From assembly GCA_019566135.1 (NCBI GenBank), contig GCA_019566135.1_3044.1: DNA of 64,000 nucleotides. One strand, given 5' to 3'. The stretch is from a phage. The position numbers were made by a program, and so were the translations under genes. The notes below the pieces were generated by a model, which was not told where the DNA came from, did no database searches, and saw nothing but the letters and a program-made list of their open reading frames with translations. Numbering within the stretch: position 1 is the stretch's first letter; each line of letters starts with the position of its first letter. Positions 1 through 64,000 of this stretch are shown in pieces.

Positions 1-524
<524 letters not shown>

Positions 525-551
525 AATAAAATGGGCCTTGCGGCCCACTCC

Positions 552-1730
552 TTAAAAGTATTTTTTAAAACTCATCATAACTTTATCATCAACATCATTA
601 TCAATCTGTGCTACAAGGTAAGATGACAGCTCTACTTCTTGCGGTGCAGATTGAACATTATCAGAATTAAGATATTCACGAATCCAAGGATATGGATGTT
701 TAACCGGAGCATCGGTAATTGGGCATGGAAGACCACACTGTTTCATACGAGATACAGTTAAGTAATCAATAAAGCTCCACATGCTATTTGTATTTAATCC
801 AGGAACATCGCCATCTTTAAATAAATGAACTGCCCAATCTTTTTCTTGGCGGTTAACTTCCATGAAAATATCAACTGCTTCTTGTTCACACTCTTTGGCA
901 ATTTTAACCCATTCATCACCATCAGTGCCAAGTTGAAGTTGACGAATAATATATTGTGTACCTTTAAGATGAAGCTGCTCATCACGTGCAATGAACTTCA
1001 TAATCTTGGCATTACCTTCCATGATTTCCATGTTCTTATGGAAGTTAAAGGTACATGCGAAAGATACATAAAAACGAATAGCTTCCAATGCGTTGATTAC
1101 GTGCAGGCAGAGGTAAAGAGAGCGCATTAGTTCACGTTTCCAATACATTTCATGCTCTATGGCATCTTCAATAACGTCTTCGTCTGCATTAATTTCTTTT
1201 TGGTATTCGATATCAGCTTTAGCGTTTTCCCAATAACGAGTTTTAATCAGAACATCATCATAATAACGTCCAATGGATTCAGCACGTTTCATAATAGCTT
1301 CATCTAATACAATTTCATCAAATACTTTCGATGGATCAGTATAAAGATTTCGCATGATATGTGTATATGAACGGCTGTGAATAGTTTCACTAAAAGTCCA
1401 CGTAGCAACCCATGTATCAAGGCTTGGGTCTGAAATTAATGACATAAGTACAGCAGACGGCGCACGACCCTGAATGCTATCCAAAAGTGATTGATACTTC
1501 AGGTTATTAGTAAAAATATTTTGCTGATACTGAGGAAGCTTATTAAATTGCGCAGCATCCATCATTAAGTTTACTTCTTCAGGACGCCAGAAAAATGACA
1601 ACTGCTTTTCGGTTAAATCTTCAAAAACTTTATGACGTTGAATATCATAACGCGCAATACCAAGACCTGAACCAAAAAACATAGGTTCTTTTAAAACATC
1701 AACTGGATTTGTATTAAAAACTGTGCTCAT
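552..1730 (-). CDS. nrdB: Ribonucleotide reductase small subunit, uninterrupted (no intron)
   Basis: 392-aa ORF with R2-type ferritin-like motifs; position downstream of nrdA. Confidence 0.9.
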   Translation of the reverse strand: MSTVFNTNPVDVLKEPMFFGSGLGIARYDIQRHKVFEDLTEKQLSFFWRPEEVNLMMDAAQFNKLPQYQQNIFTNNLKYQSLLDSIQGRAPSAVLMSLISDPSLDTWVATWTFSETIHSRSYTHIMRNLYTDPSKVFDEIVLDEAIMKRAESIGRYYDDVLIKTRYWENAKADIEYQKEINADEDVIEDAIEHEMYWKRELMRSLYLCLHVINALEAIRFYVSFACTFNFHKNMEIMEGNAKIMKFIARDEQLHLKGTQYIIRQLQLGTDGDEWVKIAKECEQEAVDIFMEVNRQEKDWAVHLFKDGDVPGLNTNSMWSFIDYLTVSRMKQCGLPCPITDAPVKHPYPWIREYLNSDNVQSAPQEVELSSYLVAQIDNDVDDKVMMSFKKYF

Positions 1731-1781
1731 AAATTTTCCACTTAGTTAATAGATAGTGACTCGTCCATGAGTCAAATTATA

Positions 1782-4046
1782 TCATAATTTACAGGATGAA
1801 CAATCTTCAGCTTTTGGAGTTTCTATTTCATAATCATCAGTACCAGAACCATCACGGGTATTATGATAATAGAAATTTTTTCCGCCAAAATACCAAAAAT
1901 ACAAAAGGTCATCAATCATTATTGACATTGGAACCTTTCCTTTTGGAAAAATCTGTGGGTCATAATATGTATTCGCCGAAGCTGATTGACAAACCCATTT
2001 CAGCATAATAGCTACCTGCGTAAGATAAGGTTTATTACCTTTCTTAGCTAATTTCCATGTATAATCATAGAGGTCTATGTTATGCTCAATATTGGGCACG
2101 ACTTGATTAAAGGAGCCCTCTTTTGATTCTTTAACAGAGACTGGTCCACGTGGAGGCTCGATACCGTTTGTACTGTTAGAAACTTGGGAAGATGACTCAC
2201 ATGGCATAAGTGCTGATAATGTGCTATTACGGATGCCAAAGAGCTTAAGGTCTTCCCGCAGCGACGACCAGTCACAAACGTATTTTGGAGCTGCGATTTG
2301 GTCAATCTTTTTATTGTACCAGTCGATAGGTAATTCGCCTCGAGACCAACGAGTGTCTGAATAATATTCGCAAGGTCCTTTTTCTTTGGCGAGCTTAATG
2401 GATGCTTTAATGAGTCCATACTGTAATCTCTCAAATAGTTCATGTGTTAAATCGTTAGCATCTTCATAAGAAGCAAAGTTACTTGCCAGCCAAGCTGCAT
2501 AGTTAGTAACACCTACACCGAGGTTACGACGCTTTTTAGCTTTTTCTGCTTCAGGAACTGGATATCCTTGGTAATCCAAAAGATTATCAAGAGCACGAAC
2601 TTGGACTTCTGCCAATTCATTAATTTTATCTTGGTCTTGCCAGTCAAAATTATCCAGTACGAATGCAGAGAGAGTACACAATCCAATTTCAGCATCAGGA
2701 CTATTCACATCATTTGTTGGAATAGCAATTTCACAGCACAAGTTACTCTGACGAATAGGTGCCTTTTCACGAATAAACGGAGTATAGTTATTCGTATTAT
2801 CAATGAACTGCACATAAATCCTTGCTGTTCCTGAACGTTCAGTCATGAGCAATTCAAATAGTTCACGGGCTTTAATACGCTTTTTACGAATATTAGGGTC
2901 TTTTTCTGCTGCTTCGTATAATTCACGGAAACGGTCTTGGTCTTTAAAATAAGAATAATACAGCTCTCCACCCATTTCATGTGGACTGAACAAAGTAATG
3001 TAATCGTTCTTTCCGAATCGTTCCATCATCAAATCATTCAGCTGAACGCCATAATCCATATGACGAATGCGGTTTTCTTCTACGCCTTTGTTATTTTTCA
3101 AAACGAGAAGATTTTCAACTTCCAAATGCCAAATAGGATAATAAGCAGTAGCAGCGCCGCCACGAATTCCACCCTGTGAGCATGATTTAACAGCAGTCTG
3201 AAAATGTTTCCAAAAAGGAATAACACCAGTATGGCGTACTTCACCCATGCCAATCTTAGAACCTTCGGCACGAATCATACCAACGTTAATACCAATTCCA
3301 GCACGTTTGGAGATATATTCAACAATTGAAGCGGAAGCCTTATTGATAGACTTTAATGAATCACCTGCCTCAATAACAACGCATGAACTAAACTGTCGAG
3401 TCGGAGTACGGCAACCAGCCATAATAGGAGTTGGCAATGAAATCTGTCGAGTAGATACTGCTTCATAAAAACGAATAACGTGTTTTAATCTATCAACAGG
3501 TTCATCTTGATGCAATGCCATTCCAATAGTCATAAATGCAAACTGTGGAGTTTCATAAATTTGACCGGTGGTTTTATCTTTAACTAGATATTTTTCTTTT
3601 AATTGCATCGCCCCGGAATAAGTAAATTCCATATCCCGCTCGTGCTTAATTTTTGATTCTAAAAATGTAATTTCTTCTGCTGAATATTTTGACAATAATT
3701 CAGGGTCGTATTTACCTTCATTTACGCAATAAGAAATATGGTCAATAAATGAACGTGGTTCATATTGTCCGTAAACATGCTTACGAAGAGCGAACATTAA
3801 ACAACGTGCAGCTACATATTGATAATCAGGCTCTTCAACCGAAATAGAATTCGCAGCAGCCTTAATGACAATAGTCTGAATATCATCAGTTGTCATTCCA
3901 TCACGGAGATAAGATTTAATATTTTCATATAATTCATAAGGATCTACTGATGTTCCTTCAGCTGCCCAAGATAAAACTTTAATAATTTTTTGTGGGTCAA
4001 AGCTCTGAGAAACACCACTACTTTTGATAACATTAATTAATTGCAT
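1782..4046 (-). CDS. nrdA: Ribonucleotide reductase large subunit
   Basis: 754 aa, same length as T4 NrdA; class I RNR motifs; C-terminal CSSCKL. Confidence 0.93.
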   Translation of the reverse strand: MQLINVIKSSGVSQSFDPQKIIKVLSWAAEGTSVDPYELYENIKSYLRDGMTTDDIQTIVIKAAANSISVEEPDYQYVAARCLMFALRKHVYGQYEPRSFIDHISYCVNEGKYDPELLSKYSAEEITFLESKIKHERDMEFTYSGAMQLKEKYLVKDKTTGQIYETPQFAFMTIGMALHQDEPVDRLKHVIRFYEAVSTRQISLPTPIMAGCRTPTRQFSSCVVIEAGDSLKSINKASASIVEYISKRAGIGINVGMIRAEGSKIGMGEVRHTGVIPFWKHFQTAVKSCSQGGIRGGAATAYYPIWHLEVENLLVLKNNKGVEENRIRHMDYGVQLNDLMMERFGKNDYITLFSPHEMGGELYYSYFKDQDRFRELYEAAEKDPNIRKKRIKARELFELLMTERSGTARIYVQFIDNTNNYTPFIREKAPIRQSNLCCEIAIPTNDVNSPDAEIGLCTLSAFVLDNFDWQDQDKINELAEVQVRALDNLLDYQGYPVPEAEKAKKRRNLGVGVTNYAAWLASNFASYEDANDLTHELFERLQYGLIKASIKLAKEKGPCEYYSDTRWSRGELPIDWYNKKIDQIAAPKYVCDWSSLREDLKLFGIRNSTLSALMPCESSSQVSNSTNGIEPPRGPVSVKESKEGSFNQVVPNIEHNIDLYDYTWKLAKKGNKPYLTQVAIMLKWVCQSASANTYYDPQIFPKGKVPMSIMIDDLLYFWYFGGKNFYYHNTRDGSGTDDYEIETPKAEDCSSCKL

Positions 4047-4363
4047 AAGTCCTCAACTTGAAAATCGTCTTTAAACAATCGGTTAACTATATGAGCTATT
4101 ATATCACCATGACACGGCTTTGGTTTACATGTGCATCCTAGCCTCATTCCACGTAAAGGCTCTAAATGTGCTTTAGTTATTTCTCCGGATTTAATTCGAC
4201 GTATAAAATCTTTTTTGAATAATTCAATGGCAGCCTCCCGGCTGCCAGCATCTTTACCGACGTAATTTCCCCAAAATGTACCACGGTGAATATTAACATC
4301 AAAGTCGGATTTATATTTATTCACTACCCGGCATAGACGGCCCGCGCGGTTGTAGGTGTTCAT
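4037..4363 (-). CDS. Hypothetical protein, DUF4326-like (nrdA.1 position)
   Basis: 108 aa; WGNY...[12 protein letters not shown] pattern resembles the DUF4326 family; overlaps neighbours. Confidence 0.55.
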
Positions 4364-4592
4364 ATTGTTCTTCCGTTAAAACAGTAATATCGTAGTAACA
4401 GTCAGAAGAAGTTTTAACTGTGGAAATTTTATTATCAAAATACTCACGAGTCATTTTATGAGTATAGTATTTTTTACCATAAATGGTAATAGGCTGTTCT
4501 GGTCCTGGAACTTCTAACTCGCTTGGGTTAGGAAGTGTAAAAAGAACAACGCCAGAAGTATCTTTAAATCGTAAAATCATACATCCTCGCAA
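4317..4592 (-). CDS. Hypothetical protein (nrdA.2 position)
   Basis: 91-aa ORF between td and nrdA; start uncertain. Confidence 0.45.
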
Positions 4593-4600
4593 TAATAAAA

Positions 4601-5461
4601 TTACACCGCCATTTTTCCTTTAATTGGCAGATGAGATACATAGTTGTTAAGAACAAAATTATGAGGCTTTGCAAATTGACTCAACCAAAATACCTGCGAT
4701 TCTGTGTCCCATTCATCAAATTCATCTGGAAATTTTAATTGTAATTCGCATAAATCCATAGGTTCACGACGTAAAATTTCTTTACATTGTTCTACGTGAT
4801 TCATATAGATATGAGTATTACCACCAGAAAATATCAAATCTCCAGGAATAAGATTACACATTTTAGCTACAATATGAACTAACGTAGCATATGATGCAAT
4901 ATTAAATGGAAGACCGAGGAAAACATCTACCGAACGTTGATACCACTGCAAATCTAAATAGCCATTACGCACATTAAACTGATAGAACATATGACAAGGC
5001 GGTAATGCCATATATTTAAGTTCAGCTGGATTCCACGCAGAAACAATTTGACGCCTATCATTTGGCAGTTTTTTAATACGATCAATAACTTTTATAATTT
5101 GATCTACACCGCCAAAATCACGCCACTGTTTTCCATAAATTGGACCAAGTTCACCGCTATGGTATCCTAAATCTTTTGCTTGATTTTCGTAATTTTCATC
5201 CCAGACTGTTTTGCCTTGAATTAATGAATCATGTTGAATTAATCGCAAATCATTGACATTTGTGCTTCCTGATAAAAACCATATTAGCTCAGCAATGCAT
5301 GCATTCCAGGCGAGCTTCTTAGTTGTTACTGCAGGAAAACCTTTGGTTAAATCCCAACGCAATTTAGTACCGAACAAAGCAATTGTTCCTGTGCCCGTTC
5401 GGTCATCGGTTTCATAGCCATTTTCAAAAATGTCTTTAATTAAATCTTGGTATTGTTTCAT
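4601..5461 (-). CDS. td: Thymidylate synthase, uninterrupted (no group I intron, no I-TevI)
   Basis: 286 aa; [17 protein letters not shown]... matches T4 Td as remembered; one contiguous frame. Confidence 0.95.
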
Positions 5462-5506
5462 TTAGTACCTTATATAAATTATAATACATTTTATGAAGCT
5501 AAATAA

Positions 5507-6699
<1,193 letters not shown>

Positions 6700-6703
<4 letters not shown>

Positions 6704-7059
6704 ATTACCTCCCACTGAAAGGGGCCAGAAGCAAATACGCTATCTTTAATCATTTTAACTAAAGTTACCATTCCTCTGTTAACTGCTTGTGCAATTTCAT
6801 CAAAAACTTCATCACTATCACCATAAAGATCGCTAAAAAGTTCTAACACATTCTTCTGAACTTTTAATTTACAGCCAACAAATTCGCCTACAGTAAATTC
6901 GTTTCCGCCAACTCCAGCGTAAAACGTAATTACACCAGTTAATGGTCTTTCACTAGAACATAGGTCGTGTGATAAATTAATATAAGACGTCCCGGGTACA
7001 GTTTTAAGTTGGCAACGAATACTTACTCGAGCAATTCCAGCTACATGAATGTCAGACAT
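6700..7059 (-). CDS. Hypothetical protein (119 aa)
   Basis: ORF, translationally coupled to neighbour. Confidence 0.5.
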
Positions 7060-7069
7060 AATATTTTCC

Positions 7070-7312
7070 TCAAATAGACTTTTTCACAATTTTCCAATCA
7101 GCTTTAAACTGATCAACATCAGAATGGTAAATCCAGAATCCTGCGCTTTCTCCGTCTTCATAAAGAGGACATCCATCGCATTCATCTTCCCATCCCATAT
7201 CACGTAAAAGATGTTCAGCTTTTTCAATAAGTTCAGAATCTTTACCGATGATATTAAAATACCATTTACCTCTAACTTCTGAATCTTTGATGCTCTGGCG
7301 TTGTAATCTCAT
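7070..7312 (-). CDS. Hypothetical protein (80 aa from ATG 7312)
   Basis: ATG 7312 preceded by GAGGAGA; the track's N-terminal extension runs through the promoter. Confidence 0.5.
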   Translation of the reverse strand: MRLQRQSIKDSEVRGKWYFNIIGKDSELIEKAEHLLRDMGWEDECDGCPLYEDGESAGFWIYHSDVDQFKADWKIVKKSI

Positions 7313-7338
7313 TTTATTCTCCTCAAGTTGATAGGGTA

Positions 7339-7368
7339 ATAGTATCACACTACTACCCTGTTGTAAAC
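7339..7368 (-). promoter_or_regulatory. T4-type early promoter (-35 GTTTAC 7368..7363, -10 TGaTACTAT 7347..7339)
   Basis: Conserved early-promoter module, 18-nt spacer, A/T-rich upstream element. Confidence 0.6.
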
Positions 7369-7370
7369 AA

Positions 7371-7631
7371 TTATTTTTGAATTTTATCGAGCCACTTACC
7401 AAGCTTAATCATTTCTTTAGTAGCCTTTTCCATACTTCTGAACTTAACCAATAGAGGATAGGTATCGACACCCATAACTAAACTGGTTACAAGACTGTGT
7501 TCACCCACAAGCCATAACGAATACGTTTGAATATCGAGTCCGTAATTTCTGTCTTTATGGACCCGTACACCCATCACTTCAAATTTCTCACTAGCTTTTT
7601 CTACCGCATCCAGGAAATCATCTTTAGTCAT
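7371..7631 (-). CDS. Hypothetical protein (86 aa from ATG 7631)
   Basis: ORF; ATG 7631 with AAGG SD; longer ATG 7673 start would overlap upstream gene. Confidence 0.45.
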   Translation of the reverse strand: MTKDDFLDAVEKASEKFEVMGVRVHKDRNYGLDIQTYSLWLVGEHSLVTSLVMGVDTYPLLVKFRSMEKATKEMIKLGKWLDKIQK

Positions 7632-7632
7632 A

Positions 7633-8019
7633 TTAGGCCTTAAAAGTTTTTCGCAAAAGTTCAATGATTTCATCTACATTGTTTTCGTCAACAATGCAGT
7701 GAATTTTTGTTACGCCAGAAACTATACCTTCATTAGCGGATTGAGGCTTTTCTAAAGTTACCTCAGTAAAGTATTTGAATTCTTCAGGGTAAATCTCAAA
7801 ATACGTCTCAAGTGGGCCACCCGCCATGTATTCAGTACCATCTTCCATAGTTACACGTACCACACATTCACCAGCACAATCATCACTTTCCATTTCATCT
7901 ACAACAAAACTAGGTCCGTGCTTCTCTATTAAATTTAGCATCATTACATTGCAACGGCACTCGTTAGCAAAGTCATTTTTAAATAAAGGGTTAATGATAT
8001 AAGTTTTTCCAACTTCCAC
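7633..8019 (-). CDS. Hypothetical protein (128 aa, GTG start)
   Basis: GTG at 8019 preceded by GAGGA; protein-like composition. Confidence 0.45.
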   Translation of the reverse strand: MEVGKTYIINPLFKNDFANECRCNVMMLNLIEKHGPSFVVDEMESDDCAGECVVRVTMEDGTEYMAGGPLETYFEIYPEEFKYFTEVTLEKPQSANEGIVSGVTKIHCIVDENNVDEIIELLRKTFKA

Positions 8020-8065
8020 TTTGATTTCCTCATTTTAACGGGGCTATCAAATAGCCCCTTGATAA

Positions 8066-8296
8066 TTATTGTTCAATCAGTCCCATGTAAAATTCTGCGT
8101 CTTCAGAATCCATGCCATCGCAATATTCATTAGCCATAAAGCGGGTAAGGTCTTCAAGAGGACCTTCAATGACAATAGAAAAATTGCAATAATTGGGATC
8201 ATCATGAATACTTGTGATACTAAGTTCAGGATAACGATTACGAATAATCTCTTCAATATATTCAAAATCAACGATGTCAATATCAACTTTAGCCAT
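8066..8296 (-). CDS. Hypothetical acidic protein (76 aa from ATG 8296)
   Basis: ATG 8296 lies downstream of the early promoter at 8340-8369. Confidence 0.5.
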
Positions 8297-8339
8297 ATTA
8301 TTTTCCTCTTTGATCATCAGCAGTATTGCCGATAGTTGT

Positions 8340-8369
8340 ATAGTACCATGGAAGGACAAGGATGTAAAC
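8340..8369 (-). promoter_or_regulatory. T4-type early promoter (-35 GTTTAC 8369..8364, -10 TGgTACTAT)
   Basis: Same conserved module; follows the gene 32 terminator (PeSL-type cassette). Confidence 0.65.
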
Positions 8370-8390
8370 AGTTTTGTGAAAAAATTTTTG

Positions 8391-8419
8391 AAATAAAAAA
8401 GGGGACCTCTAGGGTCCCC
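8391..8419 (-). terminator. Rho-independent terminator after gene 32
   Basis: RNA hairpin GGGGACC-CUAGA-GGUCCCC followed by UUUUUUAUUU. Confidence 0.7.
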
Positions 8420-8442
8420 AATTAATTAGTAATTATAATCTA

Positions 8443-9348
8443 TTAAAGGTCATTCAAAAGGTCATCCAGGTCCGTGTCATCAGCACTAGATGAACTACCA
8501 GAGCTTGAGCTCATAAAATCATCTTCAGTTTTTGTATTGAAGTCATCAACATTGAATGCATCCAAATCATCAGCAACTTTATCAGCTTTCTTAGCAGCAG
8601 TTGCAGCGGCACCGCCCATCACAGCAGTTCCCATAACTTGACCGAATTTAGTATTCAGTTCTTCAAATGATTTGAATTTATCTTTAGAAGTCATTTCAGA
8701 AAGGTCAACCATTTGTTCGAACAGTTCTTTCTGGAAAGATTCATCATCAATGTTTGGAATCGCAGATTGATTCAGGAATTTAGATTCGTCGTAGTTACTA
8801 AAACCAGAAACTTGTTTAACTTTCAGTACAAAGTTAGCACCTTCCCACGGACAAGTTACATCAACCGGAGTTTCACCCATTTCAACATCAACTGCAATCA
8901 TTGCATTGATTTTATCCCAGATTTTCTTACCGAAACGGTATTTAAATACTTTACCTTCATTTTCTGGAGCAGCTGGGTCTTTTACAACAAGAATATTAGC
9001 CCAGTAAGAAGTTTTACGTTTAACAAGACTGTACTCTTTATTGTCAGTGTTGTACAGATCATTTTTACTGATGTATTGACATACTGGGCAAGAATCGTAA
9101 TCACCATGGGTAGATGAACATGTTTCAATATACCATTTACCATTTTTCTTGAAACCGTGATTTACAAGAATTGCGAATGGTGCTTGTTCATCATTTTTAG
9201 ACGGAAGAAAACGAATTACTGCTTGACCGTTACCCGCATTATCGAGTTTCAGTTTCCACTCGCCTTTATCTTCAGAAGAAAAACCTTTATTGCCATTCAG
9301 TTTAGCCATTTGCGCAGCAAGTTCAGCAGTAGATTTACGTTTAAACAT
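8443..9348 (-). CDS. 32: Single-stranded DNA-binding protein gp32
   Basis: 301 aa; [23 protein letters not shown]... matches T4 gp32 as remembered; acidic C-terminus. Confidence 0.95.
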
Positions 9349-9405
9349 TTTATTTCCTTTTTAACTTAATTTAATTAACAGTTGGTGCTATGACACTTTA
9401 CCTCA
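9349..9405 (-). promoter_or_regulatory. Gene 32 translational operator (A/U-rich UUAAA-repeat leader with upstream structured region)
   Basis: Leader reads ...GUGUCAUAGCACCAACUGUUAAUUAAAUUAAGUUAAAAAGGAAAUAAAAUG, close to the T4 operator as I recall it. Confidence 0.5.
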
Positions 9406-10035
9406 TAGCTGGCATAATTTGCAATACTCTGGGTCTTCGAGAGGTATCCAACCTGAGTTGAAATACTTTACCATCGATTTAGCAGTTGTATCAGTTATAT
9501 TTATATTACCTTTAACTCTTCGCCATCCAGGAGTTTTACCGTACAGATTAGAGGATAATAATAACACATAATTCTCGTAAGCAATATGAGATAATTTCCA
9601 AGACTCTATATTAGCTCGTGATGTTTTCCAAGGTCTAAAATCGTCACGGTTCATATAATTAGCCAATCTCATATGCTCTCTAACTTCCGGGTCTTTGGCT
9701 GGATGAGTTTCACCACTCACACCAAATCCACCACCAGCATATACCAGATTAAAATAGTCTGGATTATCTCTGGCATTTACTTCAAGTTGGTATTTTCGTT
9801 CTGCTTCAATAACATCCAAGTCATCATCAATTTGAATTATTTTAACGCTCGGTTTTTGAAGCATTAGCGCATTCAAAAATCTTTTTTGTTTACATGAGCT
9901 CCAGTATTCCTTTCCGGAAGAGTCATATATTATTCCGTTCTCAAATGAGCAATTTAATTTACTACCGATATAGTAGTACGGTGGAGTCTTATTTTTGACA
10001 CGGTCTTCAAATGTAAACCAATATACTATATTCAT
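9403..10035 (-). CDS. GIY-YIG-type homing-endonuclease-like protein (SegG-like by position between 32 and 59)
   Basis: 210 aa; N-terminal IVYWFTF...YYYIGSK resembles a GIY...YIG motif; sits where I recall T4 segG. Confidence 0.55.
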   Translation of the reverse strand: MNIVYWFTFEDRVKNKTPPYYYIGSKLNCSFENGIIYDSSGKEYWSSCKQKRFLNALMLQKPSVKIIQIDDDLDVIEAERKYQLEVNARDNPDYFNLVYAGGGFGVSGETHPAKDPEVREHMRLANYMNRDDFRPWKTSRANIESWKLSHIAYENYVLLLSSNLYGKTPGWRRVKGNINITDTTAKSMVKYFNSGWIPLEDPEYCKLCQL

Positions 10036-10036
10036 A

Positions 10037-10690
10037 TCAATACTTGCAAGATTTCACAGTTTCAATGAAAACACTTTTAGCTTTCTGTGAATCAATATTT
10101 AAAATTTTTCTATAAGCCTTTAACTTTATAGAATAATTATTCCAGACTAAATTATCAGTCTGTTCATCATGTTTATCAATTATATTTAAAAACGAATCAA
10201 GCAAGATAAACGTCTCAAACGAAATTATATTCGATTGAAGTAGTTTAAAAATATAACTTGATTGAACTTTTGGATTATACTCAAAGATTTCTTTAAAAGC
10301 AGAAACTTCAACTTTTTTACTAAAATAGTAAATATTGCGAATATCTTCTTCAAACTTAAATTTAATTTGTTTTAAGCGTCCGATATATTCACGATAAAAC
10401 ACAAGTGCATCAGCGTCAGAGATGTCACCAATCCAAGCATCTTGGTTAGCAACAAGATTGCTTATAAAAATTAAAGCAAGTTCCTTTAATTTATATTTTT
10501 CTGATAACTTCTGGAAAAAATACTTATCCCTTCGCTTTTGATAAGCGGCATCAGACACCCGCATGCACCAATTATACTTAATAACATCATACTTTCCATT
10601 CATATGTTGTTTTATCATTAAGTATAATTTATAAACTGATTTACCATCAATATATCTTTCACCACCAGCAGGCATGCGGAGTTTAATCAT
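10037..10690 (-). CDS. 59: Helicase loader gp59
   Basis: 217 aa; MIKLRMPAGGERYIDGKSVYKLYLMIKQHMNGKYD... matches T4 gp59. Confidence 0.92.
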   Translation of the reverse strand: MIKLRMPAGGERYIDGKSVYKLYLMIKQHMNGKYDVIKYNWCMRVSDAAYQKRRDKYFFQKLSEKYKLKELALIFISNLVANQDAWIGDISDADALVFYREYIGRLKQIKFKFEEDIRNIYYFSKKVEVSAFKEIFEYNPKVQSSYIFKLLQSNIISFETFILLDSFLNIIDKHDEQTDNLVWNNYSIKLKAYRKILNIDSQKAKSVFIETVKSCKY

Positions 10691-11034
10691 AGTAGAAAAT
10701 CTAATGTATTAGTTTTTTCACAACGAACAACAGAAGGACGTAAAAGATTTTCGTCAATAGCTTCTGACTGAATTTTTTCAATTATACCCGAAGGAATAAA
10801 TTTAGCAAATTGAGTTTCAGGAATAGAATTTTCTTCCAAGAATGCTGTCGTAGCTTCAAGATAACTCATTCCAAACTCTTCTACCATTTTTTCAATAATA
10901 AATCCATTTTCTTGACGATCAAGAAGCTTTGCTATTTCATCCTTTTCTTTCTTGATTGAAAGTTCTTTTTCTGAAAGACCGGTCTCATCGACCGGGCGAA
11001 TATCATTTAGAGAAAACTGTGTCATAAAGTTCAA
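10687..11034 (-). CDS. 33: Late-transcription accessory protein gp33
   Basis: 115 aa, acidic; conserved 59-33-dsbA order. Confidence 0.85.
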   Translation of the reverse strand: MNFMTQFSLNDIRPVDETGLSEKELSIKKEKDEIAKLLDRQENGFIIEKMVEEFGMSYLEATTAFLEENSIPETQFAKFIPSGIIEKIQSEAIDENLLRPSVVRCEKTNTLDFLL

Positions 11035-11272
11035 CTACCTCTTCGGTTTCAGCTTCAAACACATCACGGTTATCTTTATGATATAGAGCCAAAAGACGAT
11101 TAAACATCTTACCATCAACGCCAAGTTCATCTTTGGCACGAATTCGAATATCTTTAATCAATTCATTATAACCGGAAATTTTCAGTTTATGATCAGATGC
11201 TTCTTTAATAAATTTAGCCAAGTCTTCGCCATGGATAGCTTCATCAAATTCAACCATTTCTTTTTTAGCCAT
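11003..11272 (-). CDS. dsbA: dsDNA-binding protein DsbA
   Basis: 89 aa; position between 33 and rnh. Confidence 0.8.
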   Translation of the reverse strand: MAKKEMVEFDEAIHGEDLAKFIKEASDHKLKISGYNELIKDIRIRAKDELGVDGKMFNRLLALYHKDNRDVFEAETEEVVELYDTVFSK

Positions 11273-11280
11273 TATTCACC

Positions 11281-12198
11281 TCAAAATTCATTAATGCTAT
11301 TAGTTAATTTAGAAAGACCCGCTTTTACAAAATATGAATAAATTTTGCCACGCGGTGGTAATTTATATGAATTATAGTAATTCACAATGTTTGAAGCAAT
11401 ATTATCAGGAATATAATCAAAATCAATTAGAACTAAATTTTCTTTATAACGATTATATTCAGATTCTGTGAGAAGCACCTTAGCTTGCTCACGGTCATTA
11501 GCAATAGCTTCAACGATTGAAGTTTTCATTGAAGGAGTTCGTTCACCTTCAACTTTGGTAAACCAAAAGTCAGATCGTACTTTAACTGAAGCAACGTTAT
11601 CCTTTTTATCGCCTTTAAGGATTTTAGTCATACAGTCAATTTCAGCAGAACCGCTTTTAATTTTAACCCATTTCTTGTGCATCGGTGACCATTGCTTAAC
11701 ATTTGGGTATTTGTGAAGTTGAGTAAAGTCACCATCCGATGAAATGATTAAAATCTTGTGTCCTTCTAAAGAGAACTTTTTAACAAGAACAGCAATGTGG
11801 TCATCTGCTTCATACTTATCAATATCCATAACAATGTATGGCATATAAGCTTTCAATTCATCTATAACTTTGTGGCTGGATTCAAAATAACCTTCCCAGT
11901 CCCAAGTCGATTCTTCTCGTGCTTTTCCACGGTTTTTCTTATAATAATACGCGAAATCACGACGCCAGTATCCAGATTTCGCGTTATCAATACACAATAC
12001 AATTTTAGTGTATCCAAGAGTTTTTGCTTTTTTGACATTAAACTTAATTGAGTTCAATATCAAATGACGAACCATTGATAAATTAATTTTTTCTTTATCT
12101 GGGAAGTTTACTAAAGCAGTTGAAAGCGCAATTTGACTAAAGTCAATAAAGCAAATTCCTTCTTTGTAATCTTCATCCAACATCATTTCTAAATCCAT
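11281..12198 (-). CDS. rnh: RNase H (5'-3' exonuclease), 305 aa from ATG 12198
   Basis: MDLEMMLDEDYKEGICFIDF... matches T4 RNase H; track start 12213 is TTG. Confidence 0.92.
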   Translation of the reverse strand: MDLEMMLDEDYKEGICFIDFSQIALSTALVNFPDKEKINLSMVRHLILNSIKFNVKKAKTLGYTKIVLCIDNAKSGYWRRDFAYYYKKNRGKAREESTWDWEGYFESSHKVIDELKAYMPYIVMDIDKYEADDHIAVLVKKFSLEGHKILIISSDGDFTQLHKYPNVKQWSPMHKKWVKIKSGSAEIDCMTKILKGDKKDNVASVKVRSDFWFTKVEGERTPSMKTSIVEAIANDREQAKVLLTESEYNRYKENLVLIDFDYIPDNIASNIVNYYNSYKLPPRGKIYSYFVKAGLSKLTNSINEF

Positions 12199-12227
12199 AT
12201 GAACCTCGTTCAATTAGTGAGATTTCT

Positions 12228-12257
12228 ATTATATACCATCCAAATCTTAAAGTAAAC
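12228..12257 (-). promoter_or_regulatory. Early promoter for rnh (-35 GTTTAC 12257..12252, -10 TATAAT 12233..12228)
   Basis: 18-nt spacer; diverges from the gene 34 late promoter. Confidence 0.55.
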
Positions 12258-12260
12258 AAG

Positions 12261-12268
12261 TATAAATA
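12261..12268 (+). promoter_or_regulatory. Late promoter TATAAATA for gene 34
   Basis: Exact TATAAATA 35 nt upstream of the gene 34 ATG. Confidence 0.7.
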
Positions 12269-12302
12269 CTTATTATTGAAAACACAATAGGAGCCCGGGA
12301 GA

Positions 12303-15300
12303 ATGGCCGAGATTAAAAGAAAGTTCAGAGCAGAAGATGGTCTGGACGCAGGTGGTGATAAAATAATCAACGTAGCTTTAGCTGATCGTACCGTAGGAAC
12401 TGACGGTGTTAACGTTGATTACTTAATTCAAGAAAACACAGTTCAACAATATGATCCAACTCGTGGATATTTAAAAGATTTTGTAATCATTTATGATAAC
12501 CGCTTTTGGGCTGCTATAAATGATATTCCAAAACCAGCAGGAGCTTTTAATAGCGGACGCTGGAGAGCATTACGTACAGATGCTAACTGGATTACGGTTT
12601 CATCTGGTTCATATCAATTAAAATCTGGTGAAGCAATTTCGGTTAACACTGCAGCTGGAAATGACATTACGTTTACTTTACCGTCTTCTCCAATTGATGG
12701 TGATACTATCATTCTCCAAGATATTGGAGGAAAACCTGGAGTTAACCAAGTTTTAATTGTAGCTCCAGTGCAAAGTATTGTAAACTTTAGAGGTGAACAG
12801 GTACGTTCAGTACTAATGACTCATCCAAAGTCACAGCTAGTTTTAATTTTTAGTAATCGTCTGTGGCAAATGTATGTAGCTGATTATAGTAGAGAAGCTG
12901 TAGTTGTAACACCAGCGAATACTTATCAAGCGCAATCTAATGATTTTATCGTGCGTAGATTTACTTCTGCTGCACCAATTAATGTTAAACTTCCAAGATT
13001 TGCTAATCATGGCGATATTATTAATTTCGTCGATTTAGATAAACTGAATCCACTTTATCATACAATTGTTACTACATACGATGAAACGACTTCAGTACAA
13101 GAAGTTGGAACTCATTCCATTGAAGGCCGTACATCGATTGACGGTTTCTTGATGTTTGATGATAATGAGAAATTGTGGAGATTGTTTGACGGGGATAGTA
13201 AAGCACGTTTACGCATTATAACGACTAATTCTAATATTCGTCCAAACGAAGAAGTTATGGTATTTGGTGCGAATAACGGAACAACTCAGACAATTGAACT
13301 TCAGCTTCCTACTGATATTTCTGTTGGTGATACTGTTAAAATTTCCATGAATTACATGAGAAAAGGACAAACAGTTAAAATCAAAGCTGCAGGTGAAGAT
13401 AAAATTGCTTCTTCAGTTCAATTGCTGCAATTCCCAAAACGTTCAGAATATCCGCCTGAGGCTGAATGGGTTACAGTTCAAGAATTAGTTTTTAACGGTG
13501 AAACTAATTATGTTCCAGTTTTACAGCTTGCTTATATAGAAGATTCTGATGGAAAATACTGGGTTGTACAGCAAAACGTTCCAACTGTAGAAAGAGTAGA
13601 CTCTTTAAATGATTCTACTAGAGCAAGATTAGGCGTAATTGCTTTAGCTACACAGGCTCAAGCTAACGTCGATTTAGAAAATTCTCCACAAAAAGAATTA
13701 GCAATTACTCCAGAAACATTAGCTAACCGTACTGCTACAGAAACTCGTAGAGGTATCGCAAGAATAGCAACTACTGCTCAAGTGAATCAGAACACCACAT
13801 TCTCTTTTGCTGATGATATTATCATTACTCCTAAAAAGCTGAATGAAAGAACTGCTACAGAAACTCGTAGAGGTGTTGCTGAAATTGCTACGCAACAGGA
13901 AACTAATGCAGGTACTGATGATACTACAATCATCACTCCTAAAAAGCTTCAAGCTCGACAAGGTTCTGAATCATTATCAGGTATTGTAACCTTTGTATCT
14001 ACCGCGGGAGCTACTCCAGCTTCTAGTCGTGAATTAAATGGTACAAACGTTTATAATAAAAACACTAATAATTTAGTTGTTTCGCCTAAAGCTCTAGATC
14101 AGTATAAAGCTACTCCAACGCAACAAGGTGCAGTAATTTTAGCAGTTGAAAGTGAAGTAATTGCTGGACAGAGCCAAGAAGGATGGGCAAATGCGGTTGT
14201 AACGCCAGAAACGTTACATAAAAAGACATCAACTGATGCAAGAATTGGTTTAATTGAAATTGCTACGCAAAGTGAAGTTAATACAGGAACTGATTATACT
14301 CGTGCAGTCACTCCTAAAACTTTAAATGACCGTAAAGCAACTGAAAGTTTAAGTGGTATAGCTGAAATTGCTACGCAAGTTGAATTCGACGCAGGCGTCG
14401 ACGATACTCGTATCTCTACGCCATTAAAAATTAAAACTAGATTTAATAGTACTGATCGTACTTCTGTTGTTGCTCTATCTGGATTAGTTGAATCAGGAAC
14501 TCTCTGGGACCATTATACCCTTAATATTCTTGAAGCAAATGAGACACAGCGTGGTACACTTCGTGTGGCTACACAAGTTGAAGCTGCTGCAGGAACATTA
14601 GATAATGTTTTAATAACTCCTAAAAAGCTTTTAGGTACTAAATCTACCGAATCGCAGGAAGGTGTTATTAAAGTTGCAACTCAGTCTGAAACTGTGACTG
14701 GAACGTCAGCAAATACTGCTGTATCTCCAAAAAATTTAAAATGGATTGTGCAGAGTGAACCTACTTGGGCAGCTACTACTGCGATAAGAGGCTTTGTTAA
14801 AACTTCATCTGGTTCAATTACATTCGTTGGTAATGATACAGCTGGTTCTACGCAGGACTTAGAGCTATACGAGAAAAACAGCTATGCAGTATCACCATAT
14901 GAATTAAACCGTGTATTAGCAAATTATTTGCCATTAAAAGCAAAAGCTGCTGATACAAATTTATTGGATGGTCTAGATTCATCTCAATTCATTCGTAGGG
15001 ATATTGCACAGACGGTTAATGGTTCACTAACCTTAACTCAACAAACGAATCTGAGTGCCCCTCTTGTATCATCTAGTACTGCTACGTTTGGCGGATCAGT
15101 TTCGGCAAACAGCACATTAACTATTTCTAATACTGGAACGGCAACTCGTCTGATTTTTGAGAAAGGACCTCAAACTGGAACTAACCCAGTACAGACGATG
15201 ACTATCAGAGTTTGGGGAAATCAGTTTGGTGGCGGTTCAGATACAACACGTTCTACTGTATTTGAAGTTGGTGATGAAACGTCTAATCACTTTTATTCTC

Positions 15301-16172
15301 AACGCAATAAAGCTGGGAATATAACGTTTAGTATCAATGGTACTGTAATGCCAATAAATGTTAATGCTTCGGGTTCTTTGAATGCGAACGGCGTTGCAAC
15401 ATTTGGTAGTTCAGTTACAGCCAATGGCGAATTCATCAGCAAGTCTGCAAATGCTTTCAGAGCAATTAGTGGTGATTACGGATTCTTTATTCGCAATGAT
15501 GCTGCTAATACCTATTTTATGCTCACTGCATCCGGTGATCAGACTGGCGGATTTAATGGATTACGTCCTTTGTCTATTAATAATGCATCTGGCCAAGTAA
15601 CGATTGGTGAAAGCTTAATCATTGCCAAAGGTGCTACTATAAATTCTGGTGGTTTAACTGTTAACTCGAGAATTCGTTCTCAAGGTACTAAAACATCTGA
15701 CTTATATACCCGTGCGCCAACATCTGATACTGTAGGATTCTGGTCAATTGATATTAACGATTCAGCCACTTATAACCAGTTCCCGGGTTATTTTAAAATG
15801 GTTGAAAAAACTAATGAAGTGACTGGACTTCCGTACTTAGAACGTGGCGAAGAAGTTAAATCTCCTGGTACACTGACACAGTTTGGTAACACACTTGATT
15901 CGCTTTACCAAGATTGGATTACTTATCCAACGACACCAGAAGCGCGTACCACTCGCTGGACACGTACATGGCAGAAAACCAAAAACTCTTGGTCAAGTTT
16001 TGTTCAGGTATTTGACGGAGGTAACCCTCCTCAACCATCTGATATCGGTGCTTTACCATCTGATAATGCTACAATGGGGAATCTTACTATTCGTGATTTC
16101 TTACGAATTGGTAATGTTCGCATTATTCCTGACCCAGTGAATAAAACTGTTAAATTTGAATGGGTTGAATAA
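12303..16172 (+). CDS. 34: Long tail fibre proximal subunit gp34
   Basis: 1289 aa (same as T4 gp34); repeated ITPKKL...ATE(T/S)...G(I/V)A(E/R)IAT motifs. Confidence 0.93.
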   Translation: MAEIKRKFRAEDGLDAGGDKIINVALADRTVGTDGVNVDYLIQENTVQQYDPTRGYLKDFVIIYDNRFWAAINDIPKPAGAFNSGRWRALRTDANWITVSSGSYQLKSGEAISVNTAAGNDITFTLPSSPIDGDTIILQDIGGKPGVNQVLIVAPVQSIVNFRGEQVRSVLMTHPKSQLVLIFSNRLWQMYVADYSREAVVVTPANTYQAQSNDFIVRRFTSAAPINVKLPRFANHGDIINFVDLDKLNPLYHTIVTTYDETTSVQEVGTHSIEGRTSIDGFLMFDDNEKLWRLFDGDSKARLRIITTNSNIRPNEEVMVFGANNGTTQTIELQLPTDISVGDTVKISMNYMRKGQTVKIKAAGEDKIASSVQLLQFPKRSEYPPEAEWVTVQELVFNGETNYVPVLQLAYIEDSDGKYWVVQQNVPTVERVDSLNDSTRARLGVIALATQAQANVDLENSPQKELAITPETLANRTATETRRGIARIATTAQVNQNTTFSFADDIIITPKKLNERTATETRRGVAEIATQQETNAGTDDTTIITPKKLQARQGSESLSGIVTFVSTAGATPASSRELNGTNVYNKNTNNLVVSPKALDQYKATPTQQGAVILAVESEVIAGQSQEGWANAVVTPETLHKKTSTDARIGLIEIATQSEVNTGTDYTRAVTPKTLNDRKATESLSGIAEIATQVEFDAGVDDTRISTPLKIKTRFNSTDRTSVVALSGLVESGTLWDHYTLNILEANETQRGTLRVATQVEAAAGTLDNVLITPKKLLGTKSTESQEGVIKVATQSETVTGTSANTAVSPKNLKWIVQSEPTWAATTAIRGFVKTSSGSITFVGNDTAGSTQDLELYEKNSYAVSPYELNRVLANYLPLKAKAADTNLLDGLDSSQFIRRDIAQTVNGSLTLTQQTNLSAPLVSSSTATFGGSVSANSTLTISNTGTATRLIFEKGPQTGTNPVQTMTIRVWGNQFGGGSDTTRSTVFEVGDETSNHFYSQRNKAGNITFSINGTVMPINVNASGSLNANGVATFGSSVTANGEFISKSANAFRAISGDYGFFIRNDAANTYFMLTASGDQTGGFNGLRPLSINNASGQVTIGESLIIAKGATINSGGLTVNSRIRSQGTKTSDLYTRAPTSDTVGFWSIDINDSATYNQFPGYFKMVEKTNEVTGLPYLERGEEVKSPGTLTQFGNTLDSLYQDWITYPTTPEARTTRWTRTWQKTKNSWSSFVQVFDGGNPPQPSDIGALPSDNATMGNLTIRDFLRIGNVRIIPDPVNKTVKFEWVE

Positions 16173-16180
16173 GAGGTATT

Positions 16181-17296
16181 ATGGAAAAATTTATGGCAGA
16201 GTTTGGACAAGGATATGTCCAAACGCCATTTTTATCGGAAAGCAATTCAGTAAGATATAAAATAAGCATAGCGGGTTCTTGCCCGCTTTCTACAGCAGGA
16301 CCATACGTTAAATTTCAGGATAATCCTGTAGGAAGTCAAACATTTAGCGCAGGCCTTCATTTAAGAGTTTTTGACCCTTCCACCGGAGCATTAGTTGATA
16401 GTAAGTCATATGCTTTTTCTACTTCAAATGATACTACATCTGCTGCCTTTGTTAGTTTCATGAATTCTTTTTCAAGCAATAGACTTGTTGCTATATTAAC
16501 TAACGGAAAGGTTAATTTTCCTCCTGAAGTAGTATCTTGGTTAAGAACAGCAGGAACGTCTGCTTTTCCATCTGACTCTGTATTGTCAAGATTCGACGTA
16601 TCATATGCTGCTTTTTATACTTCTTCTAAAAGAGCTATTGCATTAGAGCATGTTAAACTGAGTAATAGAAAAAGCACAGATGATTATCAAACTATTTTAG
16701 ATGTTGTATTTGACAGTTTAGAAGACGTCGGAGCTACCGGGTTTCCAAGAAGAACGTATGAAAGCGTTGAGCAATTTATGTCAGCGGTTGGTGGAACTAA
16801 TAACGAAATTGCCCGTCTACCTACAGCATCTGCAATAAGTAAACTTTCTGACTATAATTTAATTCCTGGAGATGTTCTTTATCTTAAAGCACAACTATAT
16901 GCTGACGCTGATTTATTAGCGTTGGGAACTACTAATATTTCAATTCGTTTTTATAATGCGTCGAATGGATATATTTCCTCGACACAAGCTGAGTTTACTG
17001 GACAGGCTGGGTCTTGGGAATTAAAGGAAGACTATGTAGTTGTTCCAGAAAATGCAGTTGGATTTACGATATATGCACAGAGAACTGCTCAAGCGGGACA
17101 AGGCGGTATGCGAAATTTAAGCTTTTCTGAAGTATCAAGAAATGGCGGAATTTCAAAACCTGCTGAATTTGGCGTCAATGGTATTCGTGTTAATTATATT
17201 TGTGAATCTGCTTCACCTCCGGATATAATGGTACTTCCTACGCAAGCATCGTCTAAAACTGGTAAAGTGTTTGGGCAAGAATTTAGAGAAGTATAA
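16181..17296 (+). CDS. 35: Long tail fibre hinge protein gp35
   Basis: 371 aa; immediately after gene 34. Confidence 0.88.
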   Translation: MEKFMAEFGQGYVQTPFLSESNSVRYKISIAGSCPLSTAGPYVKFQDNPVGSQTFSAGLHLRVFDPSTGALVDSKSYAFSTSNDTTSAAFVSFMNSFSSNRLVAILTNGKVNFPPEVVSWLRTAGTSAFPSDSVLSRFDVSYAAFYTSSKRAIALEHVKLSNRKSTDDYQTILDVVFDSLEDVGATGFPRRTYESVEQFMSAVGGTNNEIARLPTASAISKLSDYNLIPGDVLYLKAQLYADADLLALGTTNISIRFYNASNGYISSTQAEFTGQAGSWELKEDYVVVPENAVGFTIYAQRTAQAGQGGMRNLSFSEVSRNGGISKPAEFGVNGIRVNYICESASPPDIMVLPTQASSKTGKVFGQEFREV

Positions 17297-17301
17297 ATTG
17301 A

Positions 17302-17327
17302 GGGAGCCTTCGGGTTCCCTTTTTCTT
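17302..17327 (+). terminator. Terminator-like hairpin after gene 35
   Basis: GGGAGCC-UUCG-GGUUCCC followed by UUUUUCUUU. Confidence 0.55.
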
Positions 17328-17335
17328 TATAAATA
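17328..17335 (+). promoter_or_regulatory. Late promoter TATAAATA for genes 36-37
   Basis: Exact TATAAATA 23 nt upstream of the gene 36 ATG. Confidence 0.7.
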
Positions 17336-17358
17336 CTATTAAAATAAAGGGGCATACA

Positions 17359-18018
17359 ATGGCTGATTTAAAAGTAGGTTCAACAACCGGAGGCTCTGTC
17401 ATTTGGCATCAAGGAAATTTTCCATTGAATCCAGCCGGTGACGATGTACTCTATAAATCATTTAAAATATATTCAGAATATAATAAACCGCAGGCAGCTG
17501 ATAACGATTTCGTTTCTAAAGCTAATGGTGGTACTTATTTAAATAAGGTAATTTTTAATAAAGGAATGACTGTCCCTGGCGCAGGGTCAGGTGACAATGG
17601 TATTTTTGCTGGTCCTGGTGATAACGCCACGTATGATACTACAAATATAGATATTGTTTCGTGGTACGGTATTGGCTTTAAATCATCACAAGGTTCAGCA
17701 GCCCGAACTGTTGTAATTAATACACGTAATGGTGATATTAACACAAAAGGTGTTGTATCAGCATCAGGTCAAGTAAGAAGTGATGCGGCTGCTCCTATAG
17801 CAGCAAATGACCTTACTAGAAAGGACTACGTTGATAGAGCAATAAATACTGTTACAGCAAATGCGGATTCTAGAGTTTTACGCAAAGGTGATACCATGAC
17901 AGGTAATTTAACAGCGCCAAACTTTTTCTCACAGAATCCTGCGTCTCAACCTTCTCACGTTCCGCGATTTGATCAAATCGTAATTAAGGATTCTGTTCAA
18001 GATTTCGGCTATTATTAA
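17359..18018 (+). CDS. 36: Long tail fibre distal connector gp36
   Basis: 219 aa; position and size. Confidence 0.88.
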   Translation: MADLKVGSTTGGSVIWHQGNFPLNPAGDDVLYKSFKIYSEYNKPQAADNDFVSKANGGTYLNKVIFNKGMTVPGAGSGDNGIFAGPGDNATYDTTNIDIVSWYGIGFKSSQGSAARTVVINTRNGDINTKGVVSASGQVRSDAAAPIAANDLTRKDYVDRAINTVTANADSRVLRKGDTMTGNLTAPNFFSQNPASQPSHVPRFDQIVIKDSVQDFGYY

Positions 18019-18026
18019 GAGGACTT

Positions 18027-21000
18027 ATGGCTACTTTAAAACAAATACAATTTAAAAGAAGCAAAACCGCAGGCGCGCGTCCTGCTGCTTCAGTATTAGC
18101 CGAAGGTGAATTGGCTATAAACTTAAAAGATAGAACAATTTTTACTAAAGATGATTCAGGAAATATCATTGACTTGAGCATTTCCACTGGCGGCAATATC
18201 AGTGGAAATATCACTCAAACTGGTGATTATTTACAAAACGGCACGTATAATCTTAATGGAAACCAGTTTGTTTATGCAGGAAAATACATTGAATTTTTAC
18301 CTAAAACCGCTGGTAATGGTGCGTGGGCAAATCAACACCTCAATAAAGCTCCTATCTTTACAGATTTAAGTTCAACTACTTCTGTTTCAGAATATCATCC
18401 ACTCATTAAGCAGCGTTATAAAGATGGGACTTTTTCTGTTGGTACGTTAGTAAACGAAGGAAGTTTTAAAATTCATTATATTAATGAATCGGGAACTTCA
18501 AAATATTGGACATTTCGTAGAGATGGTGGATTTGTTGTTGATACAGGAAGTTTGACAGTAACAGATGGAAATATTTCTGCCTCTGGTAATATTAATTCAG
18601 CTACTGGGGTAGTTTCTGCTCCGCAGATTAATACAAAGACTATAGTTTTTGATACAAAAGCGTTCGGACAATATGATTCGCAGTCATTAGTTCAATATGT
18701 TTATCCTGGAACAGGTGAAGCAAACGGAATCAATTACCTTCGCAAATTCCGTGCTAAATCTGGTGGTACAATTTATCATGAATTAGCTTCTGCGCAAACC
18801 GGAAAAAGTGATGAACTTTCTTGGTGGACTGGTAATACAGCGGTTAATAAACAAATGGGCCTTCGCAATGATGGGTCTTTAGTACTACGACGTTCACTTG
18901 CAATTGGTACAATTACAACAGATGAAAACATCAATAACTACGGTTCCACTGGAGCAATGGGCGAATGTTATATAGTTATTGGTGATGCATCAACAGGTTT
19001 ATCATACAAAAAAACTGGGGTATATGACTTAGTTGCTAGTGGTCTTTCTGTAGCATCTATTACTCCTGATAGTTTCCGTAGTACGCGCAAAGCGATTTTT
19101 GGACGCTCGGAAGACCAAGGCGGTACGTGGCTTCTTCCTGGTCAAAACTCATCTCTTCTTTCAGTTCGTACTGAAGCTGACCAAAACAATAATGGAGATG
19201 GTCAGACACATATTGGCTATAATAGTAATGGTAAATTTTATCATTATTTTAGAGGCAGAGGAAGAATGGCCATTGGAATGGCCGAAGGACTTATTGTTGA
19301 ACCAGGAATTTTAGATATTAAAACTGGTTCAAATACATTAAGTTTGCGTGCTGATGGTACCGTCGCTTCTGTTCAAACATTAAAGCTTAATAATGGATTA
19401 TATTTTAATAGCGATGGAACTAACGCTTCTCTAATTTTTAAAGCAGCTTCAGGTATTGATGGTACTAAACAAATACTTTGGGAAGGTGGTACTCGTGCTG
19501 GGCAGAATAAGAGCTATGTAACTGCTAAAGCTTGGGGAAATTCATTTAATTCATCTGGCGATCGTAATCGTGAAACGGTTTTTGAAGTATCAGATGGACA
19601 AGGATATTATTTTTATGCTCAACGCGTAGCTCCTGCACCAGGTTCAACAACTGGTGCAGTTCAATTTAGAGTTGCCGGAGCATTATTAACTTCTGGCGGT
19701 ATTACATCATCTGGTTCTATTGTTACTGAATCTAGCTTAGTTGCAAATAATGGATTATCTGTAAATGGACAAGCTAAATTTGGTGGAACAGCAAATGCAT
19801 TAAGAATTTGGAATGCCGAATATGGCGCCATATTCCGTCGCTCAGAAACAGCATTGCACATTATTCCTACTCTTAAAGACCAAGGAGAAAATGGTGAAAT
19901 AGGTAATCTTCGTCCATTGAGCATCTCACTTAACAACGGTATGGTTCAAATGCGCCATTCTGTCACGTTAGGTGATGATGGTGCAGGCGGTAATATGGTG
20001 ACGGTTGATAATGATTCTAAAGTTATAGTAATGACGACTAATAGCCGTATTAGTCCTAACTTCCGTATGCAAATTGGACAGTCGTCTTATATTGATGTGG
20101 AATGTACTGATGCTGTGAGACCTGCTGGAGCCGGTTCTTTTGCTTCACAGAATAACGAAAACGTTCGCGCTCCGTTCTATATGAATATTGATAGAACAGA
20201 TACAAGCACTTATGTTCCTATTGTGAAACAAAGATACGTGCAAAATAATAGTTGCTATTCTATTGGTACTTTAATTAATGGTGGTAACTTTAGAGTTCAT
20301 TATCATGAAGGTGGCGATGGCGGTTCTACAGGCGCAATTATAAAAGATTTAGGATGGGAATTTAATAAAAACGGTGATTTTTATTCTCCTGGTAAATTAG
20401 GCGCTGGAAATATTAGAATAGGTACTGATGGTAATATCACGGGTGGTTCTGGTAACTTTGCTAACTTGAATACAACTTTAAACCGTAAAGTTAATTCTGG
20501 TTTTATTGCTTATGGAGCAACGGCAGGTTGGTACAAGTTTGCAACAGTAACAATGCCTCAAGCTACATCAACTGTTTCAATTACAGTCACCGGTGGAAAT
20601 GGATTTAATTCTGGGTCATTTAATCAGTGTGCAATTTCTGAAATTGTTCTTCGTACAGGAAACAATACTCCTAAAGGATTAAATGCTGTTCTATATAGAA
20701 GAGGACTAAATTCATTTAGAGATATTGCTTGGGTTAATACATCTGGTGATACATATGACATTTATGTTAATATGGGAACATATGCTAATCAGTTGATATT
20801 TAACTATAGTTCTGTTGATAACGCCACAGTTCAAATTATTGGCGCATTCAGCTCAGCTCAAAATCCTGTTGATGCATTGCCAGAAACATATGTTAAAGGT
20901 CAGGTAGCAGATGTATTGACTAACTTAGTTGATTCTGGAAAAACGAAGCGTTTTGTTGCTGAATCTGAAATAGCTGTTAATAATCAAACTGGATTACGTA

Positions 21001-21890
21001 TTACGAGTAACGGTGATAAATCTGGTTCAAATTCAGTATTATTCAGAAATGATGGCGGTAGTTTTTATATTCTTTTAACAGATAAAAACGCAGCAGATGG
21101 AAATACGACTGCTACAGAAGGAGATTGGAATGGTAAACGTCCTTTCCAAATTAATATGACTTCTGGTGAAGTAACATTTGGAAATAATATTAATATTTCT
21201 GGAAACGGAAGCATTAATTGGACAAAAGCCAGAGCAAACCCTAGAAATATGAGAATATTTCATGCAGGTGATGCTTCTCGTGGTAACCGTATTGAAATCG
21301 CAGATGATACTAACTATATTGCTTACTTTGAAAAAACTCCAGGTGGAGCTAACCGCTTTGTAGTAAATAATGCTACTGTAGCTGGTGTTAATCAAATGAA
21401 TTCATTTGGTATTAACATCAATAACGCGCTTGGTGGAAATAGTATAACATTTGGTGATAGCGATACTGGTATTAAGCAAAATGGCGATGGATTATTAGAC
21501 ATATATGCGAACAACGTACAAGTATTCCGTTTCCAAAACGGTGATTTGTACTCATACAAAAATATAAATGCTCCAAACGTTTATATTCGTTCTGATATTC
21601 GTTTAAAATCCAACTTCAAACCTATCGAAAATGCGCTTGATAAAGTTGAAAAACTTAACGGTGTCATTTACGATAAAGCTGAATATATCGGTGGAGAGGC
21701 AATTGAAACTGAAGCGGGTATTGTGGCTCAAACGTTACAAGACGTTTTACCAGAAGCTGTCCGTGAAACAGAAGACAGTAAGGGTAATAAAATACTCACT
21801 GTTTCTTCTCAAGCCCAGATTGCTCTTCTGGTTGAAGCTGTGAAAACACTTTCTGCTCGTGTAAAAGAACTTGAATCTAAACTTATGTAA
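18027..21890 (+). CDS. 37: Long tail fibre distal subunit gp37, T2-type with C-terminal intramolecular-chaperone-like domain
   Basis: 1287 aa; C-terminal ~100 aa (SDIRLKSNFKPIENALDKVEKLNGVIYDKAEY...) resembles autocleaving chaperone domains. Confidence 0.88.
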   Translation: MATLKQIQFKRSKTAGARPAASVLAEGELAINLKDRTIFTKDDSGNIIDLSISTGGNISGNITQTGDYLQNGTYNLNGNQFVYAGKYIEFLPKTAGNGAWANQHLNKAPIFTDLSSTTSVSEYHPLIKQRYKDGTFSVGTLVNEGSFKIHYINESGTSKYWTFRRDGGFVVDTGSLTVTDGNISASGNINSATGVVSAPQINTKTIVFDTKAFGQYDSQSLVQYVYPGTGEANGINYLRKFRAKSGGTIYHELASAQTGKSDELSWWTGNTAVNKQMGLRNDGSLVLRRSLAIGTITTDENINNYGSTGAMGECYIVIGDASTGLSYKKTGVYDLVASGLSVASITPDSFRSTRKAIFGRSEDQGGTWLLPGQNSSLLSVRTEADQNNNGDGQTHIGYNSNGKFYHYFRGRGRMAIGMAEGLIVEPGILDIKTGSNTLSLRADGTVASVQTLKLNNGLYFNSDGTNASLIFKAASGIDGTKQILWEGGTRAGQNKSYVTAKAWGNSFNSSGDRNRETVFEVSDGQGYYFYAQRVAPAPGSTTGAVQFRVAGALLTSGGITSSGSIVTESSLVANNGLSVNGQAKFGGTANALRIWNAEYGAIFRRSETALHIIPTLKDQGENGEIGNLRPLSISLNNGMVQMRHSVTLGDDGAGGNMVTVDNDSKVIVMTTNSRISPNFRMQIGQSSYIDVECTDAVRPAGAGSFASQNNENVRAPFYMNIDRTDTSTYVPIVKQRYVQNNSCYSIGTLINGGNFRVHYHEGGDGGSTGAIIKDLGWEFNKNGDFYSPGKLGAGNIRIGTDGNITGGSGNFANLNTTLNRKVNSGFIAYGATAGWYKFATVTMPQATSTVSITVTGGNGFNSGSFNQCAISEIVLRTGNNTPKGLNAVLYRRGLNSFRDIAWVNTSGDTYDIYVNMGTYANQLIFNYSSVDNATVQIIGAFSSAQNPVDALPETYVKGQVADVLTNLVDSGKTKRFVAESEIAVNNQTGLRITSNGDKSGSNSVLFRNDGGSFYILLTDKNAADGNTTATEGDWNGKRPFQINMTSGEVTFGNNINISGNGSINWTKARANPRNMRIFHAGDASRGNRIEIADDTNYIAYFEKTPGGANRFVVNNATVAGVNQMNSFGININNALGGNSITFGDSDTGIKQNGDGLLDIYANNVQVFRFQNGDLYSYKNINAPNVYIRSDIRLKSNFKPIENALDKVEKLNGVIYDKAEYIGGEAIETEAGIVAQTLQDVLPEAVRETEDSKGNKILTVSSQAQIALLVEAVKTLSARVKELESKLM

Positions 21891-21891
21891 A

Positions 21892-21909
21892 AGAGGGCTT
21901 CGGCCCTCT
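21892..21909 (+). other. Perfect stem-loop AGAGGGC-UUCG-GCCCUCU between genes 37 and 38
   Basis: 7-bp stem with UUCG loop; no U-tract; sits just before the gene 38 SD. Confidence 0.5.
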
Positions 21910-21920
21910 AAGGATTTTTA

Positions 21921-22712
21921 ATGGCAATTGTAGGTGTTCCTGGCTGGATTGGTGAATCTGCCGTGAATGAAACTGGACAACGCTGGATGGATGCTGCAAT
22001 GAAAGCAGTTCGCGTTTCAGTTCCTGGCTGGATGAGTTCAATGGCTGGACAATCTAAAGAAGTATATTATAGTGTTGGTGCTAGTAATTCTTATAATAAA
22101 GACACACTAATAAATTGGATAAAAGCTCAAGGCAGTACTCCTGTTGTTATTACTATTACAGGAAATATTGTTTCTCAATCTACTGGTGTTCCATGCTTAG
22201 ATTTTCCTAGCTCATTAACTAATGCGTATGTTACCTTAAATATTAATAGCGGGGTTCATGTATTAGGTCGGGGAGGAAATGGCGGAAGTAACTCTGCTGG
22301 TGGAGCAGGAGGAACTGCAATAAATAACGGAATTGGAACTCGTTTAAGAATAAACAATAACGGTATTATTGGTGGCGGTGGCGGTGGCGGCGCTGGTGCT
22401 AGATACCATCCTTTCCCTCAAATGGATATGATATTTGGTGGCGGCGGAGGTCGTCCATTTGGCGCTGCTGGCGCAGCAGGAGGTGGCGCAGCGGCAGCAT
22501 CTGCTGGTACAATTTCTGCTCCTGGTAAAGGTACTGTTTCTGGGGTTCACTATGGAGGAAATGGTGGAGATTTGGGAGCTGCTGGCAAATCTTCATATAT
22601 TCAAGGTGGTACTGGAGGAACTGTTCACTCGGGTGGTGCTGCGGGTAAAGCTGTTACTGGTAATGCTCCAACTTGGACTAAAGTTGGTACAATATACGGT
22701 TCAAGAGTATAA
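21921..22712 (+). CDS. 38: Receptor-recognising adhesin gp38, T2-type with glycine-rich motifs
   Basis: 263 aa; poly-Gly/Ala segments (GGGGGGGAGA, GGGGRPFGAAGAAGGGAAAA) separated by variable segments. Confidence 0.85.
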   Translation: MAIVGVPGWIGESAVNETGQRWMDAAMKAVRVSVPGWMSSMAGQSKEVYYSVGASNSYNKDTLINWIKAQGSTPVVITITGNIVSQSTGVPCLDFPSSLTNAYVTLNINSGVHVLGRGGNGGSNSAGGAGGTAINNGIGTRLRINNNGIIGGGGGGGAGARYHPFPQMDMIFGGGGGRPFGAAGAAGGGAAAASAGTISAPGKGTVSGVHYGGNGGDLGAAGKSSYIQGGTGGTVHSGGAAGKAVTGNAPTWTKVGTIYGSRV

Positions 22713-22744
22713 TTTTTGAATAAATATCCTTAAAAGGAGGGTCT

Positions 22745-23401
22745 ATGGCAGCACCTAGAATATCATTTTCGCCCTCTGATATTCTATTTGGTGTTCTAGA
22801 TCGCTTGTTCAAAGATAACGCTACCGGGAAAGTTCTTGCTTCCCGGGTAGCTGTCGTAATTCTTTTATTTATGATGGCGATTGTTTGGTATAGGGGAGAT
22901 AGTTTCTTTGAGTACTATAAGCAATCAAAGTATGAAACATACAGTGAAATTATTGAAAAGGAAAGAAATGCACGCTTTGAATCTGTCGCCCTGGAACAAC
23001 TCCAGATAGTTCATATATCATCTGAGGCAGACTTTAGTGCGGTGTATTCTTTCCGCCCTAAAAACTTAAACTATTTTGTTGATATTATAGCATACGAAGG
23101 AAGATTACCTTCGACAATAACAGAAAAATCACTTGGAGGATATCCTGTTGATAAAACTATGGATGAATATACAGTTCATTTAAATGGACGTCATTATTAT
23201 TCCGATTCAAAATTTGCTTTTTTACCAACTAAAAAGCCTACTCCCGAAATAAACTACATGTACAGTTGTCCATATTTTAATTTGGATAATATCTATGCTG
23301 GAACGATAACCATGTACTGGTATAGAAATGATCATATAAGTAATGACCGCCTTGAATCAATATGTGCTCAGGCGGCCAGAATATTAGGAAGGGCTAAATA
23401 A
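22745..23401 (+). CDS. t: Holin
   Basis: 218 aa; MAAPRISFSPSDILFGVLDRLFKDNATGKVLASRVAVVILLFMMAIVWY... matches T4 holin. Confidence 0.93.
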   Translation: MAAPRISFSPSDILFGVLDRLFKDNATGKVLASRVAVVILLFMMAIVWYRGDSFFEYYKQSKYETYSEIIEKERNARFESVALEQLQIVHISSEADFSAVYSFRPKNLNYFVDIIAYEGRLPSTITEKSLGGYPVDKTMDEYTVHLNGRHYYSDSKFAFLPTKKPTPEINYMYSCPYFNLDNIYAGTITMYWYRNDHISNDRLESICAQAARILGRAK

Positions 23402-23674
23402 TTATTTGTTCGTATACATCTCTAGATATCGATATACACCCTCAAAACCCTCGTTGAATTCGTCGATGAGGGTTTTCTTATCTTCTTGAGTTAATTCAGA
23501 AACAATTTTACGGAATGAATTCTGATTTAATTTTCTACCTTCATGCGTTACTCCAATCTCATTCAGAAATGCAATAAAATTAGCACGATTCTCAACAATA
23601 TCTTCTCTGGAAAATTTAATCAAAATAGACGCAACAGTAATAATTTCACGAACTGTATCAATGTTTTTATTCAT
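23402..23674 (-). CDS. asiA: Anti-sigma70 factor AsiA
   Basis: 90 aa; MNKNIDTVREIITVASILIKFSREDIVENRANFIAFLNEIGVTHEGRKL... matches T4 AsiA. Confidence 0.93.
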   Translation of the reverse strand: MNKNIDTVREIITVASILIKFSREDIVENRANFIAFLNEIGVTHEGRKLNQNSFRKIVSELTQEDKKTLIDEFNEGFEGVYRYLEMYTNK

Positions 23675-23686
23675 TAACTATACCAC

Positions 23687-23839
23687 TCAATTAGTTGACT
23701 TTGCTATAATATCATCAGACGCTTGATTTGTAAACTGGTCTGTGGTATTTTCTTCAAAAATTTTTTCTACGAATTCCTTGAACGACTCGCGTTCCTGAGC
23801 TACATTATGCTCGATTACCTTTTCAAGATTATGACTCAT
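23687..23839 (-). CDS. Small acidic ORF (50 aa, MSHNLEKVIEHNVAQERESFKEF...), coupled to the arn stop
   Basis: ATG overlaps the arn stop (ATGA); below the track's length cutoff. Confidence 0.4.
   Translation of the reverse strand: MSHNLEKVIEHNVAQERESFKEFVEKIFEENTTDQFTNQASDDIIAKSTN
23706..23735 (-). promoter_or_regulatory. Early promoter for asiA (-35 GTTTAC 23735..23730, -10 TATTAT 23711..23706)
   Basis: 18-nt spacer; 32 nt upstream of the asiA ATG. Confidence 0.5.
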
Positions 23840-24114
23840 TCGAAATAATCTTCAATTTCATAATCATGGACATAAATCATTATAGTTTTTAATACATCAT
23901 CAATACTTTTTCCTGGAGCTGGAATTACGTAAAAATATCCTGCTTTTGAGAGGTCTTTATAAGTTCCAATCAAGAAATCATTATTCTCAAGATGTAGTTC
24001 TTCAACTAATTCATTAACAATTGAATGGTATAGGTTTGGTAGAAACTTATATAGCTTTTCTAGAATATCAATTTTGATTGTGTATTGAACCACGGATTGA
24101 GAATCAATAATCAT
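23836..24114 (-). CDS. arn: Anti-restriction nuclease Arn (McrBC inhibitor)
   Basis: 92 aa, acidic; position between asiA and motA as in T4. Confidence 0.8.
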   Translation of the reverse strand: MIIDSQSVVQYTIKIDILEKLYKFLPNLYHSIVNELVEELHLENNDFLIGTYKDLSKAGYFYVIPAPGKSIDDVLKTIMIYVHDYEIEDYFE

Positions 24115-24223
24115 AGACCTTCCCCTTATGTTTCTGTTTGCGATTAGATTCTTTAAACGCTTTCTTCTTATCCATATGAACAGAAGCTTTATTAAAATTA
24201 TGTTTTGCGACTAAATTGTTCAT
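24104..24223 (-). CDS. Small highly basic ORF (39 aa, MNNLVAKHNFNKASVHMDKKKAFKESNRKQKHKGKVYDY)
   Basis: Stop overlaps the arn ATG region; GAGAGAGG SD upstream. Confidence 0.35.
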   Translation of the reverse strand: MNNLVAKHNFNKASVHMDKKKAFKESNRKQKHKGKVYDY

Positions 24224-24400
24224 AGTGCTGAATTACCTCTCTCAAACATTTGCATGTGAATGAAAACTTTTTAGCTACACCACATTCAAATATATGTTCT
24301 CTTAAATCGTGTGTATCCGTATAATCCCATCTCAACAATAAAATGCCGTATTAGATTTTTATCTTTATCATTGAGAGAATTAAAATAATCAGATTTTGAA

Positions 24401-24697
24401 TTAATTTCCCTGGCCAAATTGAATCACCTTCAGTTGACGTTTTAGCTCTTTTATCATCTCTTCGTTCATCGCAATATAAAGATCGCGTAAAGCAGGTTTT
24501 AGCATGTCATTTATTATAGAACTAAATGGACATACATAATCTTTTCCTACAAGCTTTTTAGTAAATTCCATATCACAGAACTTAAATCCCGGCTCATTGG
24601 TATAAATTCCCCAATTAGTTGACATCATTTTATTAGCGTATTCCAGTGCCTGGATTTGATTCATAATTCCATCAATTTGAAACTTTTTAATATTCAT
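24401..24697 (-). CDS. Hypothetical protein (98 aa; arn.x position)
   Basis: ORF with ATG start, coupled to upstream gene. Confidence 0.5.
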   Translation of the reverse strand: MNIKKFQIDGIMNQIQALEYANKMMSTNWGIYTNEPGFKFCDMEFTKKLVGKDYVCPFSSIINDMLKPALRDLYIAMNEEMIKELKRQLKVIQFGQGN

Positions 24698-25158
24698 TAG
24701 TAAAGGTCCTCAGAGTAAAGTTCTTTTTCACTACCACCGCGTTCAATACGCACCTGCCCAGCATAAGTTGCAATAATCATTGCTTCTTCACGTGTCCAAT
24801 AATTACTATATTGGTCAATAAACCCTTGGTCATCATCACAAACTTGTTGAGTAACTAACTGTGGTTTAACTATATCTAAAACTTCTGCCATGTCCTTAGA
24901 ATAATGACGAGCGCCTGGAATAATAAGAGTTCGTCCATCTTTTAATTTAAAACGGTTGGCTGCGCAGACAATTCGTCGTTGATACTTTTGATTTTCATCC
25001 CAATATGCAGTCTGCCAACAGATTTCAGGAACTTCTTTCAGAATATCTTCTTCTGTGCATTTATAACCATGCGCTTTAAATTTTTGAACAAGACTCTCCG
25101 GAGTCTCACGAGATAAAGGAACATTCAGCATTTTTAAACGATTGATAAATGGGTTCAT
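24697..25158 (-). CDS. Hypothetical protein (153 aa)
   Basis: ORF; no motif recognised. Confidence 0.5.
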
Positions 25159-25484
25159 TTAAACCATCCTTTAATACGCTGCCACAAAGTTTTCTGCTGA
25201 GTTTTGTTAACACCAATTGAGCGAATAACTGGTTGAGATTCCTGGAATTCTTTATAATCAGCAAGGTAAATTTCGTAAGCTGCATCCGTAAATGAACTTA
25301 TCGCTGCCATAAAATTATTGCGAATACCTATTGGAGCATCTTTACTGTCACGAATAATCATGTATTTACCAGTCTTAATCTTTACAATAGTTCCAAGATA
25401 AGCTCCATGGTACCAAATGTCCCACCCCTCTTGAGTGGGTTCTGCACAACGACGAAGTTCATTGATAATTTCTAACTTGTTCAT
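25155..25484 (-). CDS. Hypothetical protein (109 aa)
   Basis: ORF; ATGA overlap with downstream gene. Confidence 0.5.
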
Positions 25485-25494
25485 TATTTATTCC

Positions 25495-26130
25495 TCACAG
25501 TTCAGATGCTACAGTGATTACTGCTTCAATGTTTTCTGCCGAGCGTTTAATGTCAAGATACACATTACCGTTTTTAGCGATTTTACAAGACATTCCGATA
25601 TCAGTAAATTTCTGAATATGATGTTCCATCATTTTGTATCCAAAAATTCGCATATTTCCATTATTGTTAATTTCAAAATTGCGAATTCCGTGGGTGCGTT
25701 TTTCTAAAATAGCGAGATAGTTACTGCGATAAGTTTCAACCTTTTTAAGAACAAATCCATTTTCATCTAAAAGTTTTAACATAAAGTCTTTATCTTCTTC
25801 CATATCAGAAGTAATCTCGCGAGCTTTACGAGTTGCTCGTTTTTTCAGCAGTTCAGGAGCGTTTTCCTGTGCATATAAAGTTGCTGCGTTTGAAATAATA
25901 TCTTGCGCTTCGCCTGTGATGATTAATCCATCACCTGATTTCTCTACCAGGCCTTTTTTAATCAATACCCCAATATTACTATTAACTACTGCGTTACCTA
26001 AATCTGGATGCACCTCACGAACTTCTGCGGCTGTAATGAAATCTTTCTTAGCAATAGTAATTAAAATCGCAGCAGTTTTTTCATTCAGAACATCGTTAGA
26101 AGCTTTGATGATGTAAGTTACTTTAGACAT
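25495..26130 (-). CDS. motA: Middle-transcription activator MotA
   Basis: 211 aa; MSKVTYIIKASNDVLNEKTAAILITIAKKDFITAAEVREV... matches T4 MotA. Confidence 0.93.
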   Translation of the reverse strand: MSKVTYIIKASNDVLNEKTAAILITIAKKDFITAAEVREVHPDLGNAVVNSNIGVLIKKGLVEKSGDGLIITGEAQDIISNAATLYAQENAPELLKKRATRKAREITSDMEEDKDFMLKLLDENGFVLKKVETYRSNYLAILEKRTHGIRNFEINNNGNMRIFGYKMMEHHIQKFTDIGMSCKIAKNGNVYLDIKRSAENIEAVITVASEL

Positions 26131-26171
26131 TTTCTAATCTCCGTAATTCTGTATCAGTAGTTGATAGTTGT

Positions 26172-26201
26172 ATAGTACCACAGTATGCTTTGGTTGTAAA
26201 C
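26172..26201 (-). promoter_or_regulatory. T4-type early promoter upstream of motA
   Basis: -35 GTTTAC 26201..26196, -10 TACTAT 26177..26172, 18-nt spacer. Confidence 0.65.
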
Positions 26202-26223
26202 CGTTTTGTGAAAAAAATTTTTG

Positions 26224-26253
26224 AAATAAAAAAGGGAGAGCCGAGGCTCTCCC
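26224..26253 (-). terminator. Rho-independent terminator after the gene 52 operon
   Basis: GGGAGAGCC-UCG-GCUCUCCC followed by UUUUUUAUUU. Confidence 0.7.
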
Positions 26254-26258
26254 TAAAA

Positions 26259-26408
26259 TTACTGCATGACTGTGATAACTGTCATAATAACACGTTGAAT
26301 TCCGAACGCAAGAAGACCTCCTGCTACGGCTGGAACAACACCTAAACCCGCCAGTAAAATGCTACCGGATACTAATGCAGCGCTTGTAATACCTATGAAT
26401 GGACTCAT
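26259..26408 (-). CDS. Small hydrophobic peptide (49 aa, MSPFIGITSAALVSGSILLAGLGVVPAVAGGLLAFGIQRVIMTVITVMQ)
   Basis: ATG overlaps the gene 52 stop (ATGA); terminator follows; membrane-like composition. Confidence 0.5.
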   Translation of the reverse strand: MSPFIGITSAALVSGSILLAGLGVVPAVAGGLLAFGIQRVIMTVITVMQ

Positions 26409-27733
26409 TTGATTTCCTCTAAATCTTTAGTGTATTCGGTAACTACATCAGTAGTTTTCCAATATTCGTTTTCTTCTTTCTTAGCTTTAGCTTCTTCAGC
26501 AAGTTTCTTTGCTTCGTCGGAAGTCATATGAAAAATATTCATTCCGACTAGTTTATCAACATAAGAAGAATACATCTCAATTTTAGAAAGTTCTTCGGTC
26601 AGTTCTTTACGAGTTTTACCCTGCACATCAATTTCACCTGAAATTACTTTCTTAATAAAATGTGCCTTGGCAAAGGCTAAACGAAATGCTGATTCAGTTT
26701 CTTTGATTTTGTTATCAATTCGTTTTTGGACATAAGTTTTACGAACTTCAACAAAGTCTTTAATTAAATCAACTACGTTATCGTAAACTTGCAGCTTTCC
26801 TTTCTCATTAATAACCGTAATATTCTGAGAACGACGCTCAATCAACCCGAAGTCTTTCATAATTTTTGCATGGCGTTCTTCTTCATTATCGCTCAAAGAA
26901 TATTCTTTACGGAATTTAACTTTAAAGCCAAAACCATGCTCACCACAAGCATCATCCCATGTAATGAAGCCTTTATCTTCAAGTGGGTCTAAGATTTTAC
27001 TCACATAAGTTTCACGATCATACTTATACGGAATCTCAGTGATATGCATTTGAGTTCGTGAAGTAAACTTATATGTTCCACGAATTTCATATTGCCCATC
27101 AATTTCAACGACTTCACCACGAAATTCTGGGAATTCTACCTTCGGTTTAGTTACTTTCTTTCCTTGAAGAGCTTGTAGTACAGCTTTCTTGACAGAAGAA
27201 ACACTATGAGGAAGAATGTAAGTTGCATAACCAGTTGCAATACCGGAAACACCATTAAGAAGAACAGTAGGAATAATAGGCAAATAGAAAGCAGGCGGAA
27301 TGTGTTCTTTATCTTGATGTACCGGAGCATATTCAGTATCTTTATATACGTTATAGAAATTTTTACTTACGCGAGCAAAAATATAACGACTTGCTGCTGC
27401 TTTTTGAACGGTACGAGAACCAAAGTTTCCTTGACCGTCTAACAGAGGAAAGTTATTATTCCAAGTGTTAGCCATCAAAGCCCCCGCATCTTGTGCAGAG
27501 TTTTCACCATGATGATATCCAAGGTCAGCTACACCACCTGCAATAGAAGCTAGTTTGTGAAACTTATCTTTATTTCCCCGTGCCAAATCAAGAGCTCGAG
27601 CAATAACAAATCGTTGAACTGGCTTAAATCCATCAATCATATTTGGAATAGCACGATTTTCAACCGTGTACATAGCATAAGCCAATGCTTCATTATCAAT
27701 GATACTTTTTAAATCGCGATTATTCAGTTGCAT
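26405..27733 (-). CDS. 52: DNA topoisomerase II medium subunit gp52
   Basis: 442 aa (same as T4 gp52); GyrA-like N-terminal domain. Confidence 0.93.
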   Translation of the reverse strand: MQLNNRDLKSIIDNEALAYAMYTVENRAIPNMIDGFKPVQRFVIARALDLARGNKDKFHKLASIAGGVADLGYHHGENSAQDAGALMANTWNNNFPLLDGQGNFGSRTVQKAAASRYIFARVSKNFYNVYKDTEYAPVHQDKEHIPPAFYLPIIPTVLLNGVSGIATGYATYILPHSVSSVKKAVLQALQGKKVTKPKVEFPEFRGEVVEIDGQYEIRGTYKFTSRTQMHITEIPYKYDRETYVSKILDPLEDKGFITWDDACGEHGFGFKVKFRKEYSLSDNEEERHAKIMKDFGLIERRSQNITVINEKGKLQVYDNVVDLIKDFVEVRKTYVQKRIDNKIKETESAFRLAFAKAHFIKKVISGEIDVQGKTRKELTEELSKIEMYSSYVDKLVGMNIFHMTSDEAKKLAEEAKAKKEENEYWKTTDVVTEYTKDLEEIK

Positions 27734-27737
27734 AAAT

Positions 27738-27878
27738 TTACCATACTAGTGAATGTAGTGCCATAATAACATCAGAAATGAAAAGCACGACTTGAATTAA
27801 TCCAAACATTACTCCATAATATAGTGCTATTAATAAAATAGCAAGGGCTAATGAATAGCCCAAGATTTTCTTAATCAT
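27738..27878 (-). CDS. Small hydrophobic peptide (46 aa, MIKKILGYSLALAILLIALYYGVMFGLIQVVLFISDVIMALHSLVW)
   Basis: ORF between ac and 52; ATG overlaps the ac 3' end. Confidence 0.4.
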   Translation of the reverse strand: MIKKILGYSLALAILLIALYYGVMFGLIQVVLFISDVIMALHSLVW

Positions 27879-28029
27879 TAGTAGATAACAACACAAATGT
27901 TAAATATGCACACATACCCTGAGCTAAAGCTTGCGAAAACACACTGCTGGCATCAATACAGATAGTTAAAACACATGCTACTATCCAACAAATAAATGAA
28001 ATAACTCCTAATAATTTTGCAATATTCAT
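27871..28029 (-). CDS. ac: Ac-like small membrane protein (acriflavine sensitivity), 52 aa from ATG 28029
   Basis: MNIAKLLGVISFICWIVACVLTICIDASSVFSQALAQG...; size and position as T4 ac; AGGAGA SD. Confidence 0.6.
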   Translation of the reverse strand: MNIAKLLGVISFICWIVACVLTICIDASSVFSQALAQGMCAYLTFVLLSTND

Positions 28030-28039
28030 AATATTCTCC

Positions 28040-28195
28040 TCAACTATTTTTAGAACCAATGTACGCGAATAATGATAAAATCGCTAATACGCCCTGAGCT
28101 GATGCTTGCAAAAATACTGAAGTTTCTCCAGTTATTACTGTTCCGATGCATAAAAAGAACCAACAGAAAAAGGCTATACCGTGAACAAATTTCAT
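28040..28195 (-). CDS. Ac-like paralog (51 aa, MKFVHGIAFFCWFFLCIGTVITGETSVFLQASAQGVLAILSLFAYIGSKNS)
   Basis: Tandem to ac with shared motif FxCWxxxC...SVFxQAxAQG; GAGGA SD. Confidence 0.55.
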   Translation of the reverse strand: MKFVHGIAFFCWFFLCIGTVITGETSVFLQASAQGVLAILSLFAYIGSKNS

Positions 28196-28202
28196 ATTTT
28201 CC

Positions 28203-28283
28203 TCACTGGCGTCCGAAGACGCCTTTGGTTTTAAGATTGTTACGATAGAACTGCATCACGTGTTCGTTGTGGAAATTACTCAT
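28203..28283 (-). CDS. stp: Stp peptide (26 aa; trigger of the PrrC anticodon nuclease in T4)
   Basis: Translates [26 protein letters not shown], the T4 Stp sequence as remembered; ATG overlaps the ndd stop. Confidence 0.8.
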
Positions 28284-28741
28284 TAATATGCCTGCAAAAC
28301 GAATTTAAAGTTATCAGCCAACATACGGTTCATTTCTTCAAGTGTTTGATACTCAGAATGATGATTACGAGTAAACGCCAAAGCTAACTGACCTTTACCA
28401 AATCCTGTCGTCAGAGGTTTCATCTTAGAAGCAGGCAGATAAAATACTGTGTATGGAACATTGTTATTTGCAATAGTACGTGCAAGCTGAGACCGACGTT
28501 GACGAATATGACTTAGAACTGCACTGAATCCTTGCTTAGAACGCTGATTACCTACATAAAATCGTGCAGACACGCATGGATTACTAAATGGACGACCATC
28601 TAATTTACTTACTAAAAAGTAAAATCCAGGTTTAGATAAAATATCTTTATGCGGAGTTCCCAAAAACCATTCACCACCCTTGATTGTACCAATAACAGTA
28701 GCACCTGCGTTGTTCAGATCAGTAACAGTCATATATTTCAT
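28283..28741 (-). CDS. ndd: Nucleoid disruption protein Ndd (152 aa from ATG 28741)
   Basis: [33 protein letters not shown]...; position next to stp. Confidence 0.8.
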
Positions 28742-28801
28742 ATTAATTTCCTCTAAATTATTTTCTACTCCAAGGCCGCATGAATACACACGGCCGATAA
28801 A

Positions 28802-29017
28802 TTAATCGTCGCAGTCGACGCTCAATTCCCAAAACTCTTCTACAGTATAAGTTTCAGTATCATTTTCAATACAGAAACGTTCATTACTGTTATTTGCTAA
28901 AGTAGCATTAACTGTCGGTTTCTCGCTAGTGCTCTTAAGAGGTGAAATACGAATTAACTGATCACCGTTATCTAAACAGAAAATTTCACCAACTTTTACA
29001 TCTTTAAAACTTTTCAT
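28802..29017 (-). CDS. Hypothetical protein (71 aa)
   Basis: ORF with SD. Confidence 0.5.
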   Translation of the reverse strand: MKSFKDVKVGEIFCLDNGDQLIRISPLKSTSEKPTVNATLANNSNERFCIENDTETYTVEEFWELSVDCDD

Positions 29018-29133
29018 AATTCACCTCAAGGAGTATAAAATCCAAATGCAGTTGTTGACCATCCCATCCAATACGGAAAATTTGCACCAATGTAAAACAT
29101 AAGAATATAAAACCAAATGTTTAGTAAATTCAT
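29005..29133 (-). CDS. Small hydrophobic peptide (42 aa, MNLLNIWFYILMFYIGANFPYWMGW...)
   Basis: ATG overlaps upstream stop; below track cutoff. Confidence 0.35.
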
Positions 29134-29351
29134 CATTTTACACCATTCCAAATTGTTTCAACTACGGATTTTAAACCATTTTGATGAATATCCATTCCGA
29201 CTACCGCCATCAAATAGATTCCAACTACAACTGAACCTAAGGCAAAAATCAGCATGAAAATGAATAAAGCCGGAAAAATATTATCGAAAAACCATTCAAT
29301 AAATGTAAAAGCATTGCGTTTACGCTTCATATTTTCCTCACATAAATCCAA
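29133..29351 (-). CDS. Small membrane protein (72 aa)
   Basis: Hydrophobic segment LFIFMLIFALGSVVVGIYLMAVVGM. Confidence 0.5.
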   Translation of the reverse strand: MDLCEENMKRKRNAFTFIEWFFDNIFPALFIFMLIFALGSVVVGIYLMAVVGMDIHQNGLKSVVETIWNGVK

Positions 29352-29451
29352 AGTAAACGTTTAATACATCAATCATTAAAACGATTGGGAATATACTCAA
29401 AACTATTAGTATTATAACTACATTCCATATAGCTTTAATAATCTTTTTCAT
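29338..29451 (-). CDS. Small membrane peptide (37 aa, MKKIIKAIWNVVIILIVLSIFPIVLMIDVLNVYFGFM)
   Basis: ATG 29451 lies downstream of the early promoter at 29480-29509; the track's longer ORF is a translated promoter. Confidence 0.45.
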   Translation of the reverse strand: MKKIIKAIWNVVIILIVLSIFPIVLMIDVLNVYFGFM

Positions 29452-29479
29452 TTTCTGTTCCTCCGTAGTTGATAGGGTA

Positions 29480-29509
29480 ATAGTACCACGGAAGAACAGT
29501 CTTGTAAAC
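29480..29509 (-). promoter_or_regulatory. T4-type early promoter
   Basis: -35 GTTTAC 29509..29504, -10 TGgTACTAT, 18-nt spacer. Confidence 0.6.
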
Positions 29510-29516
29510 AACTTTT

Positions 29517-29698
29517 TTAAAAATATTCGTAATAAATGTGAATACCAACTACTACCGCTGAAACCTGTGCAACCCACCATGCACAAGCAATAAGTACAGA
29601 ATTTAAAATTTTCATAATAACCTCATTACAAAAGTAAATGTTAAACAAATTACTGGAATACTAATTAACCAAACAAAACACCACCATAGTGAACTCAT
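29517..29698 (-). CDS. Two overlapping tiny hydrophobic ORFs (28 aa MSSLWWCFVWLISIPVICLTFTFVMRLL at 29612..29698; 32 aa MKILNSVLIACAWWVAQVSAVVVGIHIYYEYF at 29517..29615)
   Basis: Consecutive ATGA-coupled ORFs; very short, so speculative. Confidence 0.3.
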
Positions 29699-29958
29699 AG
29701 CTCAATCTCAGCGATTTTCATTTCATTACTATTAATAGCCGCTTTAAGACTATCTGAAAGAATTACATTCCAGTGGTCATTCATATGACCATTAACTAAG
29801 CGTGTAATTTCTTCAGGAGTTGAAAAATAAGGCTGATCAGACTCCCAATGCGATAATCCTAAGCGAGTATAAATCATGCCTTCATCATCGCTAGAATATT
29901 CAACTGACACAAACTCATCAGTTATTTTATGTTTAGCGTAATAAAATTTAAATTTCAT
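29695..29958 (-). CDS. Hypothetical protein (87 aa from ATG 29958)
   Basis: ATG 29958 with GGAG SD, downstream of early promoter. Confidence 0.5.
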   Translation of the reverse strand: MKFKFYYAKHKITDEFVSVEYSSDDEGMIYTRLGLSHWESDQPYFSTPEEITRLVNGHMNDHWNVILSDSLKAAINSNEMKIAEIEL

Positions 29959-29992
29959 TTTATTCTCCAAATCCGTATCAGTTGATAGTTGT

Positions 29993-30022
29993 ATAGTACC
30001 ACGGTCCTTGTGGCATGTAAAC
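29993..30022 (-). promoter_or_regulatory. T4-type early promoter
   Basis: -35 GTTTAC 30022..30017, -10 TACTAT 29998..29993. Confidence 0.6.
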
Positions 30023-30038
30023 CATTTTATGAAATTTT

Positions 30039-30596
30039 TTAAATGGAAAGATACCATCCGTTGTAGTTGCTTTTTCTTACAACCTTACGAAGGTCTTCTC
30101 TATCACCGATGAACTTCGGAGTGTACTGGATGACACCTGGATGAATTTCTTTAGTGTTGAATATAATTATACAGTCAGCGACTTGATGATTTAGAATGGG
30201 CCCTAGATTTATTCCAGAACCGTATGGATACTCTCCGCTGTATCCTGTCGTTACTGAAATCCATCGAGAGTCAGTTTGGTGTGTTTTAACTTCTACCCGA
30301 AGCCCGCAGTATTTTGGATGTGCTAAAACATCCCATGCATATGTATACGGATCATCGACGTCTTCTTGACCTTTATTAACATACCCACTTAACCAATCTG
30401 CTACAACATACTCAGCATACACTGCGATACGGCATCTTTCGATAACTTCTGCTTTATCCTGGTTCGGGTTTTGTTTTAAAGAGTATCTTGCTGTATCAGC
30501 AATTTTGACCTTCATTTCACTAGTCAAGTCACTGTTCGATAGGGTAAATGTCGGAATCTGAAATAGTCTCTGTAAACCCGGATTCGTTTTCTGCAT
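30039..30596 (-). CDS. denB: Endonuclease IV
   Basis: 185 aa; position between ndd region and rIIB. Confidence 0.8.
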   Translation of the reverse strand: MQKTNPGLQRLFQIPTFTLSNSDLTSEMKVKIADTARYSLKQNPNQDKAEVIERCRIAVYAEYVVADWLSGYVNKGQEDVDDPYTYAWDVLAHPKYCGLRVEVKTHQTDSRWISVTTGYSGEYPYGSGINLGPILNHQVADCIIIFNTKEIHPGVIQYTPKFIGDREDLRKVVRKSNYNGWYLSI

Positions 30597-30640
30597 TTAA
30601 ACTTTCCTTTATGTCGGAATCATAATTTCTCTTAAAACAA

Positions 30641-30656
30641 AAGGGCCGAAGCCCTT
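30641..30656 (-). other. Stem-loop AAGGGC-UUCG-GCCCUU (copy 1)
   Basis: Perfect 6-bp stem with UUCG loop on the transcribed strand, right after the stop of the 64-aa ORF. Confidence 0.6.
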
Positions 30657-30659
30657 ATT

Positions 30660-30854
30660 TTATTTGAATTGTGCGATTCTTTTCTCTAGACACTCAGCAT
30701 AAGATTTCATTGAGATGAATTGTGAAAGCAGCAGTTCTTGCTCAACTGCACTAACTGTTAGAAACTTTGCGCTTTCTAAAAATTTGCTCAGTGCATTAAT
30801 TTTGAGCATTAATTGATCGTATTCTTCTTTTACTCGTGCTTGATAACCTAACAT
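30660..30854 (-). CDS. Hypothetical coiled-coil protein (64 aa)
   Basis: ORF flanked by identical hairpins. Confidence 0.5.
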   Translation of the reverse strand: MLGYQARVKEEYDQLMLKINALSKFLESAKFLTVSAVEQELLLSQFISMKSYAECLEKRIAQFK

Positions 30855-30872
30855 AATTTTCCTTAATATGAT

Positions 30873-30888
30873 AAGGGCCGAAGCCCTT
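30873..30888 (-). other. Stem-loop AAGGGC-UUCG-GCCCUU (copy 2), overlapping the rIIB stop
   Basis: Identical sequence to the 30641-30656 hairpin. Confidence 0.6.
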
Positions 30889-31825
30889 ATTTAAATTGTT
30901 CAGTAACGTCTTCAACCACTTCGTATTGGCAGGTACGCATTTTAGCATCATTGTAATCAATCGGAATTGATACTACATCACGTGGATGTACTTTAACTTT
31001 TACAACTCGACTGGTTGAACTGCCAAAGTGACGAATATAAGATTTAGAACATACATGCAGACCACGAGAACAAGTTTGTGTATCATCGTCATTCACACGA
31101 GTACGCGGCATTTTAACTACTTTACCAGGACTGTTATCAAAGGTGTTTGAGTGACAGTCAAAGTAGTTGTCACGAACTACTTTCCAAGCATAGAAGTAAC
31201 CATCTTCGGTGATTTCAATATCGTTTGCTACCAAGAAATCAAAGAGTCGAGATACCGCTTTTTGGCTTGGGTTTTCCAGCAGATTTTCCAAGAACGGAAA
31301 ATAAAATTCAAAATTTTCGCCTTTTTCCATCGAGTCAAGAATACGATCAACCAGACCAGACCGTAATTCGATATTTTGATAGAACAAGCTTCCGCCTTCA
31401 ATTCGAACATCACCGGAAATATATTTTTCAACAGCGCGACGAACATTAATTTTTTGTGCAGCTTCTTCCAGCTTATCCGCTACAAGCAGATTAAGAATTT
31501 CCTGGAAGTTTGAATGAGTATTAGGAGTTGCGTTATAAGTTACACCGTCAACAGTAATTGAAATGAATTTTTTAGATGCATTCCAAATAATGTCAGATTT
31601 AGCAACTGGAGCAATAACTTCATCGCTATTAACTTTAACTGTAATATCACCGCTAATAGTAACTTTAGGGCGTTTAGCTTCTTCAGCATTTTTCAAAACA
31701 CGACGAATTGTGTCAACCGATACACCTTGCCAATCAGCCAATTCCTGTTGGGTGTAATTACCACTTGAATACAGTTTAACAATTTCAGCTTGTTCGTTTT
31801 TGGTCAGGCATTTAATATTGTACAT
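30887..31825 (-). CDS. rIIB: rIIB protein
   Basis: 312 aa (same as T4 rIIB); adjacent to rIIA. Confidence 0.9.
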   Translation of the reverse strand: MYNIKCLTKNEQAEIVKLYSSGNYTQQELADWQGVSVDTIRRVLKNAEEAKRPKVTISGDITVKVNSDEVIAPVAKSDIIWNASKKFISITVDGVTYNATPNTHSNFQEILNLLVADKLEEAAQKINVRRAVEKYISGDVRIEGGSLFYQNIELRSGLVDRILDSMEKGENFEFYFPFLENLLENPSQKAVSRLFDFLVANDIEITEDGYFYAWKVVRDNYFDCHSNTFDNSPGKVVKMPRTRVNDDDTQTCSRGLHVCSKSYIRHFGSSTSRVVKVKVHPRDVVSIPIDYNDAKMRTCQYEVVEDVTEQFK

Positions 31826-31836
31826 AATTTTCCTTA

Positions 31837-34014
31837 TTAGGCCGCAAGGGCCTTCATAGTTTTAGCGATTTGAGAAACTTCATCATCACTTAAAGAGTTG
31901 CGATATCCGATGAAGTCGGAAACAATACGGAATTTCTTGGTAAACTCAGCAACCATTTTATCACTGTTTTTTGAAGCATTATTTGATAATACATCAAAAA
32001 GATTAGTTACTGTCCAGATGTCATGACCGATGGTATCTTTTCCACCATTAAAATATACACCGCGCAATGAACTAACTATATTAGCGAGTCGTGTATATTC
32101 TTCAGAAACTTCATCTGTACTGAAGTACTTCATCATAAAATCTAGTTCAGGATACTTGATAATTTTATCAATATATCGTTGAGCTGAACTTGAATAACCT
32201 ACATACTTATCATAATCTACATCATCAAAAGCATCTACATATAAATCACGCAAAGCTTCAAAAATACATTGGCACTGACCGAGTTCTTTTACCTTTTTCT
32301 GTAAAAGCGGACGAATAACATAAAATTCATTAATGCCAATAAGATTAGCCATACGAATCAAAATATTCATAGATGGATGACAAAGTGATGTAGTACCATC
32401 CATAGAGAAAATATCAGAACGATGCATATACGCTACATAACCAGTAATTTCATCTGCTTCTGACGTAAGTGTAAATAATTCCTCTTTTTCCCAACGCCCA
32501 TCTTTAATTTCAAACTTAAATGCTGTAGCAGCTTTAGGACGAGGAGCTTTACTTTTAACTACCTTTGGAATATAGCTTTTAACTAAAGCTTCAATTTCTG
32601 ACAAATAATGAATGTTAACTTCATCACTTTCAAACATTGCCATAATATCAGGTAGTAAATCAATCTGCGATTCTACTTCTGGATTAATAAACAGAAGACG
32701 CTCATTATGATGAATATTTAAGGTGTTATTAAATTCGCTATCATCTAATGCACGTGCTAATCCACGGACAATATTAACGCGATTTTTAATATTATCAATA
32801 ACAATATTAATTTTTGTCGTATTAATACCAAACAGACGATAGCTTGATGCAACGGCTGAAGTTTCATGACTTTGCTTAATGCGTTTCAGTCGAGGGTCAA
32901 GATTTACTTCATACACAACTCCTGCATTGCATAACTTACTGTCAGGTTCAAACATGCTCTGCATCTTTTTATATGACAGATTTTTAGTCGTGAATTTGAC
33001 CGAATTACTAATCATATAATCTCGAGCAGAATACCCCATCTTCATTAATTCGCGATATGTATGACGAGGAGATGTAGATTCTTTAAATCGTTTTACATCT
33101 TCATTAAATGCTTTCTCACTGAGTTCTTTAACTCGTTCAATAATATTTTTACGAGTGCGATCATCTAGTGAAAGAGCCTCGCGAGATGGAGCAATATCAA
33201 GTGAACCCATTGGAAACTTAATGTAATTCACTTCATTGCGAATGCTTAGCCAGTTACGCTCTCTAATAACACCATCGATAGGATAAACAATACCACCATA
33301 GATAGCATATAATCCACCACGATCAGGCCAGTATCTTTCTGGATTTACACCGTAATAGTCATCAAAATCCGGAAAATAATCAATTTCGCGGTCAAGACCA
33401 TTAATGATAGCCAAATCTTTGAACGGTCGCATGATATAAGAAACTTCATAAGCAAAGTTTCTAAAGTCTTTTTCTTCAACTGGAACTACGATTTCAATAC
33501 CAGTTTTATCATCTGGACCCATTTCTTTCACGAATGTAGGTTTAATTTGTGGACCATCGCCATCCATGTAAGCTACATAACCACGAATTTCACCTTTATG
33601 ATACGAAGTAATACTAAATGTATCAGTATAACTAAACGGAGATTTAGAACCTAAACCAAATCCGCCAATGAAATCGTTAGATTCAGCCTTAGATGAACTG
33701 AAGTATGAATTATACAAACCAGGAGAATTATCATCACCCTGAATATCAAAATCACTCATACCCGGACCAAAATCTCGGCAAACAAATCGTGGATCTAAAC
33801 GTCCAGGAACTTGAATGATAAATTTTTCAGGATTTCCATTGAGAGCATGGGCATCAATCATGTTGGTAATCAATTCACGGACTACTGCGCGAATCTTGTT
33901 TGTATACAAATCAGACGACAGAATTTTAAATACTTTAGGAGATGCTGTGATGCTAAATGCTTTCGATTTAGAACCATTACCAAGAATTGTTTCTTTTTCA
34001 GTGGTGATAATCAT
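31837..34014 (-). CDS. rIIA: rIIA protein
   Basis: 725 aa (same as T4 rIIA); ATPase-like N-terminal region. Confidence 0.92.
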
Positions 34015-34024
34015 AATTTCCTCA

Positions 34025-34228
34025 TTAATTCATATTACGCTTAATAACTTCAGCAACTTCTAGTAGTTCATCTTTAGTTGCGGTGTCGGATTGAATTTTA
34101 TCTCTAATATCTTTAAAGCGGTTTTTAAATTCTTCGGCTTCTCCCATATCGAAAAAGCGTTGAATGATTCTATATTCTCGATGAACTGCTTTATCAAAAA
34201 GTTCTAAATTTACTTTATATGATTTCAT
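34025..34228 (-). CDS. Hypothetical protein (67 aa; rIIA.1 position)
   Basis: ORF. Confidence 0.5.
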
Positions 34229-34282
34229 TTCAATATCCTCATTTACCCAATTAATTATACCACATCCTTGTGGTAAAGTAAA

Positions 34283-36103
34283 CTACTGGCTCATCCATTC
34301 TTTACGAAGGTCAGCATTATCTCCCATGAGCATTTCAAAAAGCTCTTTCCAGTTCTCAGGAAGTTTAACAACATCATATACTGGATTTTGAATCATTTCA
34401 CGATATTCAGATTTTTCCAAAGAGCCAAGTCCTTTAATATAACGGATGCTATGTTTAGGTAGAGCATCTTTGGCACTCTCATATTCAGCGACTGTATAAA
34501 ACCATTCTTGTTTTTTACCGACCTGAGCGATGATTACAGGAGTTTTGACAAAGCGAATTCGTCCTTGCTCAAACAATTCTGGCCAATTACTAAAAAATCC
34601 GAGCAGAGAAGGATAAATGCTTCCTAGACCATCATGGTCAGCATCAGTCATAATAGCAATATTGCGATAATTCATGTTTTCAGCTTTTTCACCAAGAACT
34701 AATCCAGTGATTGCGCAAATATCAAATAGTTCTTTGTTTTTAAGCATATCTGCATAAGACATACCCCAACTGTTGAGAACTTTACCACGCAATGGATAAC
34801 CACCATGAAGTTCTTTATCACGAACATCAATAAGATATCCGATAGCAGAATCACCCTCAGTCAAGAAAAGAGTAGTATCAGCATCTTTACCGCACAGATT
34901 AGCTTTAATATGTTTATGAACCTTTGCCTTAGAAGCCTTTTTAGCTGCTTTAGTTTCAGCTGCTTTTTCTGCTGCCAATTTACGAGCTAGTGCAGCTTCA
35001 ATAATTGGCATTAAAATTGCTTCATTATTTAAAATAGCGCGTGAAATCTTTTTAGCGTCAAGTTGAATATGACTACGGATTTCACCAAATGGAGAAGTCA
35101 AACGCTCTTTAGTTTGAGAATCAAATCGCATGTTTTTCATATCACGAACAAACATAACGATAGTCAAACATTCTTTAACGCGTGCTTTAGTTACATCAAT
35201 TTTGAACTTACGTTTGATTTGTGGAATAAGGTCTTCACAAATATCATCCATAACACAGTCAATGTGATGGCCACCATTCTTAGTATGAATGTTATTGACG
35301 TATGTTAATTGACGAAATCCATCCGGTGAACGACCAACCGCAATAGAACAATTTTCTTGTTCTTGAACAATAGCATGTTCATCATACTGTAGTGCATATT
35401 TCTTAAAATTGCCCTGAACCTTTTTACCATTAAAGGTAAATTGAATATCAGGATAAACAACAGCAAGTGTCTGGAGACGATCTAGTGTAATGTCAAGATA
35501 AACTTGGGACAGCTCATTAGTTTCAAATGACATAAAATCTGGAATGAAAGTAACACGAGTTCCTTTCCATTTTCCAGGAATAGTTTCCCAGGATTTATTT
35601 TCCATGCCATTTGAACAACGAACTACAATATTATTTTGACCATCGCCAGTTTCACCGACAAACATCACAGAAAAAATGTTAGTTAAACTAGAACCAACAC
35701 CATTCATACCACCGGTGACACGTTCTTTATCATCACCAAAGTTACCACCCGCTTTTGGAATAGTCCAAGCAGCAACTGGACCAGGAATTTCTTCACCGGT
35801 AGGTGTTTTAACCATCGCTTGTGGAATACCACGACCGTTATCTTCAACTGTTACTTGATTGTTTTTAATAGTAACATTAATTTTATTTGCGAATTTAAAC
35901 TTAGTACGAATACCTTCATCTACTGAGTTATCGATAATTTCATCAATAAGCTTAACAAGACCAGGTACATACTGAACACTTTCCCATTTACCAAACAGAA
36001 AGCGCTCATGCATTTCATTAGCAGAAGAGCCAATGTACATGCCACTACGCTTTTTGATATGTTCAATATCGCTCAGAATTTTAATTTCATTCTTAATCAT
36101 CAC
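34283..36103 (-). CDS. 39: DNA topoisomerase II large subunit, unsplit (gene 39 and gene 60 portions in one ORF)
   Basis: 606 aa contiguous GyrB-like ATPase plus TOPRIM; no split, no mobA, no bypass gap. Confidence 0.9.
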   Translation of the reverse strand: MMIKNEIKILSDIEHIKKRSGMYIGSSANEMHERFLFGKWESVQYVPGLVKLIDEIIDNSVDEGIRTKFKFANKINVTIKNNQVTVEDNGRGIPQAMVKTPTGEEIPGPVAAWTIPKAGGNFGDDKERVTGGMNGVGSSLTNIFSVMFVGETGDGQNNIVVRCSNGMENKSWETIPGKWKGTRVTFIPDFMSFETNELSQVYLDITLDRLQTLAVVYPDIQFTFNGKKVQGNFKKYALQYDEHAIVQEQENCSIAVGRSPDGFRQLTYVNNIHTKNGGHHIDCVMDDICEDLIPQIKRKFKIDVTKARVKECLTIVMFVRDMKNMRFDSQTKERLTSPFGEIRSHIQLDAKKISRAILNNEAILMPIIEAALARKLAAEKAAETKAAKKASKAKVHKHIKANLCGKDADTTLFLTEGDSAIGYLIDVRDKELHGGYPLRGKVLNSWGMSYADMLKNKELFDICAITGLVLGEKAENMNYRNIAIMTDADHDGLGSIYPSLLGFFSNWPELFEQGRIRFVKTPVIIAQVGKKQEWFYTVAEYESAKDALPKHSIRYIKGLGSLEKSEYREMIQNPVYDVVKLPENWKELFEMLMGDNADLRKEWMSQ

Positions 36104-36127
36104 TTATCCTCGTTTGGTTTCGGGAAT

Positions 36128-36152
36128 ATTATACTCCGGTAATCATAAAGCT
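36128..36152 (-). promoter_or_regulatory. Possible middle promoter for gene 39 (MotA-box-like AGCTTTA, 12 nt, -10 TATAAT)
   Basis: TATAAT at 36133..36128; AGCTTTA at 36152..36146. Confidence 0.3.
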
Positions 36153-36170
36153 AAAGGCCCGAAGGCCTTT
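36153..36170 (-). other. Stem-loop AAAGGCC-UUCG-GGCCUUU at the stop of the lipoprotein gene
   Basis: 7-bp perfect stem with UUCG loop. Confidence 0.55.
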
Positions 36171-36439
36171 TATTTAAAACGAATAGTTGAATCCTTAAAG
36201 AACAGCCCAGAACATACTGTTCCTTCTACTTTCTGCCCGGTAGGTCCAATAGCACGAAATCCAGTATGTTGGAAATCATTTTCAGAGCAACCGAACCAGT
36301 TATATCCAGTGATTTCAATATTCGTAAAACCACTTGATGATAAAATTTTAGTTGCATTATCAGCATCAGTACATCCTACTAAAGATACTGCTAATACTAA
36401 TGCTGCGATAGAACGATTAATATATTTCATAATTTTCAC
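36170..36439 (-). CDS. Small lipoprotein (signal peptide plus lipobox LVGC)
   Basis: MKIMKYINRSIAALVLAVSLVGC...; 89 aa. Confidence 0.6.
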   Translation of the reverse strand: MKIMKYINRSIAALVLAVSLVGCTDADNATKILSSSGFTNIEITGYNWFGCSENDFQHTGFRAIGPTGQKVEGTVCSGLFFKDSTIRFK

Positions 36440-36807
36440 TTAAATTTAATAGCTTGAAGAAGACTAATAATTCTCAAGCGACTTCTTTCATCTTTAACTG
36501 TAAAGGAAAGAGGGTCGCCAGATTTCATGGTAATAGTGCATTCAAAATCAAAATCTTCTGTGACTTCTTCGAAGAAGTCAAATTCTTCAGCATAAATTAG
36601 AACATTACTCTGAAAACTGTGAAGAATTTTTCCGTTATTTCCAGACGCTGTACTAATCATCGTAACATTATGACCTTTCATATCTTCAACGATAAATTCG
36701 CTTGTAGATATTACAGCATTAATAGAACCATTCCTATAAATAGCAGACATTAGATATTTCTTTTCTTCGCCTTCGCGAATACGATATTTCTTACCGATTT
36801 TAAACAT
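36436..36807 (-). CDS. Hypothetical protein (123 aa), coupled to the lipoprotein gene
   Basis: ATGA overlap with the downstream lipoprotein ORF. Confidence 0.5.
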   Translation of the reverse strand: MFKIGKKYRIREGEEKKYLMSAIYRNGSINAVISTSEFIVEDMKGHNVTMISTASGNNGKILHSFQSNVLIYAEEFDFFEEVTEDFDFECTITMKSGDPLSFTVKDERSRLRIISLLQAIKFK

Positions 36808-36809
36808 AA

Positions 36810-36986
36810 TTATCCTTTAAGTAAGTCGTAAAATCCGCCATTCACATGCTTAGGAGCAGAAGGCCGACGAGTAGACAAACGATGACATTTAGGGCAAACA
36901 TCATTTTCTCGTTCAGAAATCTTTTTAATTTTTTCATATTCATGCCCGCAATCTTCGGATTGGCATTTATAATCATACATTGGCAT
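36810..36986 (-). CDS. Small zinc-ribbon protein (58 aa, CxxxxC...CxxC)
   Basis: MPMYDYKCQSEDCGHEYEKIKKISERENDVCPKCHRLSTRR...; below track cutoff. Confidence 0.5.
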   Translation of the reverse strand: MPMYDYKCQSEDCGHEYEKIKKISERENDVCPKCHRLSTRRPSAPKHVNGGFYDLLKG

Positions 36987-36988
36987 AA

Positions 36989-37414
36989 TTATTCCTTAAA
37001 GTGTGCTTTCAGCATTTGATACAAGGACCATGCCTGTTCATTATTTTCAATAGTAACTTTCATGACAGGAAATTCTGTGAAATCTTCTATTTGTTCTTGC
37101 TCTTTCTCTTCCTGCTCTTGCTCTTCAGCTGCCTGATATGGATTTTCCACTTCATCAAAGAACTCGGCTTCGTTAGTAGAGAGCCAGATAAAGTTTTCGT
37201 CAAGGATATCACCATGTGTTGCATATCCAATTGTGCCAGTAAATGACATAATTTTAGTAGGACGACCAAGATGGTCAACATCTAAAATTTTAAAAGGATG
37301 CATACCTAAACGTCGTGCATAAATTCCGTTATCAGTATGGTCTTTAATAAAAGCTTCTTGAGCTTGTTTATTTTTAAATTGATACCATTTATTAACTTCA
37401 AATCTAATAGCCAT
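36989..37414 (-). CDS. goF: GoF-like protein (141 aa from ATG 37414)
   Basis: Size and position match T4 goF; ATG overlaps the cef stop (TAATG). Confidence 0.55.
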
Positions 37415-37629
37415 TAATAAATTTCCTTCCAATAAGTTGTACCATCTTCAGTAATTTCGCGAAATACACCGTAAATTGGTTGTTTATCACCAACCTTTTC
37501 ATACACATAAACCGAAGTCAAGTGAGTAAACTTAACGGTATGTTCTTTTTGAACTACTACCAAATCTGGATCGAATAATACATCTTCAAATTCGTCATTA
37601 GTGCAATTCTGAACAATTTTACGTTTCAT
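37414..37629 (-). CDS. cef: Cef-like protein (71 aa)
   Basis: 71 aa as T4 Cef; position after goF. Confidence 0.55.
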
Positions 37630-37642
37630 TACAATTTCCTCA

Positions 37643-37924
37643 TTAATTGAACAGTGGAGCGATGCGTTTCAGAAGAGTAGCAGCACCTTTAGCGAATTTT
37701 ACATCATGAAAAACAGTTTCTTCTTCTGTAACAACTCGAACTTTAATATTTTCACAATCCCAATTTTTACGAACAATCTTCAAAAGCTGCAGTAAATCTT
37801 TACATTCAGCAATATCGATAACACATCCACGAGAATCTTCCATTATCGCACGATAACCGTAAGCCATACCATAATCATTGAAAGATTGCTCGATGATAAT
37901 TAAGTTTTCCATTTTATTCTCCAA
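37643..37924 (-). CDS. Hypothetical protein (93 aa)
   Basis: ORF with ATG; promoter-like region upstream. Confidence 0.5.
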   Translation of the reverse strand: MENKMENLIIIEQSFNDYGMAYGYRAIMEDSRGCVIDIAECKDLLQLLKIVRKNWDCENIKVRVVTEEETVFHDVKFAKGAATLLKRIAPLFN

Positions 37925-37936
37925 GTTGTTTTCTGT

Positions 37937-37979
37937 ATCAGTAGTTGATATTGATATAGTACCATAATCAACTACTGAT
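37937..37979 (-). promoter_or_regulatory. Promoter-like element with -10 TACTAT inside a 13-bp perfect inverted repeat (ATCAGTAGTTGAT, 17 nt, ATCAACTACTGAT)
   Basis: Arms at 37937-37949 and 37967-37979; the usual GTTTAC -35 is replaced by one arm. Confidence 0.45.
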
Positions 37980-38019
37980 GTATATAGTTTTATGAAAAAA
38001 ATTTAAACTTTATGCAAAT

Positions 38020-38439
38020 TTATGCTAAAGCTGCTTCGCACCATTTTTTAATTTGGAATTCAGGAACTACCATGAACTGGCCTGCAAAAACAATATTGTA
38101 GAGCTTGACACCATCTTCTACCCAACGGTCCGAAATAAAACCAGCGACTTGATTCGTTGTCCATGGAGTTCCATCTGTTGCCGCCGCAATTGTGAATTTA
38201 TGGTCTTTTACAACTAAAACTGAAGAACAAAGTTTCCATTTAAATGCGCTTTCTTCTGGCTCAATGAACTGACTTGAGACATAACCAATGTTACCATCAG
38301 CGTCACGAACTTTAACCTCGTTACGACCAAAAACTGGATCACTTACAGAAAGAACTTCAACCAGCTTTCCTGCAACTTTAGAACGAGAAGCAACGGATAC
38401 ATATACGTAATCACCAGTAGAGAGATTTGCAATATTCAT
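38020..38439 (-). CDS. MotB-like protein, paralog A (139 aa)
   Basis: N-terminal KOW-like GDYVYVSVASRSKVAGKLVEV; C-terminal WVEDGVKLYNIVFAGQF shared with B and C. Confidence 0.5.
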   Translation of the reverse strand: MNIANLSTGDYVYVSVASRSKVAGKLVEVLSVSDPVFGRNEVKVRDADGNIGYVSSQFIEPEESAFKWKLCSSVLVVKDHKFTIAAATDGTPWTTNQVAGFISDRWVEDGVKLYNIVFAGQFMVVPEFQIKKWCEAALA

Positions 38440-38448
38440 AATAATTCC

Positions 38449-38922
38449 TTAAGCTTTACGAGGAGAAGCATAACGAGTGATTTCAGATTCTTCAACAACC
38501 CGGAAGTCACCTAAGAATACGATATTGTAGAGCTTTTCACCATCTTCAACCCATTGGTCTGTGATGAAGCCACACATCCTATCAGTTTTACTTGGACCAG
38601 CGAAATCATCAATATAATCGAATTCTTCATCAGTTACAAATTCAACGCCTTTACACAACGCCCATTTAAATTGTGTATTAGACTCAGTGGATTCAACTTC
38701 TTCAACAGAAGCAAAATGAGAGCTAACACGAGTTTCCAGAAATTTAGGACTTACGTAAGCGTACTGAGTTTCAGTTTTTCCAGAACCAGGAATGATTCGA
38801 ACTTTAACTTCTTTAACACGACCAGTACCATTAGTACGAAGTCCTACCACTTCAACTAGACGACCTGCAGCTTTAGAACGAGATGCAGACGATACACGCT
38901 TAATTTCACCGATAGTAATCAT
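38449..38922 (-). CDS. MotB-like protein, paralog B (157 aa from ATG 38922)
   Basis: SASRSKAAGRLVEV and QWVEDGEKLYNIVFLGDF; ATG 38922 downstream of the early promoter. Confidence 0.5.
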   Translation of the reverse strand: MITIGEIKRVSSASRSKAAGRLVEVVGLRTNGTGRVKEVKVRIIPGSGKTETQYAYVSPKFLETRVSSHFASVEEVESTESNTQFKWALCKGVEFVTDEEFDYIDDFAGPSKTDRMCGFITDQWVEDGEKLYNIVFLGDFRVVEESEITRYASPRKA

Positions 38923-38965
38923 AATTTTTCTCTCTTTGTTGTTAAGATTTATACTCCGCAGGACC

Positions 38966-38995
38966 ATTATACTCTGGTCCCAAGAGTTTGTAAAC
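38966..38995 (-). promoter_or_regulatory. Early promoter (-35 GTTTAC 38995..38990, -10 TATAAT 38971..38966)
   Basis: 18-nt spacer; the TATAAT sits inside a GGACCA/TGGTCC inverted repeat. Confidence 0.55.
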
Positions 38996-39432
38996 TAGCT
39001 TACACGAACATTAATCACTGCGCTGCGAGGAACTACAGAGTACTCTCCAGCATGAACTACGTTCAGAAGTTCAACACCATCTTCAATCCACTGATCAGTC
39101 ACCCATCCACCCACAGGATTCGCGAATGGACGACGAATATAAACTGCCTTACACAGCAGATCAGTTGGATCTTCAGGTTTTTCAATTTCTGTCAATAGAC
39201 TAAAATCTTTTTCATAAATAATAAGCGGTGATACCATTCCATAATAGTTTCTAATTTCAATATACATCATACCGATAAGAATTCCGCTATTAACACTAAT
39301 AACAGTAAAAGGATATCCGCCAGTTAAACCAAGAAGTTCACAAAACTTATTATGAGCTGTATTAGACAGTACCGAAAAATTCTTAATTTCATCAAATTTT
39401 TTCAATTGATAAACAGCATTATTTTTAATCAT
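38995..39432 (-). CDS. Protein sharing the MotB-like C-terminal domain, paralog C (145 aa)
   Basis: C-terminal GWVTDQWIEDGVELLNVVHAGEYSVVP; unrelated N-terminus. Confidence 0.5.
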   Translation of the reverse strand: MIKNNAVYQLKKFDEIKNFSVLSNTAHNKFCELLGLTGGYPFTVISVNSGILIGMMYIEIRNYYGMVSPLIIYEKDFSLLTEIEKPEDPTDLLCKAVYIRRPFANPVGGWVTDQWIEDGVELLNVVHAGEYSVVPRSAVINVRVS

Positions 39433-39442
39433 AATTTTCTCT

Positions 39443-39946
39443 TTAATCTAAGGTAATAAAGCCTTTTAATTCGGCATGTGACTTGCGGAACATTACTTGA
39501 TGCCCACCAATGATAACTTTATCTTCAGGTACTTCGTATACAGCGAGATAAAATCCTTTAGAAGCTAATTCTTCACGCTCTTCTCGTGTGAACCATCTCA
39601 TCATATCATATTCACTAGCAAAAGCAAAATGATAAAGAGCTATAAACCATCCTGGAATATAGTGATCTACGCCTACATATTCTTCTTTCTCAAAATTAGT
39701 ATTAATTGCTATATTAGCATTTTTAACTAATAGTTTGTCTTCGTGCGGAAGAGGAATTCTTTTATTATCATTACTATGATGCATAAAATTAGGTCTGTCA
39801 TAACCTACGTGTAATAACCACTCTTCGCTCCATGAATCCATTATACTCCTGTACGGCGTTATTTGAACACAAAGATCTCGACGTATTGTTATAGCATCTT
39901 CATAATTAAGAATACTAAATGATGATTCAACACGATAAATTTTCAT
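39443..39946 (-). CDS. Hypothetical protein (167 aa from ATG 39946)
   Basis: GAGGA SD before ATG 39946. Confidence 0.5.
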   Translation of the reverse strand: MKIYRVESSFSILNYEDAITIRRDLCVQITPYRSIMDSWSEEWLLHVGYDRPNFMHHSNDNKRIPLPHEDKLLVKNANIAINTNFEKEEYVGVDHYIPGWFIALYHFAFASEYDMMRWFTREEREELASKGFYLAVYEVPEDKVIIGGHQVMFRKSHAELKGFITLD

Positions 39947-40009
39947 TTTATTATCCTCAGTAGCTATGGTGTTATAATACCACAACTAACCGAGGAAGTA
40001 AACAACTTT

Positions 40010-40693
40010 TTATCGTTTTGTTGGAAGAGTCAGAGGATCGCAATCTTCCTCTGACGGAGCATCTTCAAGACCCATAGCGTATCGCAAAGCATACTTCATC
40101 ATCAGGATGTCTTTCGCACAGTCATGAATAGAATCATGTGCAACGAATCCATCTAAAGTTCCCTTTGGAAGAGGACACGTGGTCATATCACGAACAAGCA
40201 GAAGTGCTTCAATTCTGGTACGAATATCACGCTGATTCCAGAATTTACATGGTTCTAACTTAAATGTATCAAGCTCATTCTCGGAAACGCCATTAAGACG
40301 TTGAATATCGCGAATGAGATCGACTAAAATTGGAAAATCAAACGACATTCCACGGCACCAGCCTTGAGATTTCCAAGGATCGATATTATGTGCATTGATG
40401 TAATCGTTGAATTTTGCAATACCATCAATGGTGCTTACATCTTCATCGGATGGTGCAATATTTTTTCGAGCTTCAGGAGACTGATTTTTCCACCATTCGA
40501 TAGTGCTTTTAGTAAAAAGACGATGTCCTTTTTGGCTTTTTAAATCAAATTTGATTTTAATGCCACGTGAAACTAGTTCATCGAATGATTCAACTACTTC
40601 TGGGTTAGGGTCAAAAGCAATTACAGCCAAATCAATAACAGCTGCTTTTTCACCGCTTCCCATTGTTTCAAAATCTATAATAAAATCAAACAT
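40010..40693 (-). CDS. dexA: Exonuclease A (DnaQ-like 3'-5' exonuclease)
   Basis: 227 aa (same as T4 DexA); N-terminal DFETMG exonuclease motif. Confidence 0.85.
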   Translation of the reverse strand: MFDFIIDFETMGSGEKAAVIDLAVIAFDPNPEVVESFDELVSRGIKIKFDLKSQKGHRLFTKSTIEWWKNQSPEARKNIAPSDEDVSTIDGIAKFNDYINAHNIDPWKSQGWCRGMSFDFPILVDLIRDIQRLNGVSENELDTFKLEPCKFWNQRDIRTRIEALLLVRDMTTCPLPKGTLDGFVAHDSIHDCAKDILMMKYALRYAMGLEDAPSEEDCDPLTLPTKR

Positions 40694-40950
40694 TAAATTT
40701 TCCTCGCTAAATCACGAATTTGGCCTACAGTATAGTCTTGAATATAAACTTTATTAATAGGCTCATCAATAAATTTTGCCATAGATTCAATATCTTTTTG
40801 TATCTCTTCAAGACTGTATACTATCTTTAAAGCTTTTTCGCGAATAGTAACATTATCAGGTCCTGAATTTTCTTGAATGACAGCTTTAACATTTGCCATA
40901 AGAGATTTAAACTGGTACCAACTTAATTCAATCATTAATAATCGCCTCAT
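40693..40950 (-). CDS. Small protein, dexA-upstream family member 1 (85 aa)
   Basis: Paralogous to the next ORF (LEEIQKD / LEEIERD core). Confidence 0.5.
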   Translation of the reverse strand: MRRLLMIELSWYQFKSLMANVKAVIQENSGPDNVTIREKALKIVYSLEEIQKDIESMAKFIDEPINKVYIQDYTVGQIRDLARKI

Positions 40951-41188
40951 AAAGATAGCTAATTTCGCCTAAAACGTAATCATTGATTGTAACAGTTTTC
41001 ACTTCACCACAAAAGAATTCTAACGCAATTAAATCTCGTTCAATTTCTTCTAATTGAAGCATCAACTTACTAGATTCAATTTTTACAGTTTCACGATTTT
41101 TACCATGAGCAATTTCATAAATTTCGCTAACTTTATCCTGAAGAAGATAAAACTGATCTTTAGTTATTTCCACGAATAGCTTCCTCAA
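40928..41188 (-). CDS. Small protein, dexA-upstream family member 2 (86 aa)
   Basis: Paralog of 40693..40950. Confidence 0.5.
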   Translation of the reverse strand: MRKLFVEITKDQFYLLQDKVSEIYEIAHGKNRETVKIESSKLMLQLEEIERDLIALEFFCGEVKTVTINDYVLGEISYLYEAIIND

Positions 41189-41420
41189 ATTTAATTAGTA
41201 ATTTACAGACACTTTCATCTAGTGTAATTACCGTATCTGTATTACTGTGATATGATTGTTTTTCAATTCGTTTAATTGCTAATATAGTATCACTTATAAG
41301 ATAAAGCTTATGAAGGAGCTCAGCTCCTGTTACCATAACATCGAGATTATCTTGCTTATTAGTATGCTTCCTTATACCATCTATTAGACGATTTAAATAT
41401 TTTGAATTGATGTTAATCAT
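41160..41420 (-). CDS. Small protein, dexA-upstream family member 3 (86 aa, weaker similarity)
   Basis: Similar size and pattern. Confidence 0.45.
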   Translation of the reverse strand: MININSKYLNRLIDGIRKHTNKQDNLDVMVTGAELLHKLYLISDTILAIKRIEKQSYHSNTDTVITLDESVCKLLIKFEEAIRGNN

Positions 41421-41426
41421 ATAGCC

Positions 41427-42746
41427 TCACACATAAAACACATCATAACGACCGCGGGTGACACCAACATAAAGAAGTTGTTGAGCTAGTTCAGCATCTG
41501 CATAATGAATACAAGGCGTATAAATGAAAGCACGGTCTACAGACATACCCTGAGCTTTATGGAATGTTGATGCAGGAAGTGCTTTCACTTTACTGAACTG
41601 TGATTTAGCATCCCAAAAATCACTCCATGGAGCTTTTCCGCCTTTGTTCCAATTTTTATAAGTTTCTGCCGTTTTACCTAAAAACAGGTTAAACTTATAT
41701 AGCTCTTCATCAGATGAAATTATTTTAATCTTTTCACGATAATATTCATCATCGCCGTAAGTTTCTACTGTTAAATCCCAATGACGAATTAAGTATTCTC
41801 CAGGAACACCACGAGCTTTAACAAACGTCGATGTATACTCTGCTTCTATAATACGAACTAATTGCCCATTATTAAAAATAATTTCTGATACAGGCTTTCC
41901 ATCAATTTTATATGTTTTAATTAATGGTTCCTGCATTACAATAATTTCACCGACAATAAAATCTTTATCAGTTTCAAAAATCTTTTTACGAATAATGCTA
42001 TTTAACTTATCAACAGATTTATTCGTAAATGCCATCACACGATTTTCAAACAAATCATCTAATGATTTAACAATTGAAAAATAATTTACCATAAAATCGC
42101 GTAAAGCGGTATCACCAGTAAATCCACGTACTCCATGCCCGTCAACAACTTTATCATAAATCCACTTACCGTTACGAACGTCAGTAGCTACATCAATAAT
42201 AGGAGCATTACTGCGTTTAACTTCAGTGAGTTCACACTGATAAAAATCTTTATGTGTAAAGAATGGACTGATATAAGCAGTATTTTCTCCTGGGTCAACA
42301 GGTCTAATTTGCTTATTATCCCCTATTCCAATTATAGTACACCACGGCGGGATAGTTGAAAGCAGAATTTTAAATAGCTTTCTATCATACATTGACACTT
42401 CATCGCAGATTAATACCCTGCATTTAGCTAAATCTGGTACTTCTTTTTGTTCAAAAAGAACGTTTTCTTCATATGTTACCGGGTTAATTTTAAGAATACT
42501 GTGAATAGTACTCGCTTCTTTCCCCGACAGTTTTGAAAGAATCTTTTTAGCTGCATGAGTAGGAGCTGCTAAAATAATACCAGTTTCACCCGTAGATATT
42601 AAAGCTTCAATGATGAACTTAGTAAGAGTAGTCTTACCAGTACCAGCAGGTCCATTAATAGTTACATGATGTTTCTTTTCTTTAATAGCCCTCATAACAA
42701 TGTTAAAGGCATTTTTCTGGCCTTCGGTCAAATCATCAAATGTCAT
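41427..42746 (-). CDS. dda: Dda DNA helicase (SF1B)
   Basis: 439 aa (same as T4 Dda); Walker A GPAGTGKTT. Confidence 0.93.
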   Translation of the reverse strand: MTFDDLTEGQKNAFNIVMRAIKEKKHHVTINGPAGTGKTTLTKFIIEALISTGETGIILAAPTHAAKKILSKLSGKEASTIHSILKINPVTYEENVLFEQKEVPDLAKCRVLICDEVSMYDRKLFKILLSTIPPWCTIIGIGDNKQIRPVDPGENTAYISPFFTHKDFYQCELTEVKRSNAPIIDVATDVRNGKWIYDKVVDGHGVRGFTGDTALRDFMVNYFSIVKSLDDLFENRVMAFTNKSVDKLNSIIRKKIFETDKDFIVGEIIVMQEPLIKTYKIDGKPVSEIIFNNGQLVRIIEAEYTSTFVKARGVPGEYLIRHWDLTVETYGDDEYYREKIKIISSDEELYKFNLFLGKTAETYKNWNKGGKAPWSDFWDAKSQFSKVKALPASTFHKAQGMSVDRAFIYTPCIHYADAELAQQLLYVGVTRGRYDVFYV

Positions 42747-43054
42747 CGTAAATTCCCTGCAATTGGTATACTAACAATACGCCCAGTATCTAAAATTCGC
42801 TGATATAATCTTTGTGTGTCTACATCAGGCTTAACATGTTTAACTTCTATTTTATTAAACCAAAATTTACGTGGAGTCTCAACTAATCTTGGAATTCCCA
42901 TACCTAAAGCTAGTTTATATTGGTCTTTGAGAGTAGTAAAAACTCTATCAGCAATCTCTCTTTCAAAAAACACAGCAGGACGATGTTCATCAAGTGGAAC
43001 TGGCGCCGTAAATCCGTCTTTGTCTCGGTAAACTATCGCATATACATAAACCAT
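42743..43054 (-). CDS. Hypothetical protein (103 aa; dda.1 position)
   Basis: ORF overlapping dda start. Confidence 0.5.
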   Translation of the reverse strand: MVYVYAIVYRDKDGFTAPVPLDEHRPAVFFEREIADRVFTTLKDQYKLALGMGIPRLVETPRKFWFNKIEVKHVKPDVDTQRLYQRILDTGRIVSIPIAGNLR

Positions 43055-43055
43055 A

Positions 43056-43811
43056 TTATCCTCGGATAAGTTTAAAAATTGAACAATTTAGCGGGTATCC
43101 TCTTTTCAGTTTAAGTTTATCAATAAAAGACAAGTTTTGATACCGCTCTACACCTTGAATAATTTTATCACACATATCATATTGCATTTCTGCTTCTGAC
43201 AACTTTTTCACAATTTTCCAATCCGAGCCTTTAAGAAGAACGTTCAGTTTAACAACTTCAGCGCCTTCTGCTATGCGAGAACCATCAATACGAGCTTTAA
43301 GTGCTATAATCCTTAGCTTAATGTCAGAGGTCTGTTTTGATTTAGAAAGCTGAGAAATGTGTTCAATTCGGTTTTCACGTTTTTTCTGTATAGCTTTAAT
43401 TTGATTATAAGTCTTTTTGATTTTAGCCCATTTCTTTTCATCTAAATTTAGTTTATGAACTTTTTTCGCAGATGAACGACCAATTCGCAAAGCAAATAAA
43501 TCCCGTTTTTCAATCAACTCTTCTAAAGTATAATCAGAACGAAATGTATTATACTTTTTCTTTACTGCAATAACATTCCCTTTAATGTATCCAATGTTAT
43601 TATCAAAACGTTCTAATGATAATTTCTCTCCTTCAATACGATTATCAAAAGGTTCTCCCGAGTAAGCGCAAACTTTTTGGTCTAAAATGTTCTTAATGTA
43701 ATTGAAGTCTAAGTTAAAATCTTTAGAACGTCTTTTTGCAGATGCCTGAGTGTGCTCTAAACGACGTTTAATTTTACGAATTTGATTATTAGACATATTA
43801 TGCAGTTTCAT
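43056..43811 (-). CDS. srd: Srd-like protein (251 aa)
   Basis: Size and position between dda and modA as in T4; identity not verified. Confidence 0.5.
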   Translation of the reverse strand: MKLHNMSNNQIRKIKRRLEHTQASAKRRSKDFNLDFNYIKNILDQKVCAYSGEPFDNRIEGEKLSLERFDNNIGYIKGNVIAVKKKYNTFRSDYTLEELIEKRDLFALRIGRSSAKKVHKLNLDEKKWAKIKKTYNQIKAIQKKRENRIEHISQLSKSKQTSDIKLRIIALKARIDGSRIAEGAEVVKLNVLLKGSDWKIVKKLSEAEMQYDMCDKIIQGVERYQNLSFIDKLKLKRGYPLNCSIFKLIRG

Positions 43812-43846
43812 ATTTTTCTCACATCTTACGGACGATTGACTACTAT

Positions 43847-43876
43847 ACTATAACATTTTTACCTTGGCTTGTAAAC
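43847..43876 (-). promoter_or_regulatory. Early promoter for srd (-35 GTTTAC 43876..43871, -10 TATAGT)
   Basis: 18-nt spacer. Confidence 0.45.
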
Positions 43877-43932
43877 AATTTTATGAAAAATGCTTCAAAA
43901 ATTTCATGGTATAATGAATCTAAGTCCTTCCA

Positions 43933-44535
43933 TTATAGATTAAATCCTTCAAAATCAAGAGTATAGATAGTGTATGTTGAATACTTTTTATACTCATATC
44001 TATCTGCAATTCTAAATACACTTCCAGCTGGTATCATTACTTCCTGTTCATCTGAAACTAATTCCATATTACGATAGCGATGGCTATCTGGAAATTTAAA
44101 ACTCGGACTATATTCTTTACAACGTAGAGCTTTTATAGCATACTCCTGGAAATTGAATACCATAGGAGCTTTGAATTCAAAAATAACTTGTGTGTTATAC
44201 TCTAAACCGGAAGCAAAATGTAGAGCTATATTTTTATCATATGAAGCTGATACGACTTTATCAAATGTAATAATATCAATTCCTTGATTTAACACCTGCT
44301 TAGTCTCAGCTGGAACACCTCTCCAAAGAGGTTTATCGTTTGGAACCAAACGAGATTTGATTATTTCATTTAACCAAGTATGGTCATCTGGTTTGTTGGT
44401 AATACAATGAATTAAAAGTTCAATTTCAGATAAATTAAACCCTTCAGAAAGTAATTCTTCACGAATAGAAGCACGCACCGATGCATCCATTGATTTTATT
44501 TTAAAATCTTTTAGTTGCATTACTGAGTATTTCAT
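43933..44535 (-). CDS. modA: ADP-ribosyltransferase ModA
   Basis: 200 aa; R-S-E triad context (LWRG, SAS, EQEVMIP). Confidence 0.8.
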   Translation of the reverse strand: MKYSVMQLKDFKIKSMDASVRASIREELLSEGFNLSEIELLIHCITNKPDDHTWLNEIIKSRLVPNDKPLWRGVPAETKQVLNQGIDIITFDKVVSASYDKNIALHFASGLEYNTQVIFEFKAPMVFNFQEYAIKALRCKEYSPSFKFPDSHRYRNMELVSDEQEVMIPAGSVFRIADRYEYKKYSTYTIYTLDFEGFNL

Positions 44536-45155
44536 TCAACTACCTCAATATCATAAACTTTAAATGTTCCAAATGAATCGTGTAATTTTTCTTTTGAAAT
44601 AGAAGTTATTCTATACTTTCCAATTGGAATCATCCATTCTTGTTCATGCACAATCATCATTAAGTTATCAGTACGCTCTGAATCTAGCCCATCAGTATCT
44701 TCATACGTGTACTTAAACTCAGTATTAGGAGAAGAAAGTATAATATCGCTGATATGGTCAGAGTAATTAAAAGCTTTATCAGTTTTTAAACGAAGTATTG
44801 TTTCAGTGAAATATTCAGCATAAGAAAAAGAACACGCTGTATGCAAACTAGTAGTAAATGAATCTACCCTGTTCGTTGAAAACACTTCTCCAACTTGTAA
44901 ATCTTTAATAAGTTCTTTTGTCGATTTTGATATACCACGATATAACTGATAAGGCGATTTAGTTAAATGCTTTTTAATGATTTTATTCAACTGTCTGTGA
45001 AGAGCTTCATTCTTTTTGGCTTCCATACATTGCCAAAGAACAGACTGCTCAAAGTCAGTAAATTTTTCACAGACTTTTTTATACATATCATATTGAAAAT
45101 CAACGCTTTCAGCTTTTATAGATAACTGTTCAACATCTGCAGGATTAATAATCAT
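44532..45155 (-). CDS. modB: ADP-ribosyltransferase ModB
   Basis: 207 aa; paralog of ModA (LYRG, EQEWMIP). Confidence 0.8.
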   Translation of the reverse strand: MIINPADVEQLSIKAESVDFQYDMYKKVCEKFTDFEQSVLWQCMEAKKNEALHRQLNKIIKKHLTKSPYQLYRGISKSTKELIKDLQVGEVFSTNRVDSFTTSLHTACSFSYAEYFTETILRLKTDKAFNYSDHISDIILSSPNTEFKYTYEDTDGLDSERTDNLMMIVHEQEWMIPIGKYRITSISKEKLHDSFGTFKVYDIEVVE

Positions 45156-45181
45156 GATAGCCTCCGTATACTTCAGAAGCT

Positions 45182-45211
45182 ATCATATCATCGTTAGAAA
45201 GGAAAGTAAAC
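45182..45211 (-). promoter_or_regulatory. Early promoter for modB/modA (-35 GTTTAC 45211..45206, -10 TATGAT)
   Basis: 18-nt spacer; 27 nt upstream of the modB ATG. Confidence 0.5.
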
Positions 45212-45222
45212 AACTTTTTGAA

Positions 45223-45405
45223 TTATTTTGCCCAGGGAGCCCAAGGCGGAGGGTCAAGATGGTATGAAGCTAGTTCTTCTAGAAGAGCATCTGGGGCTTC
45301 AATTCCATAATTCTGTAATACTATACGGTACTCTTTCTTATAATCACTAGAATCATTCTGGTTATTCGTAGAATGATTATCTTCTAACATCTCAAATAAA
45401 TCCAT
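45223..45405 (-). CDS. Hypothetical acidic protein (60 aa)
   Basis: ORF. Confidence 0.45.
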   Translation of the reverse strand: MDLFEMLEDNHSTNNQNDSSDYKKEYRIVLQNYGIEAPDALLEELASYHLDPPPWAPWAK

Positions 45406-45413
45406 ATTAATTC

Positions 45414-45884
45414 CTAGCGATAAAAACCAAAGTGACGATTAGCTTCAATGATCTTTCTTTCTTCTTCGGACATTCTCCAGCGTAGTCCAACATCAAAATG
45501 AGCCCAGACCATCCTAACAAATGCATTTATATCTTTAATATCTTCAATAATGAATGTTTTACTTTTAGAAGGTTGACTCGCTAATTTAACTTTATCGTCT
45601 TCAAACATGTCAAAAAGACCATATTCATGAGCTCTTTTATAGCCTTTAATAGTTAAAGCTTCAGAAGAAGAAAATGGTGAATCTGTATTCTGCAAAATAT
45701 CTTCAGTATGCTTTATAATTAGAATAACATTTTCTGGATATTTTCTTTCTTTTATATCTTTAATTAAAATATCCGGATTTTCTGCTAAAGGAATAATTAA
45801 CGAGCATTTTTTATCAAGTGTATTTACTGATTTACCTTCTTTAGACATAAATTCTATTGAATATAATTTTGCTACTTCAATCAT
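45414..45884 (-). CDS. Hypothetical protein (156 aa)
   Basis: ORF. Confidence 0.5.
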   Translation of the reverse strand: MIEVAKLYSIEFMSKEGKSVNTLDKKCSLIIPLAENPDILIKDIKERKYPENVILIIKHTEDILQNTDSPFSSSEALTIKGYKRAHEYGLFDMFEDDKVKLASQPSKSKTFIIEDIKDINAFVRMVWAHFDVGLRWRMSEEERKIIEANRHFGFYR

Positions 45885-45885
45885 G

Positions 45886-46041
45886 TTATTTCCTTTTGCC
45901 TACTAATGGACCGTCAGGAATTTTGTTTTCCTGAATGTATTTCTCATTTTCTTCCATCATTTTACTACCGATTTTAAGAAGCAAATCCATTGCTTCATTT
46001 GCTTTAGCCTTTGCCTCTTCTAACGTCATATCTTTGGTCAT
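45886..46041 (-). CDS. Small ORF (51 aa, [35 protein letters not shown]...)
   Basis: ATGA-coupled to upstream gene; below track cutoff. Confidence 0.4.
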
Positions 46042-46241
46042 GATTTATCACCATAGATGTCTCTCATCAATTTAAGCGCTGAGCGTTCTAATTTCTTTTC
46101 TTTCTCAGCACTAATCATTGATTTCATCCATTCTTCTGACTCGTTCTGCATTTCTTTATTTGCCTGTTCAACCCAACCATCATCAATATACATTGAGTTT
46201 GGTCTATTGAACCATTCAAGCATTTTCTTCAGAACTTTCAT
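46038..46241 (-). CDS. Hypothetical protein (67 aa)
   Basis: ORF. Confidence 0.45.
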
Positions 46242-46701
46242 TTGTTTTACCTAAAACGATAGTATGGACAGCGTCAAATTCATGAATTTTTAGCAAATTA
46301 GGATTTAAATTATTCCATAAAGAGGTAATAAAATATGATAGCGCACTTTCGTCCGTAATTATAAATTTATTTCCTTTATCTATTTTCCAATCATATATTG
46401 AATCGTATGAATAGAAGGATAACGGTTTATTATTATAGTATGCTTCAGCAACATCAATATAGTTAGATTTAGTAAATGCTTGAATTGCCATAAATGGAGA
46501 ATTTTGTACAGTTTCAATAATTCCGATCTTTTTAAGTTTTATTTCAACATCTTCTGGAACTGGCATTGAAATAAAATCTTCTACTAGATACATGTCATTG
46601 TCATATCTTTTATCAATCATTACTGCTACTGTAATTGGAACATCCTTGACAAACGCCATACTAATACTATTGATAGACATTTCAAACAAAATCGCTTCCA
46701 T
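46216..46701 (-). CDS. Hypothetical protein (161 aa from ATG 46701)
   Basis: GAGGA SD before ATG 46701. Confidence 0.5.
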
Positions 46702-46709
46702 AATTTTCC

Positions 46710-47051
46710 TCAATCACAAGATGTAGATGAACAACTAGAATCACAAGAACTTCCACATGAATCGCCCGTCCATACATGAACAGGAACATTGGTGTCATAT
46801 GAATCAGAACTAGACTGTGTATTCTGTGCATTAGATGATGTAGTAGGTACTGACCAGCGCCAAGGATTTTTATAATATTCTTGGGCTTCTTCATAAGTCA
46901 TAGTAACTGCTTCTACTGTTCCATCTCCCATATAAACATACTCAACTACAGTTAAAGGAAGGTAGTCATTTGAAATAGGAACTACACCTTCTCCCGGAGT
47001 TGTAGAGAAAAAATCTGTAAAGAAATTTTTAAACCAATTAAATATAAACAT
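46710..47051 (-). CDS. Hypothetical protein with hydrophobic N-terminus and Cys/Ser-rich C-terminal tail (113 aa)
   Basis: C-terminus ...[20 protein letters not shown]; N-terminus [15 protein letters not shown]. Confidence 0.5.
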
Positions 47052-47257
47052 TACAAAAAGCCTCTTTTGAATTCGACTTGCTTATCGCCATAATCATATC
47101 GAATCTCTGCATTAAATTCGACAGAACCATCTGCGTACATCATAAATGAATGCACAACAACTTCTGTGGACCATGGCTGCAGTTCATATTTCTTCATTAC
47201 ATGCCGTGAAATGATAATATCTAAATCTTCATTTGGTTTAATCCAACGATTTAACAT
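47051..47257 (-). CDS. Hypothetical protein (68 aa)
   Basis: GAGGAG SD; first gene after the early promoter at 47284-47313. Confidence 0.5.
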   Translation of the reverse strand: MLNRWIKPNEDLDIIISRHVMKKYELQPWSTEVVVHSFMMYADGSVEFNAEIRYDYGDKQVEFKRGFL

Positions 47258-47283
47258 AGTGCTCTCCTCTATAAGATAGTTCT

Positions 47284-47313
47284 ATTATACCACACTCATT
47301 TTGATATGTAAAC
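47284..47313 (-). promoter_or_regulatory. Early promoter (-35 GTTTAC 47313..47308, extended -10 TGtgGTATAAT)
   Basis: Near-consensus TATAAT with 18-nt spacer. Confidence 0.65.
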
Positions 47314-47320
47314 TGCAAAA

Positions 47321-47349
47321 ACGAAAAAAGGAACCCCGAAGGATTCCTT
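47321..47349 (-). terminator. Rho-independent terminator after soc
   Basis: AAGGAAUCC-UUCG-GGGUUCCUU followed by a U-tract. Confidence 0.7.
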
Positions 47350-47354
47350 AAATT

Positions 47355-47612
47355 TTAACCACCAATACCTGGAGTTGGCGTAACAGTCCAAAGACCTTCA
47401 TTAGCAGTGATCCATTCAGTACGCTGATTTTCTTCATATACTGTAGAATATGCTGCTTTTTCAGAAGGGAATGTCTGATAATGAGCACCAGAAATTTTGT
47501 GAACATCAGAATAAAGAGGGAAAGCTACAGAAATTTCTTTACCCTGAATTGTACCACCATCAACTGCTTGGTCAAATGTTTTAATATTAACATAACCGCG
47601 AGTACTAGCCAT
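47355..47612 (-). CDS. soc: Small outer capsid protein Soc
   Basis: 85 aa; MASTRGYVNIKTF...EISVAFPLYSDVHKISGAHYQTFPSEKAAYSTVYEENQRTEW matches T4 Soc. Confidence 0.9.
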   Translation of the reverse strand: MASTRGYVNIKTFDQAVDGGTIQGKEISVAFPLYSDVHKISGAHYQTFPSEKAAYSTVYEENQRTEWITANEGLWTVTPTPGIGG

Positions 47613-47628
47613 GTAATTCTCCTTTTAT

Positions 47629-47838
47629 TTAAATTACATGATTATTTATAATAAATTCTCGCGGAACGTTAAAATATCCGATTTTAGTTAATATAACAAC
47701 ATCACCGTTAATAATTACCGGAGAATAATCTTCTGGAGTGTTAAATTTCCAATGGGATCTAATATTATATCCATCAGAACCAAATGCTCGAGTAGCCGGT
47801 CTCCCGGCTTTTTGCCACGCGTAGAAATCAAATTTCAT
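47629..47838 (-). CDS. Hypothetical protein (69 aa; soc.1 position)
   Basis: ORF. Confidence 0.5.
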   Translation of the reverse strand: MKFDFYAWQKAGRPATRAFGSDGYNIRSHWKFNTPEDYSPVIINGDVVILTKIGYFNVPREFIINNHVI

Positions 47839-48029
47839 TTTGAATGCTCTATAATTAATTTTAAAGCTTCTTCACTGACAAAAATTTCGTCAGGACCTTC
47901 TATAACTTCAACCATACGAAGTTGATTAGTTAAGAGCTCACATACGAGCTCCTTGTTATAATCTTTAAATAGCTGGTCAATACGTTTCTTATGGGCTTTC
48001 TTAAGCTGACGCTTATTTAAACGAGCCAT
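47835..48029 (-). CDS. Hypothetical protein (64 aa; soc.2 position)
   Basis: ORF. Confidence 0.5.
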   Translation of the reverse strand: MARLNKRQLKKAHKKRIDQLFKDYNKELVCELLTNQLRMVEVIEGPDEIFVSEEALKLIIEHSK

Positions 48030-48547
48030 TAATAACCTCGGTCTTGACGAGCGAAGTTTTCAGCATTTTTCAGGTAATAAAGTTTAAAGATTTCTTCAGC
48101 CGACATTCCAAGAGCAATAAATTTATTCATGAAAAAGTGAAATTGGTCAATCAGTTCAAATTTAATTTCAAGCTGATCTTCAGGAGATAAGTCTTGAATT
48201 TTCTTGGATTGCATTTCAGAATAACGTTTCTTCCAAGGTTTCCATACAGCAGAAGCTTCTTTTTCACCATTACTCATACCACCAAGAGAAGTATATAGCT
48301 CGCGAGTTTCGTCTGCGATATAATCGTCTTGGTTTCGCAGCCAAGCAAGAACTTCTCCTGCAGTTTCAAGTGAATCAGGATGACGATTTGTTTCTGGTTT
48401 ATCATTAGCCAAACGAATCTGTAAATGCCGCTGCATGTCAAGCATAACCTGCAATGGGTCAATACTGTGCATAATATACTCAGCATATGCACGATTTGCT
48501 TTATCAACACCTTCGATCAAATGAGCACATTCATTAAAGTGAGCCAT
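48029..48547 (-). CDS. 56: dCTPase/dUTPase gp56 (MazG-like), 172 aa from ATG 48547
   Basis: MAHFNECAHLIEGVDKANRAYAEY...; AAAGGA SD; track's longer ORF is an upstream read-through. Confidence 0.85.
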   Translation of the reverse strand: MAHFNECAHLIEGVDKANRAYAEYIMHSIDPLQVMLDMQRHLQIRLANDKPETNRHPDSLETAGEVLAWLRNQDDYIADETRELYTSLGGMSNGEKEASAVWKPWKKRYSEMQSKKIQDLSPEDQLEIKFELIDQFHFFMNKFIALGMSAEEIFKLYYLKNAENFARQDRGY

Positions 48548-48618
48548 TATTTTTCCTTTCAATTCATGGGTTAGTAGATTAATTATACAATAAATATATA
48601 AAGCAATAAGGAGGACAT

Positions 48619-48819
48619 ATGGTACAAAAATTAATGGCACTTGTTAATGCCATAAAAGGTAATAAAAAACGTATAGCTTTTACTATTTCTGCTATGGTAG
48701 GAATTTTACTCTGGAACTTTATTTTATCACCAATTGCAATTGCGCATGGTGTTAATATTCCAGTAGTTACTCTTGATACATTTGTAGATTTAGCATTTGC
48801 TTTAGTTGGGTTGATTTAA
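48619..48819 (+). CDS. Small membrane protein on the opposite strand (66 aa)
   Basis: Strong SD AAGGAGG 5 nt before ATG 48619; two hydrophobic segments; converges on gene 61, overlapping its stop by 4 nt. Confidence 0.55.
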   Translation: MVQKLMALVNAIKGNKKRIAFTISAMVGILLWNFILSPIAIAHGVNIPVVTLDTFVDLAFALVGLI

Positions 48820-49844
48820 ATCTTAGCATATTTAGATAGCCGCATTTTAGCCATCAACCCCTGGGCAATATTATTTTTCATATATTCCATAATTTGTTCA
48901 GGGGTTGCACCTTCCTTTCTAATCATATCATTAACATCTTTAGATTTCCAGGGAGATTTATCCCAAAACATAATCCTTTCTCCTGCATCAACTAATTTAG
49001 TCATTCGTTTGATAGTGTCAGGGTGACGAGGTTCATTATCTAAAACCCACACTCGTCTATCTTTAAATGGAACAACTTCTAGGTCTAATTGACCACCCGT
49101 AATAGCTATACCATTTTCAATAAAAAGTGAATCTATAGGTCCTTCTAGAACATATACATCACCATCTTTAACTCGTTCAACACCGTAAATTTTTGTTGCC
49201 TCAGGATAAGCTTTAATGGTGATATATTTTTGAGGAGCATCTTTCTTTAATGCACGTCCTTGAAAAGACTCAGCTTTTCCATTAGCATTATAAATTGGAA
49301 TAACAAGACGAGGCTCAGAAATTTCCTTTTTGTATGTTCCCGGTGCTATACTATTAACTAATTTAGGCCATTCGGTTGTAAACCAAAGATATTTCCATTT
49401 ATCCTTTGGAATACAACGAGCTTTTACATATTTTATAATTGGATGGTCTTCCGCCAGTTTATCTAATCTAACACATGACGGAAGAGATTTAATTATTTTC
49501 TTCTCAGGTTGCTTAGGAAGTTCTTTAGGTTTTTCTACTGGACGACTTTTACCTTTTTCTTTTCTTATTTCAAAGATATACTCACGATATAAATCAGGTT
49601 CAAACTCCTTTAAATATATTCCGATTGGTGCATGATAATTACAGTTATAACAATGAATATTTCCTTCATTATTATCACCATAATACCATCCACGAGCTTT
49701 ATTCTGGTCGGTTTTTGAATCTCCACAAACTGGACATCTAAACCGCAATTTAAAAGTTGAACTATTATTTACTTGTGTGAATTTAGGTAAATGAGCTAAT
49801 GCACGGTATGCAAACTCATTATCAATCCAAGGTATTGATGACAT
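48816..49844 (-). CDS. 61: DNA primase gp61
   Basis: 342 aa (same as T4 gp61); N-terminal zinc ribbon CPVCGDS...CYNC. Confidence 0.93.
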   Translation of the reverse strand: MSSIPWIDNEFAYRALAHLPKFTQVNNSSTFKLRFRCPVCGDSKTDQNKARGWYYGDNNEGNIHCYNCNYHAPIGIYLKEFEPDLYREYIFEIRKEKGKSRPVEKPKELPKQPEKKIIKSLPSCVRLDKLAEDHPIIKYVKARCIPKDKWKYLWFTTEWPKLVNSIAPGTYKKEISEPRLVIPIYNANGKAESFQGRALKKDAPQKYITIKAYPEATKIYGVERVKDGDVYVLEGPIDSLFIENGIAITGGQLDLEVVPFKDRRVWVLDNEPRHPDTIKRMTKLVDAGERIMFWDKSPWKSKDVNDMIRKEGATPEQIMEYMKNNIAQGLMAKMRLSKYAKI

Positions 49845-49846
49845 TT

Positions 49847-50011
49847 TTACTCTTCTTTTTCTTTAGATTCCTCTTTTTTCTTTTTAGGAATCTGCTCAGG
49901 ACCTTTATTTACTACAGCGCCTGACGTTGTTCCAGTAGAGATATTTTCAGGATTACCACCTGAATCTCCAGCGACCATATCTTCTTTAATAAATTCTTTA
50001 TATGTTTTCAT
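49847..50011 (-). CDS. Small hydrophilic ORF (54 aa, MKTYKEFIKEDMVAGDSGGNPENISTGTT...)
   Basis: GAGG SD; its start lies inside junction repeat copy A. Confidence 0.4.
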   Translation of the reverse strand: MKTYKEFIKEDMVAGDSGGNPENISTGTTSGAVVNKGPEQIPKKKKEESKEKEE

Positions 50012-50057
50012 ATTAACCTCTATTCATAAAAGCATTAAAAATTTGGTCATCAATAGA
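50009..50057 (-). repeat. 49-bp gene-junction direct repeat, copy A
   Basis: 46 of 49 nt identical to 50367-50415; covers last 12 codons, stop, SD and ATG. Confidence 0.8.
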
Positions 50058-50369
50058 TGGCGCAGTAATATTTTCTGCATCATTTAGTAAATCATTAATT
50101 TCATCAGATAGCATAACACATGTACCTTTATTTCCTGTAATTGTTACTGCACAATTACGAACGTTTTCTTTATCAAATTTTAGGTTAATATTTTCGTAGT
50201 GAAAATCCTTTAATGCCGAATATATCTTTAAAATGAAATTGTCTTTTACTACAATAAACCCAACCTCACTATTAAAACGCGGTTCATGGAAACTGTAATA
50301 AACCTTTTCATCTATAAAATCGTATGAAATTTTTTCCATTTTTAAATATGAAAATTCAGAACTATACAT
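50013..50369 (-). CDS. Hypothetical protein (118 aa), truncated paralog of the next ORF
   Basis: Shares FIVVKDN motif and C-terminal SIDDQIFNAFMN(R/K)G with 50371..51003. Confidence 0.55.
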   Translation of the reverse strand: MYSSEFSYLKMEKISYDFIDEKVYYSFHEPRFNSEVGFIVVKDNFILKIYSALKDFHYENINLKFDKENVRNCAVTITGNKGTCVMLSDEINDLLNDAENITAPSIDDQIFNAFMNRG

Positions 50370-50415
50370 ATTAACCTTTATTCATAAAAGCATTAAAAAT
50401 TTGATCGTCAATAGA
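50367..50415 (-). repeat. 49-bp gene-junction direct repeat, copy B
   Basis: See copy A. Confidence 0.8.
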
Positions 50416-51003
50416 AACTTTTACTTTAGGCTGTTCTTCAAACGGTAATTCATATCCACATATTACAATTTTGTGATCGATACCAAAATACACAGAAGCA
50501 ATATTATTAATATTATTTTCAGTGAAATCTAAATCAACATCAATATCTTTTTGACTAACGCTCAAAGGATAATTAATACGAATAATTCGATTATCTTTAA
50601 CAAAGATTCCACCGACATACTCTGTGCTGCGTTTAAAGTTTACACGTTTCCTAAATGAAAAATATTCAGGTTCTTTATGGGCTCGACTCATAGGGCTTAA
50701 AGTGTATTCCGAATATGAAATATCAAATCCTACACCTTCAATATGAGCCAAAGTGTCATGATTAAACCAATTATAATCGTATGCCAAATCCATTAAATTG
50801 TAATATGTGAAAGGCACCGGATTAACATCATATGTTGTACCTTTAAAATCTGCCCAGGCAACGATTTCGTTATCTTTAACAATTACAAAAATTGTGCCAA
50901 TAAGATATCCACGGTTATTTTCATCAGGCGTTATATTATAACATTGTGCATCAGGAAATTTACCGTATTTAAACGGTGGATTTTTGTGCATATAATAAAT
51001 CAT
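50371..51003 (-). CDS. Gene 61.2-position protein (210 aa); possibly the anti-DarT factor AdfA family
   Basis: Position between 61 and sp; internal repeats of an IFVKDN-like motif; AdfA assignment is from memory of the literature. Confidence 0.45.
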   Translation of the reverse strand: MIYYMHKNPPFKYGKFPDAQCYNITPDENNRGYLIGTIFVIVKDNEIVAWADFKGTTYDVNPVPFTYYNLMDLAYDYNWFNHDTLAHIEGVGFDISYSEYTLSPMSRAHKEPEYFSFRKRVNFKRSTEYVGGIFVKDNRIIRINYPLSVSQKDIDVDLDFTENNINNIASVYFGIDHKIVICGYELPFEEQPKVKVSIDDQIFNAFMNKG

Positions 51004-51004
51004 A

Positions 51005-51298
51005 TTATTCGCCTGTGATTTCGGTTACGATATTTTTGTTATTAAAGTTTTTATCGCAATACAGAACATAATTATACTGCATTACACCACCAGACTTAAG
51101 TTGTTTTTGCACTTCAGCTTTCATTTCAGGACGATCGCGCTCAACGATATTCATAATATCCGCTTCAATTTGAGTTTCAACTTCAGTCTGATCTGCAGTC
51201 ATAGACCATTCACACAAATCTTTATCATATCCTGCCATAGCAGGCTGAGTAGCACAAGAAGCCAAAGTAAAAATTGTAGCAAAAATAAATTTTTTCAT
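51005..51298 (-). CDS. sp: Spackle periplasmic protein
   Basis: 97 aa with signal peptide MKKFIFATIFTLASCATQPAMA; size and position as T4 sp. Confidence 0.75.
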   Translation of the reverse strand: MKKFIFATIFTLASCATQPAMAGYDKDLCEWSMTADQTEVETQIEADIMNIVERDRPEMKAEVQKQLKSGGVMQYNYVLYCDKNFNNKNIVTEITGE

Positions 51299-51358
51299 GA
51301 TAATCTCCTCAGTAGTTTATGTTTATATAGTATCTCAATTTCCAACAAAAGTAAACAG

Positions 51359-51616
51359 CTATTTTAAAACTTCTGCGTAATCACATGTTACAAACTGTTT
51401 CTCTAGCTTAACGATTTTACGAAAATACCTTTTATACTGACGAATCTGCCTCTTCGTAGGACGTACAGCAAACTTAATAAATTCCACTCGACCAAATGGA
51501 GGACTTTCTTCTGCTGGAATATCTAACACCAATTCCCACGTATCCGCAATAAGTGCTTTGAATTGCGTATTTTTCCTGACGTTATACGGAGTAGGTTTAA
51601 ATAAAACAATATGCAT
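51359..51616 (-). CDS. Gene 61.4-position protein (85 aa); possibly TifA (toxIN inhibitor)
   Basis: ATG 51616 with GAGGA SD inside the dmd 3' end; basic C-terminus. Confidence 0.45.
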   Translation of the reverse strand: MHIVLFKPTPYNVRKNTQFKALIADTWELVLDIPAEESPPFGRVEFIKFAVRPTKRQIRQYKRYFRKIVKLEKQFVTCDYAEVLK

Positions 51617-51617
51617 A

Positions 51618-51800
51618 TTATCCTCGGCAATCCACTTCGCACACTTTCTTGTCATCAATGAAAGCTTTAACTAATGCTTTATTAACTTCAGCATATTGAG
51701 TAGTAGCCCATTGAACGTCATCTTTCATCATTGTGATTTCTTTAGTAAACATGCTTTCATTCTTAAACCACCCCATAAAAACTACTTTTACCAATTCCAT
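51618..51800 (-). CDS. dmd: Dmd (discriminator of mRNA degradation; antitoxin against RnlA/LsoA)
   Basis: 60 aa as T4 Dmd; directly downstream of gene 41. Confidence 0.75.
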   Translation of the reverse strand: MELVKVVFMGWFKNESMFTKEITMMKDDVQWATTQYAEVNKALVKAFIDDKKVCEVDCRG

Positions 51801-51858
51801 AACAATCTCCTCATTTAACCAACAAGACTACTATACCATAGTCTTGTCAGCTTGTAAA

Positions 51859-53286
51859 CTAAAATTTTAATTCATTTGCCAAAGCATCTAACTGAGCTCG
51901 AGCTGATTCGTTTCTTTGATAGCGATTCTGTTCAGCCTGAATCTGTTGTGAACCTGCTACTTCACTCACTTCGGTTGGAGTAGAATCTTGTTCAATTTCT
52001 ACCCATTTTTGATTTCCTTTTTGAACACCCATCAAAAACTTATTCCACTTATTCTTATCACCATATCGTGATTTGATTTGCTTAATAAGTTGTTGTTCAG
52101 CAGCTGCTAGCTCCTCAGTTTCAATGACCGCAAGCATAAAATCAGCTGTTGCTGGAAGACCAGCAGATTCTGCAATATCGCTCATGTTAACATCGGAAGA
52201 GTCCCAAGCTTGTTTACCGACCTGTGCTGCAGTCCAAAGAACAGTTTCGGTTTCAACAGCCAGAGCACGCAATTCCTCTGCGATAGCTTTAACAGTTGTG
52301 TAACTATTTTCTGAATAAACTCGGATGCGACAAGATTTACAAATACCCAGATAGTCGACAATAATGATTGTTGGAACAAAATTCTTTTTGAGCTTCAATT
52401 CATTCAAGAGAGACCTGAATGTGTTAGCGTCTGCTCCACCAGTAGGATATTGCTTAACGATTAAACGACCAAGGGTAGATTTCTCACGCCATTTTTCCAT
52501 TTTTCCTTTATATTCAGCGTAAGAAATATGCCCATCATCAATGTCATCAAGAGAAACATCAAGCATGTTAGCGTCAATACGCTTAGCACAGACTTCTTCT
52601 GCCATTTCCATGGAAATGTAAAGAACATTATGACCGAGCTGCAAATAATCTGCCGCTAATGAACACAATCCTAATGATTTACCAACGTTAACGCCAGCCA
52701 TTAAAACGTTCAGTGTTCCAGTCTCAGCTCCGCCTTTAGTAATTTTGTTTAGAATTCTGAGTTTAAATGGAACCTTACGAGCTTTATTCATATAAGATAG
52801 CCAACGCGCTTCATAGTCATCCATCCAATCATGACCAACGTAGCTATCAAATGAAATTGATAATGCTTGGCGCATGATGTCAGGAATAGCACCTACATCT
52901 GGCATTTTCTTATTTCGTTTTTCCGGAGGAAGCTCAGCATTAGTTTGAATTTCGATTATTTTAGACGTAGCATTAAACATCGCCCTTTGCTGAACATATT
53001 TTTCTGTTTCTTTTACTAACCAGCTGTGGTCTTCTGGAGAATCAGCCAGTTTTGAAATAAGTGTTTTTACACCAGAATATTCTGTTTCAGTAAATGAACT
53101 ATTTTCTAATGCAACATTTAACGCATTAATAGATGGAACGCTATGATACTCATTAACATGAGATTTAATTAATTTGAACGTATTTTTAGCTGGACCACTT
53201 TCAAAATATTCTGAATCCATATATGGCCAAACTTTTGAAAAATAAGCTTGATCAAATATAAGATGAGAAAGAATAATTTCTACCAC
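51859..53286 (-). CDS. 41: Replicative DNA helicase gp41
   Basis: 475 aa (same as T4 gp41); DnaB-like Walker motifs. Confidence 0.93.
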   Translation of the reverse strand: MVEIILSHLIFDQAYFSKVWPYMDSEYFESGPAKNTFKLIKSHVNEYHSVPSINALNVALENSSFTETEYSGVKTLISKLADSPEDHSWLVKETEKYVQQRAMFNATSKIIEIQTNAELPPEKRNKKMPDVGAIPDIMRQALSISFDSYVGHDWMDDYEARWLSYMNKARKVPFKLRILNKITKGGAETGTLNVLMAGVNVGKSLGLCSLAADYLQLGHNVLYISMEMAEEVCAKRIDANMLDVSLDDIDDGHISYAEYKGKMEKWREKSTLGRLIVKQYPTGGADANTFRSLLNELKLKKNFVPTIIIVDYLGICKSCRIRVYSENSYTTVKAIAEELRALAVETETVLWTAAQVGKQAWDSSDVNMSDIAESAGLPATADFMLAVIETEELAAAEQQLIKQIKSRYGDKNKWNKFLMGVQKGNQKWVEIEQDSTPTEVSEVAGSQQIQAEQNRYQRNESARAQLDALANELKF

Positions 53287-53295
53287 ACTTACTCC

Positions 53296-53658
53296 TTAAA
53301 AGAATTTAAACTTTTTCTTTGATCTTTTATTAAATGCATCTTGTAGTTGCATTGTAATACATTTTTCTACATGAGGAGCTAACTCAGCTTTTCTTTCTTG
53401 GTCAAGAACAGCAAAGTCCATTACGACTTTTCCATCAACCCAATCTAATTTTGTCACATACACAATGTGTGTAGAACCATCTTCTAGTTTAATGACAATC
53501 TCCTGGATAACATTTTCCATGGCAGATTTAATTATCTTAAGAGATTCATTAAAAAGACGTTCTTTTCTTTCTTCTTCCCCCTCCGAAGAGGGGGATTCAT
53601 CGATAATTTCTAGATCTAAATCTAAATCATCTTTATTCATTAAATTCTTCCATATCAC
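53296..53658 (-). CDS. 40: gp40 (head assembly accessory protein)
   Basis: 120 aa; position between uvsX and 41. Confidence 0.75.
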   Translation of the reverse strand: MIWKNLMNKDDLDLDLEIIDESPSSEGEEERKERLFNESLKIIKSAMENVIQEIVIKLEDGSTHIVYVTKLDWVDGKVVMDFAVLDQERKAELAPHVEKCITMQLQDAFNKRSKKKFKFF

Positions 53659-54814
53659 TTAGCTGATCTAGGTCAGTTTCTAAATCAGCAGCTGATTTAC
53701 TTTTACTTTCTGGAGATTTAAATTTTTCAACTTTTGAGTTAATTAATTCATCAACTTCCGCTTCAACAATTTCATTACTATCAATAGCACCTAACTGATA
53801 AGCACGCTTAATAGCATCACGGAATGGTTGATGCTTAAATAAAGGACCCCAGAATGTAGTGCAGTTGGTATCTTTTGCACGCCAAGATTTTTCTTCGCGA
53901 ATCATCTCGCCGGTTTCTTCATCAAGAAATTCACGAGCATACCAACCATTTTTAGGTTTTACCACGAATCCTAATTCTAGAGCCATATCTAACAATCCAG
54001 AATAAGGATCGATACCGCCGTCAAATTTAACATCAATAAAGAATTTACTTTTTTCTTTAACGGTACGAGATTTTTCTACATTTAGAACAAATTGATACCC
54101 TTGAAGATCAGAACCATCTTTAATCTGACGTTTACCGATAATGAATACGGTATCAGCCGAATACATTACGCCTGTACCACCTGTCATCACGGTTTTACTA
54201 AACATTTCAATTGTTTCAATTGTATGGTTAACCGCAACGCATGGAATATTTTTAATGCTAAAATAAGGAGTAACAATACGGAATAATGACTTCAGTGATT
54301 TAGCACGAGTCATATCTGCCACAGATTTTTCATTCAAGGCATCTTCCGTTTCTTTCTTAGAAGCCATATTACCAATTGAGTCGATGAATACAATAACCTT
54401 TTCACCGCGCTCAATAGCTTCAAGCTGGTTCACCATATCAATTTTCAGCTGTTCAACTGACTGGATTGGCGTATGAATTACTCGTTCCGGGTCAACTCCC
54501 ATGGATCGCAAATAAGCTGGAGTAATACCAAATTCGCTATCATAGAATAGACAAACCGCGTCAGGATATTTGTTCAAATACGCCGCAACCATAGTCAAAG
54601 ACATATTTGATTTAAAGTGTTTAGAAGGACCTGCAAAAATGGTTAAACCAGACTGCATACCACCATCAATCGCACCAGAAATAGCGATATTAAGCATTGG
54701 GATTTTTGTACGGATTACATCCTTTTCATTAAAGAATTTAGATGTAGTCAGTTCAGCAGTCATTTTAGAAGTGGAAGCTTTAATCAAACGGGATTTTAAA
54801 TCTGCAATAGACAT
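53633..54814 (-). CDS. uvsX: Recombinase UvsX (RecA-like)
   Basis: 393 aa; Walker A GPSKHFKS; close match to T4 UvsX as remembered. Confidence 0.93.
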   Translation of the reverse strand: MSIADLKSRLIKASTSKMTAELTTSKFFNEKDVIRTKIPMLNIAISGAIDGGMQSGLTIFAGPSKHFKSNMSLTMVAAYLNKYPDAVCLFYDSEFGITPAYLRSMGVDPERVIHTPIQSVEQLKIDMVNQLEAIERGEKVIVFIDSIGNMASKKETEDALNEKSVADMTRAKSLKSLFRIVTPYFSIKNIPCVAVNHTIETIEMFSKTVMTGGTGVMYSADTVFIIGKRQIKDGSDLQGYQFVLNVEKSRTVKEKSKFFIDVKFDGGIDPYSGLLDMALELGFVVKPKNGWYAREFLDEETGEMIREEKSWRAKDTNCTTFWGPLFKHQPFRDAIKRAYQLGAIDSNEIVEAEVDELINSKVEKFKSPESKSKSAADLETDLDQLSDMEEFNE

Positions 54815-54892
54815 TCATTTTTTTCCATAGGCATCATTATATTTTCCTCACTGGTTAAAGATAGAGTAATTATAACACAATAAATTTAGGCA

Positions 54893-55741
54893 TTAATCAA
54901 CTGCTATTGGATGAATAGCATTAAACTTATGAAATGCTTCTGATTTTTCTTTACGCGAAACACACATGCGAAGAACCTTTAGTGGTTCATCTTCTTCACC
55001 CAACGATTTTCGTTTTTCAATATTCGATGTTTTCCAACGAGCTTGCTCTGGAAACTCTCTATTGATTTGCTCAAGCGCTCTATTATGTTTAGAATTACTA
55101 CGAATTGAACTACACCCGCCAGGAGCTTGTGCTTTTCCAGATACAACTAGATATTTGAACAAGGCCAAATGCGGATAACCTTGATTAATTAAATTGAGAA
55201 ATGCATACATATCTTCGCATAAATCAATTTTTCCATACCCAATTTGTTCTGTCGTAAGTTTTCCAAGGTCATACCAAGTATTCGTGAATCCATATGAATT
55301 TTCACGATAATTACCCCAAGATGAAGTAATTTTAAAAATTGGTAAACGAGCATGACCATGATAATACCCACAATCCATGGCATCTTCAACGTATTGAATC
55401 AATTCATAGAACTGTTCACGAGTTAATTGATTAATTTTATCTACACAGCGACGATCATCTTTCTTTCGCATTGAACTCATACGAATAGTAGTATCATCAT
55501 CAATCATCCAGATTCGTTGACCTGCATACATATCAGTAATTGCTTTACGAGTACCAGCAATTCCATTAACATCATCAGGAATAGTTATAATTTTGGCTTT
55601 AGACCCGTAAGCGTCATAATAAGCTTTTTCTTCGTGTTCACGTACTACAATATGAGGTTCATAATCAGTCGGAAACATATCAAGGGCAGAAACTGCCCCT
55701 ACGCGTTGATAGCTTGGAATTACGAATTGAATCATTTCCAC
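54893..55741 (-). CDS. HMC-DNA glucosyltransferase at the beta-gt locus (282 aa, DxD motif); T2/T6-type second-glucose transferase suspected
   Basis: MIDDDTT DxD motif; sits between uvsX and 42 where T4 has the 351-aa beta-gt. Confidence 0.5.
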   Translation of the reverse strand: MEMIQFVIPSYQRVGAVSALDMFPTDYEPHIVVREHEEKAYYDAYGSKAKIITIPDDVNGIAGTRKAITDMYAGQRIWMIDDDTTIRMSSMRKKDDRRCVDKINQLTREQFYELIQYVEDAMDCGYYHGHARLPIFKITSSWGNYRENSYGFTNTWYDLGKLTTEQIGYGKIDLCEDMYAFLNLINQGYPHLALFKYLVVSGKAQAPGGCSSIRSNSKHNRALEQINREFPEQARWKTSNIEKRKSLGEEDEPLKVLRMCVSRKEKSEAFHKFNAIHPIAVD

Positions 55742-56472
55742 TCACCATTATAATCTTTTTTCACAATATGAGTTTCGCCAGTATTCCACCAATGATCAAC
55801 CAAGTAAAAATGACGAGAATATACATGAAGACTTCCAACATTCCATATAATAGAACCTGCTTTATACTGACGAGTTGAATCACCTGCATTCAAATCAGAT
55901 ACTAATTTATCTAGTACGTATTTTTGCCATGCATAATCATTACGGAATCCGAAGACAACGTCATTTGAACGCATGCTCACTACTGCATTGACTTTCTTAT
56001 CACGAATCAGGTACTGTACTGTATTCGTACACATGAAATCTGACATACCATCTTTATTGTAGTCAAACTGCATGGATGGACGAGTATAAATCATGATACC
56101 GCGTCGAGAATCAGGATTTTGACCAAGTTCAGCTAAACACATATCATACTGGGCATAGTTATCTTCTGACCAGATGGCCCAACCATAATTCGAGTTAATT
56201 TCGCCTTTAGAAGATGCTACCTGTTGCCAAATCTTCGGTGTTTCACCTGGAATATCTTTAACAAACAAACTTTTAGATTTATACCATTCAAGTTCACGCT
56301 GAATGTATTCATCATTAAGAGCGCCAAAAATAAATGGTTCATCTGCTACAAATGATGCGCCAATAATTTCAATAGTTTTAACGCCAGTTTTATCAACTAC
56401 GAAATCTTTTTCCTTTAATGCAAGCCCCAAATGAAGACGGATTTCTTCAACTGTCATAGAGTCACTAATCAT
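55732..56472 (-). CDS. 42: dCMP hydroxymethylase gp42
   Basis: 246 aa (same as T4 gp42); thymidylate-synthase-like fold motifs. Confidence 0.93.
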   Translation of the reverse strand: MISDSMTVEEIRLHLGLALKEKDFVVDKTGVKTIEIIGASFVADEPFIFGALNDEYIQRELEWYKSKSLFVKDIPGETPKIWQQVASSKGEINSNYGWAIWSEDNYAQYDMCLAELGQNPDSRRGIMIYTRPSMQFDYNKDGMSDFMCTNTVQYLIRDKKVNAVVSMRSNDVVFGFRNDYAWQKYVLDKLVSDLNAGDSTRQYKAGSIIWNVGSLHVYSRHFYLVDHWWNTGETHIVKKDYNGEWK

Positions 56473-56479
56473 TTAAACC

Positions 56480-56629
56480 TCAATTGATACATTCATATTT
56501 AACTTGTAACAGTAATAAACCCCAACCTATAATAAGTGTCGGAATCATACAAGGAACCGTTACGCTATAGTATATACTTATTATAATCATCAAGATTAAA
56601 AGCAATACTGCTAAAATTTTGCTTTTCAT
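56480..56629 (-). CDS. Small hydrophobic peptide (49 aa, MKSKILAVLLLILMIIISIYYSVTVPCMIPTLIIGWGLLLLQVKYECIN)
   Basis: ATG overlaps the imm stop (ATGA); stop overlaps the gene 42 SD. Confidence 0.45.
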   Translation of the reverse strand: MKSKILAVLLLILMIIISIYYSVTVPCMIPTLIIGWGLLLLQVKYECIN

Positions 56630-56877
56630 TCCTTCTCTCTGATGATAATTACTTGATTCGGTTGTGCAGATTTTTTAGTTTCACCCGCAATTGACCAAAT
56701 AAATGTAATAAACCAACCAATAATTGACCAGTTAAACAGTAAAGATGTGAAAAAGATTCCTACTGTCGATTTTGACCCGCGCATCAAGGCGATGAACCAC
56801 GGAAGCATGTATATAATAATAGCTAACACGCCTGAAACTAAAACCATAAAAATTGAACCTGCTACTAAAGTTTCCAT
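56626..56877 (-). CDS. imm: Superinfection immunity protein Imm
   Basis: 83 aa with two TM segments; size and position as T4 imm. Confidence 0.8.
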   Translation of the reverse strand: METLVAGSIFMVLVSGVLAIIIYMLPWFIALMRGSKSTVGIFFTSLLFNWSIIGWFITFIWSIAGETKKSAQPNQVIIIREKE

Positions 56878-56884
56878 GTTTTCC

Positions 56885-57265
56885 TCACTTAGTCAAATTT
56901 TTTACACATGAATTATAAGAATTCACTACATACTCCATCGGAGCATTTTTACCAGTACGCCATTGGTAATTATTAGCCCAATTTGCCCAAAGTTCAGCGC
57001 AGTAGTTTTCAATTTTTTCTTCGCGTGTAATTACATCCGAATTACGATATGCTTGAGCAGATTCATCTGGACGAATAGCTTCGTCAAAATTCGCCTGCAT
57101 TTGTTCTACTGTCTGTTTTGGAGCTTCTTTATAACACTTGACATTAGGATTATAAAATTTGCTTGAACAGTTTACAATTTTTCCTACATCAGATTGATTT
57201 ACTACCGGTCCTTGAGCTACACAACCAGTAAGACCCAATGTAATAACCAAAATAGCAATTTTCAT
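56885..57265 (-). CDS. Lipoprotein (lipobox LTGC), 126 aa
   Basis: MKIAILVITLGLTGCVAQG...; several Cys; next to imm. Confidence 0.55.
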   Translation of the reverse strand: MKIAILVITLGLTGCVAQGPVVNQSDVGKIVNCSSKFYNPNVKCYKEAPKQTVEQMQANFDEAIRPDESAQAYRNSDVITREEKIENYCAELWANWANNYQWRTGKNAPMEYVVNSYNSCVKNLTK

Positions 57266-57275
57266 AATAATTTCC

Positions 57276-57533
57276 TCAAATACAAGTAGTAATTACTCCA
57301 GTAGTGCTTACACAGGTATTACCTAATTGAACACCAAGCGTTCCATTAGTATTCATATGAAGATTATCATCAATTTTTGTTGATACTTTACCATTCATGT
57401 GAATAACAGTATTAGATTCAATCACATTCTGAGTGTCATTTTCAATATCAATAAATGGAACAGCTGCTAATGCAACTAGAACAACTGCTAATGCAACTAA
57501 ACACGCTGCTAAACAACCATAAACAATTTTCAT
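57276..57533 (-). CDS. Membrane-anchored small protein (85 aa from ATG 57533)
   Basis: MKIVYGCLAACLVALAVVLVALAAV...; ATG downstream of early promoter. Confidence 0.5.
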   Translation of the reverse strand: MKIVYGCLAACLVALAVVLVALAAVPFIDIENDTQNVIESNTVIHMNGKVSTKIDDNLHMNTNGTLGVQLGNTCVSTTGVITTCI

Positions 57534-57567
57534 TTTATTCTCCAAATCCGTATCAGTTGATAGTTGT

Positions 57568-57597
57568 ATAGTACCATGGAAGAACAGAGATGTAAAC
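57568..57597 (-). promoter_or_regulatory. T4-type early promoter
   Basis: -35 GTTTAC 57597..57592, -10 TGgTACTAT 57576..57568. Confidence 0.65.
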
Positions 57598-57676
57598 CGT
57601 TTTGTGAAAAAATTTTTAATGAATTTACAGGACCTAGAATCATCTATTTTTCCTAAGTATAGATTTATATTACTTG

Positions 57677-57702
57677 TATGAAAAAGGGACCCGGAGGTCC
57701 CT
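57677..57702 (-). terminator. Rho-independent terminator after gene 43
   Basis: AGGGACC-UCCG-GGUCCCU followed by UUUUUCAUAC. Confidence 0.65.
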
Positions 57703-57714
57703 AGATTTATTCTA

Positions 57715-60411
57715 TCAGCCAAACAGGAAGTCTAACGAAGCTTTTTCCTCATAGTCCATACCTGCCGATTCACACATACCCGCAAGTGGTTTAACAAACG
57801 ATTTTTGGAACAAAGTTGAGTAGTCAATCCAAGACAGTACGTCAGAACGAATTTCTTTTGGAAGTTCTGTGCCTGATGGCCAAGCAATGCACTTGTCACC
57901 AAATGGATTTCCTTCACGTAATGGAAGAACCATTACCTTATTTCCATCCAAAATTGGAGCTACACCTAAACCGCTAACAGCTCGACGATAAGTTAGCACA
58001 CCACGAATATGGAACGGACATTTAAATCCTGGCCAACCTTTATCATCATATTTCGCTATATCGTTCGCAGTTTTTACTTCAGCAATAACTTTATAGTCAA
58101 GTTGACGATATTCTTTCTCAAAGTTCTTGTAGTATTCTTGGACAGACTCTTCGCCTTCCTGAAGAATACGACGAATACTTTCTTCGAGAGCTTCTTGTAC
58201 TGCTTTTGGTGTTGAACTCTGTTGAGTTTCCATACCCATAATTTTTAGATGCGGTTCGGCAAATCGCTTATCTTCCATATCATAAACGTTCAGAGCATAA
58301 CGCTTTTTCGCTTTCCAAAATCCACCGACACCCTTTGAACCAAGCGGAGGGCAAGAAATAGCTTCACGGTCCATATGCATCAGATGCTCGCGGTTATTCA
58401 TATAATCACATAACTCACGATATGCAACATCAATCATCGGTTCCATTTTTTTCTTACCGAACTGATTCATGAATTCAACTAAATCGTTCTGCTCTTTGAA
58501 TCGGTCAAGACCAACTTTTTCAATAACTTTATCTACACAAACATATACCGAATCAGTATCACCTGCTGCAATGAAATCTTCGCCATTAGTTCCGCATACT
58601 TTATTCAGATATTCATTAATTTTACGAGCAATCCACTGAATACCAACTTGGCCGAAAATTGTGATAGCAGTAGCATTTCGCAAATCATAGTAACGGAAAT
58701 GAATATTACCAAGAGCACCATAAAGACTGTTAATAAGAATTTTACGGTTCAGCTGATTTGTGTTAGCAAGTGTAGCTGCTTTTTCACATTCTTCGATCAG
58801 ACTATTAAGAACAGATTCGGTGTAATTCGATAATTCGTTTAAGAAATCATCACTGAACTTAACATATCGTTCAACTTCTGGTTTAGTTGAGCAAGACCCT
58901 GCGCCTTTCATAATAATCTTTTTAATAGCTTCGGCATTCATTTCTTCCGCGAACATTTTCTTTTTCCAATCTTTACGCTGGAAAAATACTTTAGCGATTT
59001 CCTTTGGAATGATACCTTCTTGGTGCTTATCATACATCCATCCATTCGGAGAGCAAGAATATTCATCACTTGGCTTAGGAGCTGTTCCTGCGATATATTC
59101 ATGAATTGGATGAACTTTAAACTGCCCGCGAATAGTCTCAGGACTAATGTTAACCTGACGAATAATGCTAGGATACAGAGACGTCAAGTCAAAACTCATA
59201 ATGTATCGACGAGCAATCGGTTTAGGTTCAAACACAAATGCACCTGGAAAACTCTGTTTAACGTGCGAACCTTGTTGAGGAATAACCTTATGTTCACCTT
59301 TCAGTGAGTTAAAAATAATAGCATCCCAAGTTTTAATAGGACTCATTACACCAGAAAAAGGCATTTTAGCGTAATAAGACATACTTAAAACTAGATCGAT
59401 AAACCCACGAATTTTATCAATTGCTTGAACTGATTCTACGTCAATGATGTTATAACTAATGTATCTCTGATGATTAGTCTCACGAAGTTTATTAATAGGA
59501 CCATCGTACGGCAATTTACCTTTTTTGGTTTCATGTTGAGCAACTGATTCCAAAGAGAACGATGGCAAATTAGTAAATGCGAACTTCTTGTACAAATCTA
59601 AATAATCAAGAATAGATACGCCATCAATAGAATAAATTTCTTTGCTACCGTACATATTTTGAATTAGTTTAGATTTTACTCGACCGATTGGAGAGAAGCG
59701 TTTCATACTACGTTCACCGAGAACCATTTTAACACGATTCATGATATACGGAACGTCAAATCCCTCAATATTCCAACCAGTAAAAATAGCAGGTCGTTTC
59801 TGTTCCCAGAGATTAATATATTCCATGAGCATATCACGCTCATTATCGAATGGCATATAAATTACTCGGTCAAGAATTTCTTGAGGAACTTCATCACCAC
59901 CTTCACAGTCAAGCTTAGCAGCTAACTTTGCATCCCATTTTGATACTGAACCATACATTGAATTCAACAAATCAAAGACGTAAAAACGGTCATCAATTGA
60001 ATCATAATGAGTGATAGCATCAATTTCATATTCTGCTTTCATTGGGTCAGGAAATTTATCACCAGTAACCTCAATGTCACAGTTAGCTACACGAACAAAT
60101 TTTCGGTCATAAACAATTTCTGAACCATATGTATCACTGATATAAGCGAGTTTAAAATCGTTCATACCGAGAGCTTCGAGACCAATGTCTTCCATTCGCT
60201 TCATCCAGTCTCGTGCATCTTTCATTGATGGAAATTTTTGAGGAGCGCAGTTTTTACCATAAATGTCTTTGTATTTTGACTCTTCCTTACAATGTCTAAA
60301 CATAGTCGGAAGATATTCTACTTCACGAGTACGTTCCTTTCCATTTTCATCAATATAACGCTCAACAATGTTATTTCCGACTGTTTCGATAGAGATATAA
60401 AATTCTTTCAT
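57715..60411 (-). CDS. 43: DNA polymerase gp43
   Basis: 898 aa (same as T4 gp43); B-family exonuclease and polymerase motifs. Confidence 0.95.
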   Translation of the reverse strand: MKEFYISIETVGNNIVERYIDENGKERTREVEYLPTMFRHCKEESKYKDIYGKNCAPQKFPSMKDARDWMKRMEDIGLEALGMNDFKLAYISDTYGSEIVYDRKFVRVANCDIEVTGDKFPDPMKAEYEIDAITHYDSIDDRFYVFDLLNSMYGSVSKWDAKLAAKLDCEGGDEVPQEILDRVIYMPFDNERDMLMEYINLWEQKRPAIFTGWNIEGFDVPYIMNRVKMVLGERSMKRFSPIGRVKSKLIQNMYGSKEIYSIDGVSILDYLDLYKKFAFTNLPSFSLESVAQHETKKGKLPYDGPINKLRETNHQRYISYNIIDVESVQAIDKIRGFIDLVLSMSYYAKMPFSGVMSPIKTWDAIIFNSLKGEHKVIPQQGSHVKQSFPGAFVFEPKPIARRYIMSFDLTSLYPSIIRQVNISPETIRGQFKVHPIHEYIAGTAPKPSDEYSCSPNGWMYDKHQEGIIPKEIAKVFFQRKDWKKKMFAEEMNAEAIKKIIMKGAGSCSTKPEVERYVKFSDDFLNELSNYTESVLNSLIEECEKAATLANTNQLNRKILINSLYGALGNIHFRYYDLRNATAITIFGQVGIQWIARKINEYLNKVCGTNGEDFIAAGDTDSVYVCVDKVIEKVGLDRFKEQNDLVEFMNQFGKKKMEPMIDVAYRELCDYMNNREHLMHMDREAISCPPLGSKGVGGFWKAKKRYALNVYDMEDKRFAEPHLKIMGMETQQSSTPKAVQEALEESIRRILQEGEESVQEYYKNFEKEYRQLDYKVIAEVKTANDIAKYDDKGWPGFKCPFHIRGVLTYRRAVSGLGVAPILDGNKVMVLPLREGNPFGDKCIAWPSGTELPKEIRSDVLSWIDYSTLFQKSFVKPLAGMCESAGMDYEEKASLDFLFG

Positions 60412-60450
60412 AGATATTCCTTAGTTTATAGCCCGAGTTATTAGGCTCTT
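60412..60450 (-). promoter_or_regulatory. Probable gp43 translational operator (short hairpin with UAAUAACUC loop next to the SD)
   Basis: Leader AAGAGCCUAAUAACUCGGGCUAUAAACUAAGGAAUAUCUAUG resembles the T4 gene 43 operator as I recall it. Confidence 0.45.
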
Positions 60451-60469
60451 GATATATTATACTCCAAAT

Positions 60470-60487
60470 AAGGGGCCGAAGCCCCTT
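60470..60487 (-). other. Stem-loop AAGGGGC-UUCG-GCCCCUU after the stop of the 77-aa ORF
   Basis: 7-bp perfect stem; a TATAAT (60461..60456) follows. Confidence 0.55.
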
Positions 60488-60489
60488 GC

Positions 60490-60723
60490 TTAAATTAATA
60501 CCAGTTGTCGGTGAAAAATTGTTAATCCATCTGCATTAATTGACTTAACCACTGCGGTAAAGTGTTTTTGTTCTGGGTGAACTAATTTTTGAAATTCTAC
60601 CTGAAATTTTAGTTGGAGGTTTTCTGGTAAATCAAAAAGTGTTTCTGTTGCAGAAAGATTATATTTTTCTTTAAGAGACGCCATGTATTCTTGCGGAGTT
60701 ATAGCAGTCATATTAATTACCAA
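60490..60723 (-). CDS. Hypothetical protein (77 aa) between regA and 43
   Basis: ORF overlapping the regA 3' end. Confidence 0.5.
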   Translation of the reverse strand: MVINMTAITPQEYMASLKEKYNLSATETLFDLPENLQLKFQVEFQKLVHPEQKHFTAVVKSINADGLTIFHRQLVLI

Positions 60724-61081
60724 TCGTATATTTAGGAACGAGTTTCCATTCGTGTTTTTGTTTAAAAGAAATAACTCGGAAGTTATTAGTTAAATCTTTC
60801 ATAAAAGTTCTTTGACCAGGAACGATTTCAATCAATCCCCAATCTTCTAACAGCCACGCAATCGAATCACGACGAACTTCATCTTCTTCTGTCATTTCAA
60901 CCTGACGGCCATCCATACGAAGCATTTCTTTAAAATGAACGATATAGTATAGTCCTTTTTTCTGAAGAATGTGGCAGGACTGATATAGAACTTTATCTTT
61001 ATTATTAGCAATTCCCATACGAGTCAAAGTTTCTTTTACTTTCAGAAAATCTTCAGGTTTTTTAAGAGTAATTTCAATCAT
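60713..61081 (-). CDS. regA: Translational repressor RegA
   Basis: 122 aa (same as T4 RegA); MIEITLKKPEDFLKVKETLTRMGIANNKDKVLYQSCHILQKKG... Confidence 0.92.
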   Translation of the reverse strand: MIEITLKKPEDFLKVKETLTRMGIANNKDKVLYQSCHILQKKGLYYIVHFKEMLRMDGRQVEMTEEDEVRRDSIAWLLEDWGLIEIVPGQRTFMKDLTNNFRVISFKQKHEWKLVPKYTIGN

Positions 61082-61082
61082 T

Positions 61083-61646
61083 TTACCATTCCAATGCTAG
61101 TTTTTTGAGTTGTTTCTGTTCTTTTACATTCTTAGTCACTTCTTTCAAAAAATCATCCGTGACTAAACCTTTTAGTTCTTTTAATACTAAAGGAAGTTTT
61201 CCATTTTTAGCAAGAATTGATTTATAGTTAATTGCATCATTTGTATTAACTTGATACCGCTTAGCAAGTAACTTAATAATCAATACTTCAGTAGAATCTT
61301 CGACCAGTTTTGCCCATTTACCATATCTTTTACCCCGAGGAACAGCAGCCATCAGATAATTAAAATGGGCTTCATCGCTTAAACCTGATCCAATTAAATT
61401 CATCGCATATACAGCTGGCATGCATTCAGGAAATTGTGATAATGCATTCTCAACCATGAATTTTGAATAATCTTTTTGAGCAATAGAGCATTTAGTTTTA
61501 TTATTGATAGCTCCAATTATTTCAAAAAATTCATTTTCAGCTTTTTCTTTAAAAGAATCAGCAGCGGATTGGACAGCAGTCCAATCTTTTGAATACCAAG
61601 CAACTTGATGCTCGTTTAATTGAATATCATCTTCAAATAAGCTCAT
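61083..61646 (-). CDS. 62: Clamp loader small subunit gp62 (187 aa from ATG 61646)
   Basis: [22 protein letters not shown]...; ATG just after the gene 44 stop. Confidence 0.9.
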
Positions 61647-61647
61647 A

Positions 61648-62607
61648 TCACTTCCACTGCATTTCACATGCTAACTGAATGAAAAGATAAGCTAGATGCA
61701 ATTCAGTATTAGCTGCAATACCATGATACTGATTATTTTCGCCGACAATTTCGTACATACGAATAATACTTTGTGGAGTTACACGTGAATAGATTTCTTC
61801 GGCAAGTTTACCCACGAACCACGAATAATCAGCTGCATATTTTGGTGCTAAAGCTCTGAGTTGTTTAACATCTTTATTTTTGAGAGACTCAAGAACATCA
61901 TCAATAGCACCACGATCGTTAGTAACCAGTGATAAAATACCAGCATCCAAAACACCTTTAGATGAATAACTATCGAGCTCGCCAATAGTTTTACGAAAAT
62001 CAGGAAAATTCTTTTTAACCAAAGCTGCTACAACTTTCATATCAGCTATAGCAATTCCTTCATGCTTGCAGATTTCAGTCAATCGACGAATCATCTGCTT
62101 CATCATTTCAATTTTATCTTCATCGGTCGGTTGACCGAATGTAATAACTCGGCAGCGTGACTGAAGCGGTTTAATAATACCATCAATATTGTTAGCAGTA
62201 ATAATAATACTACAGTTTGAACTATAAGCTTCCATAAAGGAACGAAGATGTCGCTGAGACTCTGCTAACCCTGAGCGGTCAAATTCATCAATAACGATTA
62301 CTTTTTGACGACCATCAAATGAAGCTGCACTGGCAAAATTAGTCAAAGGACCACGAACGAAATCAATTTTACAATCTGACCCATTCACAAACATCATATC
62401 AGCATTTACATCATGACACAATGCTTTTGCTACAGTTGTTTTACCTGTTCCTGGAGAAGGAGAATGAAGAATAATATGTGGAATCTTACCTTTACTTGTA
62501 ATAGATTTAAAGGTTTCTTTATCAAAGGCGGGAAGAATACATTCATCGATAGTAGATGGACGATATTTCTGTTCAAGAATGTGTTCTTTTTCATTTACGG
62601 TAATCAT
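61648..62607 (-). CDS. 44: Clamp loader large subunit gp44 (AAA+), 319 aa from ATG 62607
   Basis: Walker [11 protein letters not shown]; GAGGA SD before ATG 62607. Confidence 0.93.
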
Positions 62608-62639
62608 AATTTCCTCATTCAAGTTTTAGTGTAAATTAT

Positions 62640-62657
62640 AAAGGGCCGAAGCCCTTT
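62640..62657 (-). other. Stem-loop AAAGGGC-UUCG-GCCCUUU between genes 45 and 44
   Basis: Same AAGGGCUUCGGCCCUU core as the hairpins at 30641 and 30873. Confidence 0.55.
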
Positions 62658-62658
62658 A

Positions 62659-63345
62659 TTAAAAATCGTGGGTAGAATCAGCTTCAAGAGCTACTACATA
62701 ATTTGCGTGTTCACCTTCAAATTTAGCAGCACCTTGTTTACCTTTTGCCCAGAGTAGAAGTTTATAATTTCCTGGTTGCATTTTCATATTTGCCATATTG
62801 ATAATGAAATTAAATGTATTTTCACCATCATAATCACCGAGAGTCAAAGAATATTTAACACGGGTCAGAGCAGAATCTTCTACTTTATTAAAACCGTTAA
62901 TTACGATTTTACCTTCTTTTACTGTGATAGCAATTGTATCAATTTGCAGACCACGAGATACACGTAACAGTTGTTGAAGGTCTTCAGCTTTAATTTCAGT
63001 AACAACAGATGCTACCGGGAATGGAATTGGTTTATTAGGAGCAACTACTGTACTCGGATCGGCTGCTGGCCAAAAAATTGTTGAGCGAGCATCAGCAATT
63101 TTAATATTTCCATCTTCTGACTGGGAAATTTCTGCATCATCATTAACTAGAGACAGAATACCGAGAAAACCGTTCAAATCGTAAATTGCTACATCAAAAT
63201 CAATAACGTCAGAAATATTTGCTTCCGCATAAGTTGTACCATTAACTGCGCGAGTCATAATAAATTGACCGGATTTAAGCATAATACCGGAGTTAATAGT
63301 AGCGAAATTTTTAAGCAGAGCAGTAGTATCTTTAGACAGTTTCAT
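62659..63345 (-). CDS. 45: Sliding clamp gp45
   Basis: 228 aa (same as T4 gp45). Confidence 0.93.
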   Translation of the reverse strand: MKLSKDTTALLKNFATINSGIMLKSGQFIMTRAVNGTTYAEANISDVIDFDVAIYDLNGFLGILSLVNDDAEISQSEDGNIKIADARSTIFWPAADPSTVVAPNKPIPFPVASVVTEIKAEDLQQLLRVSRGLQIDTIAITVKEGKIVINGFNKVEDSALTRVKYSLTLGDYDGENTFNFIINMANMKMQPGNYKLLLWAKGKQGAAKFEGEHANYVVALEADSTHDF

Positions 63346-63400
63346 GTAATTTCCTTCAATTCAAATGAGATTTAATTTTATAACTAATTTGATAAAGCAA

Positions 63401-63790
63401 TTAACGATTAAAATCAGCCGCAATTGTTTCCGCAACAATTTGAGCAGCAACAATTAGACGTTCATCTGCATTACCACAATAATCATCTTCAAGGCGTTCA
63501 CCACATGAAGTCATAATAAATTTAGCACCGGCGTTTAGGGATTCTGTAGTATGTTTGCGCATTAGTTCAATCCATTTATTACTTACTTCACGATCGATAG
63601 CTTCATAATACGCATGACGAGCAGGTGCAGATTTAATTTTGTTCTGAATAACTTCCATTGCGTTATCAGAAAGAGACAAAACCCATGCGCGACGAATTTT
63701 ATTTTGGTTTTGCGGATTTGAGTCAGAACGCACGTGTTTTGGCTGAATATCTTTTACATCAACAGTATAATTCACAGTAATTTTAGTCAT
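63401..63790 (-). CDS. rpbA: RNA polymerase binding protein RpbA
   Basis: 129 aa; position upstream of gene 45. Confidence 0.75.
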
Positions 63791-63799
63791 AATACACCT

Positions 63800-63988
63800 T
63801 TAGTCATAATAATCAGTAACAGTCCAAGCTTCATTTCTATTGGACATTATTTTTGTATATTCTGCTTTAAATGCATTCCTAAGCATAGATTCAGTAACTA
63901 TATGCTCTTCATTAGAAAAATTATTTCTCAGAATATATCGTTTTATTTCAGGAAAAGTTAATAAATGCTGTCCAGTTGAATATTCCAT
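63800..63988 (-). CDS. Hypothetical protein (62 aa; 45.2-like position)
   Basis: ORF with GGAGGA SD at the window edge. Confidence 0.5.
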   Translation of the reverse strand: MEYSTGQHLLTFPEIKRYILRNNFSNEEHIVTESMLRNAFKAEYTKIMSNRNEAWTVTDYYD

Positions 63989-64000
63989 GTTTTTCCTCCA

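Follow-up and report, generated by a model that had tools for sequence, protein, structure and literature searches.

UUCG-tetraloop hairpins at cistron boundaries of a T4-like phage: a rediscovery of the T4 CUUCGG hairpins

Introduction

REP-type and other intercistronic hairpins of E. coli are stable structures positioned just past stop codons in polycistronic transcripts, and a block to 3' exonucleases has been proposed as their role. In the intercistronic regions of phage T4, the C(UUCG)G hairpin was reportedly first recognised as an unusually stable RNA by Tuerk et al. in 1988, in PNAS 85:1364. CUUCGG hairpins are further portrayed, in PMC8948821, which draws on Tuerk 1988, as especially abundant in T4 intergenic regions and able to halt reverse transcriptase; a preprint (bioRxiv 10.1101/2022.08.31.505936, citing Miller 2003) presents the T4 hairpins as recurrent and as a transcriptional terminator or RNA stabiliser, and PMC1702504 states that T4 intergenic stem-loops often contain UUCG and resist RegB. 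Stem-loop recombination cassettes known as PeSLs have also been published for T4-type phages (Arbiol 2010, Comeau 2014; PMC2839356, PMC4122927).

The stretch of phage DNA analysed here, 64,000 nucleotides in length and hereafter called the window, belongs to a T4-like phage (Tequatrovirus): 519 phage records match positions 30000-31500 with identities of 90-98%, almost all being Tequatrovirus phages of Escherichia, Shigella and Yersinia, the same outcome was obtained from a 24-kb query, and the gene order is collinear with that of T4. The hairpins of the window share with the T4 CUUCGG hairpins the phage group, the stem-C(UUCG)G-stem motif and the intercistronic placement, with nine of the ten sites matched by a hairpin in the same place in T4; likewise, the published roles of terminator, stabiliser and reverse-transcriptase stop fit the layouts found here. 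This phage differs from T4 in single-base stem changes, an extra site at the T2-type gp37/gp38 junction, and small-ORF indels nearby. By analogy, the REP-type stabilisers of E. coli may be likened to this set, since both consist of stable hairpins after stops in polycistronic transcripts with a proposed exonuclease block; however, the phage hairpins are far shorter, carry a single tetraloop, lack any common consensus in their flanks, and are encoded by a phage. The finding is, in short, a rediscovery of the T4 CUUCGG hairpins and already known (Tuerk et al. 1988).

Hairpin inventory of the window

An exact search of the whole 64-kb window finds the 16-mer AAGGGCTTCGGCCCTT three times (30641-30656, 30873-30888, and 62641-62656; shuffles expect 0), in every case on the minus strand, the coding strand of the genes there. 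This agrees with an earlier sequence-only reading, in which two copies were said to bracket a 64-aa ORF, now recognised as denB.1 at 30660-30854(-), and the third to lie between genes 45 and 44. The same reading had listed similar UUCG hairpins at six further coordinates, one of them within the 3' end of stp; each proves to be a genuine C(UUCG)G hairpin, and the stp hairpin coincides with the last codons of that gene at 28208-28223(-). It had missed a UUCG hairpin in the interior of gene 40 at 53576-53595(-), as well as three related sense-strand hairpins at 57685-57702 (UCCG), 26233-26254 (CUCG), and 528-551 (GCAA).

When the stem is required to have at least 5 bp, the window contains ten C(UUCG)G hairpins, whereas 60 dinucleotide shuffles yield 0.1 on average and never more than 1, and every other tetraloop class occurs at most three times. 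All ten have a C-G closing pair and a stem of 6-9 bp, and each folds as a single predicted hairpin of -9.3 to -16.7 kcal/mol. A stop codon is located within 12 nt of eight of the ten. The UUCG reads in the mRNA sense at all ten sites, two in the plus-strand tail-fibre block and eight in the minus-strand early genes; because a DNA palindrome would show no such strand bias, the orientation points to action at the level of RNA rather than DNA. The hairpins and the genes around denB.1 are as follows.

17300..17321 (+): GAGGGAGCC(UUCG)GGUUCCCUU with a U-run, after gene 35
21892..21909 (+): AGAGGGC(UUCG)GCCCUCU, immediately 3' of the gp37 stop
28208..28223 (-): GGCGUC(UUCG)GACGCC, in the last codons of stp (…KGVFGRQ-stop)
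30039-30596 (-): denB
30641..30656 (-): AAGGGC(UUCG)GCCCUU then UUUUGUUUU, after denB.1; canonical intrinsic-terminator layout
30660-30854 (-): denB.1, the 64-aa ORF between two hairpins and between rIIB and denB
30871..30890 (-): AUAAGGGC(UUCG)GCCCUUAU, after rIIB; -11.9 kcal/mol
30887-31825 (-): rIIB
36153..36170 (-): AAAGGCC(UUCG)GGCCUUU, after the 39.1 stop
47328..47349 (-): AAGGAAUCC(UUCG)GGGUUCCUU with UUUUUUCGUUUUU, after soc; terminator layout
53576..53595 (-): UCCCCCUC(UUCG)GAGGGGGA, in the interior of gene 40 (codons for ESPSSEGE)
60470..60487 (-): AAGGGGC(UUCG)GCCCCUU, after ORF43.1 (in T4, after regA)
62638..62659 (-): AUAAAGGGC(UUCG)GCCCUUUAU, between gene 45 and gene 44
57685..57702 (-): AGGGACC(UCCG)GGUCCCU with UUUUUC, a UNCG-type relative; terminator layout
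26233..26254 (-): AGGGAGAGC(CUCG)GCUCUCCCU with UUUUUUAUUU, a related hairpin; terminator layout

The protein encoded by denB.1 matches Pfam PF21825 (crAss001_48-related). In the rIIA-rIIB spacer, at 31839-31853, a small G+C hairpin (AGGCC…GGCCU) with an mRNA-sense loop containing UUGC is another, non-UUCG member of the gene-boundary set.

Surroundings of the individual sites

As the sequence-only reading had proposed, many of the hairpins adjoin stop codons or Shine-Dalgarno sequences; others adjoin a promoter or coding sequence. The hairpin after rIIB starts within the rIIB stop codon, lacks a U-tract, and continues into CAUAUUAAGGAAAAUUAUG, which comprises the ribosome-binding site (AAGGA) and the start of denB.1, with the ATG 16 nt on. 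Similarly, the stp hairpin leads into the ribosome-binding site GAGG, with the next ATG 11-12 nt away, and the hairpin at 21892 lies 11 nt before the start codon of a gp38 adhesin gene of the T2 type. Downstream of the gene 35 hairpin, a late-promoter box TATAAATA precedes gene 36, and the 39.1 hairpin is followed by a MotA-box-like GCTTTA and a TATAAT upstream of gene 39. Directly past the soc hairpin there is a near-consensus sigma-70 promoter at 47312-47284(-), TTTACA-17-TATAAT with TG (11/12). At the 45/44 junction the hairpin has the tail UAAUUUAC with no clean U-tract, and promoter-like hexamers (TTAATA-16-TATAAT) span both of its sides at 62662-62635(-). The hairpin at 60470 is followed by UUGGAGTATAAT, upstream of gene 43, and like that of 39.1 has a promoter box on its 3' side. 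The hairpin of gene 40 lies about 45 nt past the stop codon of uvsX, with coding sequence continuing after it. The site homologous to 30641 carries the annotation 'terminator' in phage Kha5h.

Several neighbouring features were observed in passing. The gene at 21921-22712(+), which comes after the hairpin of gp37, codes for a T2-type gp38 adhesin rich in glycine and not the T4-type gp38 chaperone, and the stretch 20471-22719 has no counterpart among the T4 loci compared. Homology with T4 also stops 18 nt 3' of the stp hairpin, and the gene after stp (28043-28190, -), which begins MKFVH…, diverges from T4 ac across approximately 150 nt.

Conservation and covariation

The nine sites with a T4 match are those after gene 35, in stp, after denB.1, rIIB, 39.1 and soc, in gene 40, after regA, and at 45/44; for the hairpin at 21892, no homologue was found among the T4 loci compared. 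RB69 (Mosigvirus) retains UUCG hairpins at four sites, namely upstream of 39, after soc, in gene 40, and at regA-43, where the stems are altered yet complementary, and it has a GAAA hairpin in place of UUCG at the 45-44 junction. Upstream of gene 39, for example, RB69 carries AAGGGC(UUCG)GCCCUU at the same position as the 36153 hairpin of the window, and the soc hairpin shows compensatory changes relative to both T4 and RB69. Between ndd and the gene that follows it, a UUCG hairpin is lacking in RB69 and in four further genera, so the stp hairpin is lineage-specific, and an ancestral hairpin under stp was discarded on the same ground.

Two junctions were followed more widely. The 45-44 spacer holds a tetraloop hairpin in all 16 related loci compared, with stems of GGGC, GGGCC, GGGAC, GAGGCC, GGAGGA, or AUGGGG(U) and loops of UUCG, UACG, GAAA, or UUUG; six of seven stem pairs are changed on both sides. 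The tetraloop hairpin after rIIB occurs in eight genera (Tequatrovirus, Mosigvirus, Karamvirus, Gelderlandvirus, Jiaodavirus, Gaprivervirus, Kanagawavirus, and Lazarusvirus), with five of seven stem pairs changed on both sides. In both alignments 95-97% of cells are paired (95% at the rIIB junction), far over shuffled and slid controls, a percentage that arises partly by construction because the alignments were anchored on a hairpin chosen for each orthologous junction. In the close relatives L005, L006, L028, and L167 a UUUG loop replaces UUCG, and the UUCG loop itself is therefore not strictly required. As read from these alignments, the combination of covarying stems and tetraloop swaps is the classical signature that would be left by a structural tetraloop under selection, not by a conserved DNA sequence. 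Since the stems covary and the loop is exchanged for UACG, GAAA, or UUUG, selection appears to act on RNA structure and not on a repeated DNA element.

The hairpin within gene 40 is kept in several gp40 lineages (L016 22722-22741; L161-L175), a conservation that is confounded by that of the encoded peptide. RB69-type phages show a synonymous compensatory change in it, CCC/GAG to CCU/GAA, and other gp40 lineages keep a CCCCCUC/GAGGGGG stem with the loop UCAG (Ser-Gln); its codons have G or C at the third position, and the G+C content of the genome is 35%. This hairpin may mark the 3' end of the uvsX transcript or take part in regulation of gene 40.

Identity of the three 16-mers

The exact 16-mer occurs in at least 120 unrelated viral contigs, whose G+C spans 27-67% among the matches listed; its flanks are variable and often lengthen the stem, and a U-rich tail follows it in 45% of the matches listed. 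RB69 carries the 16-mer at a different locus, upstream of gene 39, where the window reads AAAGGCC…GGCCUUU, and the 45/44 copy of the closest relatives reads GAGGGC… against AAGGGC… in the window, a difference of 1 nt. The copies that flank denB.1 drift independently in relatives: L005 and L006 show a UUUG loop, and L006 in addition has G in place of A. The generic nature of the 16-mer, its other locus in RB69, the 1-nt difference, and the independent drift together point to convergence in a small sequence space, and the identity of the three copies seems best explained in this way, that is, by a UAA or A-run, a 3-4 bp G/C clamp, C(UUCG)G, and a U-run. A mobile or repeated element was rejected in view of the occurrence in at least 120 unrelated contigs, the RB69 locus, and the 45/44 difference.

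Terminators, attenuators and stabilisers

The terminator criterion selects the hairpins at 17300, 30641, and 47328, with a marginal result at 21892, together with the UCCG (57685) and CUCG (26233) relatives, and it leaves out those at 30871, 28208, 36153, 53576, 60470, and 62638. The sequence-only reading was thus right that many of the hairpins have no U-tract. Like Rho-independent terminators, the hairpins at 17300, 30641, 47328, 57685, and 26233 combine a G+C-rich stem and a short loop with a U-run; unlike them, six of the ten UUCG hairpins are without a U-run, and a ribosome-binding site, promoter, or coding sequence adjoins them immediately on the 3' side. The further suggestion of the same reading, that the hairpins are RNA determinants and not just terminators, holds as far as action at the RNA level (sense strand at 10/10, covariation) and the minority of hairpins with a U-tract are concerned.

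Overall, the hairpins are very probably T4-type mRNA C(UUCG)G tetraloop hairpins that act in RNA at cistron boundaries, as terminators or attenuators or as stabiliser-insulators. They are short, G+C-clamped, very stable stem-loops that would work on the transcript and not on the DNA. Those with a U-run (after denB.1, soc, and gene 35, and the UCCG and CUCG relatives) are candidate intrinsic terminators or attenuators. A second group, made up of the hairpins after rIIB, gp37, 39.1, regA/43.1, and gene 45 and those in stp and gene 40, would most likely block 3'-to-5' exonucleases, so that processed or read-through transcripts of the upstream cistron keep a stable 3' end, and would also stop a downstream ribosome-binding site from pairing with upstream sequence. 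Judging by position and stability, an exonuclease-barrier or insulator role is the most likely one for the hairpins that lack a U-tract, and this stabilising role is supported by the published terminator or RNA-stabilising role and the resistance to RegB. The three identical 16-mers would be convergent answers to one design, in which a UAA stop or A-run, GGGC, UUCG, GCCC, and a U-run follow one another. A literature search found no T4 Term-seq study.

It may be argued that all of the hairpins are merely Rho-independent terminators or attenuators of varying strength, with no separate stabilising role; four UUCG hairpins and two relatives do have clear U-runs, interrupted U-rich tails are present at 36153, 60470, and 62638, and PeSL stem-loops without perfect tails are reported to have terminated efficiently in reporter assays. 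However, the hairpins of rIIB, gp37, stp, and gene 40 are followed by CAUAUUAAGG, AAGGAUUU, AGUGAGGA, and AGAAGAAAG, respectively; the next start is only 11-16 nt away in the first three cases and coding continues in the fourth; termination there would sever co-transcribed downstream genes. Moreover, the rIIB hairpin without a U-run is kept in Gaprivervirus and Kanagawavirus, and a purely terminating role for the whole set is unlikely. The palindromes might instead act as DNA, in the form of cruciforms, protein-binding sites, replication or packaging signals, or copies of a mobile repeat, which would account for the recurrence of perfect inverted repeats and the threefold exact 16-mer. Such elements should have no strand preference, yet the UUCG is in transcript sense at every one of the ten sites; orthologous sites switch to the RNA-stable UACG and GAAA with covarying stems; G·U pairs fail on the complementary strand, so that an opposite-strand scan recovers only eight of the ten hairpins; and the 16-mer is scattered across unrelated viral contigs. 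Rfam likewise returned no family match anywhere in the 64-kb window, as expected for hairpins so generic, and a function at the DNA level is scarcely credible.

Presence and absence of denB.1

The hairpins that flank denB.1 are embedded in a direct repeat of 41 nt (30626-30666 against 30858-30898) with 78% identity and a 20-nt perfect core, which takes in the Gln-Phe-Lys-TAA ends (three codons and the stop) of rIIB and of denB.1. In other genera, the rIIB and denB.1 proteins both natively end in x-Phe. Gene conversion or an old crossover could have produced the repeat.

Phage records with DenB number 1,092, and those with denB.1 number 662. The gene is absent from Mosigvirus, Karamvirus, Gelderlandvirus, Jiaodavirus, and Lazarusvirus, where a single hairpin occupies the site. 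The first four of these genera have the order rIIB, one U-run hairpin, and a DUF7418 ORF of about 95-110 aa; in Lazarusvirus (Kimel), a single UUAC hairpin is followed directly by denB, with no intervening ORF. In Gaprivervirus and Kanagawavirus, rIIB is followed by a hairpin that lacks a U-run, then by denB.1 and the DUF7418 ORF, the second hairpin being absent. Tequatrovirus has both hairpins. The 3' flank of the single hairpin in the genera without denB.1 matches the flank of hairpin 2 in L005 and L006. The DUF7418 ORF is intact in these two Tequatrovirus relatives (1214-1543 in L005), persists as a longer remnant in T4, and is cut in the window at 30597-30640(-) to the four-codon remnant ATGATTCCGACATAA.

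Some further observations concern the same regions. The DUF7418 ORF (PF24193, RB69ORF272c), about 95-110 aa in length, is located between a terminator hairpin and denB in many relatives (e.g., L013 2288-2575). In a Gelderlandvirus-like contig (L011 860-2500; IMGVR_UViG_2706796257_000001), an insert of about 1.5 kb separates a duplicated 5' fragment of denB from intact denB and carries, besides a D12-class N6-adenine DNA methyltransferase, a 205-aa ORF for which Pfam gives no match. At 60490-60711(-) the window has a 73-aa ORF (PF25760, Phage RB18 ORF43.1) that is absent from T4. It stands as an insertion after the regA stop and before the regA-43 hairpin, from which the insertion boundary is 7 nt away, and GGTAATTAA / GGTATTAATTTAA recurs at both ends of the insertion.

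The sequence-only reading had raised the hairpins as possible recombination sites and had asked whether the bracketed ORF varies in presence among related phages. It does vary between genera, and the indel boundary coincides with a hairpin, which is what the PeSL model would lead one to expect; however, denB.1 was never seen to be missing within Tequatrovirus, where 497 records carry a close DenB and likewise 497 a close denB.1. A query with a synthetic denB.1-deletion junction gave matches of which the best 25 all retain denB.1, as the two or three pieces that span about 565 nt in them indicate. Hairpin-to-hairpin deletion of denB.1 within the genus was rejected on these two results. The window differs from T4 by 27 indels or replacements of at least 15 nt, and a boundary within 40 nt occurs at three of eight hairpin junctions and at 19 of 95 other junctions, which is not significant (Fisher p = 0.36); the hairpins were consequently dismissed as preferred indel breakpoints between window and T4.

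The PeSL comparison is similarly divided. In common with PeSLs, intergenic stem-loops here flank small non-essential ORFs in plastic regions, the presence or absence of denB.1 between genera coincides with hairpins, and a PeSL-like layout of hairpin and promoter is present after soc (47349-47284) and at 45/44 (62662-62635). The hairpins flanking denB.1 differ in lacking the sigma-70 promoter of the PeSL composite (sigma-70-like promoter, stem-loop, and ribosome-binding site), besides yielding neither mini-circle nor deletion evidence and showing no significant boundary enrichment: the spacers of denB.1 are 32 nt (rIIB-denB.1) and 63 nt, and the sole promoter-like match is weak (9/12, 30895-30868) and overlaps the end of rIIB. 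Their membership of the PeSL class was dropped, as there is neither room for a promoter nor a good match to one.

The hairpins could still owe their main significance to recombination, as promoter-less PeSLs whose 16-20 nt repeats let denB.1 be excised or inserted as a cassette. The 41-nt repeat, whose 20-nt core and shared QFK-stop of rIIB and denB.1 have been described above, speaks for this, the genera without denB.1 carry one hairpin with a hairpin-2-like 3' flank, hairpins also border other indels, namely that of ORF43.1 (60494) and the deletion of DUF7418 (30623), and PeSL-mediated shuffling is known in T4-type phages, including the ndd region of T4/PST (PMC2839356, PMC4122927). Against this, the counts of DenB and denB.1 in Tequatrovirus are equal, the best junction-query matches all keep the gene, Gaprivervirus and Kanagawavirus hold denB.1 with one flanking hairpin only, indel boundaries show no significant enrichment, the 32-nt rIIB-denB.1 spacer is too short for the defining promoter, and the two copies evolve independently in L005 and L006, all of which makes a linker function as the main significance doubtful. 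With no loss seen within the genus, no significant boundary enrichment, and a layout outside the PeSL definition, recombination at the hairpins is possible but unproven and is not needed to explain them. A narrower proposal, based on the shared 20-nt core and the similar QFK-stop ends, is that a PeSL-type shuffling with terminators but no promoters could have left the pair around denB.1 as its trace, the small, widespread PF21825 gene having been gained or lost by homologous exchange within the hairpin; this too is rather improbable.

The T4 reference sequence

In the T4 reference NC_000866 (about 167710, 167960, and 31905), one G/C is missing from each stem in all three homologues of the 16-mer. 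The recent T4 assembly OZ209057 has the complete AAGGGCTTCGGCCCTT at both denB.1-flanking sites, which were the two sites checked, and the older partial record D16359 has the full version at one site only. To judge from these records, the stem gaps of NC_000866 are probably legacy gel-compression errors.

Conclusions

As a discovery, the set has little significance, the terminator and stabiliser roles of C(UUCG)G hairpins being textbook knowledge. For annotation, only some of the hairpins merit designation as terminators, the three 16-mers should not be entered as a repeat family or mobile element, and a check of the hairpins flags likely single-base errors in the legacy T4 reference. Should the improbable proposal of terminator-only shuffling be true, RNA hairpins of extreme stability would also serve as linkers for DNA recombination throughout Straboviridae.

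Follow-up and report, generated by a model that had tools for sequence, protein, structure and literature searches.

The family of small lipoproteins to which Imm.1 of phage T4 belongs (phrog_1754) is the invariable neighbour of the gene imm in at least seven lineages of T4-like phages. This linkage, the timing of expression and the predicted compartment considerably strengthen Imm.1 as a candidate for the exclusion machinery, and on these grounds it can be put forward as a strong one. Imm.1 was analysed together with a second lipoprotein, gp39.1, which is unrelated to it and far more widespread.

Both proteins are encoded in the window (the whole stretch of 64,000 nucleotides analysed), which comes from a T4-like Tequatrovirus phage: a megablast search with the two loci returned more than 500 T-even records, the best with about 99% identity. 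All the genes discussed are on the - strand, and the two ORFs to which an earlier note had assigned lipoprotein signal peptides are present on that strand at 36170..36439 and 56885..57265. The second of them (126 aa; Pfam DUF5481) is located between gene 43, which encodes the DNA polymerase, and imm, with gene 42 also in its neighbourhood, and corresponds to imm.1 of T4. The first one is located just upstream of a fused gene 39 (large subunit of topoisomerase II), has genes 39 and 39.2 as neighbours and is gene 39.1 of RB14 and T4. Its start at 36439 is an upstream in-frame GTG (89 aa); homologues and the annotation of RB14 and T4T use the ATG at 36430, which gives a precursor of 86 aa at 36170..36430 (phrog_902), and the lipobox is unaffected by this choice.

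Gene 39 itself (34283..36103) is a single ORF of 606 aa in the window and is split into genes 60 and 39 in T4. Between 39.1 and 39.2 there is an ORF of 123 aa (36436..36807; RB32ORF005c, phrog_622) that T4 lacks; it shows weak similarity to goF (phrog_13003, E 3e-7), and goF lies two genes upstream.

Lipoprotein signal peptides of Imm.1 and gp39.1

Lipoproteins were defined by a PROSITE-style rule consisting of a positively charged n-region, a hydrophobic h-region and the strict pattern [LVI][ASTVI][GAS]C, with the cysteine at position 15-35. The rule matched at 4 of the 318 ORF loci of the window, against 0.2 +/- 0.45 matches in 100 random sequences generated by an order-1 Markov model with the same dinucleotide composition, of which none (0/100) reached three. 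The four loci are gp39.1, Imm.1, spackle and a small hydrophobic ORF at 27871..28029. In gp39.1 the signal peptide and lipobox LVG/C (36371..36430) comprise a short basic n-region, a hydrophobic core and the lipobox, reading MKYINRSIAALVLAVSLVG/C, with the cysteine at position 20 from the ATG (codon 36371..36373) and Thr as the +2 residue. Imm.1 presents the same organisation (57221..57265; lipobox LTG/C), reading MKIAILVITLGLTG/C, with Cys15 (codon 57221..57223) and Val at +2. According to the Lol sorting rule of E. coli, lipoproteins whose +2 residue is other than Asp are directed to the outer membrane. Because Asp occupies this position in none of the gp39.1 or Imm.1-family members compared, the outer membrane is the predicted destination of both proteins, and we infer from their sequences both this location and their lipidation.

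The cysteine is conserved in each family. It is kept in 40 of 42 gp39.1 homologues, in which the signal-peptide sequence drifts freely and the +2 residue is Thr in 38 of the 42. Among ten members of the Imm.1 family, with identities of 18-36%, the only invariant columns are M1, K2, G14, the lipobox Cys15, Y38 and two C-terminal cysteines; the exception within DUF5481 is the member P0054, which has LAGF and therefore no lipobox cysteine. The pattern, the chance control and the family-wide conservation support the call of gp39.1 and Imm.1 as genuine phage lipoproteins, which was the claim of the earlier note and is sound, conservation being a stronger argument for it than the pattern.

That the lipobox pattern alone is no proof of lipidation is shown by spackle (sp, gp61.3; 51005..51298, 97 aa), a periplasmic exclusion factor. 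Its signal peptide carries a motif with the cysteine at position 15, LASC in the window and in T4 and AVSC in Mosigvirus (also at 3237..3530 of locus L004). However, the soluble protein is cut after residue 22, as determined by N-terminal sequencing (PMC7650644) that covered the released soluble fraction only, so the lipobox of spackle is a false positive of the pattern. In the same way, the motifs of gp39.1 and Imm.1 could be unused for lipidation, the proteins being cleaved by signal peptidase I or keeping an uncleaved hydrophobic N-terminal anchor, and P0054 and one gp39.1 relative that lacks the cysteine would agree with this. We consider it improbable: unlike spackle, gp39.1 and Imm.1 both lack a good A-x-A site downstream of the cysteine, and this cysteine is fixed or almost fixed in signal peptides that otherwise vary freely. 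Besides, a Klebsiella-phage homologue is entered in GenBank as a 'putative lipoprotein', and its annotator gives a SignalP probability of 0.98. Lipidation thus remains the preferred reading for gp39.1 and Imm.1. Regarding the fourth locus, the ORF at 27871..28029 (52 aa) has its lipobox match, IVAC, inside a long hydrophobic stretch; its product is unlikely to be a lipoprotein and is probably a small protein of the membrane.

The Imm.1 family and its linkage to imm

In the window, imm (56626..56877; 83 aa, PF14373) starts 7 nt past the stop codon of imm.1, on the same strand, and its own stop codon is overlapped (ATGA) by the start of a 49-aa ORF with two hydrophobic segments (56480..56629; phrog_3610). 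On the other side of imm.1 there is an ORF of 85 aa (ORF85; 57276..57533, phrog_4189), whose product would be exported or N-terminally anchored and which is inserted with respect to T4 and differs in its presence within the genus. ORF85, imm.1, imm, ORF49 and gene 42 are separated by gaps of 7-10 nt or joined by the ATGA overlap, with a GAGG-type ribosome-binding site before each. The unit is headed by an early-type sigma-70 promoter (57568..57596; TTTACA, a 17-nt spacer and TG-TACTAT), and an intrinsic terminator hairpin located after gene 43 (57685..57702) separates this gene from it. The promoter lies inside an element of about 90 bp that occurs at five sites of the window in the same orientation (57525..57619, 8331..8389, 26132..26221, 29950..30042 and 37906..38007), the last of them upstream of the gene run containing 39.1. 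The repetition of this element accounts for the multiple places per record found in the DNA search; paralogues of ORF85 were considered as their source and rejected, the repeat being the early-promoter region. In the transcriptome and proteome of T4, Imm.1 is classed as early RNA and early protein, like sp and dmd, and gp39.1 as early RNA and late protein (PMC9697503).

ORF85 is found in 326 phage records and its N-terminus is variable. The spacer between gene 43 and imm.1 measures 183 bp in T4 and 449 bp in the window, where ORF85 occupies the position of the ribosome-binding site used for imm.1 in T4. The earlier note described the 85-aa protein as membrane-anchored and placed both it and spackle nearby. 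Its hydrophobic N-terminus of 23 residues is indeed there and may serve as an anchor or as a signal that is cleaved off. As for proximity, ORF85 does lie beside imm.1, whereas spackle is 5.6 kb from imm and not adjacent to it; it is in Mosigvirus that spackle adjoins imm. The 49-aa ORF is intact in T4, although unannotated in NC_000866, and a gene of 49 aa likewise comes after imm in L008, a divergent relative from a metagenome. Downstream of gene 42, the window has a gene of 282 aa (54893..55741) that is unlike the 351-aa beta-glucosyltransferase of T4, and the same position in related loci is occupied by a gene of the Pfam TAGT family.

Imm.1 matches Pfam DUF5481 with 239 bits (cut-off 27) and phrog_1754 with an E value of 9e-44; no functional family emerged for it or for gp39.1 from searches of Pfam, NCBIfam and PADLOC. 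Single-sequence searches retrieve a narrow set, namely three clusters at 90% identity and six at 50% identity among 1.84 billion representatives, and a family-profile search extends the relatives to 24 clusters. The results of tblastn are bimodal, with identities of at least 95% in 502 Tequatrovirus records and of about 33% in 155 records of RB69-like phages (Mosigvirus); the record counts of Imm in the two genera are nearly equal (658 and 657). Several product names in the databases are misleading: Imm.1 is an 'iduronate sulfatase' in the T4 RefSeq entry (locus L002, NC_000866, 2637..3014), a relative in Citrobacter phage NM4.3 is a 'Conotoxin', the products under the match in phage Killian include a 'major tail protein', and 'immunity protein' is used in several records.

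The family also includes larger lipoproteins from T4-like genera in which a DUF5481 homologue had not been detected previously. Phages of Klebsiella, Citrobacter and Serratia have a lipoprotein gene of 146-148 aa (LTG/C) immediately upstream of imm, and in Gaprivervirus and Dhakavirus imm comes directly after gene 43 and is followed downstream by a lipoprotein gene of 166-167 aa (LSG/C). All these proteins match phrog_1754 with E values from 1e-15 to 1e-52, most of them near full length. A first profile-profile match between them and Imm.1 was partly driven by the signal peptides, so the comparison was repeated on mature sequences and the PHROG matches were then relied on; with the signal peptides removed, a motif after the cysteine, G-x-VV-x-x-S-x-VGK, aligns with an E value of 4e-6, against 0.35 in the reversed control.

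Across lineages, the identity to the window protein is 22-34% for the mature lipoprotein, 40-64% for Imm and 57-83% for gp43 (tblastn-aligned segments). Imm.1 diverges faster than Imm or the polymerase, yet it retains the lipobox and the C-terminal cysteine pair. The AlphaFold model of Imm.1 is confident only at residues 81-125, which form a helical hairpin with the conserved C89 and C120, and is of low confidence in the N-terminal two-thirds, which may be flexible. A Foldseek search of the model against the PDB gave no match with E below 1.

The association with imm was analysed in an IMG/VR sample of 80 Imm-encoding loci, of which 26 are T4-like by the independent criterion of having gp43, gp42 or sp as a neighbour, and 53 others could be scored. 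A lipobox ORF lies directly beside imm, upstream or downstream, in all 26 T4-like loci, but in only 2 of the 53 other Imm-family loci; among the other ORFs of the T4-like loci only 1 of 234 matches the rule. Fisher tests give p values of about 1e-19 against the other Imm loci and about 1e-21 against the background ORFs, for loci that are not phylogenetically independent and represent some 7-9 lineages. The earlier note had proposed looking for conservation beside imm in relatives, and this conservation holds in the T4-like loci despite inversion of the gene order and relocation of the pair. In Mosigvirus phage moskry, the gene of the Imm.1 homologue (also LTG/C) lies in another neighbourhood, flanked by dmd and primase, where the genes run imm.1-like, imm, spackle; in RB69-like phages the imm.1/imm pair is relocated beside spackle.

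The reciprocal view gives the same picture. Three divergent metagenomic genes of DUF5481 (P0054, P0055 and P0057) are each directly followed by a PF14373 imm gene. Exact-protein look-ups of the context of five divergent family members were informative in four, the fifth contig stopping at the lipoprotein gene, and imm adjoins the lipoprotein gene in all four (on either side, with an overlap of 4 nt in one). In a distant large phage (locus L088, 2501..2986; an IMG/VR contig of 167,849 bp) the Imm homologue has 68 aa, and 1 nt beyond its gene begins that of a secreted protein of 92 aa, which has an ordinary cleavable signal peptide (SVSAYA/ED) and is not a lipoprotein.

The pairwise distances of the lipoprotein and of Imm are correlated (r 0.87), also after controlling for gp43 (partial correlation 0.72; partial Mantel p of about 2e-4). 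This correlation indicates co-inheritance as a unit and is no proof of contact, because the genes are adjacent; since adjacent genes share their recombination history, the mirror-tree signal and the synteny could both reflect co-inheritance rather than interaction.

The gp39.1 lipoprotein

Homologues of gp39.1, which matches phrog_902 with an E value of 6e-37, were found in 50 clusters and 1071 phage records, from phages of many host genera. Besides the cysteine of the lipobox, two more occur in at least 90% of the 42 homologues and probably form a disulfide. In the structure model, one helix packs on a four-stranded antiparallel sheet in a cystatin/PepSY-like manner, and the fold matches, which are generic, are to cystatin, PepSY and the colicin M immunity protein, all of which share this helix-on-sheet arrangement. 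Several proteins with these folds are inhibitors or immunity proteins that act outside the cytoplasm.

The earlier note placed gp39.1 near receptor and immunity functions, which its surroundings contradict: the neighbourhood in the window, made up of topoisomerase gene 39 and early genes, shows no link to receptor or immunity genes. gp39.1 most likely binds or inhibits a conserved component of the envelope rather than a phage receptor. A more specific version, held here only tentatively, is that gp39.1 would act in the periplasm by inhibiting some conserved enzyme, for instance a hydrolase of peptidoglycan or a protease of the envelope, thereby protecting the envelope of the infected cell or the phage's timing of lysis, with no role in exclusion.

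In the T4 reference, gp39.1 is a protein of 65 aa that lacks a signal peptide, since LINS stands in place of the lipobox and a +1 frameshift follows (locus L001, NC_000866, 3399..3700). Only the legacy records M89919 and X06220 and the composite AF158101/NC_000866 carry this version. Among the records listed, ten independently sequenced T4 genomes (including T4T, KJ477684-6, MT984581 and OZ209023) all match at 93.4% over 120, not 121, bases. The two of them whose sequences were examined, T4T (locus L099, 421..681) and clone T4_3t3, encode an intact gp39.1 lipoprotein of 86 aa. The notion that T4 naturally lacks the gp39.1 lipoprotein was consequently rejected, the lesion being confined to legacy records. 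The reference record therefore misrepresents 39.1, and constructs designed from NC_000866 would miss the signal peptide.

Imm.1 and superinfection exclusion

Small phage lipoproteins that face the periplasm, contain an internal disulfide and prevent reinfection have been described in T5 (Llp) and in T1 and phi80 (Cor) (PMC9586334), and Imm.1 and gp39.1 resemble them as small phage lipoproteins. One or both of the proteins could mask a receptor, binding the periplasmic face of an outer-membrane protein and stopping further adsorption. They are small lipoproteins with conserved cysteine pairs, as is Llp (61 residues when mature, Cys11-Cys58; PMC9586334), and both genes are transcribed early in T4, although the gp39.1 protein is classed as late. 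Nevertheless, Llp is linked to its receptor and specific for it (PMC9586334), and Llp and Cor are both tied to FhuA in this way, whereas Imm.1 and gp39.1 are unlinked to receptor-binding genes, neither gene being near the tail-fibre genes, and do not vary with receptor use. As regards Imm.1, T2 and T4 use different receptors and their proteins are near-identical (97.6% and 98.4% identity to the window protein, respectively); as regards gp39.1, its conservation extends across phages of many host genera. Sequence-family and fold searches found no match resembling Llp or Cor for either protein. The analogy with receptor-blocking lipoproteins drawn in the earlier note is thus not sustained, and receptor masking seems very unlikely.

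Imm.1 has more in common with T4 Imm (PF14373) and Spackle (gp61.3), being found in the same phage group, the same early expression class and the cell envelope, and adjoining imm or, in Mosigvirus, imm and sp. The three proteins are nevertheless non-homologous: Imm.1 is predicted to be lipid-anchored, Imm is an integral membrane protein and Sp is soluble. Another precedent is Ltp of the Streptococcus thermophilus phage TP-J34, which blocks the injection of DNA rather than adsorption, injection being the step that Imm affects. It is a phage lipoprotein with a role in superinfection exclusion (PMC3952083), as proposed for Imm.1; unlike Imm.1, Ltp comes from a temperate phage of a Gram-positive host, is surface-exposed and acts alone, and no shared family was detected, DUF5481 being the single Pfam hit of Imm.1. 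The pairing of an inner-membrane protein with a lipoprotein of the outer membrane, their genes lying side by side or overlapping, also recalls the two-component spanins (Rz/Rz1; PseT.3/PseT.2 in T4), given the 4-nt overlap between imm and the lipoprotein gene in one relative. However, spanins are late lysis proteins whose inner-membrane subunit has a long periplasmic (coiled-coil) domain. Imm is early, almost entirely hydrophobic and, with 83 aa, has no evident periplasmic domain; Imm.1 is early both as RNA and as protein, with imm 7 nt downstream under the same early-type promoter, and there is no homology with spanins.

We propose, at about an even chance, that Imm and Imm.1 constitute a two-part envelope module for superinfection exclusion. 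Both lipoproteins would be exported to the periplasmic face of the envelope. Imm.1, co-transcribed from the early promoter with the inner-membrane protein Imm, would be the periplasmic half of a two-component module that blocks the entry of DNA from a superinfecting T-even phage. Contact with Imm or with the tip of the incoming tail would be made by its lipid-anchored N-terminus with the conserved G-x-VV-x-x-S-x-VGK motif, its flexible middle and its C-terminal helical hairpin, held by a disulfide. Cloned imm alone reportedly gives exclusion, a result attributed to Lu and Henning; Imm.1 would therefore not be strictly required and would act as an enhancer or specificity factor.

The main rival of this module is that Imm.1 is an early periplasmic protein with another job (envelope stability, Imm biogenesis, signalling in lysis inhibition or action against host envelope defences), which stays by imm only through a shared need for immediate-early expression and membrane targeting. 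The early regions of T4 pack many unrelated small genes into shared transcripts, mutants of imm and sp also affect lysis inhibition (PMC6832632), and cooperation with Imm and any exclusion activity of Imm.1 are functions that we infer. However, the other small ORFs that lie between the core genes of T4-like phages vary greatly, ORF85, ORF005c and ORF49 being present in some phages and missing from others, while the imm.1/imm pair survives relocation and inversion of its order, and in Mosigvirus is found with sp. A function outside exclusion is accordingly regarded as rather unlikely, though it deserves more weight than either receptor masking or the absence of lipidation.

Returning to the Imm/Imm.1 module, a bolder form of it can be considered, which we find less probable than the module itself but possible. 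T-even immunity would be due not just to Imm but to a conserved two-component and possibly trans-envelope system, formed by inner-membrane Imm and a fast-evolving outer-membrane lipoprotein whose long flexible region and hairpin span the periplasm and keep the tail tube off the inner membrane, the lipoprotein setting which phages are excluded. This last property, if true, would explain the rapid divergence of the lipoprotein.

Both genes are already annotated and remain uncharacterised; literature searches found no functional data on Imm.1 or gp39.1, nor any paper on the linkage between Imm and a lipoprotein. If the module holds, Imm.1 would be a new component of a classic system. The action of Imm was still considered poorly understood in a review of 2019 (PMC6832632), and the way in which Imm stops the DNA of a second phage is a question that has been standing since the 1970s. 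A conserved early periplasmic lipoprotein beside imm offers a concrete new handle on it, and Imm.1 may also explain why the specificity of exclusion differs between T-even genera.

Follow-up and report, generated by a model that had tools for sequence, protein, structure and literature searches.

A putative early promoter of the PeSL type inside a hairpin formed with its own leader, in the motB–cef region of a T4-like phage

The locus and its early-promoter cassette

The window, meaning the whole 64-kb stretch of DNA that was analysed, belongs to a Tequatrovirus, a T4-like phage nearest to the RB51/RB3 group, and the genes of the region considered here are on the minus strand. The element takes up most of the 95-nt gap between the stop codon at 38020 of a MotB paralog and the ATG at 37912 of an ORF encoding an 89-aa protein, which is followed by cef and then goF (Table 1). 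Two MotB paralogs stand in tandem at 38020–38439 and 38449–38922, both with Pfam PF17613. In T4 the same element sequence is present at 6582–6624, directly after motB, because the shorter MotB paralog is missing there. No promoter or PeSL annotation was present at the site in the GenBank records PST, T4 and M89919, and a full-text literature search found no T4 transcription-start dataset.

The gene content on both sides of the element differs between T4, the RB51-like phages and ES26, the locus thus lying in a variable early region. In T4 and many of its relatives an internal microhomology deletion (in T4, ca. 2010–2075 of locus L002) has reduced the 89-aa ORF to an 11-codon stub, the stub at locus L049 is different from the T4 type, and in ES26 (L022) the SD of the cassette is joined straight to the start codon of cef. 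The cassette has been retained whether the ORF that follows it is whole, has been bypassed, or has undergone deletion, of which at least three forms occur.

The site was aligned, anchored on the −10, with the 15 canonical promoters of the window (GTTTAC-N18-TAnnAT) and with paralogs that T2L (upstream of e.8) and two Mosigviruses carry. The cassette that is repeated as the T-even early promoter has the order A/T tract, GTTTAC, 18 nt, TACTAT, ACAACTATCAACTACTGATACAG and, after a further stretch, TTGGAGAATAAAATG. The site at 37956 aligned with it base for base from the A/T tract through the ATG, and judged from this alignment it is almost certainly one copy of the cassette, so that the view of the sequence-only reading, which had called the site an early-promoter variant, was upheld. 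The A/T-rich tract upstream of the −35, AAATTTTTTTCATAAAACT, aligned with that of the canonical copies. The extended −10 sequence was shared exactly with the copies at 8340, 26172, 29480, 29993 and 57568, and the SD and start region TTGGAGAATAAAATG was identical in the copies 57568 and 29993, in T2L e.8 and in the Mosigvirus paralog. Also the leader that forms the downstream arm of the element recurs, unpaired, at 26153–26165.

Three minor observations concern the cassette and its surroundings. The T run of the A/T tract (37991–38003) varies from 5 to 13 T among near-identical relatives (L046, L051). G/C-rich hairpins with T runs precede the canonical promoters 8340, 26172 and 47284 (at approximately 8375–8405, 26205–26235 and 47315–47345, minus strand), an example being the upstream terminator hairpin GGGGACCctagaGGTCCCC-TTTTTT, and the 37956 site has no such hairpin. 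An 'attL' feature placed on the leader 20-mer in a T2 record (L057, AP018813 6093–6112) was set aside, as it looks like an automatic prophage-finder label.

In the −10-anchored alignment the upstream arm of the inverted repeat (37979 to 37967, minus strand) fills the 18-nt spacer, and the hexamer aligned with GTTTAC is ATATAC (37985–37980), directly upstream of the arm. Read in the sigma-70 frame, TATACA (37984–37979) is the −35, with a 17-nt spacer and one base in common with the arm; it agrees with TTGACA at four of six positions and with the T4/PST consensus TTTACW at five of six (PMC4122927). The sequence-only reading had placed the arm at the −35 position and taken the canonical −35 to be lost, which is wrong in detail because it is the spacer that the arm occupies; a −35 is still there, in weakened form. 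The −10 TACTAT agrees with TAYWAT of TTTACW-N17-TAYWAT at all six positions and is preceded by TGn, as a match to consensus alone. Both this TGn extension (37964–37962) and the upstream A/T tract are unaltered. Judging from the A/T tract, the TGn, the TACTAT and the −35 with its four matches, the promoter is probably active, and standard sigma-70 spacing predicts a transcription start at about 37949, 7 nt after the −10, where the downstream arm begins. A middle promoter with a MotA box was rejected, the spacer containing no TGCTT and none being listed between positions 5349 and 10058 of T4.

Table 1. Coordinates of the element, its neighbouring genes and the early promoters with hairpins in the 64-kb window
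Feature	Position	Strand	Basis or remark
MotB paralog (RB51ncORF010c), upstream gene, absent from T4	38020..38439	-	transcripts would run into the hairpin
A/T-rich UP-like tract GTTTAAATTTTTTTCATAAAACT	37986..38010	-	aligns with the tract of the canonical copies
Weakened −35, ATATAC/TATACA	37979..37985	-	−10-anchored alignment
Whole hairpin	37937..37979	-	fold; both arms only in RNA starting upstream
Upstream (5') arm ATCAGTAGTTGAT, in promoter spacer, derived part of the element	37967..37979	-	inverted repeat and paralog comparison
Extended −10, TGG + TACTAT (37961 to 37956), inner stem and loop of the hairpin	37956..37964	-	exact TGGTACTAT
Downstream (3') arm ATCAACTACTGAT, start of the conserved cassette leader	37937..37949	-	same leader at 26153-26165, in T2L e.8 and in the Mosigvirus paralogs
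GGAG SD (37922-37919) and ATG (37912-37910) of the 89-aa ORF	37910..37922	-	14 nt past the hairpin, outside the main stem
89-aa protein of unknown function (RB51ncORF009c, phrog_3720), downstream gene	37643..37912	-	ORF
Early promoter	−10 end 39974		−23.7 kcal/mol
Early promoter	−10 end 29480		−22.7 kcal/mol
Early promoter, motB-cef site	−10 end 37956		−20.2 kcal/mol
Early promoter	−10 end 45182		−18.0 kcal/mol
Early promoter, motB promoter	−10 end 38966		−16.8 kcal/mol
Early promoter	−10 end 7339		−15.2 kcal/mol
SD-burying hairpin	39954-39996	-	fold
SD-burying hairpin	29433-29522	-	fold
SD-burying hairpin	45126-45213	-	fold

The inverted repeat and its fold

The sequence-only reading had described a 13-bp perfect inverted repeat flanking the TACTAT, and this description was exact: ATCAGTAGTTGAT at 37937–37949 is the reverse complement of 37967–37979, and TACTAT lies between the two at 37956–37961 on the minus strand. 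The repeat grows to 20-nt arms with 85% complementarity and 3 nt between them. Folded as gene-strand RNA, it gave a hairpin of 13 bp, a 2×2 internal loop, 5 bp (one of them G·U) and a CUA loop, altogether 18 pairs, with a stability of −20.2 kcal/mol (z −6.9) that none of 200 shuffled sequences equalled. The hairpin was kept when folded within a 156-nt RNA context.

The 64-kb window contains two inverted repeats that are perfect over 13 nt and have a loop of at most 40 nt. First-order Markov random sequences built on the window contained 0.22 such repeats on average, and since 13% of them had at least one, the repeat count by itself is just mildly unusual; the fold is far more stable than its shuffles. 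The second repeat, AATTATACTTAAT, lies at 10570–10582 and 10617–10629 with a 34-nt loop, inside a 217-aa ORF (10037–10690, minus strand).

RNA starting at the promoter and RNA reading through from upstream differ in what they can form. Because the predicted start is the first base of the downstream arm, promoter-initiated RNA would be without the upstream arm; both arms would be present in read-through RNA alone, and therefore only read-through RNA would form the strong hairpin. When folded on its own, the RNA beginning at 37949 was unstructured (−5 kcal/mol, z +0.6). The main stem stops at 37937, 14 nt before the GGAG (37922–37919), and so does not sequester the SD or the AUG of the 89-aa ORF. 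The ribosome-binding site is reached just by a weak outer helix, in which UUUUUCA pairs with UGGAGAA and which contributes about −3.4 kcal/mol.

The hairpin resembles an intrinsic terminator in being stable, intergenic and situated after a stop codon. Unlike one, it has no U tract (tail ACAGAAAACAAC, gene strand), and only 4 of its 13 perfect-arm pairs are G/C. A consensus scan between the upstream gene and the hairpin found no intrinsic terminator, and that scan was negative also at the site itself. As the U tract is absent, the hairpin is not a canonical intrinsic terminator, and this candidate was rejected. Two GenBank records, SA21RB and SA20RB (OL960580 6096–6146; OL960581), carry a terminator label here, which is a WebGeSTer rho-independent prediction.

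A length of about 18 paired positions is close to the minimum for an RNase III substrate. With this number of pairs, a small symmetric internal loop and an intergenic position, the hairpin could be a processing site of the RNase III type that parts the RNA of the motB region from that of cef and goF. It is, however, shorter than typical substrates, the Rfam 15 covariance models gave no match at E ≤ 1 across 37600–38300, and neither an Rfam family nor a known T4 RNase III site matches it. Such processing is considered improbable.

Conservation, variants and origin of the patch

The 45-nt element was held by 498 phage records and was identical in 476 of them. Five variant types were recovered, covering approximately 14 of the 22 variant records: A to G at arm position 4 (five records), which turns an A-U pair into G·U in the sense RNA and breaks the symmetry of the DNA; A to G in the internal loop (six records); in IME340, C to T in the −10/loop; in IME537, an additional A within the inner region; and in RB18, A to T at the last pair but one of the downstream arm. 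All copies retrieved, the five variant types included, have the same central 9 bp in the stem. Two of the types fall in the arms and three outside, which is roughly a chance split in a sample too small for arm depletion to be seen, and there was no compensatory double change at the 37956 site among the variants.

Among approximately 25 fetched copies, the 58-nt core had one polymorphic site, while both flanks had many. A search for further variants in IMG/VR and metagenomes with a 19-nt central anchor returned identical arms only, plus about ten chance matches. In distant T4-like phages the element was absent upstream of cef at the 12 loci compared (cef identity 44–68%), and because of this a deep covariation comparison is impossible. 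Conservation of the palindrome in related phages, to which the sequence-only reading had pointed as informative, was accordingly found in part: the sequence is the same throughout the 476 records mentioned above, and it has no counterpart at those 12 distant loci. The invariance of the site could have its source in promoter constraint together with low divergence within the genus.

The variants also bear on an effect at the level of the DNA, in which cruciform extrusion or altered melting would make promoter strength follow superhelicity; a cruciform-prone site had been one suggestion of the sequence-only reading. A quasi-palindrome of 43 bp with a 3-nt centre has the −10 in its middle, and folded as single-stranded DNA the hairpin was more stable than its shuffles (z −5.5). 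An E. coli promoter regulated by a cruciform was reportedly engineered by Horwitz and Loeb in 1988, and the 37956 site is like it in that the inverted repeat spans core promoter elements. Unlike that engineered case, the perfect arms are short and the centre is long and imperfect: the arms are just 13 bp, A/T-rich, and 17 nt apart with mismatches in between. The DNA hairpin is also weak (−11.5 kcal/mol per strand), and the A to G variant of five records breaks the DNA symmetry but keeps a G·U pair in the RNA. Other promoters likewise pair through G·U, which is meaningless in DNA. Endonuclease VII of T4 cuts cruciforms and would make their extrusion costly. A cruciform thus found little support, and an effect of this kind is regarded as quite improbable, somewhat more so than processing by RNase III.

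The comparison with paralogs showed where the site departs from the rest of the cassette. Relative to the paralog of the Mosigvirus MC06, which has a canonical −35 and spacer, there are 11 changes within the 19 nt of the −35 and spacer, and the remainder is nearly identical, with no difference in the stretch that runs from TATGG over the −10 and ATCAAT to within the leader. Also T2L e.8 and the Mosigvirus paralogs taken together are identical or near-identical to the site over the whole stretch between A/T tract and ATG except for a patch of approximately 19–30 nt. The new patch is reverse-complementary to the cassette leader, and the inner 5-bp stem is present already in the MC06 paralog. As the changes are confined to one patch that is complementary to the leader, they point to a single patch-wise event, and the sequences compared suggest a templated conversion of the quasi-palindrome type as its origin.

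Such an origin is also the starting point of the main rival explanation, compared with which the cruciform, operator and RNase III explanations are minor. The palindrome would then have no selected function: a one-step templated mutation or gene conversion, e.g. quasi-palindrome correction, would have been seeded by the pre-existing inner TGGTA/TATCA stem, and the product would persist in a conserved promoter of a young genus with low divergence. This agrees with the confinement of all differences from the Mosigvirus paralog to one 19-nt patch that is an exact reverse complement of the leader, with the presence of the inner 5-bp stem in that canonical paralog, with the lack of compensatory changes at the site, with the missing element upstream of cef in distant T4-like phages, and with variant types that are not depleted in the arms. 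It agrees less well with a 58-nt core so much less polymorphic than its flanks, and the recurrence of the same design, built from unrelated sequences, at a further five promoters and in two motB alleles, described below, is hard to account for without selection for pairing. A functionless by-product is therefore judged unlikely, although less so than the three minor alternatives.

Hairpins at other early promoters and the predicted role of the element

The range −30 to +30 was folded around 16 early promoters of the window, and six of the 16 reached the threshold of −15 kcal/mol (Table 1). As a control, chimeras were made of the promoter's own upstream half and the leader of another promoter, and only 19 of the 240 chimeras folded at −15 kcal/mol or below. 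Five native promoters beat all their own chimeras, four of these being among the five promoters other than 37956. Approximately one third of the early promoters in the 64-kb window thus carry spacer–leader pairing that is specific in cis.

The −10-enclosing hairpins at the other early promoters are built from unrelated sequences. At 39974, 29480 and 45182 the 3' arm holds the SD (GAGG, GGAGG) or the SD together with the AUG, and according to the folds the ribosome site of these three would be buried in read-through RNA and would not be buried in locally started RNA. The motB promoter (38937–39010) exists as two unrelated alleles, GGGACC-agagTATAAT-GGTCC and GAGAGCC-tgtTATAAT-GGCTCTC (L001 RB51, L047), and both of them pair around the −10. 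Single-base variants of this promoter (L032 and, in T4, L003) retain G·U or G-C pairs. Of all observations, these on the motB promoter speak most clearly for selection on the pairing around the −10 in these phages.

The same promoters bear on the proposal of the sequence-only reading that the repeat is an operator for a dimeric DNA-binding protein. Such a protein would shut off or tune the early promoter. Perfect 13-bp half-sites do bracket the −10, with centres 30 bp apart or about three helical turns, and the mechanism of T4 early-promoter shut-off is described as incompletely understood (PMC2988021). One half-site, however, is generic leader that is present also at non-palindromic promoters, no second palindromic copy was found in the 64-kb window, and the arms of the sister promoters have unrelated sequences, which argues for structure over a shared protein site. 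No candidate for a sequence-specific repressor was identified. MotB was rejected in that capacity, since its DNA binding is reported to be non-specific and early RNA reportedly did not change when motB was knocked down (PMC7827196; PMC6070864). An operator is accordingly held to be very improbable, the least probable of the explanations considered.

The site is best read, from its sequence, as an early promoter of the PeSL type embedded in a hairpin that is built from its own leader. A short patch covering the −35 and spacer would have been replaced by sequence reverse-complementary to the leader, so that the −10 came to lie inside a hairpin of 13 + 5 bp. The promoter probably still fires, and its transcripts would start at the downstream arm with the leader open, whereas transcripts coming from the upstream motB genes would carry both arms and fold. 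On the folded read-through RNA the hairpin would most likely be a boundary element. Read-through could be attenuated or made to pause by it, or the upstream message, once cleaved, could be protected at its 3' end. A role of the hairpin at the RNA level, whether as boundary, in attenuation or in stability, is given slightly less than an even chance. The explanation as a whole, with a motB–cef early promoter of the PeSL kind, a rewritten patch and a boundary hairpin on read-through RNA, is considered about as probable as its negation.

PeSLs were described in RB49 and phi1 as an A/T tract, an early promoter plus a stem-loop followed by SD and ATG (Arbiol et al. 2010, PMC2839356). Their stem-loops commonly lie within the −35 to −10 interval or overlap the −10, and one of them served as a strong terminator when placed in a reporter, with a fall in expression similar to that caused by rrnB T1 (PMC2839356). 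PeSLs were later extended to the pair T4/PST, with the consensus TTTACW-N17-TAYWAT (Comeau et al. 2014, PMC4122927), and in that pair the authors locate the stem-loops immediately ahead of the promoter and not at the −10 (PMC4122927).

At the level of sequence the 37956 site has all features of a PeSL: it is intergenic in a variable early region and has an A/T tract, a sigma-70-type promoter, a stem-loop and SD + ATG. Like PeSLs, the cassette occurs in several copies across the genome, the flanks of which are nearly identical, and close relatives differ by gain or loss of the genes next to it. The placement of the stem around the −10 is of the RB49/phi1 style and unlike that of T4/PST, whose upstream arrangement is found at the window copies 8340, 26172 and 47284. 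Further differences from PeSLs are that the stem is A/T-rich instead of G/C-rich and is made of the cassette's own leader, and that the gene losses came about by microhomology inside the ORF or by SD-to-SD joins, not by PeSL–PeSL recombination. The class of PeSL-type cassettes is already known, and the site is an ordinary member of it, present in T4 too. What the site adds is that RB49-type phages are not the only ones with a hairpin around the −10: T4 has one, and so do its closest relatives.

A second known parallel is the translational control of the T4 genes e, soc, 49 and I-TevI by promoters placed within hairpins (reviewed in PMC3014915). In these, as predicted for the 37956 site, the promoter lies within the region of the 5' strand, so that the long upstream RNA folds and the local RNA is without the 5' strand. 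Unlike the 37956 site with its early promoter, the known cases have late promoters (TATAAATA) and sequester the SD/AUG. In this last respect the sister promoters 39974, 29480 and 45182, which bury the SD, are closer to them than the 37956 site is.

Taken beyond the single site, a hairpin formed around an early promoter with its own leader might be a general T-even device that ties the fate of an mRNA to its starting point, a generalization that is possible but doubtful. Read-through RNA could then be attenuated or trimmed until a stable 3' end is reached, and at promoters with a buried SD it could be translationally silenced; locally initiated RNA could remain open. The motB–cef copy could be an extreme case, produced by a one-step templated quasi-palindrome conversion, in which the long stem could bring the U-rich tract and the GGAG together. 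If the pairing is functional, each early gene cassette would be insulated at the RNA level from its upstream neighbour, and such insulation, if true, would help to explain how cassettes can be shuffled without upset expression. The practical value of the site is modest: at 6582–6624 of the model phage T4 it offers a clean natural test case.

What the first reader, a model, noticed from the sequence alone, without database searches (positions are those of the whole stretch)
38020..39432. Three adjacent genes share one C-terminal domain while their N-terminal halves differ
Three adjacent ORFs share a roughly 40-aa C-terminal block (WVEDGVKLYNIVFAGQF / QWVEDGEKLYNIVFLGDF / QWIEDGVELLNVVHAGEY). 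Two of them also share a KOW-like N-terminal block (SRSK(V/A)AG(K/R)LVEV); the third has an unrelated N-terminus. They sit where T4 has motB and its flanking ORFs. The pattern suggests a family diversified by duplication and N-terminal module exchange, possibly DNA- or RNA-binding proteins with different specificities.
Basis: partly seen in the sequence, partly recalled or inferred. Interest (0 to 1): 0.55.

Follow-up and report, generated by a model that had tools for sequence, protein, structure and literature searches.

The report
T4-type phage MotB gene family
The three adjacent genes are motB.1, motB and a second motB copy of a T4-like phage; their shared C-terminal domain with different N-terminal domains is real but was already published in 2021, so the finding is correct but ordinary.

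Summary
On the minus strand, 38995-39432 (145 aa), 38449-38967 (172-aa ORF; likely true start 38922, 157 aa) and 38020-38439 (139 aa) share a C-terminal block. BLASTP E-values are 2e-28, 5e-13 and 3e-10, and all three score above the Pfam PF17613 'motB' threshold. The window is an RB3/GiZh-like Tequatrovirus. Gene order is dexA, motB.2, motB.1, motB, MotB-like paralog, orf93, cef, goF, so the location guess was right. T4 lacks the 139-aa paralog and orf93; RB69 and roughly a quarter of MotB-bearing phage records have the paralog. This architecture is already published: Patterson-West 2021 described the shared C-terminal domain, the different N-terminal domains and two motB copies in RB69, and Kim 2025 described the LSm-like N-terminus of MotB.1. 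New here: all three genes are under purifying selection (dN/dS 0.09-0.31). AlphaFold2 models show SH3-like small barrels in both halves, with Tudor/KOW structural hits and no OB-fold hit. Distant relatives carry a true Pfam KOW motif next to the MotB C-terminal domain. A natural motB/paralog hybrid shows recombination within the shared blocks. The window's MotB is acidic, whereas T4's is basic. In passing: the 119-aa MotB.1 of the T4 reference comes from one extra G that is absent from 13 other T4-group records. Function (DNA binding, H-NS remodelling) is inferred from T4 MotB only.

The parts
38995..39432 (-). motB.1 (145 aa): an LSm-like/GoF-like N-terminal barrel plus a MotB-type C-terminal domain without the hairpin insertion
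   Evidence: It is 78% identical to T4 MotB.1. phrog_2333 scores E 9e-68 and Pfam PF17613 scores 32.7 bits on residues 104-139. The AF2 model has pLDDT 85.4. dN/dS is 0.24-0.31.
38449..38922 (-). motB (157 aa from the ATG at 38922; the mechanical ORF runs to 38967): a KOW-like N-terminal barrel, an acidic linker and a C-terminal domain
   Evidence: Pfam PF17613 scores 141 bits. It is 85% identical to RB69 MotB and 46% to T4 MotB. The AF2 model has pLDDT 84.5. dN/dS is 0.15-0.25. The start was chosen from the promoter and SD position.
38020..38439 (-). Second MotB paralog (139 aa, 'MotB-like protein'): a KOW-like N-terminus joined almost directly to the C-terminal domain. It is absent from T4.
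   Evidence: Pfam PF17613 scores 71.6 bits and phrog_1671 scores E 1e-50. It is 99% identical to the RB68 'MotB-like' protein and equivalent to RB69p010. It is 44-47% identical to every other MotB subtype. dN/dS is 0.09-0.16. An AAGGA Shine-Dalgarno sequence lies 7 nt upstream, and only 9 nt separate it from motB.
38998..39165 (-). Shared C-terminal domain coding segment in motB.1
   Evidence: Alignment A4, with invariant F, D, W, E, G, L, N, V, G and V columns. The model predicts four strands, a 3-10 turn and a last strand.
38452..38670 (-). Shared C-terminal domain coding segment in motB
   Evidence: Alignment A4 and strands 92-151 of the model.
38023..38244 (-). Shared C-terminal domain coding segment in the paralog
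   Evidence: Alignment A4 and DNA repeats D1 and D2.
38966..38994 (-). Early-type promoter-like site (TTTACA-N17-TATAAT) between motB.1 and motB, overlapped by a GGGACC/GGTCC hairpin
   Evidence: It matches 11 of 12 consensus positions. It fits the TTTACW-N17-TAYWAT promoter of T4-group PeSL cassettes (PMC4122927). The same element is conserved in T4. This is a consensus match only.
39974..40002 (-). Promoter-like site upstream of motB.2 and motB.1
   Evidence: TTTACT-N17-TATTAT with an upstream TG. motB.2 and motB.1 are 10 nt apart. This is a consensus match only.
37937..37979 (.). Stem-loop just downstream of the paralog and upstream of orf93
   Evidence: An inverted repeat of 20 nt at 85% complementarity with a 3-nt loop, seen in the sequence.
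36436..36807 (-). Context: orf123, a nearby gene whose N-terminal half is related to the MotB.1-type N-terminal module
   Evidence: hhalign of the MotB.1 N-terminal profile against orf123 gives probability 93.6% and E 2e-7 over 77 columns. There is a weak Pfam FRD2 hit (E 0.021, below threshold).

Best explanation
These are three paralogous early genes of the T4-type phage MotB family (Pfam PF17613): motB.1, motB and a second, deeply diverged motB copy. Each encodes a small protein made of two beta-barrels. The C-terminal barrel defines the family and carries the core G-[FWY]-[IV]-[ST]-D-Q-W-[IV]-E-D-G-x-x-L-[YL]-N-[IV]-V. The N-terminal barrel is interchangeable: KOW-like in motB and its copy, GoF/Frd.2-like (LSm-like) in motB.1. 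The family grew by tandem duplication and by recombination within and between the shared coding blocks, in a hyperplastic early region. The following steps are inferred from T4 MotB and not shown for these proteins. The genes are expressed early. The basic KOW-like barrel of MotB binds nucleic acid non-specifically. MotB reshapes H-NS/StpA-DNA complexes to favour infection. The conserved C-terminal barrel supplies a common second contact (a partner protein, self-association or nucleic acid). The paralog and MotB.1 do related but non-identical jobs. I put about 0.95 on family identity and architecture, about 0.45 on H-NS/nucleoid remodelling for this MotB, and about 0.25 on the same activity for the other two.
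For: Family identity: Pfam motB is above threshold for all three ORFs. PHROG 'MotB-like' families hit them. Gene order is syntenic with T4 and RB69. The locus is 98-99% identical at DNA level to REP1, GiZh and RB3, where the genes are annotated motB or MotB-like.
Real genes: dN/dS is 0.09-0.31, with a constant 139-aa length across more than 25 protein clusters.
Domain census: three N-terminal classes sit on one C-terminal domain. KOW N-termini also occur with MotB.1-type C-termini. A Pfam KOW motif above threshold occurs together with the PF17613 C-terminal domain in P0277 and P0287.
Recombination: the shared DNA blocks are 71-79% identical. The Kelasse hybrid is joined inside the SRSK-AG block. 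Chimeric clusters P0034, P0036 and P0104 exist.
Function of the prototype: T4 MotB binds DNA non-specifically, copurifies with H-NS and StpA, doubles burst size, alters H-NS footprints and up-regulates H-NS-regulon genes (PMC6070864; PMC7827196).
Charge: the N-terminal barrel is basic in both T4 MotB (+5) and this MotB (+8).
Against: Function is extrapolated from a protein only 46% identical to this MotB and 37% identical to the paralog. T4 MotB is basic (pI 9.2), but this MotB, the paralog and MotB.1 are all acidic overall (pI about 5.4). The paralog's N-terminal barrel has net charge -1, so non-specific DNA binding may not be conserved. A T4 motB.1 deletion has no burst-size phenotype, and MotB.1 had no effect in an RNA reporter assay (PMC12152347), although that construct probably lacked most of the C-terminal domain. 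Promoters are consensus matches only. Which domain binds DNA has never been tested.
Confidence: 0.8

Rival explanations
1. The shared C-terminal domain is the nucleic-acid-binding part: an OB-fold of the cold-shock type, as proposed from HHpred. The three proteins would then all be DNA binders, and their N-termini would only modulate partners.
For: Patterson-West 2021 reported HHpred matches of the MotB C-terminal domain to the eIF5A C-terminal OB-fold. The C-terminal domain is the most conserved part of the family.
Confidence: 0.2
2. The proteins act on RNA or on transcription and translation machinery rather than on the nucleoid. KOW and LSm-like barrels are typical of NusG/Spt5, ribosomal proteins and Hfq, so the family could modulate RNA polymerase, Rho or mRNA stability.
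For: The gene name reflects an old report of altered middle transcription. Structural neighbours include NusG, RfaH and Spt5 KOW domains, eL27 and EF-P domain I. The MotB.1 N-terminus belongs with GoF and Frd.2, and the GoF(D25Y) mutant stabilises an mRNA (PMC12152347). The neighbouring genes cef and goF act on RNA.
Against: A T4 motB knock-down leaves the early and middle transcriptome unchanged (PMC6070864 abstract). Wild-type GoF and MotB.1 had no effect in the reporter assay. T4 MotB copurifies with DNA and with H-NS and StpA.
Confidence: 0.2
3. The 139-aa gene is a redundant or decaying duplicate of motB with no function of its own.
For: T4 and most Tequatroviruses do without it. Kelasse has fused it with motB.
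Against: dN/dS is 0.09-0.16 at dS of about 0.5-0.7. Its length is fixed at 139 aa over many clusters. It is 44-47% identical to all MotB subtypes, so it is an old lineage. It occurs next to both RB69-type and T4-type MotB. It has its own Shine-Dalgarno sequence. Its compact architecture (no linker, shorter N-terminal hairpin) and its charge differ from MotB.
Confidence: 0.05

Closest known systems
T4 MotB (gene motB, Pfam PF17613; Patterson-West et al. 2018, 2021)
   Same: Same family and same locus between dexA and cef. It has the same two-domain layout: a KOW-like N-terminus with SRSKAAG(K/R)LVEV, a linker and a C-terminal domain with the DQWVEDGxKLYN core. An early-type promoter sits immediately upstream.
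   Different: It is only 46% identical to this MotB. The window's MotB is of the RB69/Mosigvirus subtype (85% identical to RB69 MotB) and is acidic (pI 5.4), whereas T4 MotB has pI 9.2. The biochemistry was done on the T4 protein only.
T4 MotB.1 (Category 2 of Patterson-West 2021; LSm-like family of Kim et al. 2025)
   Same: The window's 145-aa protein is its orthologue (78% identity) and has the same GoF/Frd.2-like N-terminal barrel.
   Different: The T4 reference protein is 119 aa because of one extra G inside the C-terminal domain coding region. The window protein, like other T4 records (143 aa), has the complete C-terminal domain.
RB69p010 / RB68 'MotB-like protein' (second motB copy noted in RB69 by Patterson-West 2021)
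   Same: The window's 139-aa gene is this protein (99% identical to the RB68 entry) and sits directly downstream of motB, as in RB69 and other Mosigviruses.
   Different: Here it lies in a Tequatrovirus backbone and is followed by orf93 rather than motB.2. No function has been reported for it.
KOW / Tudor / SH3-like small beta-barrels (NusG C-terminal domain, Spt5 KOW, 53BP1 tandem Tudor, EF-P domain I)
   Different: There is no significant sequence similarity for the window proteins (Pfam KOW not hit; the PDB profile search gives E >= 0.004). The C-terminal barrel is a phage-specific sequence family, with only 36 clusters among 1.84 billion representatives.

Membership tests
MotB family (Pfam PF17613) | Score above the Pfam gathering threshold (25 bits) | tested here: met
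   The scores are 141, 71.6 and 32.7 bits for the 172-, 139- and 145-aa ORFs.
MotB family (Pfam PF17613) | Conserved C-terminal core G-[FWY]-[IV]-[ST]-D-x-W-[IV]-E-[DEN]-G-x-x-L-[YL]-N-[IV]-V ... G-x-[FY]-x-V | tested here: met
   The core is present in all three ORFs. Ten columns are invariant across 27 diverse C-terminal domains.
MotB family (Pfam PF17613) | Position in the dexA-cef early region of Tevenvirinae | tested here: met
   The order dexA, motB.2, motB.1, motB, paralog, orf93, cef, goF matches the T4 and RB69 annotations.
MotB family (Pfam PF17613) | Non-specific DNA binding, copurification with H-NS/StpA, toxicity in E. coli (properties of T4 MotB) | not testable with these tools
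   These properties are known only for T4 MotB (PMC6070864, PMC7827196). The charge differences advise caution.
KOW motif proteins (Pfam PF00467) | Match to the KOW motif HMM in the N-terminal block | tested here: not met
   There is no KOW hit at E <= 1 for the window proteins. Distant relatives with the same C-terminal domain do pass (P0277 24.8 bits and P0287 22.9 bits against 22.3), and 4 of 22 N-terminal domains hit KOW. Homology is therefore plausible through intermediates.
KOW motif proteins (Pfam PF00467) | SH3-like five-stranded barrel resembling NusG/Spt5 KOW domains | tested here: met
GoF / Frd.2 / MotB.1 LSm-like family (Kim et al. 2025) | N-terminal domain orthologous to the T4 MotB.1 N-terminal domain, with a bent five-stranded sheet | tested here: met
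   It is 78% identical to T4 MotB.1. The model has strands 7-10, 42-49, 55-61, 67-73 and 80-83 with an inserted helix at 24-37.
GoF / Frd.2 / MotB.1 LSm-like family (Kim et al. 2025) | Detectable relationship to GoF or Frd.2 | tested here: inconclusive
   The profile against the window's GoF aligns in register over 81 columns but is not significant (probability 0.6%). The profile against the window's orf123 is significant (probability 93.6%, E 2e-7), and orf123 weakly hits Pfam FRD2 (E 0.021).
OB-fold, cold-shock DNA-binding type (proposed for the MotB C-terminal domain) | Five-stranded OB barrel with a helix between strands 3 and 4, and structural neighbours that are OB-folds | tested here: inconclusive

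The most novel reading that the evidence does not exclude
The MotB family is a set of tandem SH3-like (Tudor/KOW-like) barrel proteins. The near-invariant C-terminal barrel is not an OB-fold DNA binder but a common docking or self-association module, for example for H-NS/StpA or another host factor. The interchangeable N-terminal barrels (basic KOW-like, neutral KOW-like, LSm-like) direct that module to different nucleic acids. The lack of phenotype reported for MotB.1 would then partly reflect use of the frameshifted 119-aa reference allele, which lacks most of this module.
Probability: 0.2. Interest if true: 0.45.

Novelty: already known. Interest (0 to 1): 0.2.

Why it matters
MotB is one of the few T4 early host-takeover proteins linked to the host nucleoid protein H-NS, so its paralogs are natural candidates for anti-silencing or nucleoid-remodelling factors. 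The finding itself adds nothing to the published picture. The follow-up gives practical pointers for people working on the family. First, the full-length MotB.1 is 143-145 aa, not 119 aa. Second, the C-terminal domain looks SH3-like rather than OB-like. Third, RB69/RB3-type MotB and the 139-aa paralog differ strongly in charge from T4 MotB, so T4 biochemistry may not transfer. Fourth, natural hybrids and deletions (Kelasse, CrRp10) offer ready-made genetic variants.

Tried and rejected
1. I tested whether T4 MotB is a hybrid of a MotB N-terminus and a paralog-type C-terminus, which would explain why T4 has one gene. Segment-wise identities show no such switch, so I rejected the idea.
2. I tested whether the N- and C-terminal barrels of MotB are an internal duplication. 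hhalign gives probability 0.9%, so there is no support at sequence level.
3. I tested whether the KOW-like and MotB.1-type N-termini are distant homologues. hhalign gives probability 0.5%, so there is no support.
4. I looked for a solved structure of any family member. phmmer and profile searches of PDB sequences gave only marginal SH3, uL24 and eS28 hits for the N-terminus and nothing for the C-terminal domain.
5. I looked for the C-terminal domain outside T4-like phages. A profile search of 1.84 billion representatives gave 36 hits. The only non-family hits are long, tail-fibre-like proteins with a repeated GYATEQWVxDKxYLT motif that matches 20-25 profile positions several times. I judged this a short-motif resemblance, not a domain match.
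6. I looked for a fourth copy of either module elsewhere in the window. None was found.

Full report
**What is there**

The region holds three consecutive minus-strand ORFs:

| Coordinates | Length | Identity |
|---|---|---|
| 38995-39432 | 145 aa | motB.1 |
| 38449-38967 | 172 aa as a mechanical ORF | motB |
| 38020-38439 | 139 aa | second MotB-like paralog |

A 2.6-kb stretch around them is 98-99% identical to Escherichia phages REP1, JLBYU31, GiZh and the RB3/RB5/RB6/RB27 group, so the window comes from a T4-like Tequatrovirus. Family scans and comparison with the T4 annotation give this gene order in the direction of transcription:

- dexA.2, dexA.1, dexA (40010-40693)
- motB.2 (39443-39985)
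- motB.1
- motB
- a second MotB-like gene
- orf93 (37643-37924)
- cef (37414-37629)
- goF

T4 has dexA, motB.2, motB.1, motB, then a 170-bp gap and cef. It therefore lacks the 139-aa gene and orf93.

**Is the similarity real?**

Yes.

- **Protein level.** BLASTP gives 2e-28 (motB vs paralog, 41% over 152 residues), 5e-13 (motB.1 vs motB) and 3e-10 (motB.1 vs paralog, 53% over 32 residues).
- **Against the whole window.** Each C-terminal segment finds only the three copies (E 2e-8 to 1e-17), and the next hits have E >= 0.8. The KOW-like N-terminal block finds only motB and the paralog.
- **DNA level.** A 39-nt block occurs in all three genes (72-74% identical). A 93-nt block (71%) and a 48-nt block (79%) are shared by motB and the paralog.
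- **Pfam.** All three ORFs exceed the gathering threshold of PF17613 'motB'.
- **Extent of the shared domain.** MotB-type proteins carry a 17-20-residue insertion that MotB.1-type proteins lack.

**Gene starts and signals**

Directly after the motB.1 stop lies TTTACA-N17-TATAAT (38994-38966), which matches 11 of 12 consensus positions. The first ATG of the 172-aa ORF (38967) overlaps the 3' end of its -10 box. The ATG at 38922 follows AAAGAGAGAAAAATT and aligns with the T4 MotB start (MIINIGE vs MITIGE). MotB is therefore most likely 157 aa.

The same promoter and hairpin are conserved in T4. They fit the TTTACW-N17-TAYWAT promoter of the PeSL cassettes, which are described as recombination-prone regulatory modules in T4-type hyperplastic regions (PMC4122927).

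The paralog starts 9 nt after the motB stop and has an AAGGA Shine-Dalgarno sequence. A 20-nt-arm hairpin (37937-37979) follows it. All promoter statements rest on consensus matches only.

**What is already known**

- **Patterson-West et al. 2021 (PMC7827196).** They aligned 102 phage homologues. They described MotB proteins (KOW-like N-terminal domain plus C-terminal domain) and two further categories that keep the C-terminal domain but have other N-terminal domains. [quoted passage not shown] They suggested duplication, and noted that RB69 has two motB copies, one motB.1 and a 29-aa peptide.
- **Patterson-West et al. 2018 (PMC6070864).** They showed that T4 MotB binds modified and unmodified DNA non-specifically, copurifies with H-NS and StpA, is toxic in E. 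coli and doubles burst size. The 2021 paper added altered H-NS footprints and up-regulation of H-NS-regulon genes.

Only these two papers in the searchable library mention MotB.1.

**What the follow-up adds**

1. **Distribution.** A 38-aa C-terminal query finds 779 phage records and 1676 places (mean 2.15 per record). About 208 records carry a C-terminal domain at least 80% identical to the paralog's, so roughly a quarter have the extra copy.
   - Mosigviruses have dexA, motB.1 (164 aa), motB, paralog, motB.2.
   - CrRp10 has a T4-type MotB plus the paralog, but no motB.1 or motB.2.
   - Kelasse has motB.1 plus a single hybrid whose first 17 residues come from motB and whose remainder comes from the paralog, joined inside the SRSK-AG block.
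   - Chimeric clusters (P0034, P0036, P0104) and a motB.2/motB.1 fusion peptide (P0281) tell the same story.
2. **Age and selection.** MotB-type proteins fall into four main subtypes (T4, RB69/window, Dhaka/JS98, 139-aa paralog) that are 44-54% identical to one another, so the paralog is an old lineage. dN/dS is 0.09-0.16 for the paralog, 0.15-0.25 for motB and 0.24-0.31 for motB.1. All three are maintained by selection.
3. **Architecture census.** Among 263 cluster representatives, the N-terminal regions form three BLAST classes: KOW-like (143), a 180-250-aa class (87) and the MotB.1 class (30). The last two align with each other as the same GoF-like module. Some 250-aa proteins contain two such modules.
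   - A profile search of 1.84 billion representatives finds only 36 clusters.
   - These include proteins with a KOW-like N-terminus joined to a MotB.1-type C-terminal domain.
   - They also include proteins whose N-terminus passes Pfam KOW and whose C-terminus passes or approaches PF17613 (P0277, P0287, P0289).
   - This links the SRSKxAG block to true KOW motifs through intermediates, although Pfam KOW does not hit the window proteins directly.
4. **Fold.** The AlphaFold2 models (MotB pLDDT 84.5, MotB.1 pLDDT 85.4) show two barrels. They are joined in MotB by a disordered acidic linker (residues 66-81, pLDDT below 50). Each half has four strands, a 3-10 turn and a last strand.
   - No OB-fold protein appears in the top 60. 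This leans against the published HHpred assignment of the C-terminal domain to the cold-shock OB-fold.
   - The tool gives no aligned ranges and no C-terminal-only model could be made, so I rate this point as inconclusive.
5. **Charge.** T4 MotB is basic (pI 9.2, net +6). This MotB is acidic overall (pI 5.4), with a +8 N-terminal barrel, a -4 linker and a -7 C-terminal domain. The paralog has pI 5.4 with a -1 N-terminal barrel. MotB.1 has pI 5.35. If DNA binding is conserved, the N-terminal barrel of MotB is the likelier site. The paralog may have lost non-specific binding.
6. **Source of the MotB.1 module.** The MotB.1 N-terminal profile matches orf123 (36436-36807), two genes beyond goF, with hhalign probability 93.6%. 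The match to GoF itself is in register but not significant.

**Mechanism**

- **Shown.** Family membership, domain layout, purifying selection and recombination between the paralogs.
- **Inferred from T4 MotB.** Early expression, nucleic-acid binding and remodelling of H-NS/StpA-DNA complexes.

My working model is that the conserved C-terminal barrel provides a common contact and the variable N-terminal barrels provide different nucleic-acid or partner preferences. I give this about 0.2-0.45, depending on the step. The rivals are in the report sections: the C-terminal domain as an OB-type DNA binder, a role on RNA or the transcription machinery, and a decaying duplicate. The last of these is disfavoured by the selection data.

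**A by-product worth recording**

The T4 reference (AF158101.6 / NC_000866.4) encodes a 119-aa MotB.1 that ends ...GGWVTDQWIGRWR. Relative to the window it has one extra G (TGGATTGGAAGATGG). The remaining 29 residues of the domain (LEDGVELLNVVHAGEYSVVPRSAVVAILN) lie in another frame.

All 13 other T4, T4T, RB55 and RB59 records are one base shorter over the same 278 bp. MT984581.1 and HM137666.1 annotate a 143-aa MotB.1 with the complete domain. The RB69 reference has two frame changes in the same segment, and its annotated 29-aa ORF RB69p012 is the C-terminal remnant. Other Mosigviruses have an intact 164-aa gene.

Neither Hinton-lab paper mentions a frameshift. The MotB.1 expression constructs were made by gene synthesis, the reported protein size is 13.8 kDa, and NC_000866.4 is the only T4 reference cited in the methods. 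The assayed protein therefore probably lacked most of the shared domain. That last step is my inference.

**Verdict**

The feature is real and correctly interpreted, but it belongs to a described family with a published domain analysis and database models. Novelty is 'already known' and interest is low (0.2).

Noticed in passing
L001 (T4 NC_000866.4) 2143-2651; compare window 38995-39140: The T4 reference motB.1 (119 aa, UniProt P39415) is cut short by a single extra G inside the conserved C-terminal domain motif. Thirteen other T4-group records lack the G and encode a 143-aa protein with the full domain. Published MotB.1 constructs (13.8 kDa, gene synthesis; NC_000866.4 is the only T4 reference cited in the methods) probably lacked most of the shared domain.
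   Followed up: yes
L002 (RB69 NC_004928.1) 3877-4373: The RB69 reference motB.1 shows two frame changes in the C-terminal domain coding part. The annotated 29-aa ORF RB69p012, which is the 'Category 3' peptide of Patterson-West 2021, is just the C-terminal remnant. Other Mosigviruses have an intact 164-aa gene.
   Followed up: partly
L009 (Kelasse MW749001.1) 1483-1935; L010 (CrRp10) 1711-2635: Kelasse has one hybrid gene (motB 5' end joined to the paralog inside the SRSK-AG block) instead of two genes. CrRp10 pairs a T4-type MotB with the 139-aa paralog and lacks motB.1 and motB.2. These are natural recombinants and deletions within the cluster.
   Followed up: yes
window 36436-36807 (-): orf123, downstream of the 39.2-like zinc-ribbon gene, is related to the MotB.1-type N-terminal module (hhalign probability 93.6%, E 2e-7) and weakly to Pfam FRD2. 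It is probably another member of the GoF/Frd.2/MotB.1 LSm-like family. T4 has an unrelated 65-aa gene 39.1 in the equivalent position.
   Followed up: partly
window 37643-37924 (-) and 37937-37979: orf93 (phrog_3720, no Pfam hit; likely start is the ATG at 37912) and a 20-nt-arm hairpin with a promoter-like sequence upstream of it lie between the paralog and cef. T4 has only a 170-bp gap there.
   Followed up: no
window 38449-38922 vs L001 1654-2142: The window's MotB is acidic (pI 5.4; N-terminal domain +8, linker -4, C-terminal domain -7), whereas T4 MotB is basic (pI 9.2). The flanking genes are 78-97% identical to T4, but MotB is only 46% identical, so the motB allele has been replaced by an RB69-like one.
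   Followed up: partly
relatives P0110, P0131, P0133, P0134, P0136, P0225, P0270, P0272 and others (not in the window): Many family members carry a conserved short linker motif, roughly [IFV]-D-x-D-[IVL]-[AV]-[SC]-x-Y-...-P-[LIV], between the N-terminal module and the C-terminal domain, or ahead of the N-terminal module. The window's three proteins lack it. Its role is unknown.
   Followed up: no
P0279, P0280, P0284-P0290 (600-920 aa): Long, apparently tail-fibre-like proteins contain 4-7 repeats of GYATEQWVxDKxYLTxHQSL that match 20-25 positions of the MotB C-terminal profile (GYITDQWVEDGxKLYN). This is probably a short-motif resemblance rather than homology.
   Followed up: no
window 39443-39985 (-): The motB.2 ORF as listed starts at a TTG 13 codons upstream of the ATG that matches the T4 MotB.2 start (MKIYRVESS...). 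The true start is probably at 39946.
   Followed up: no
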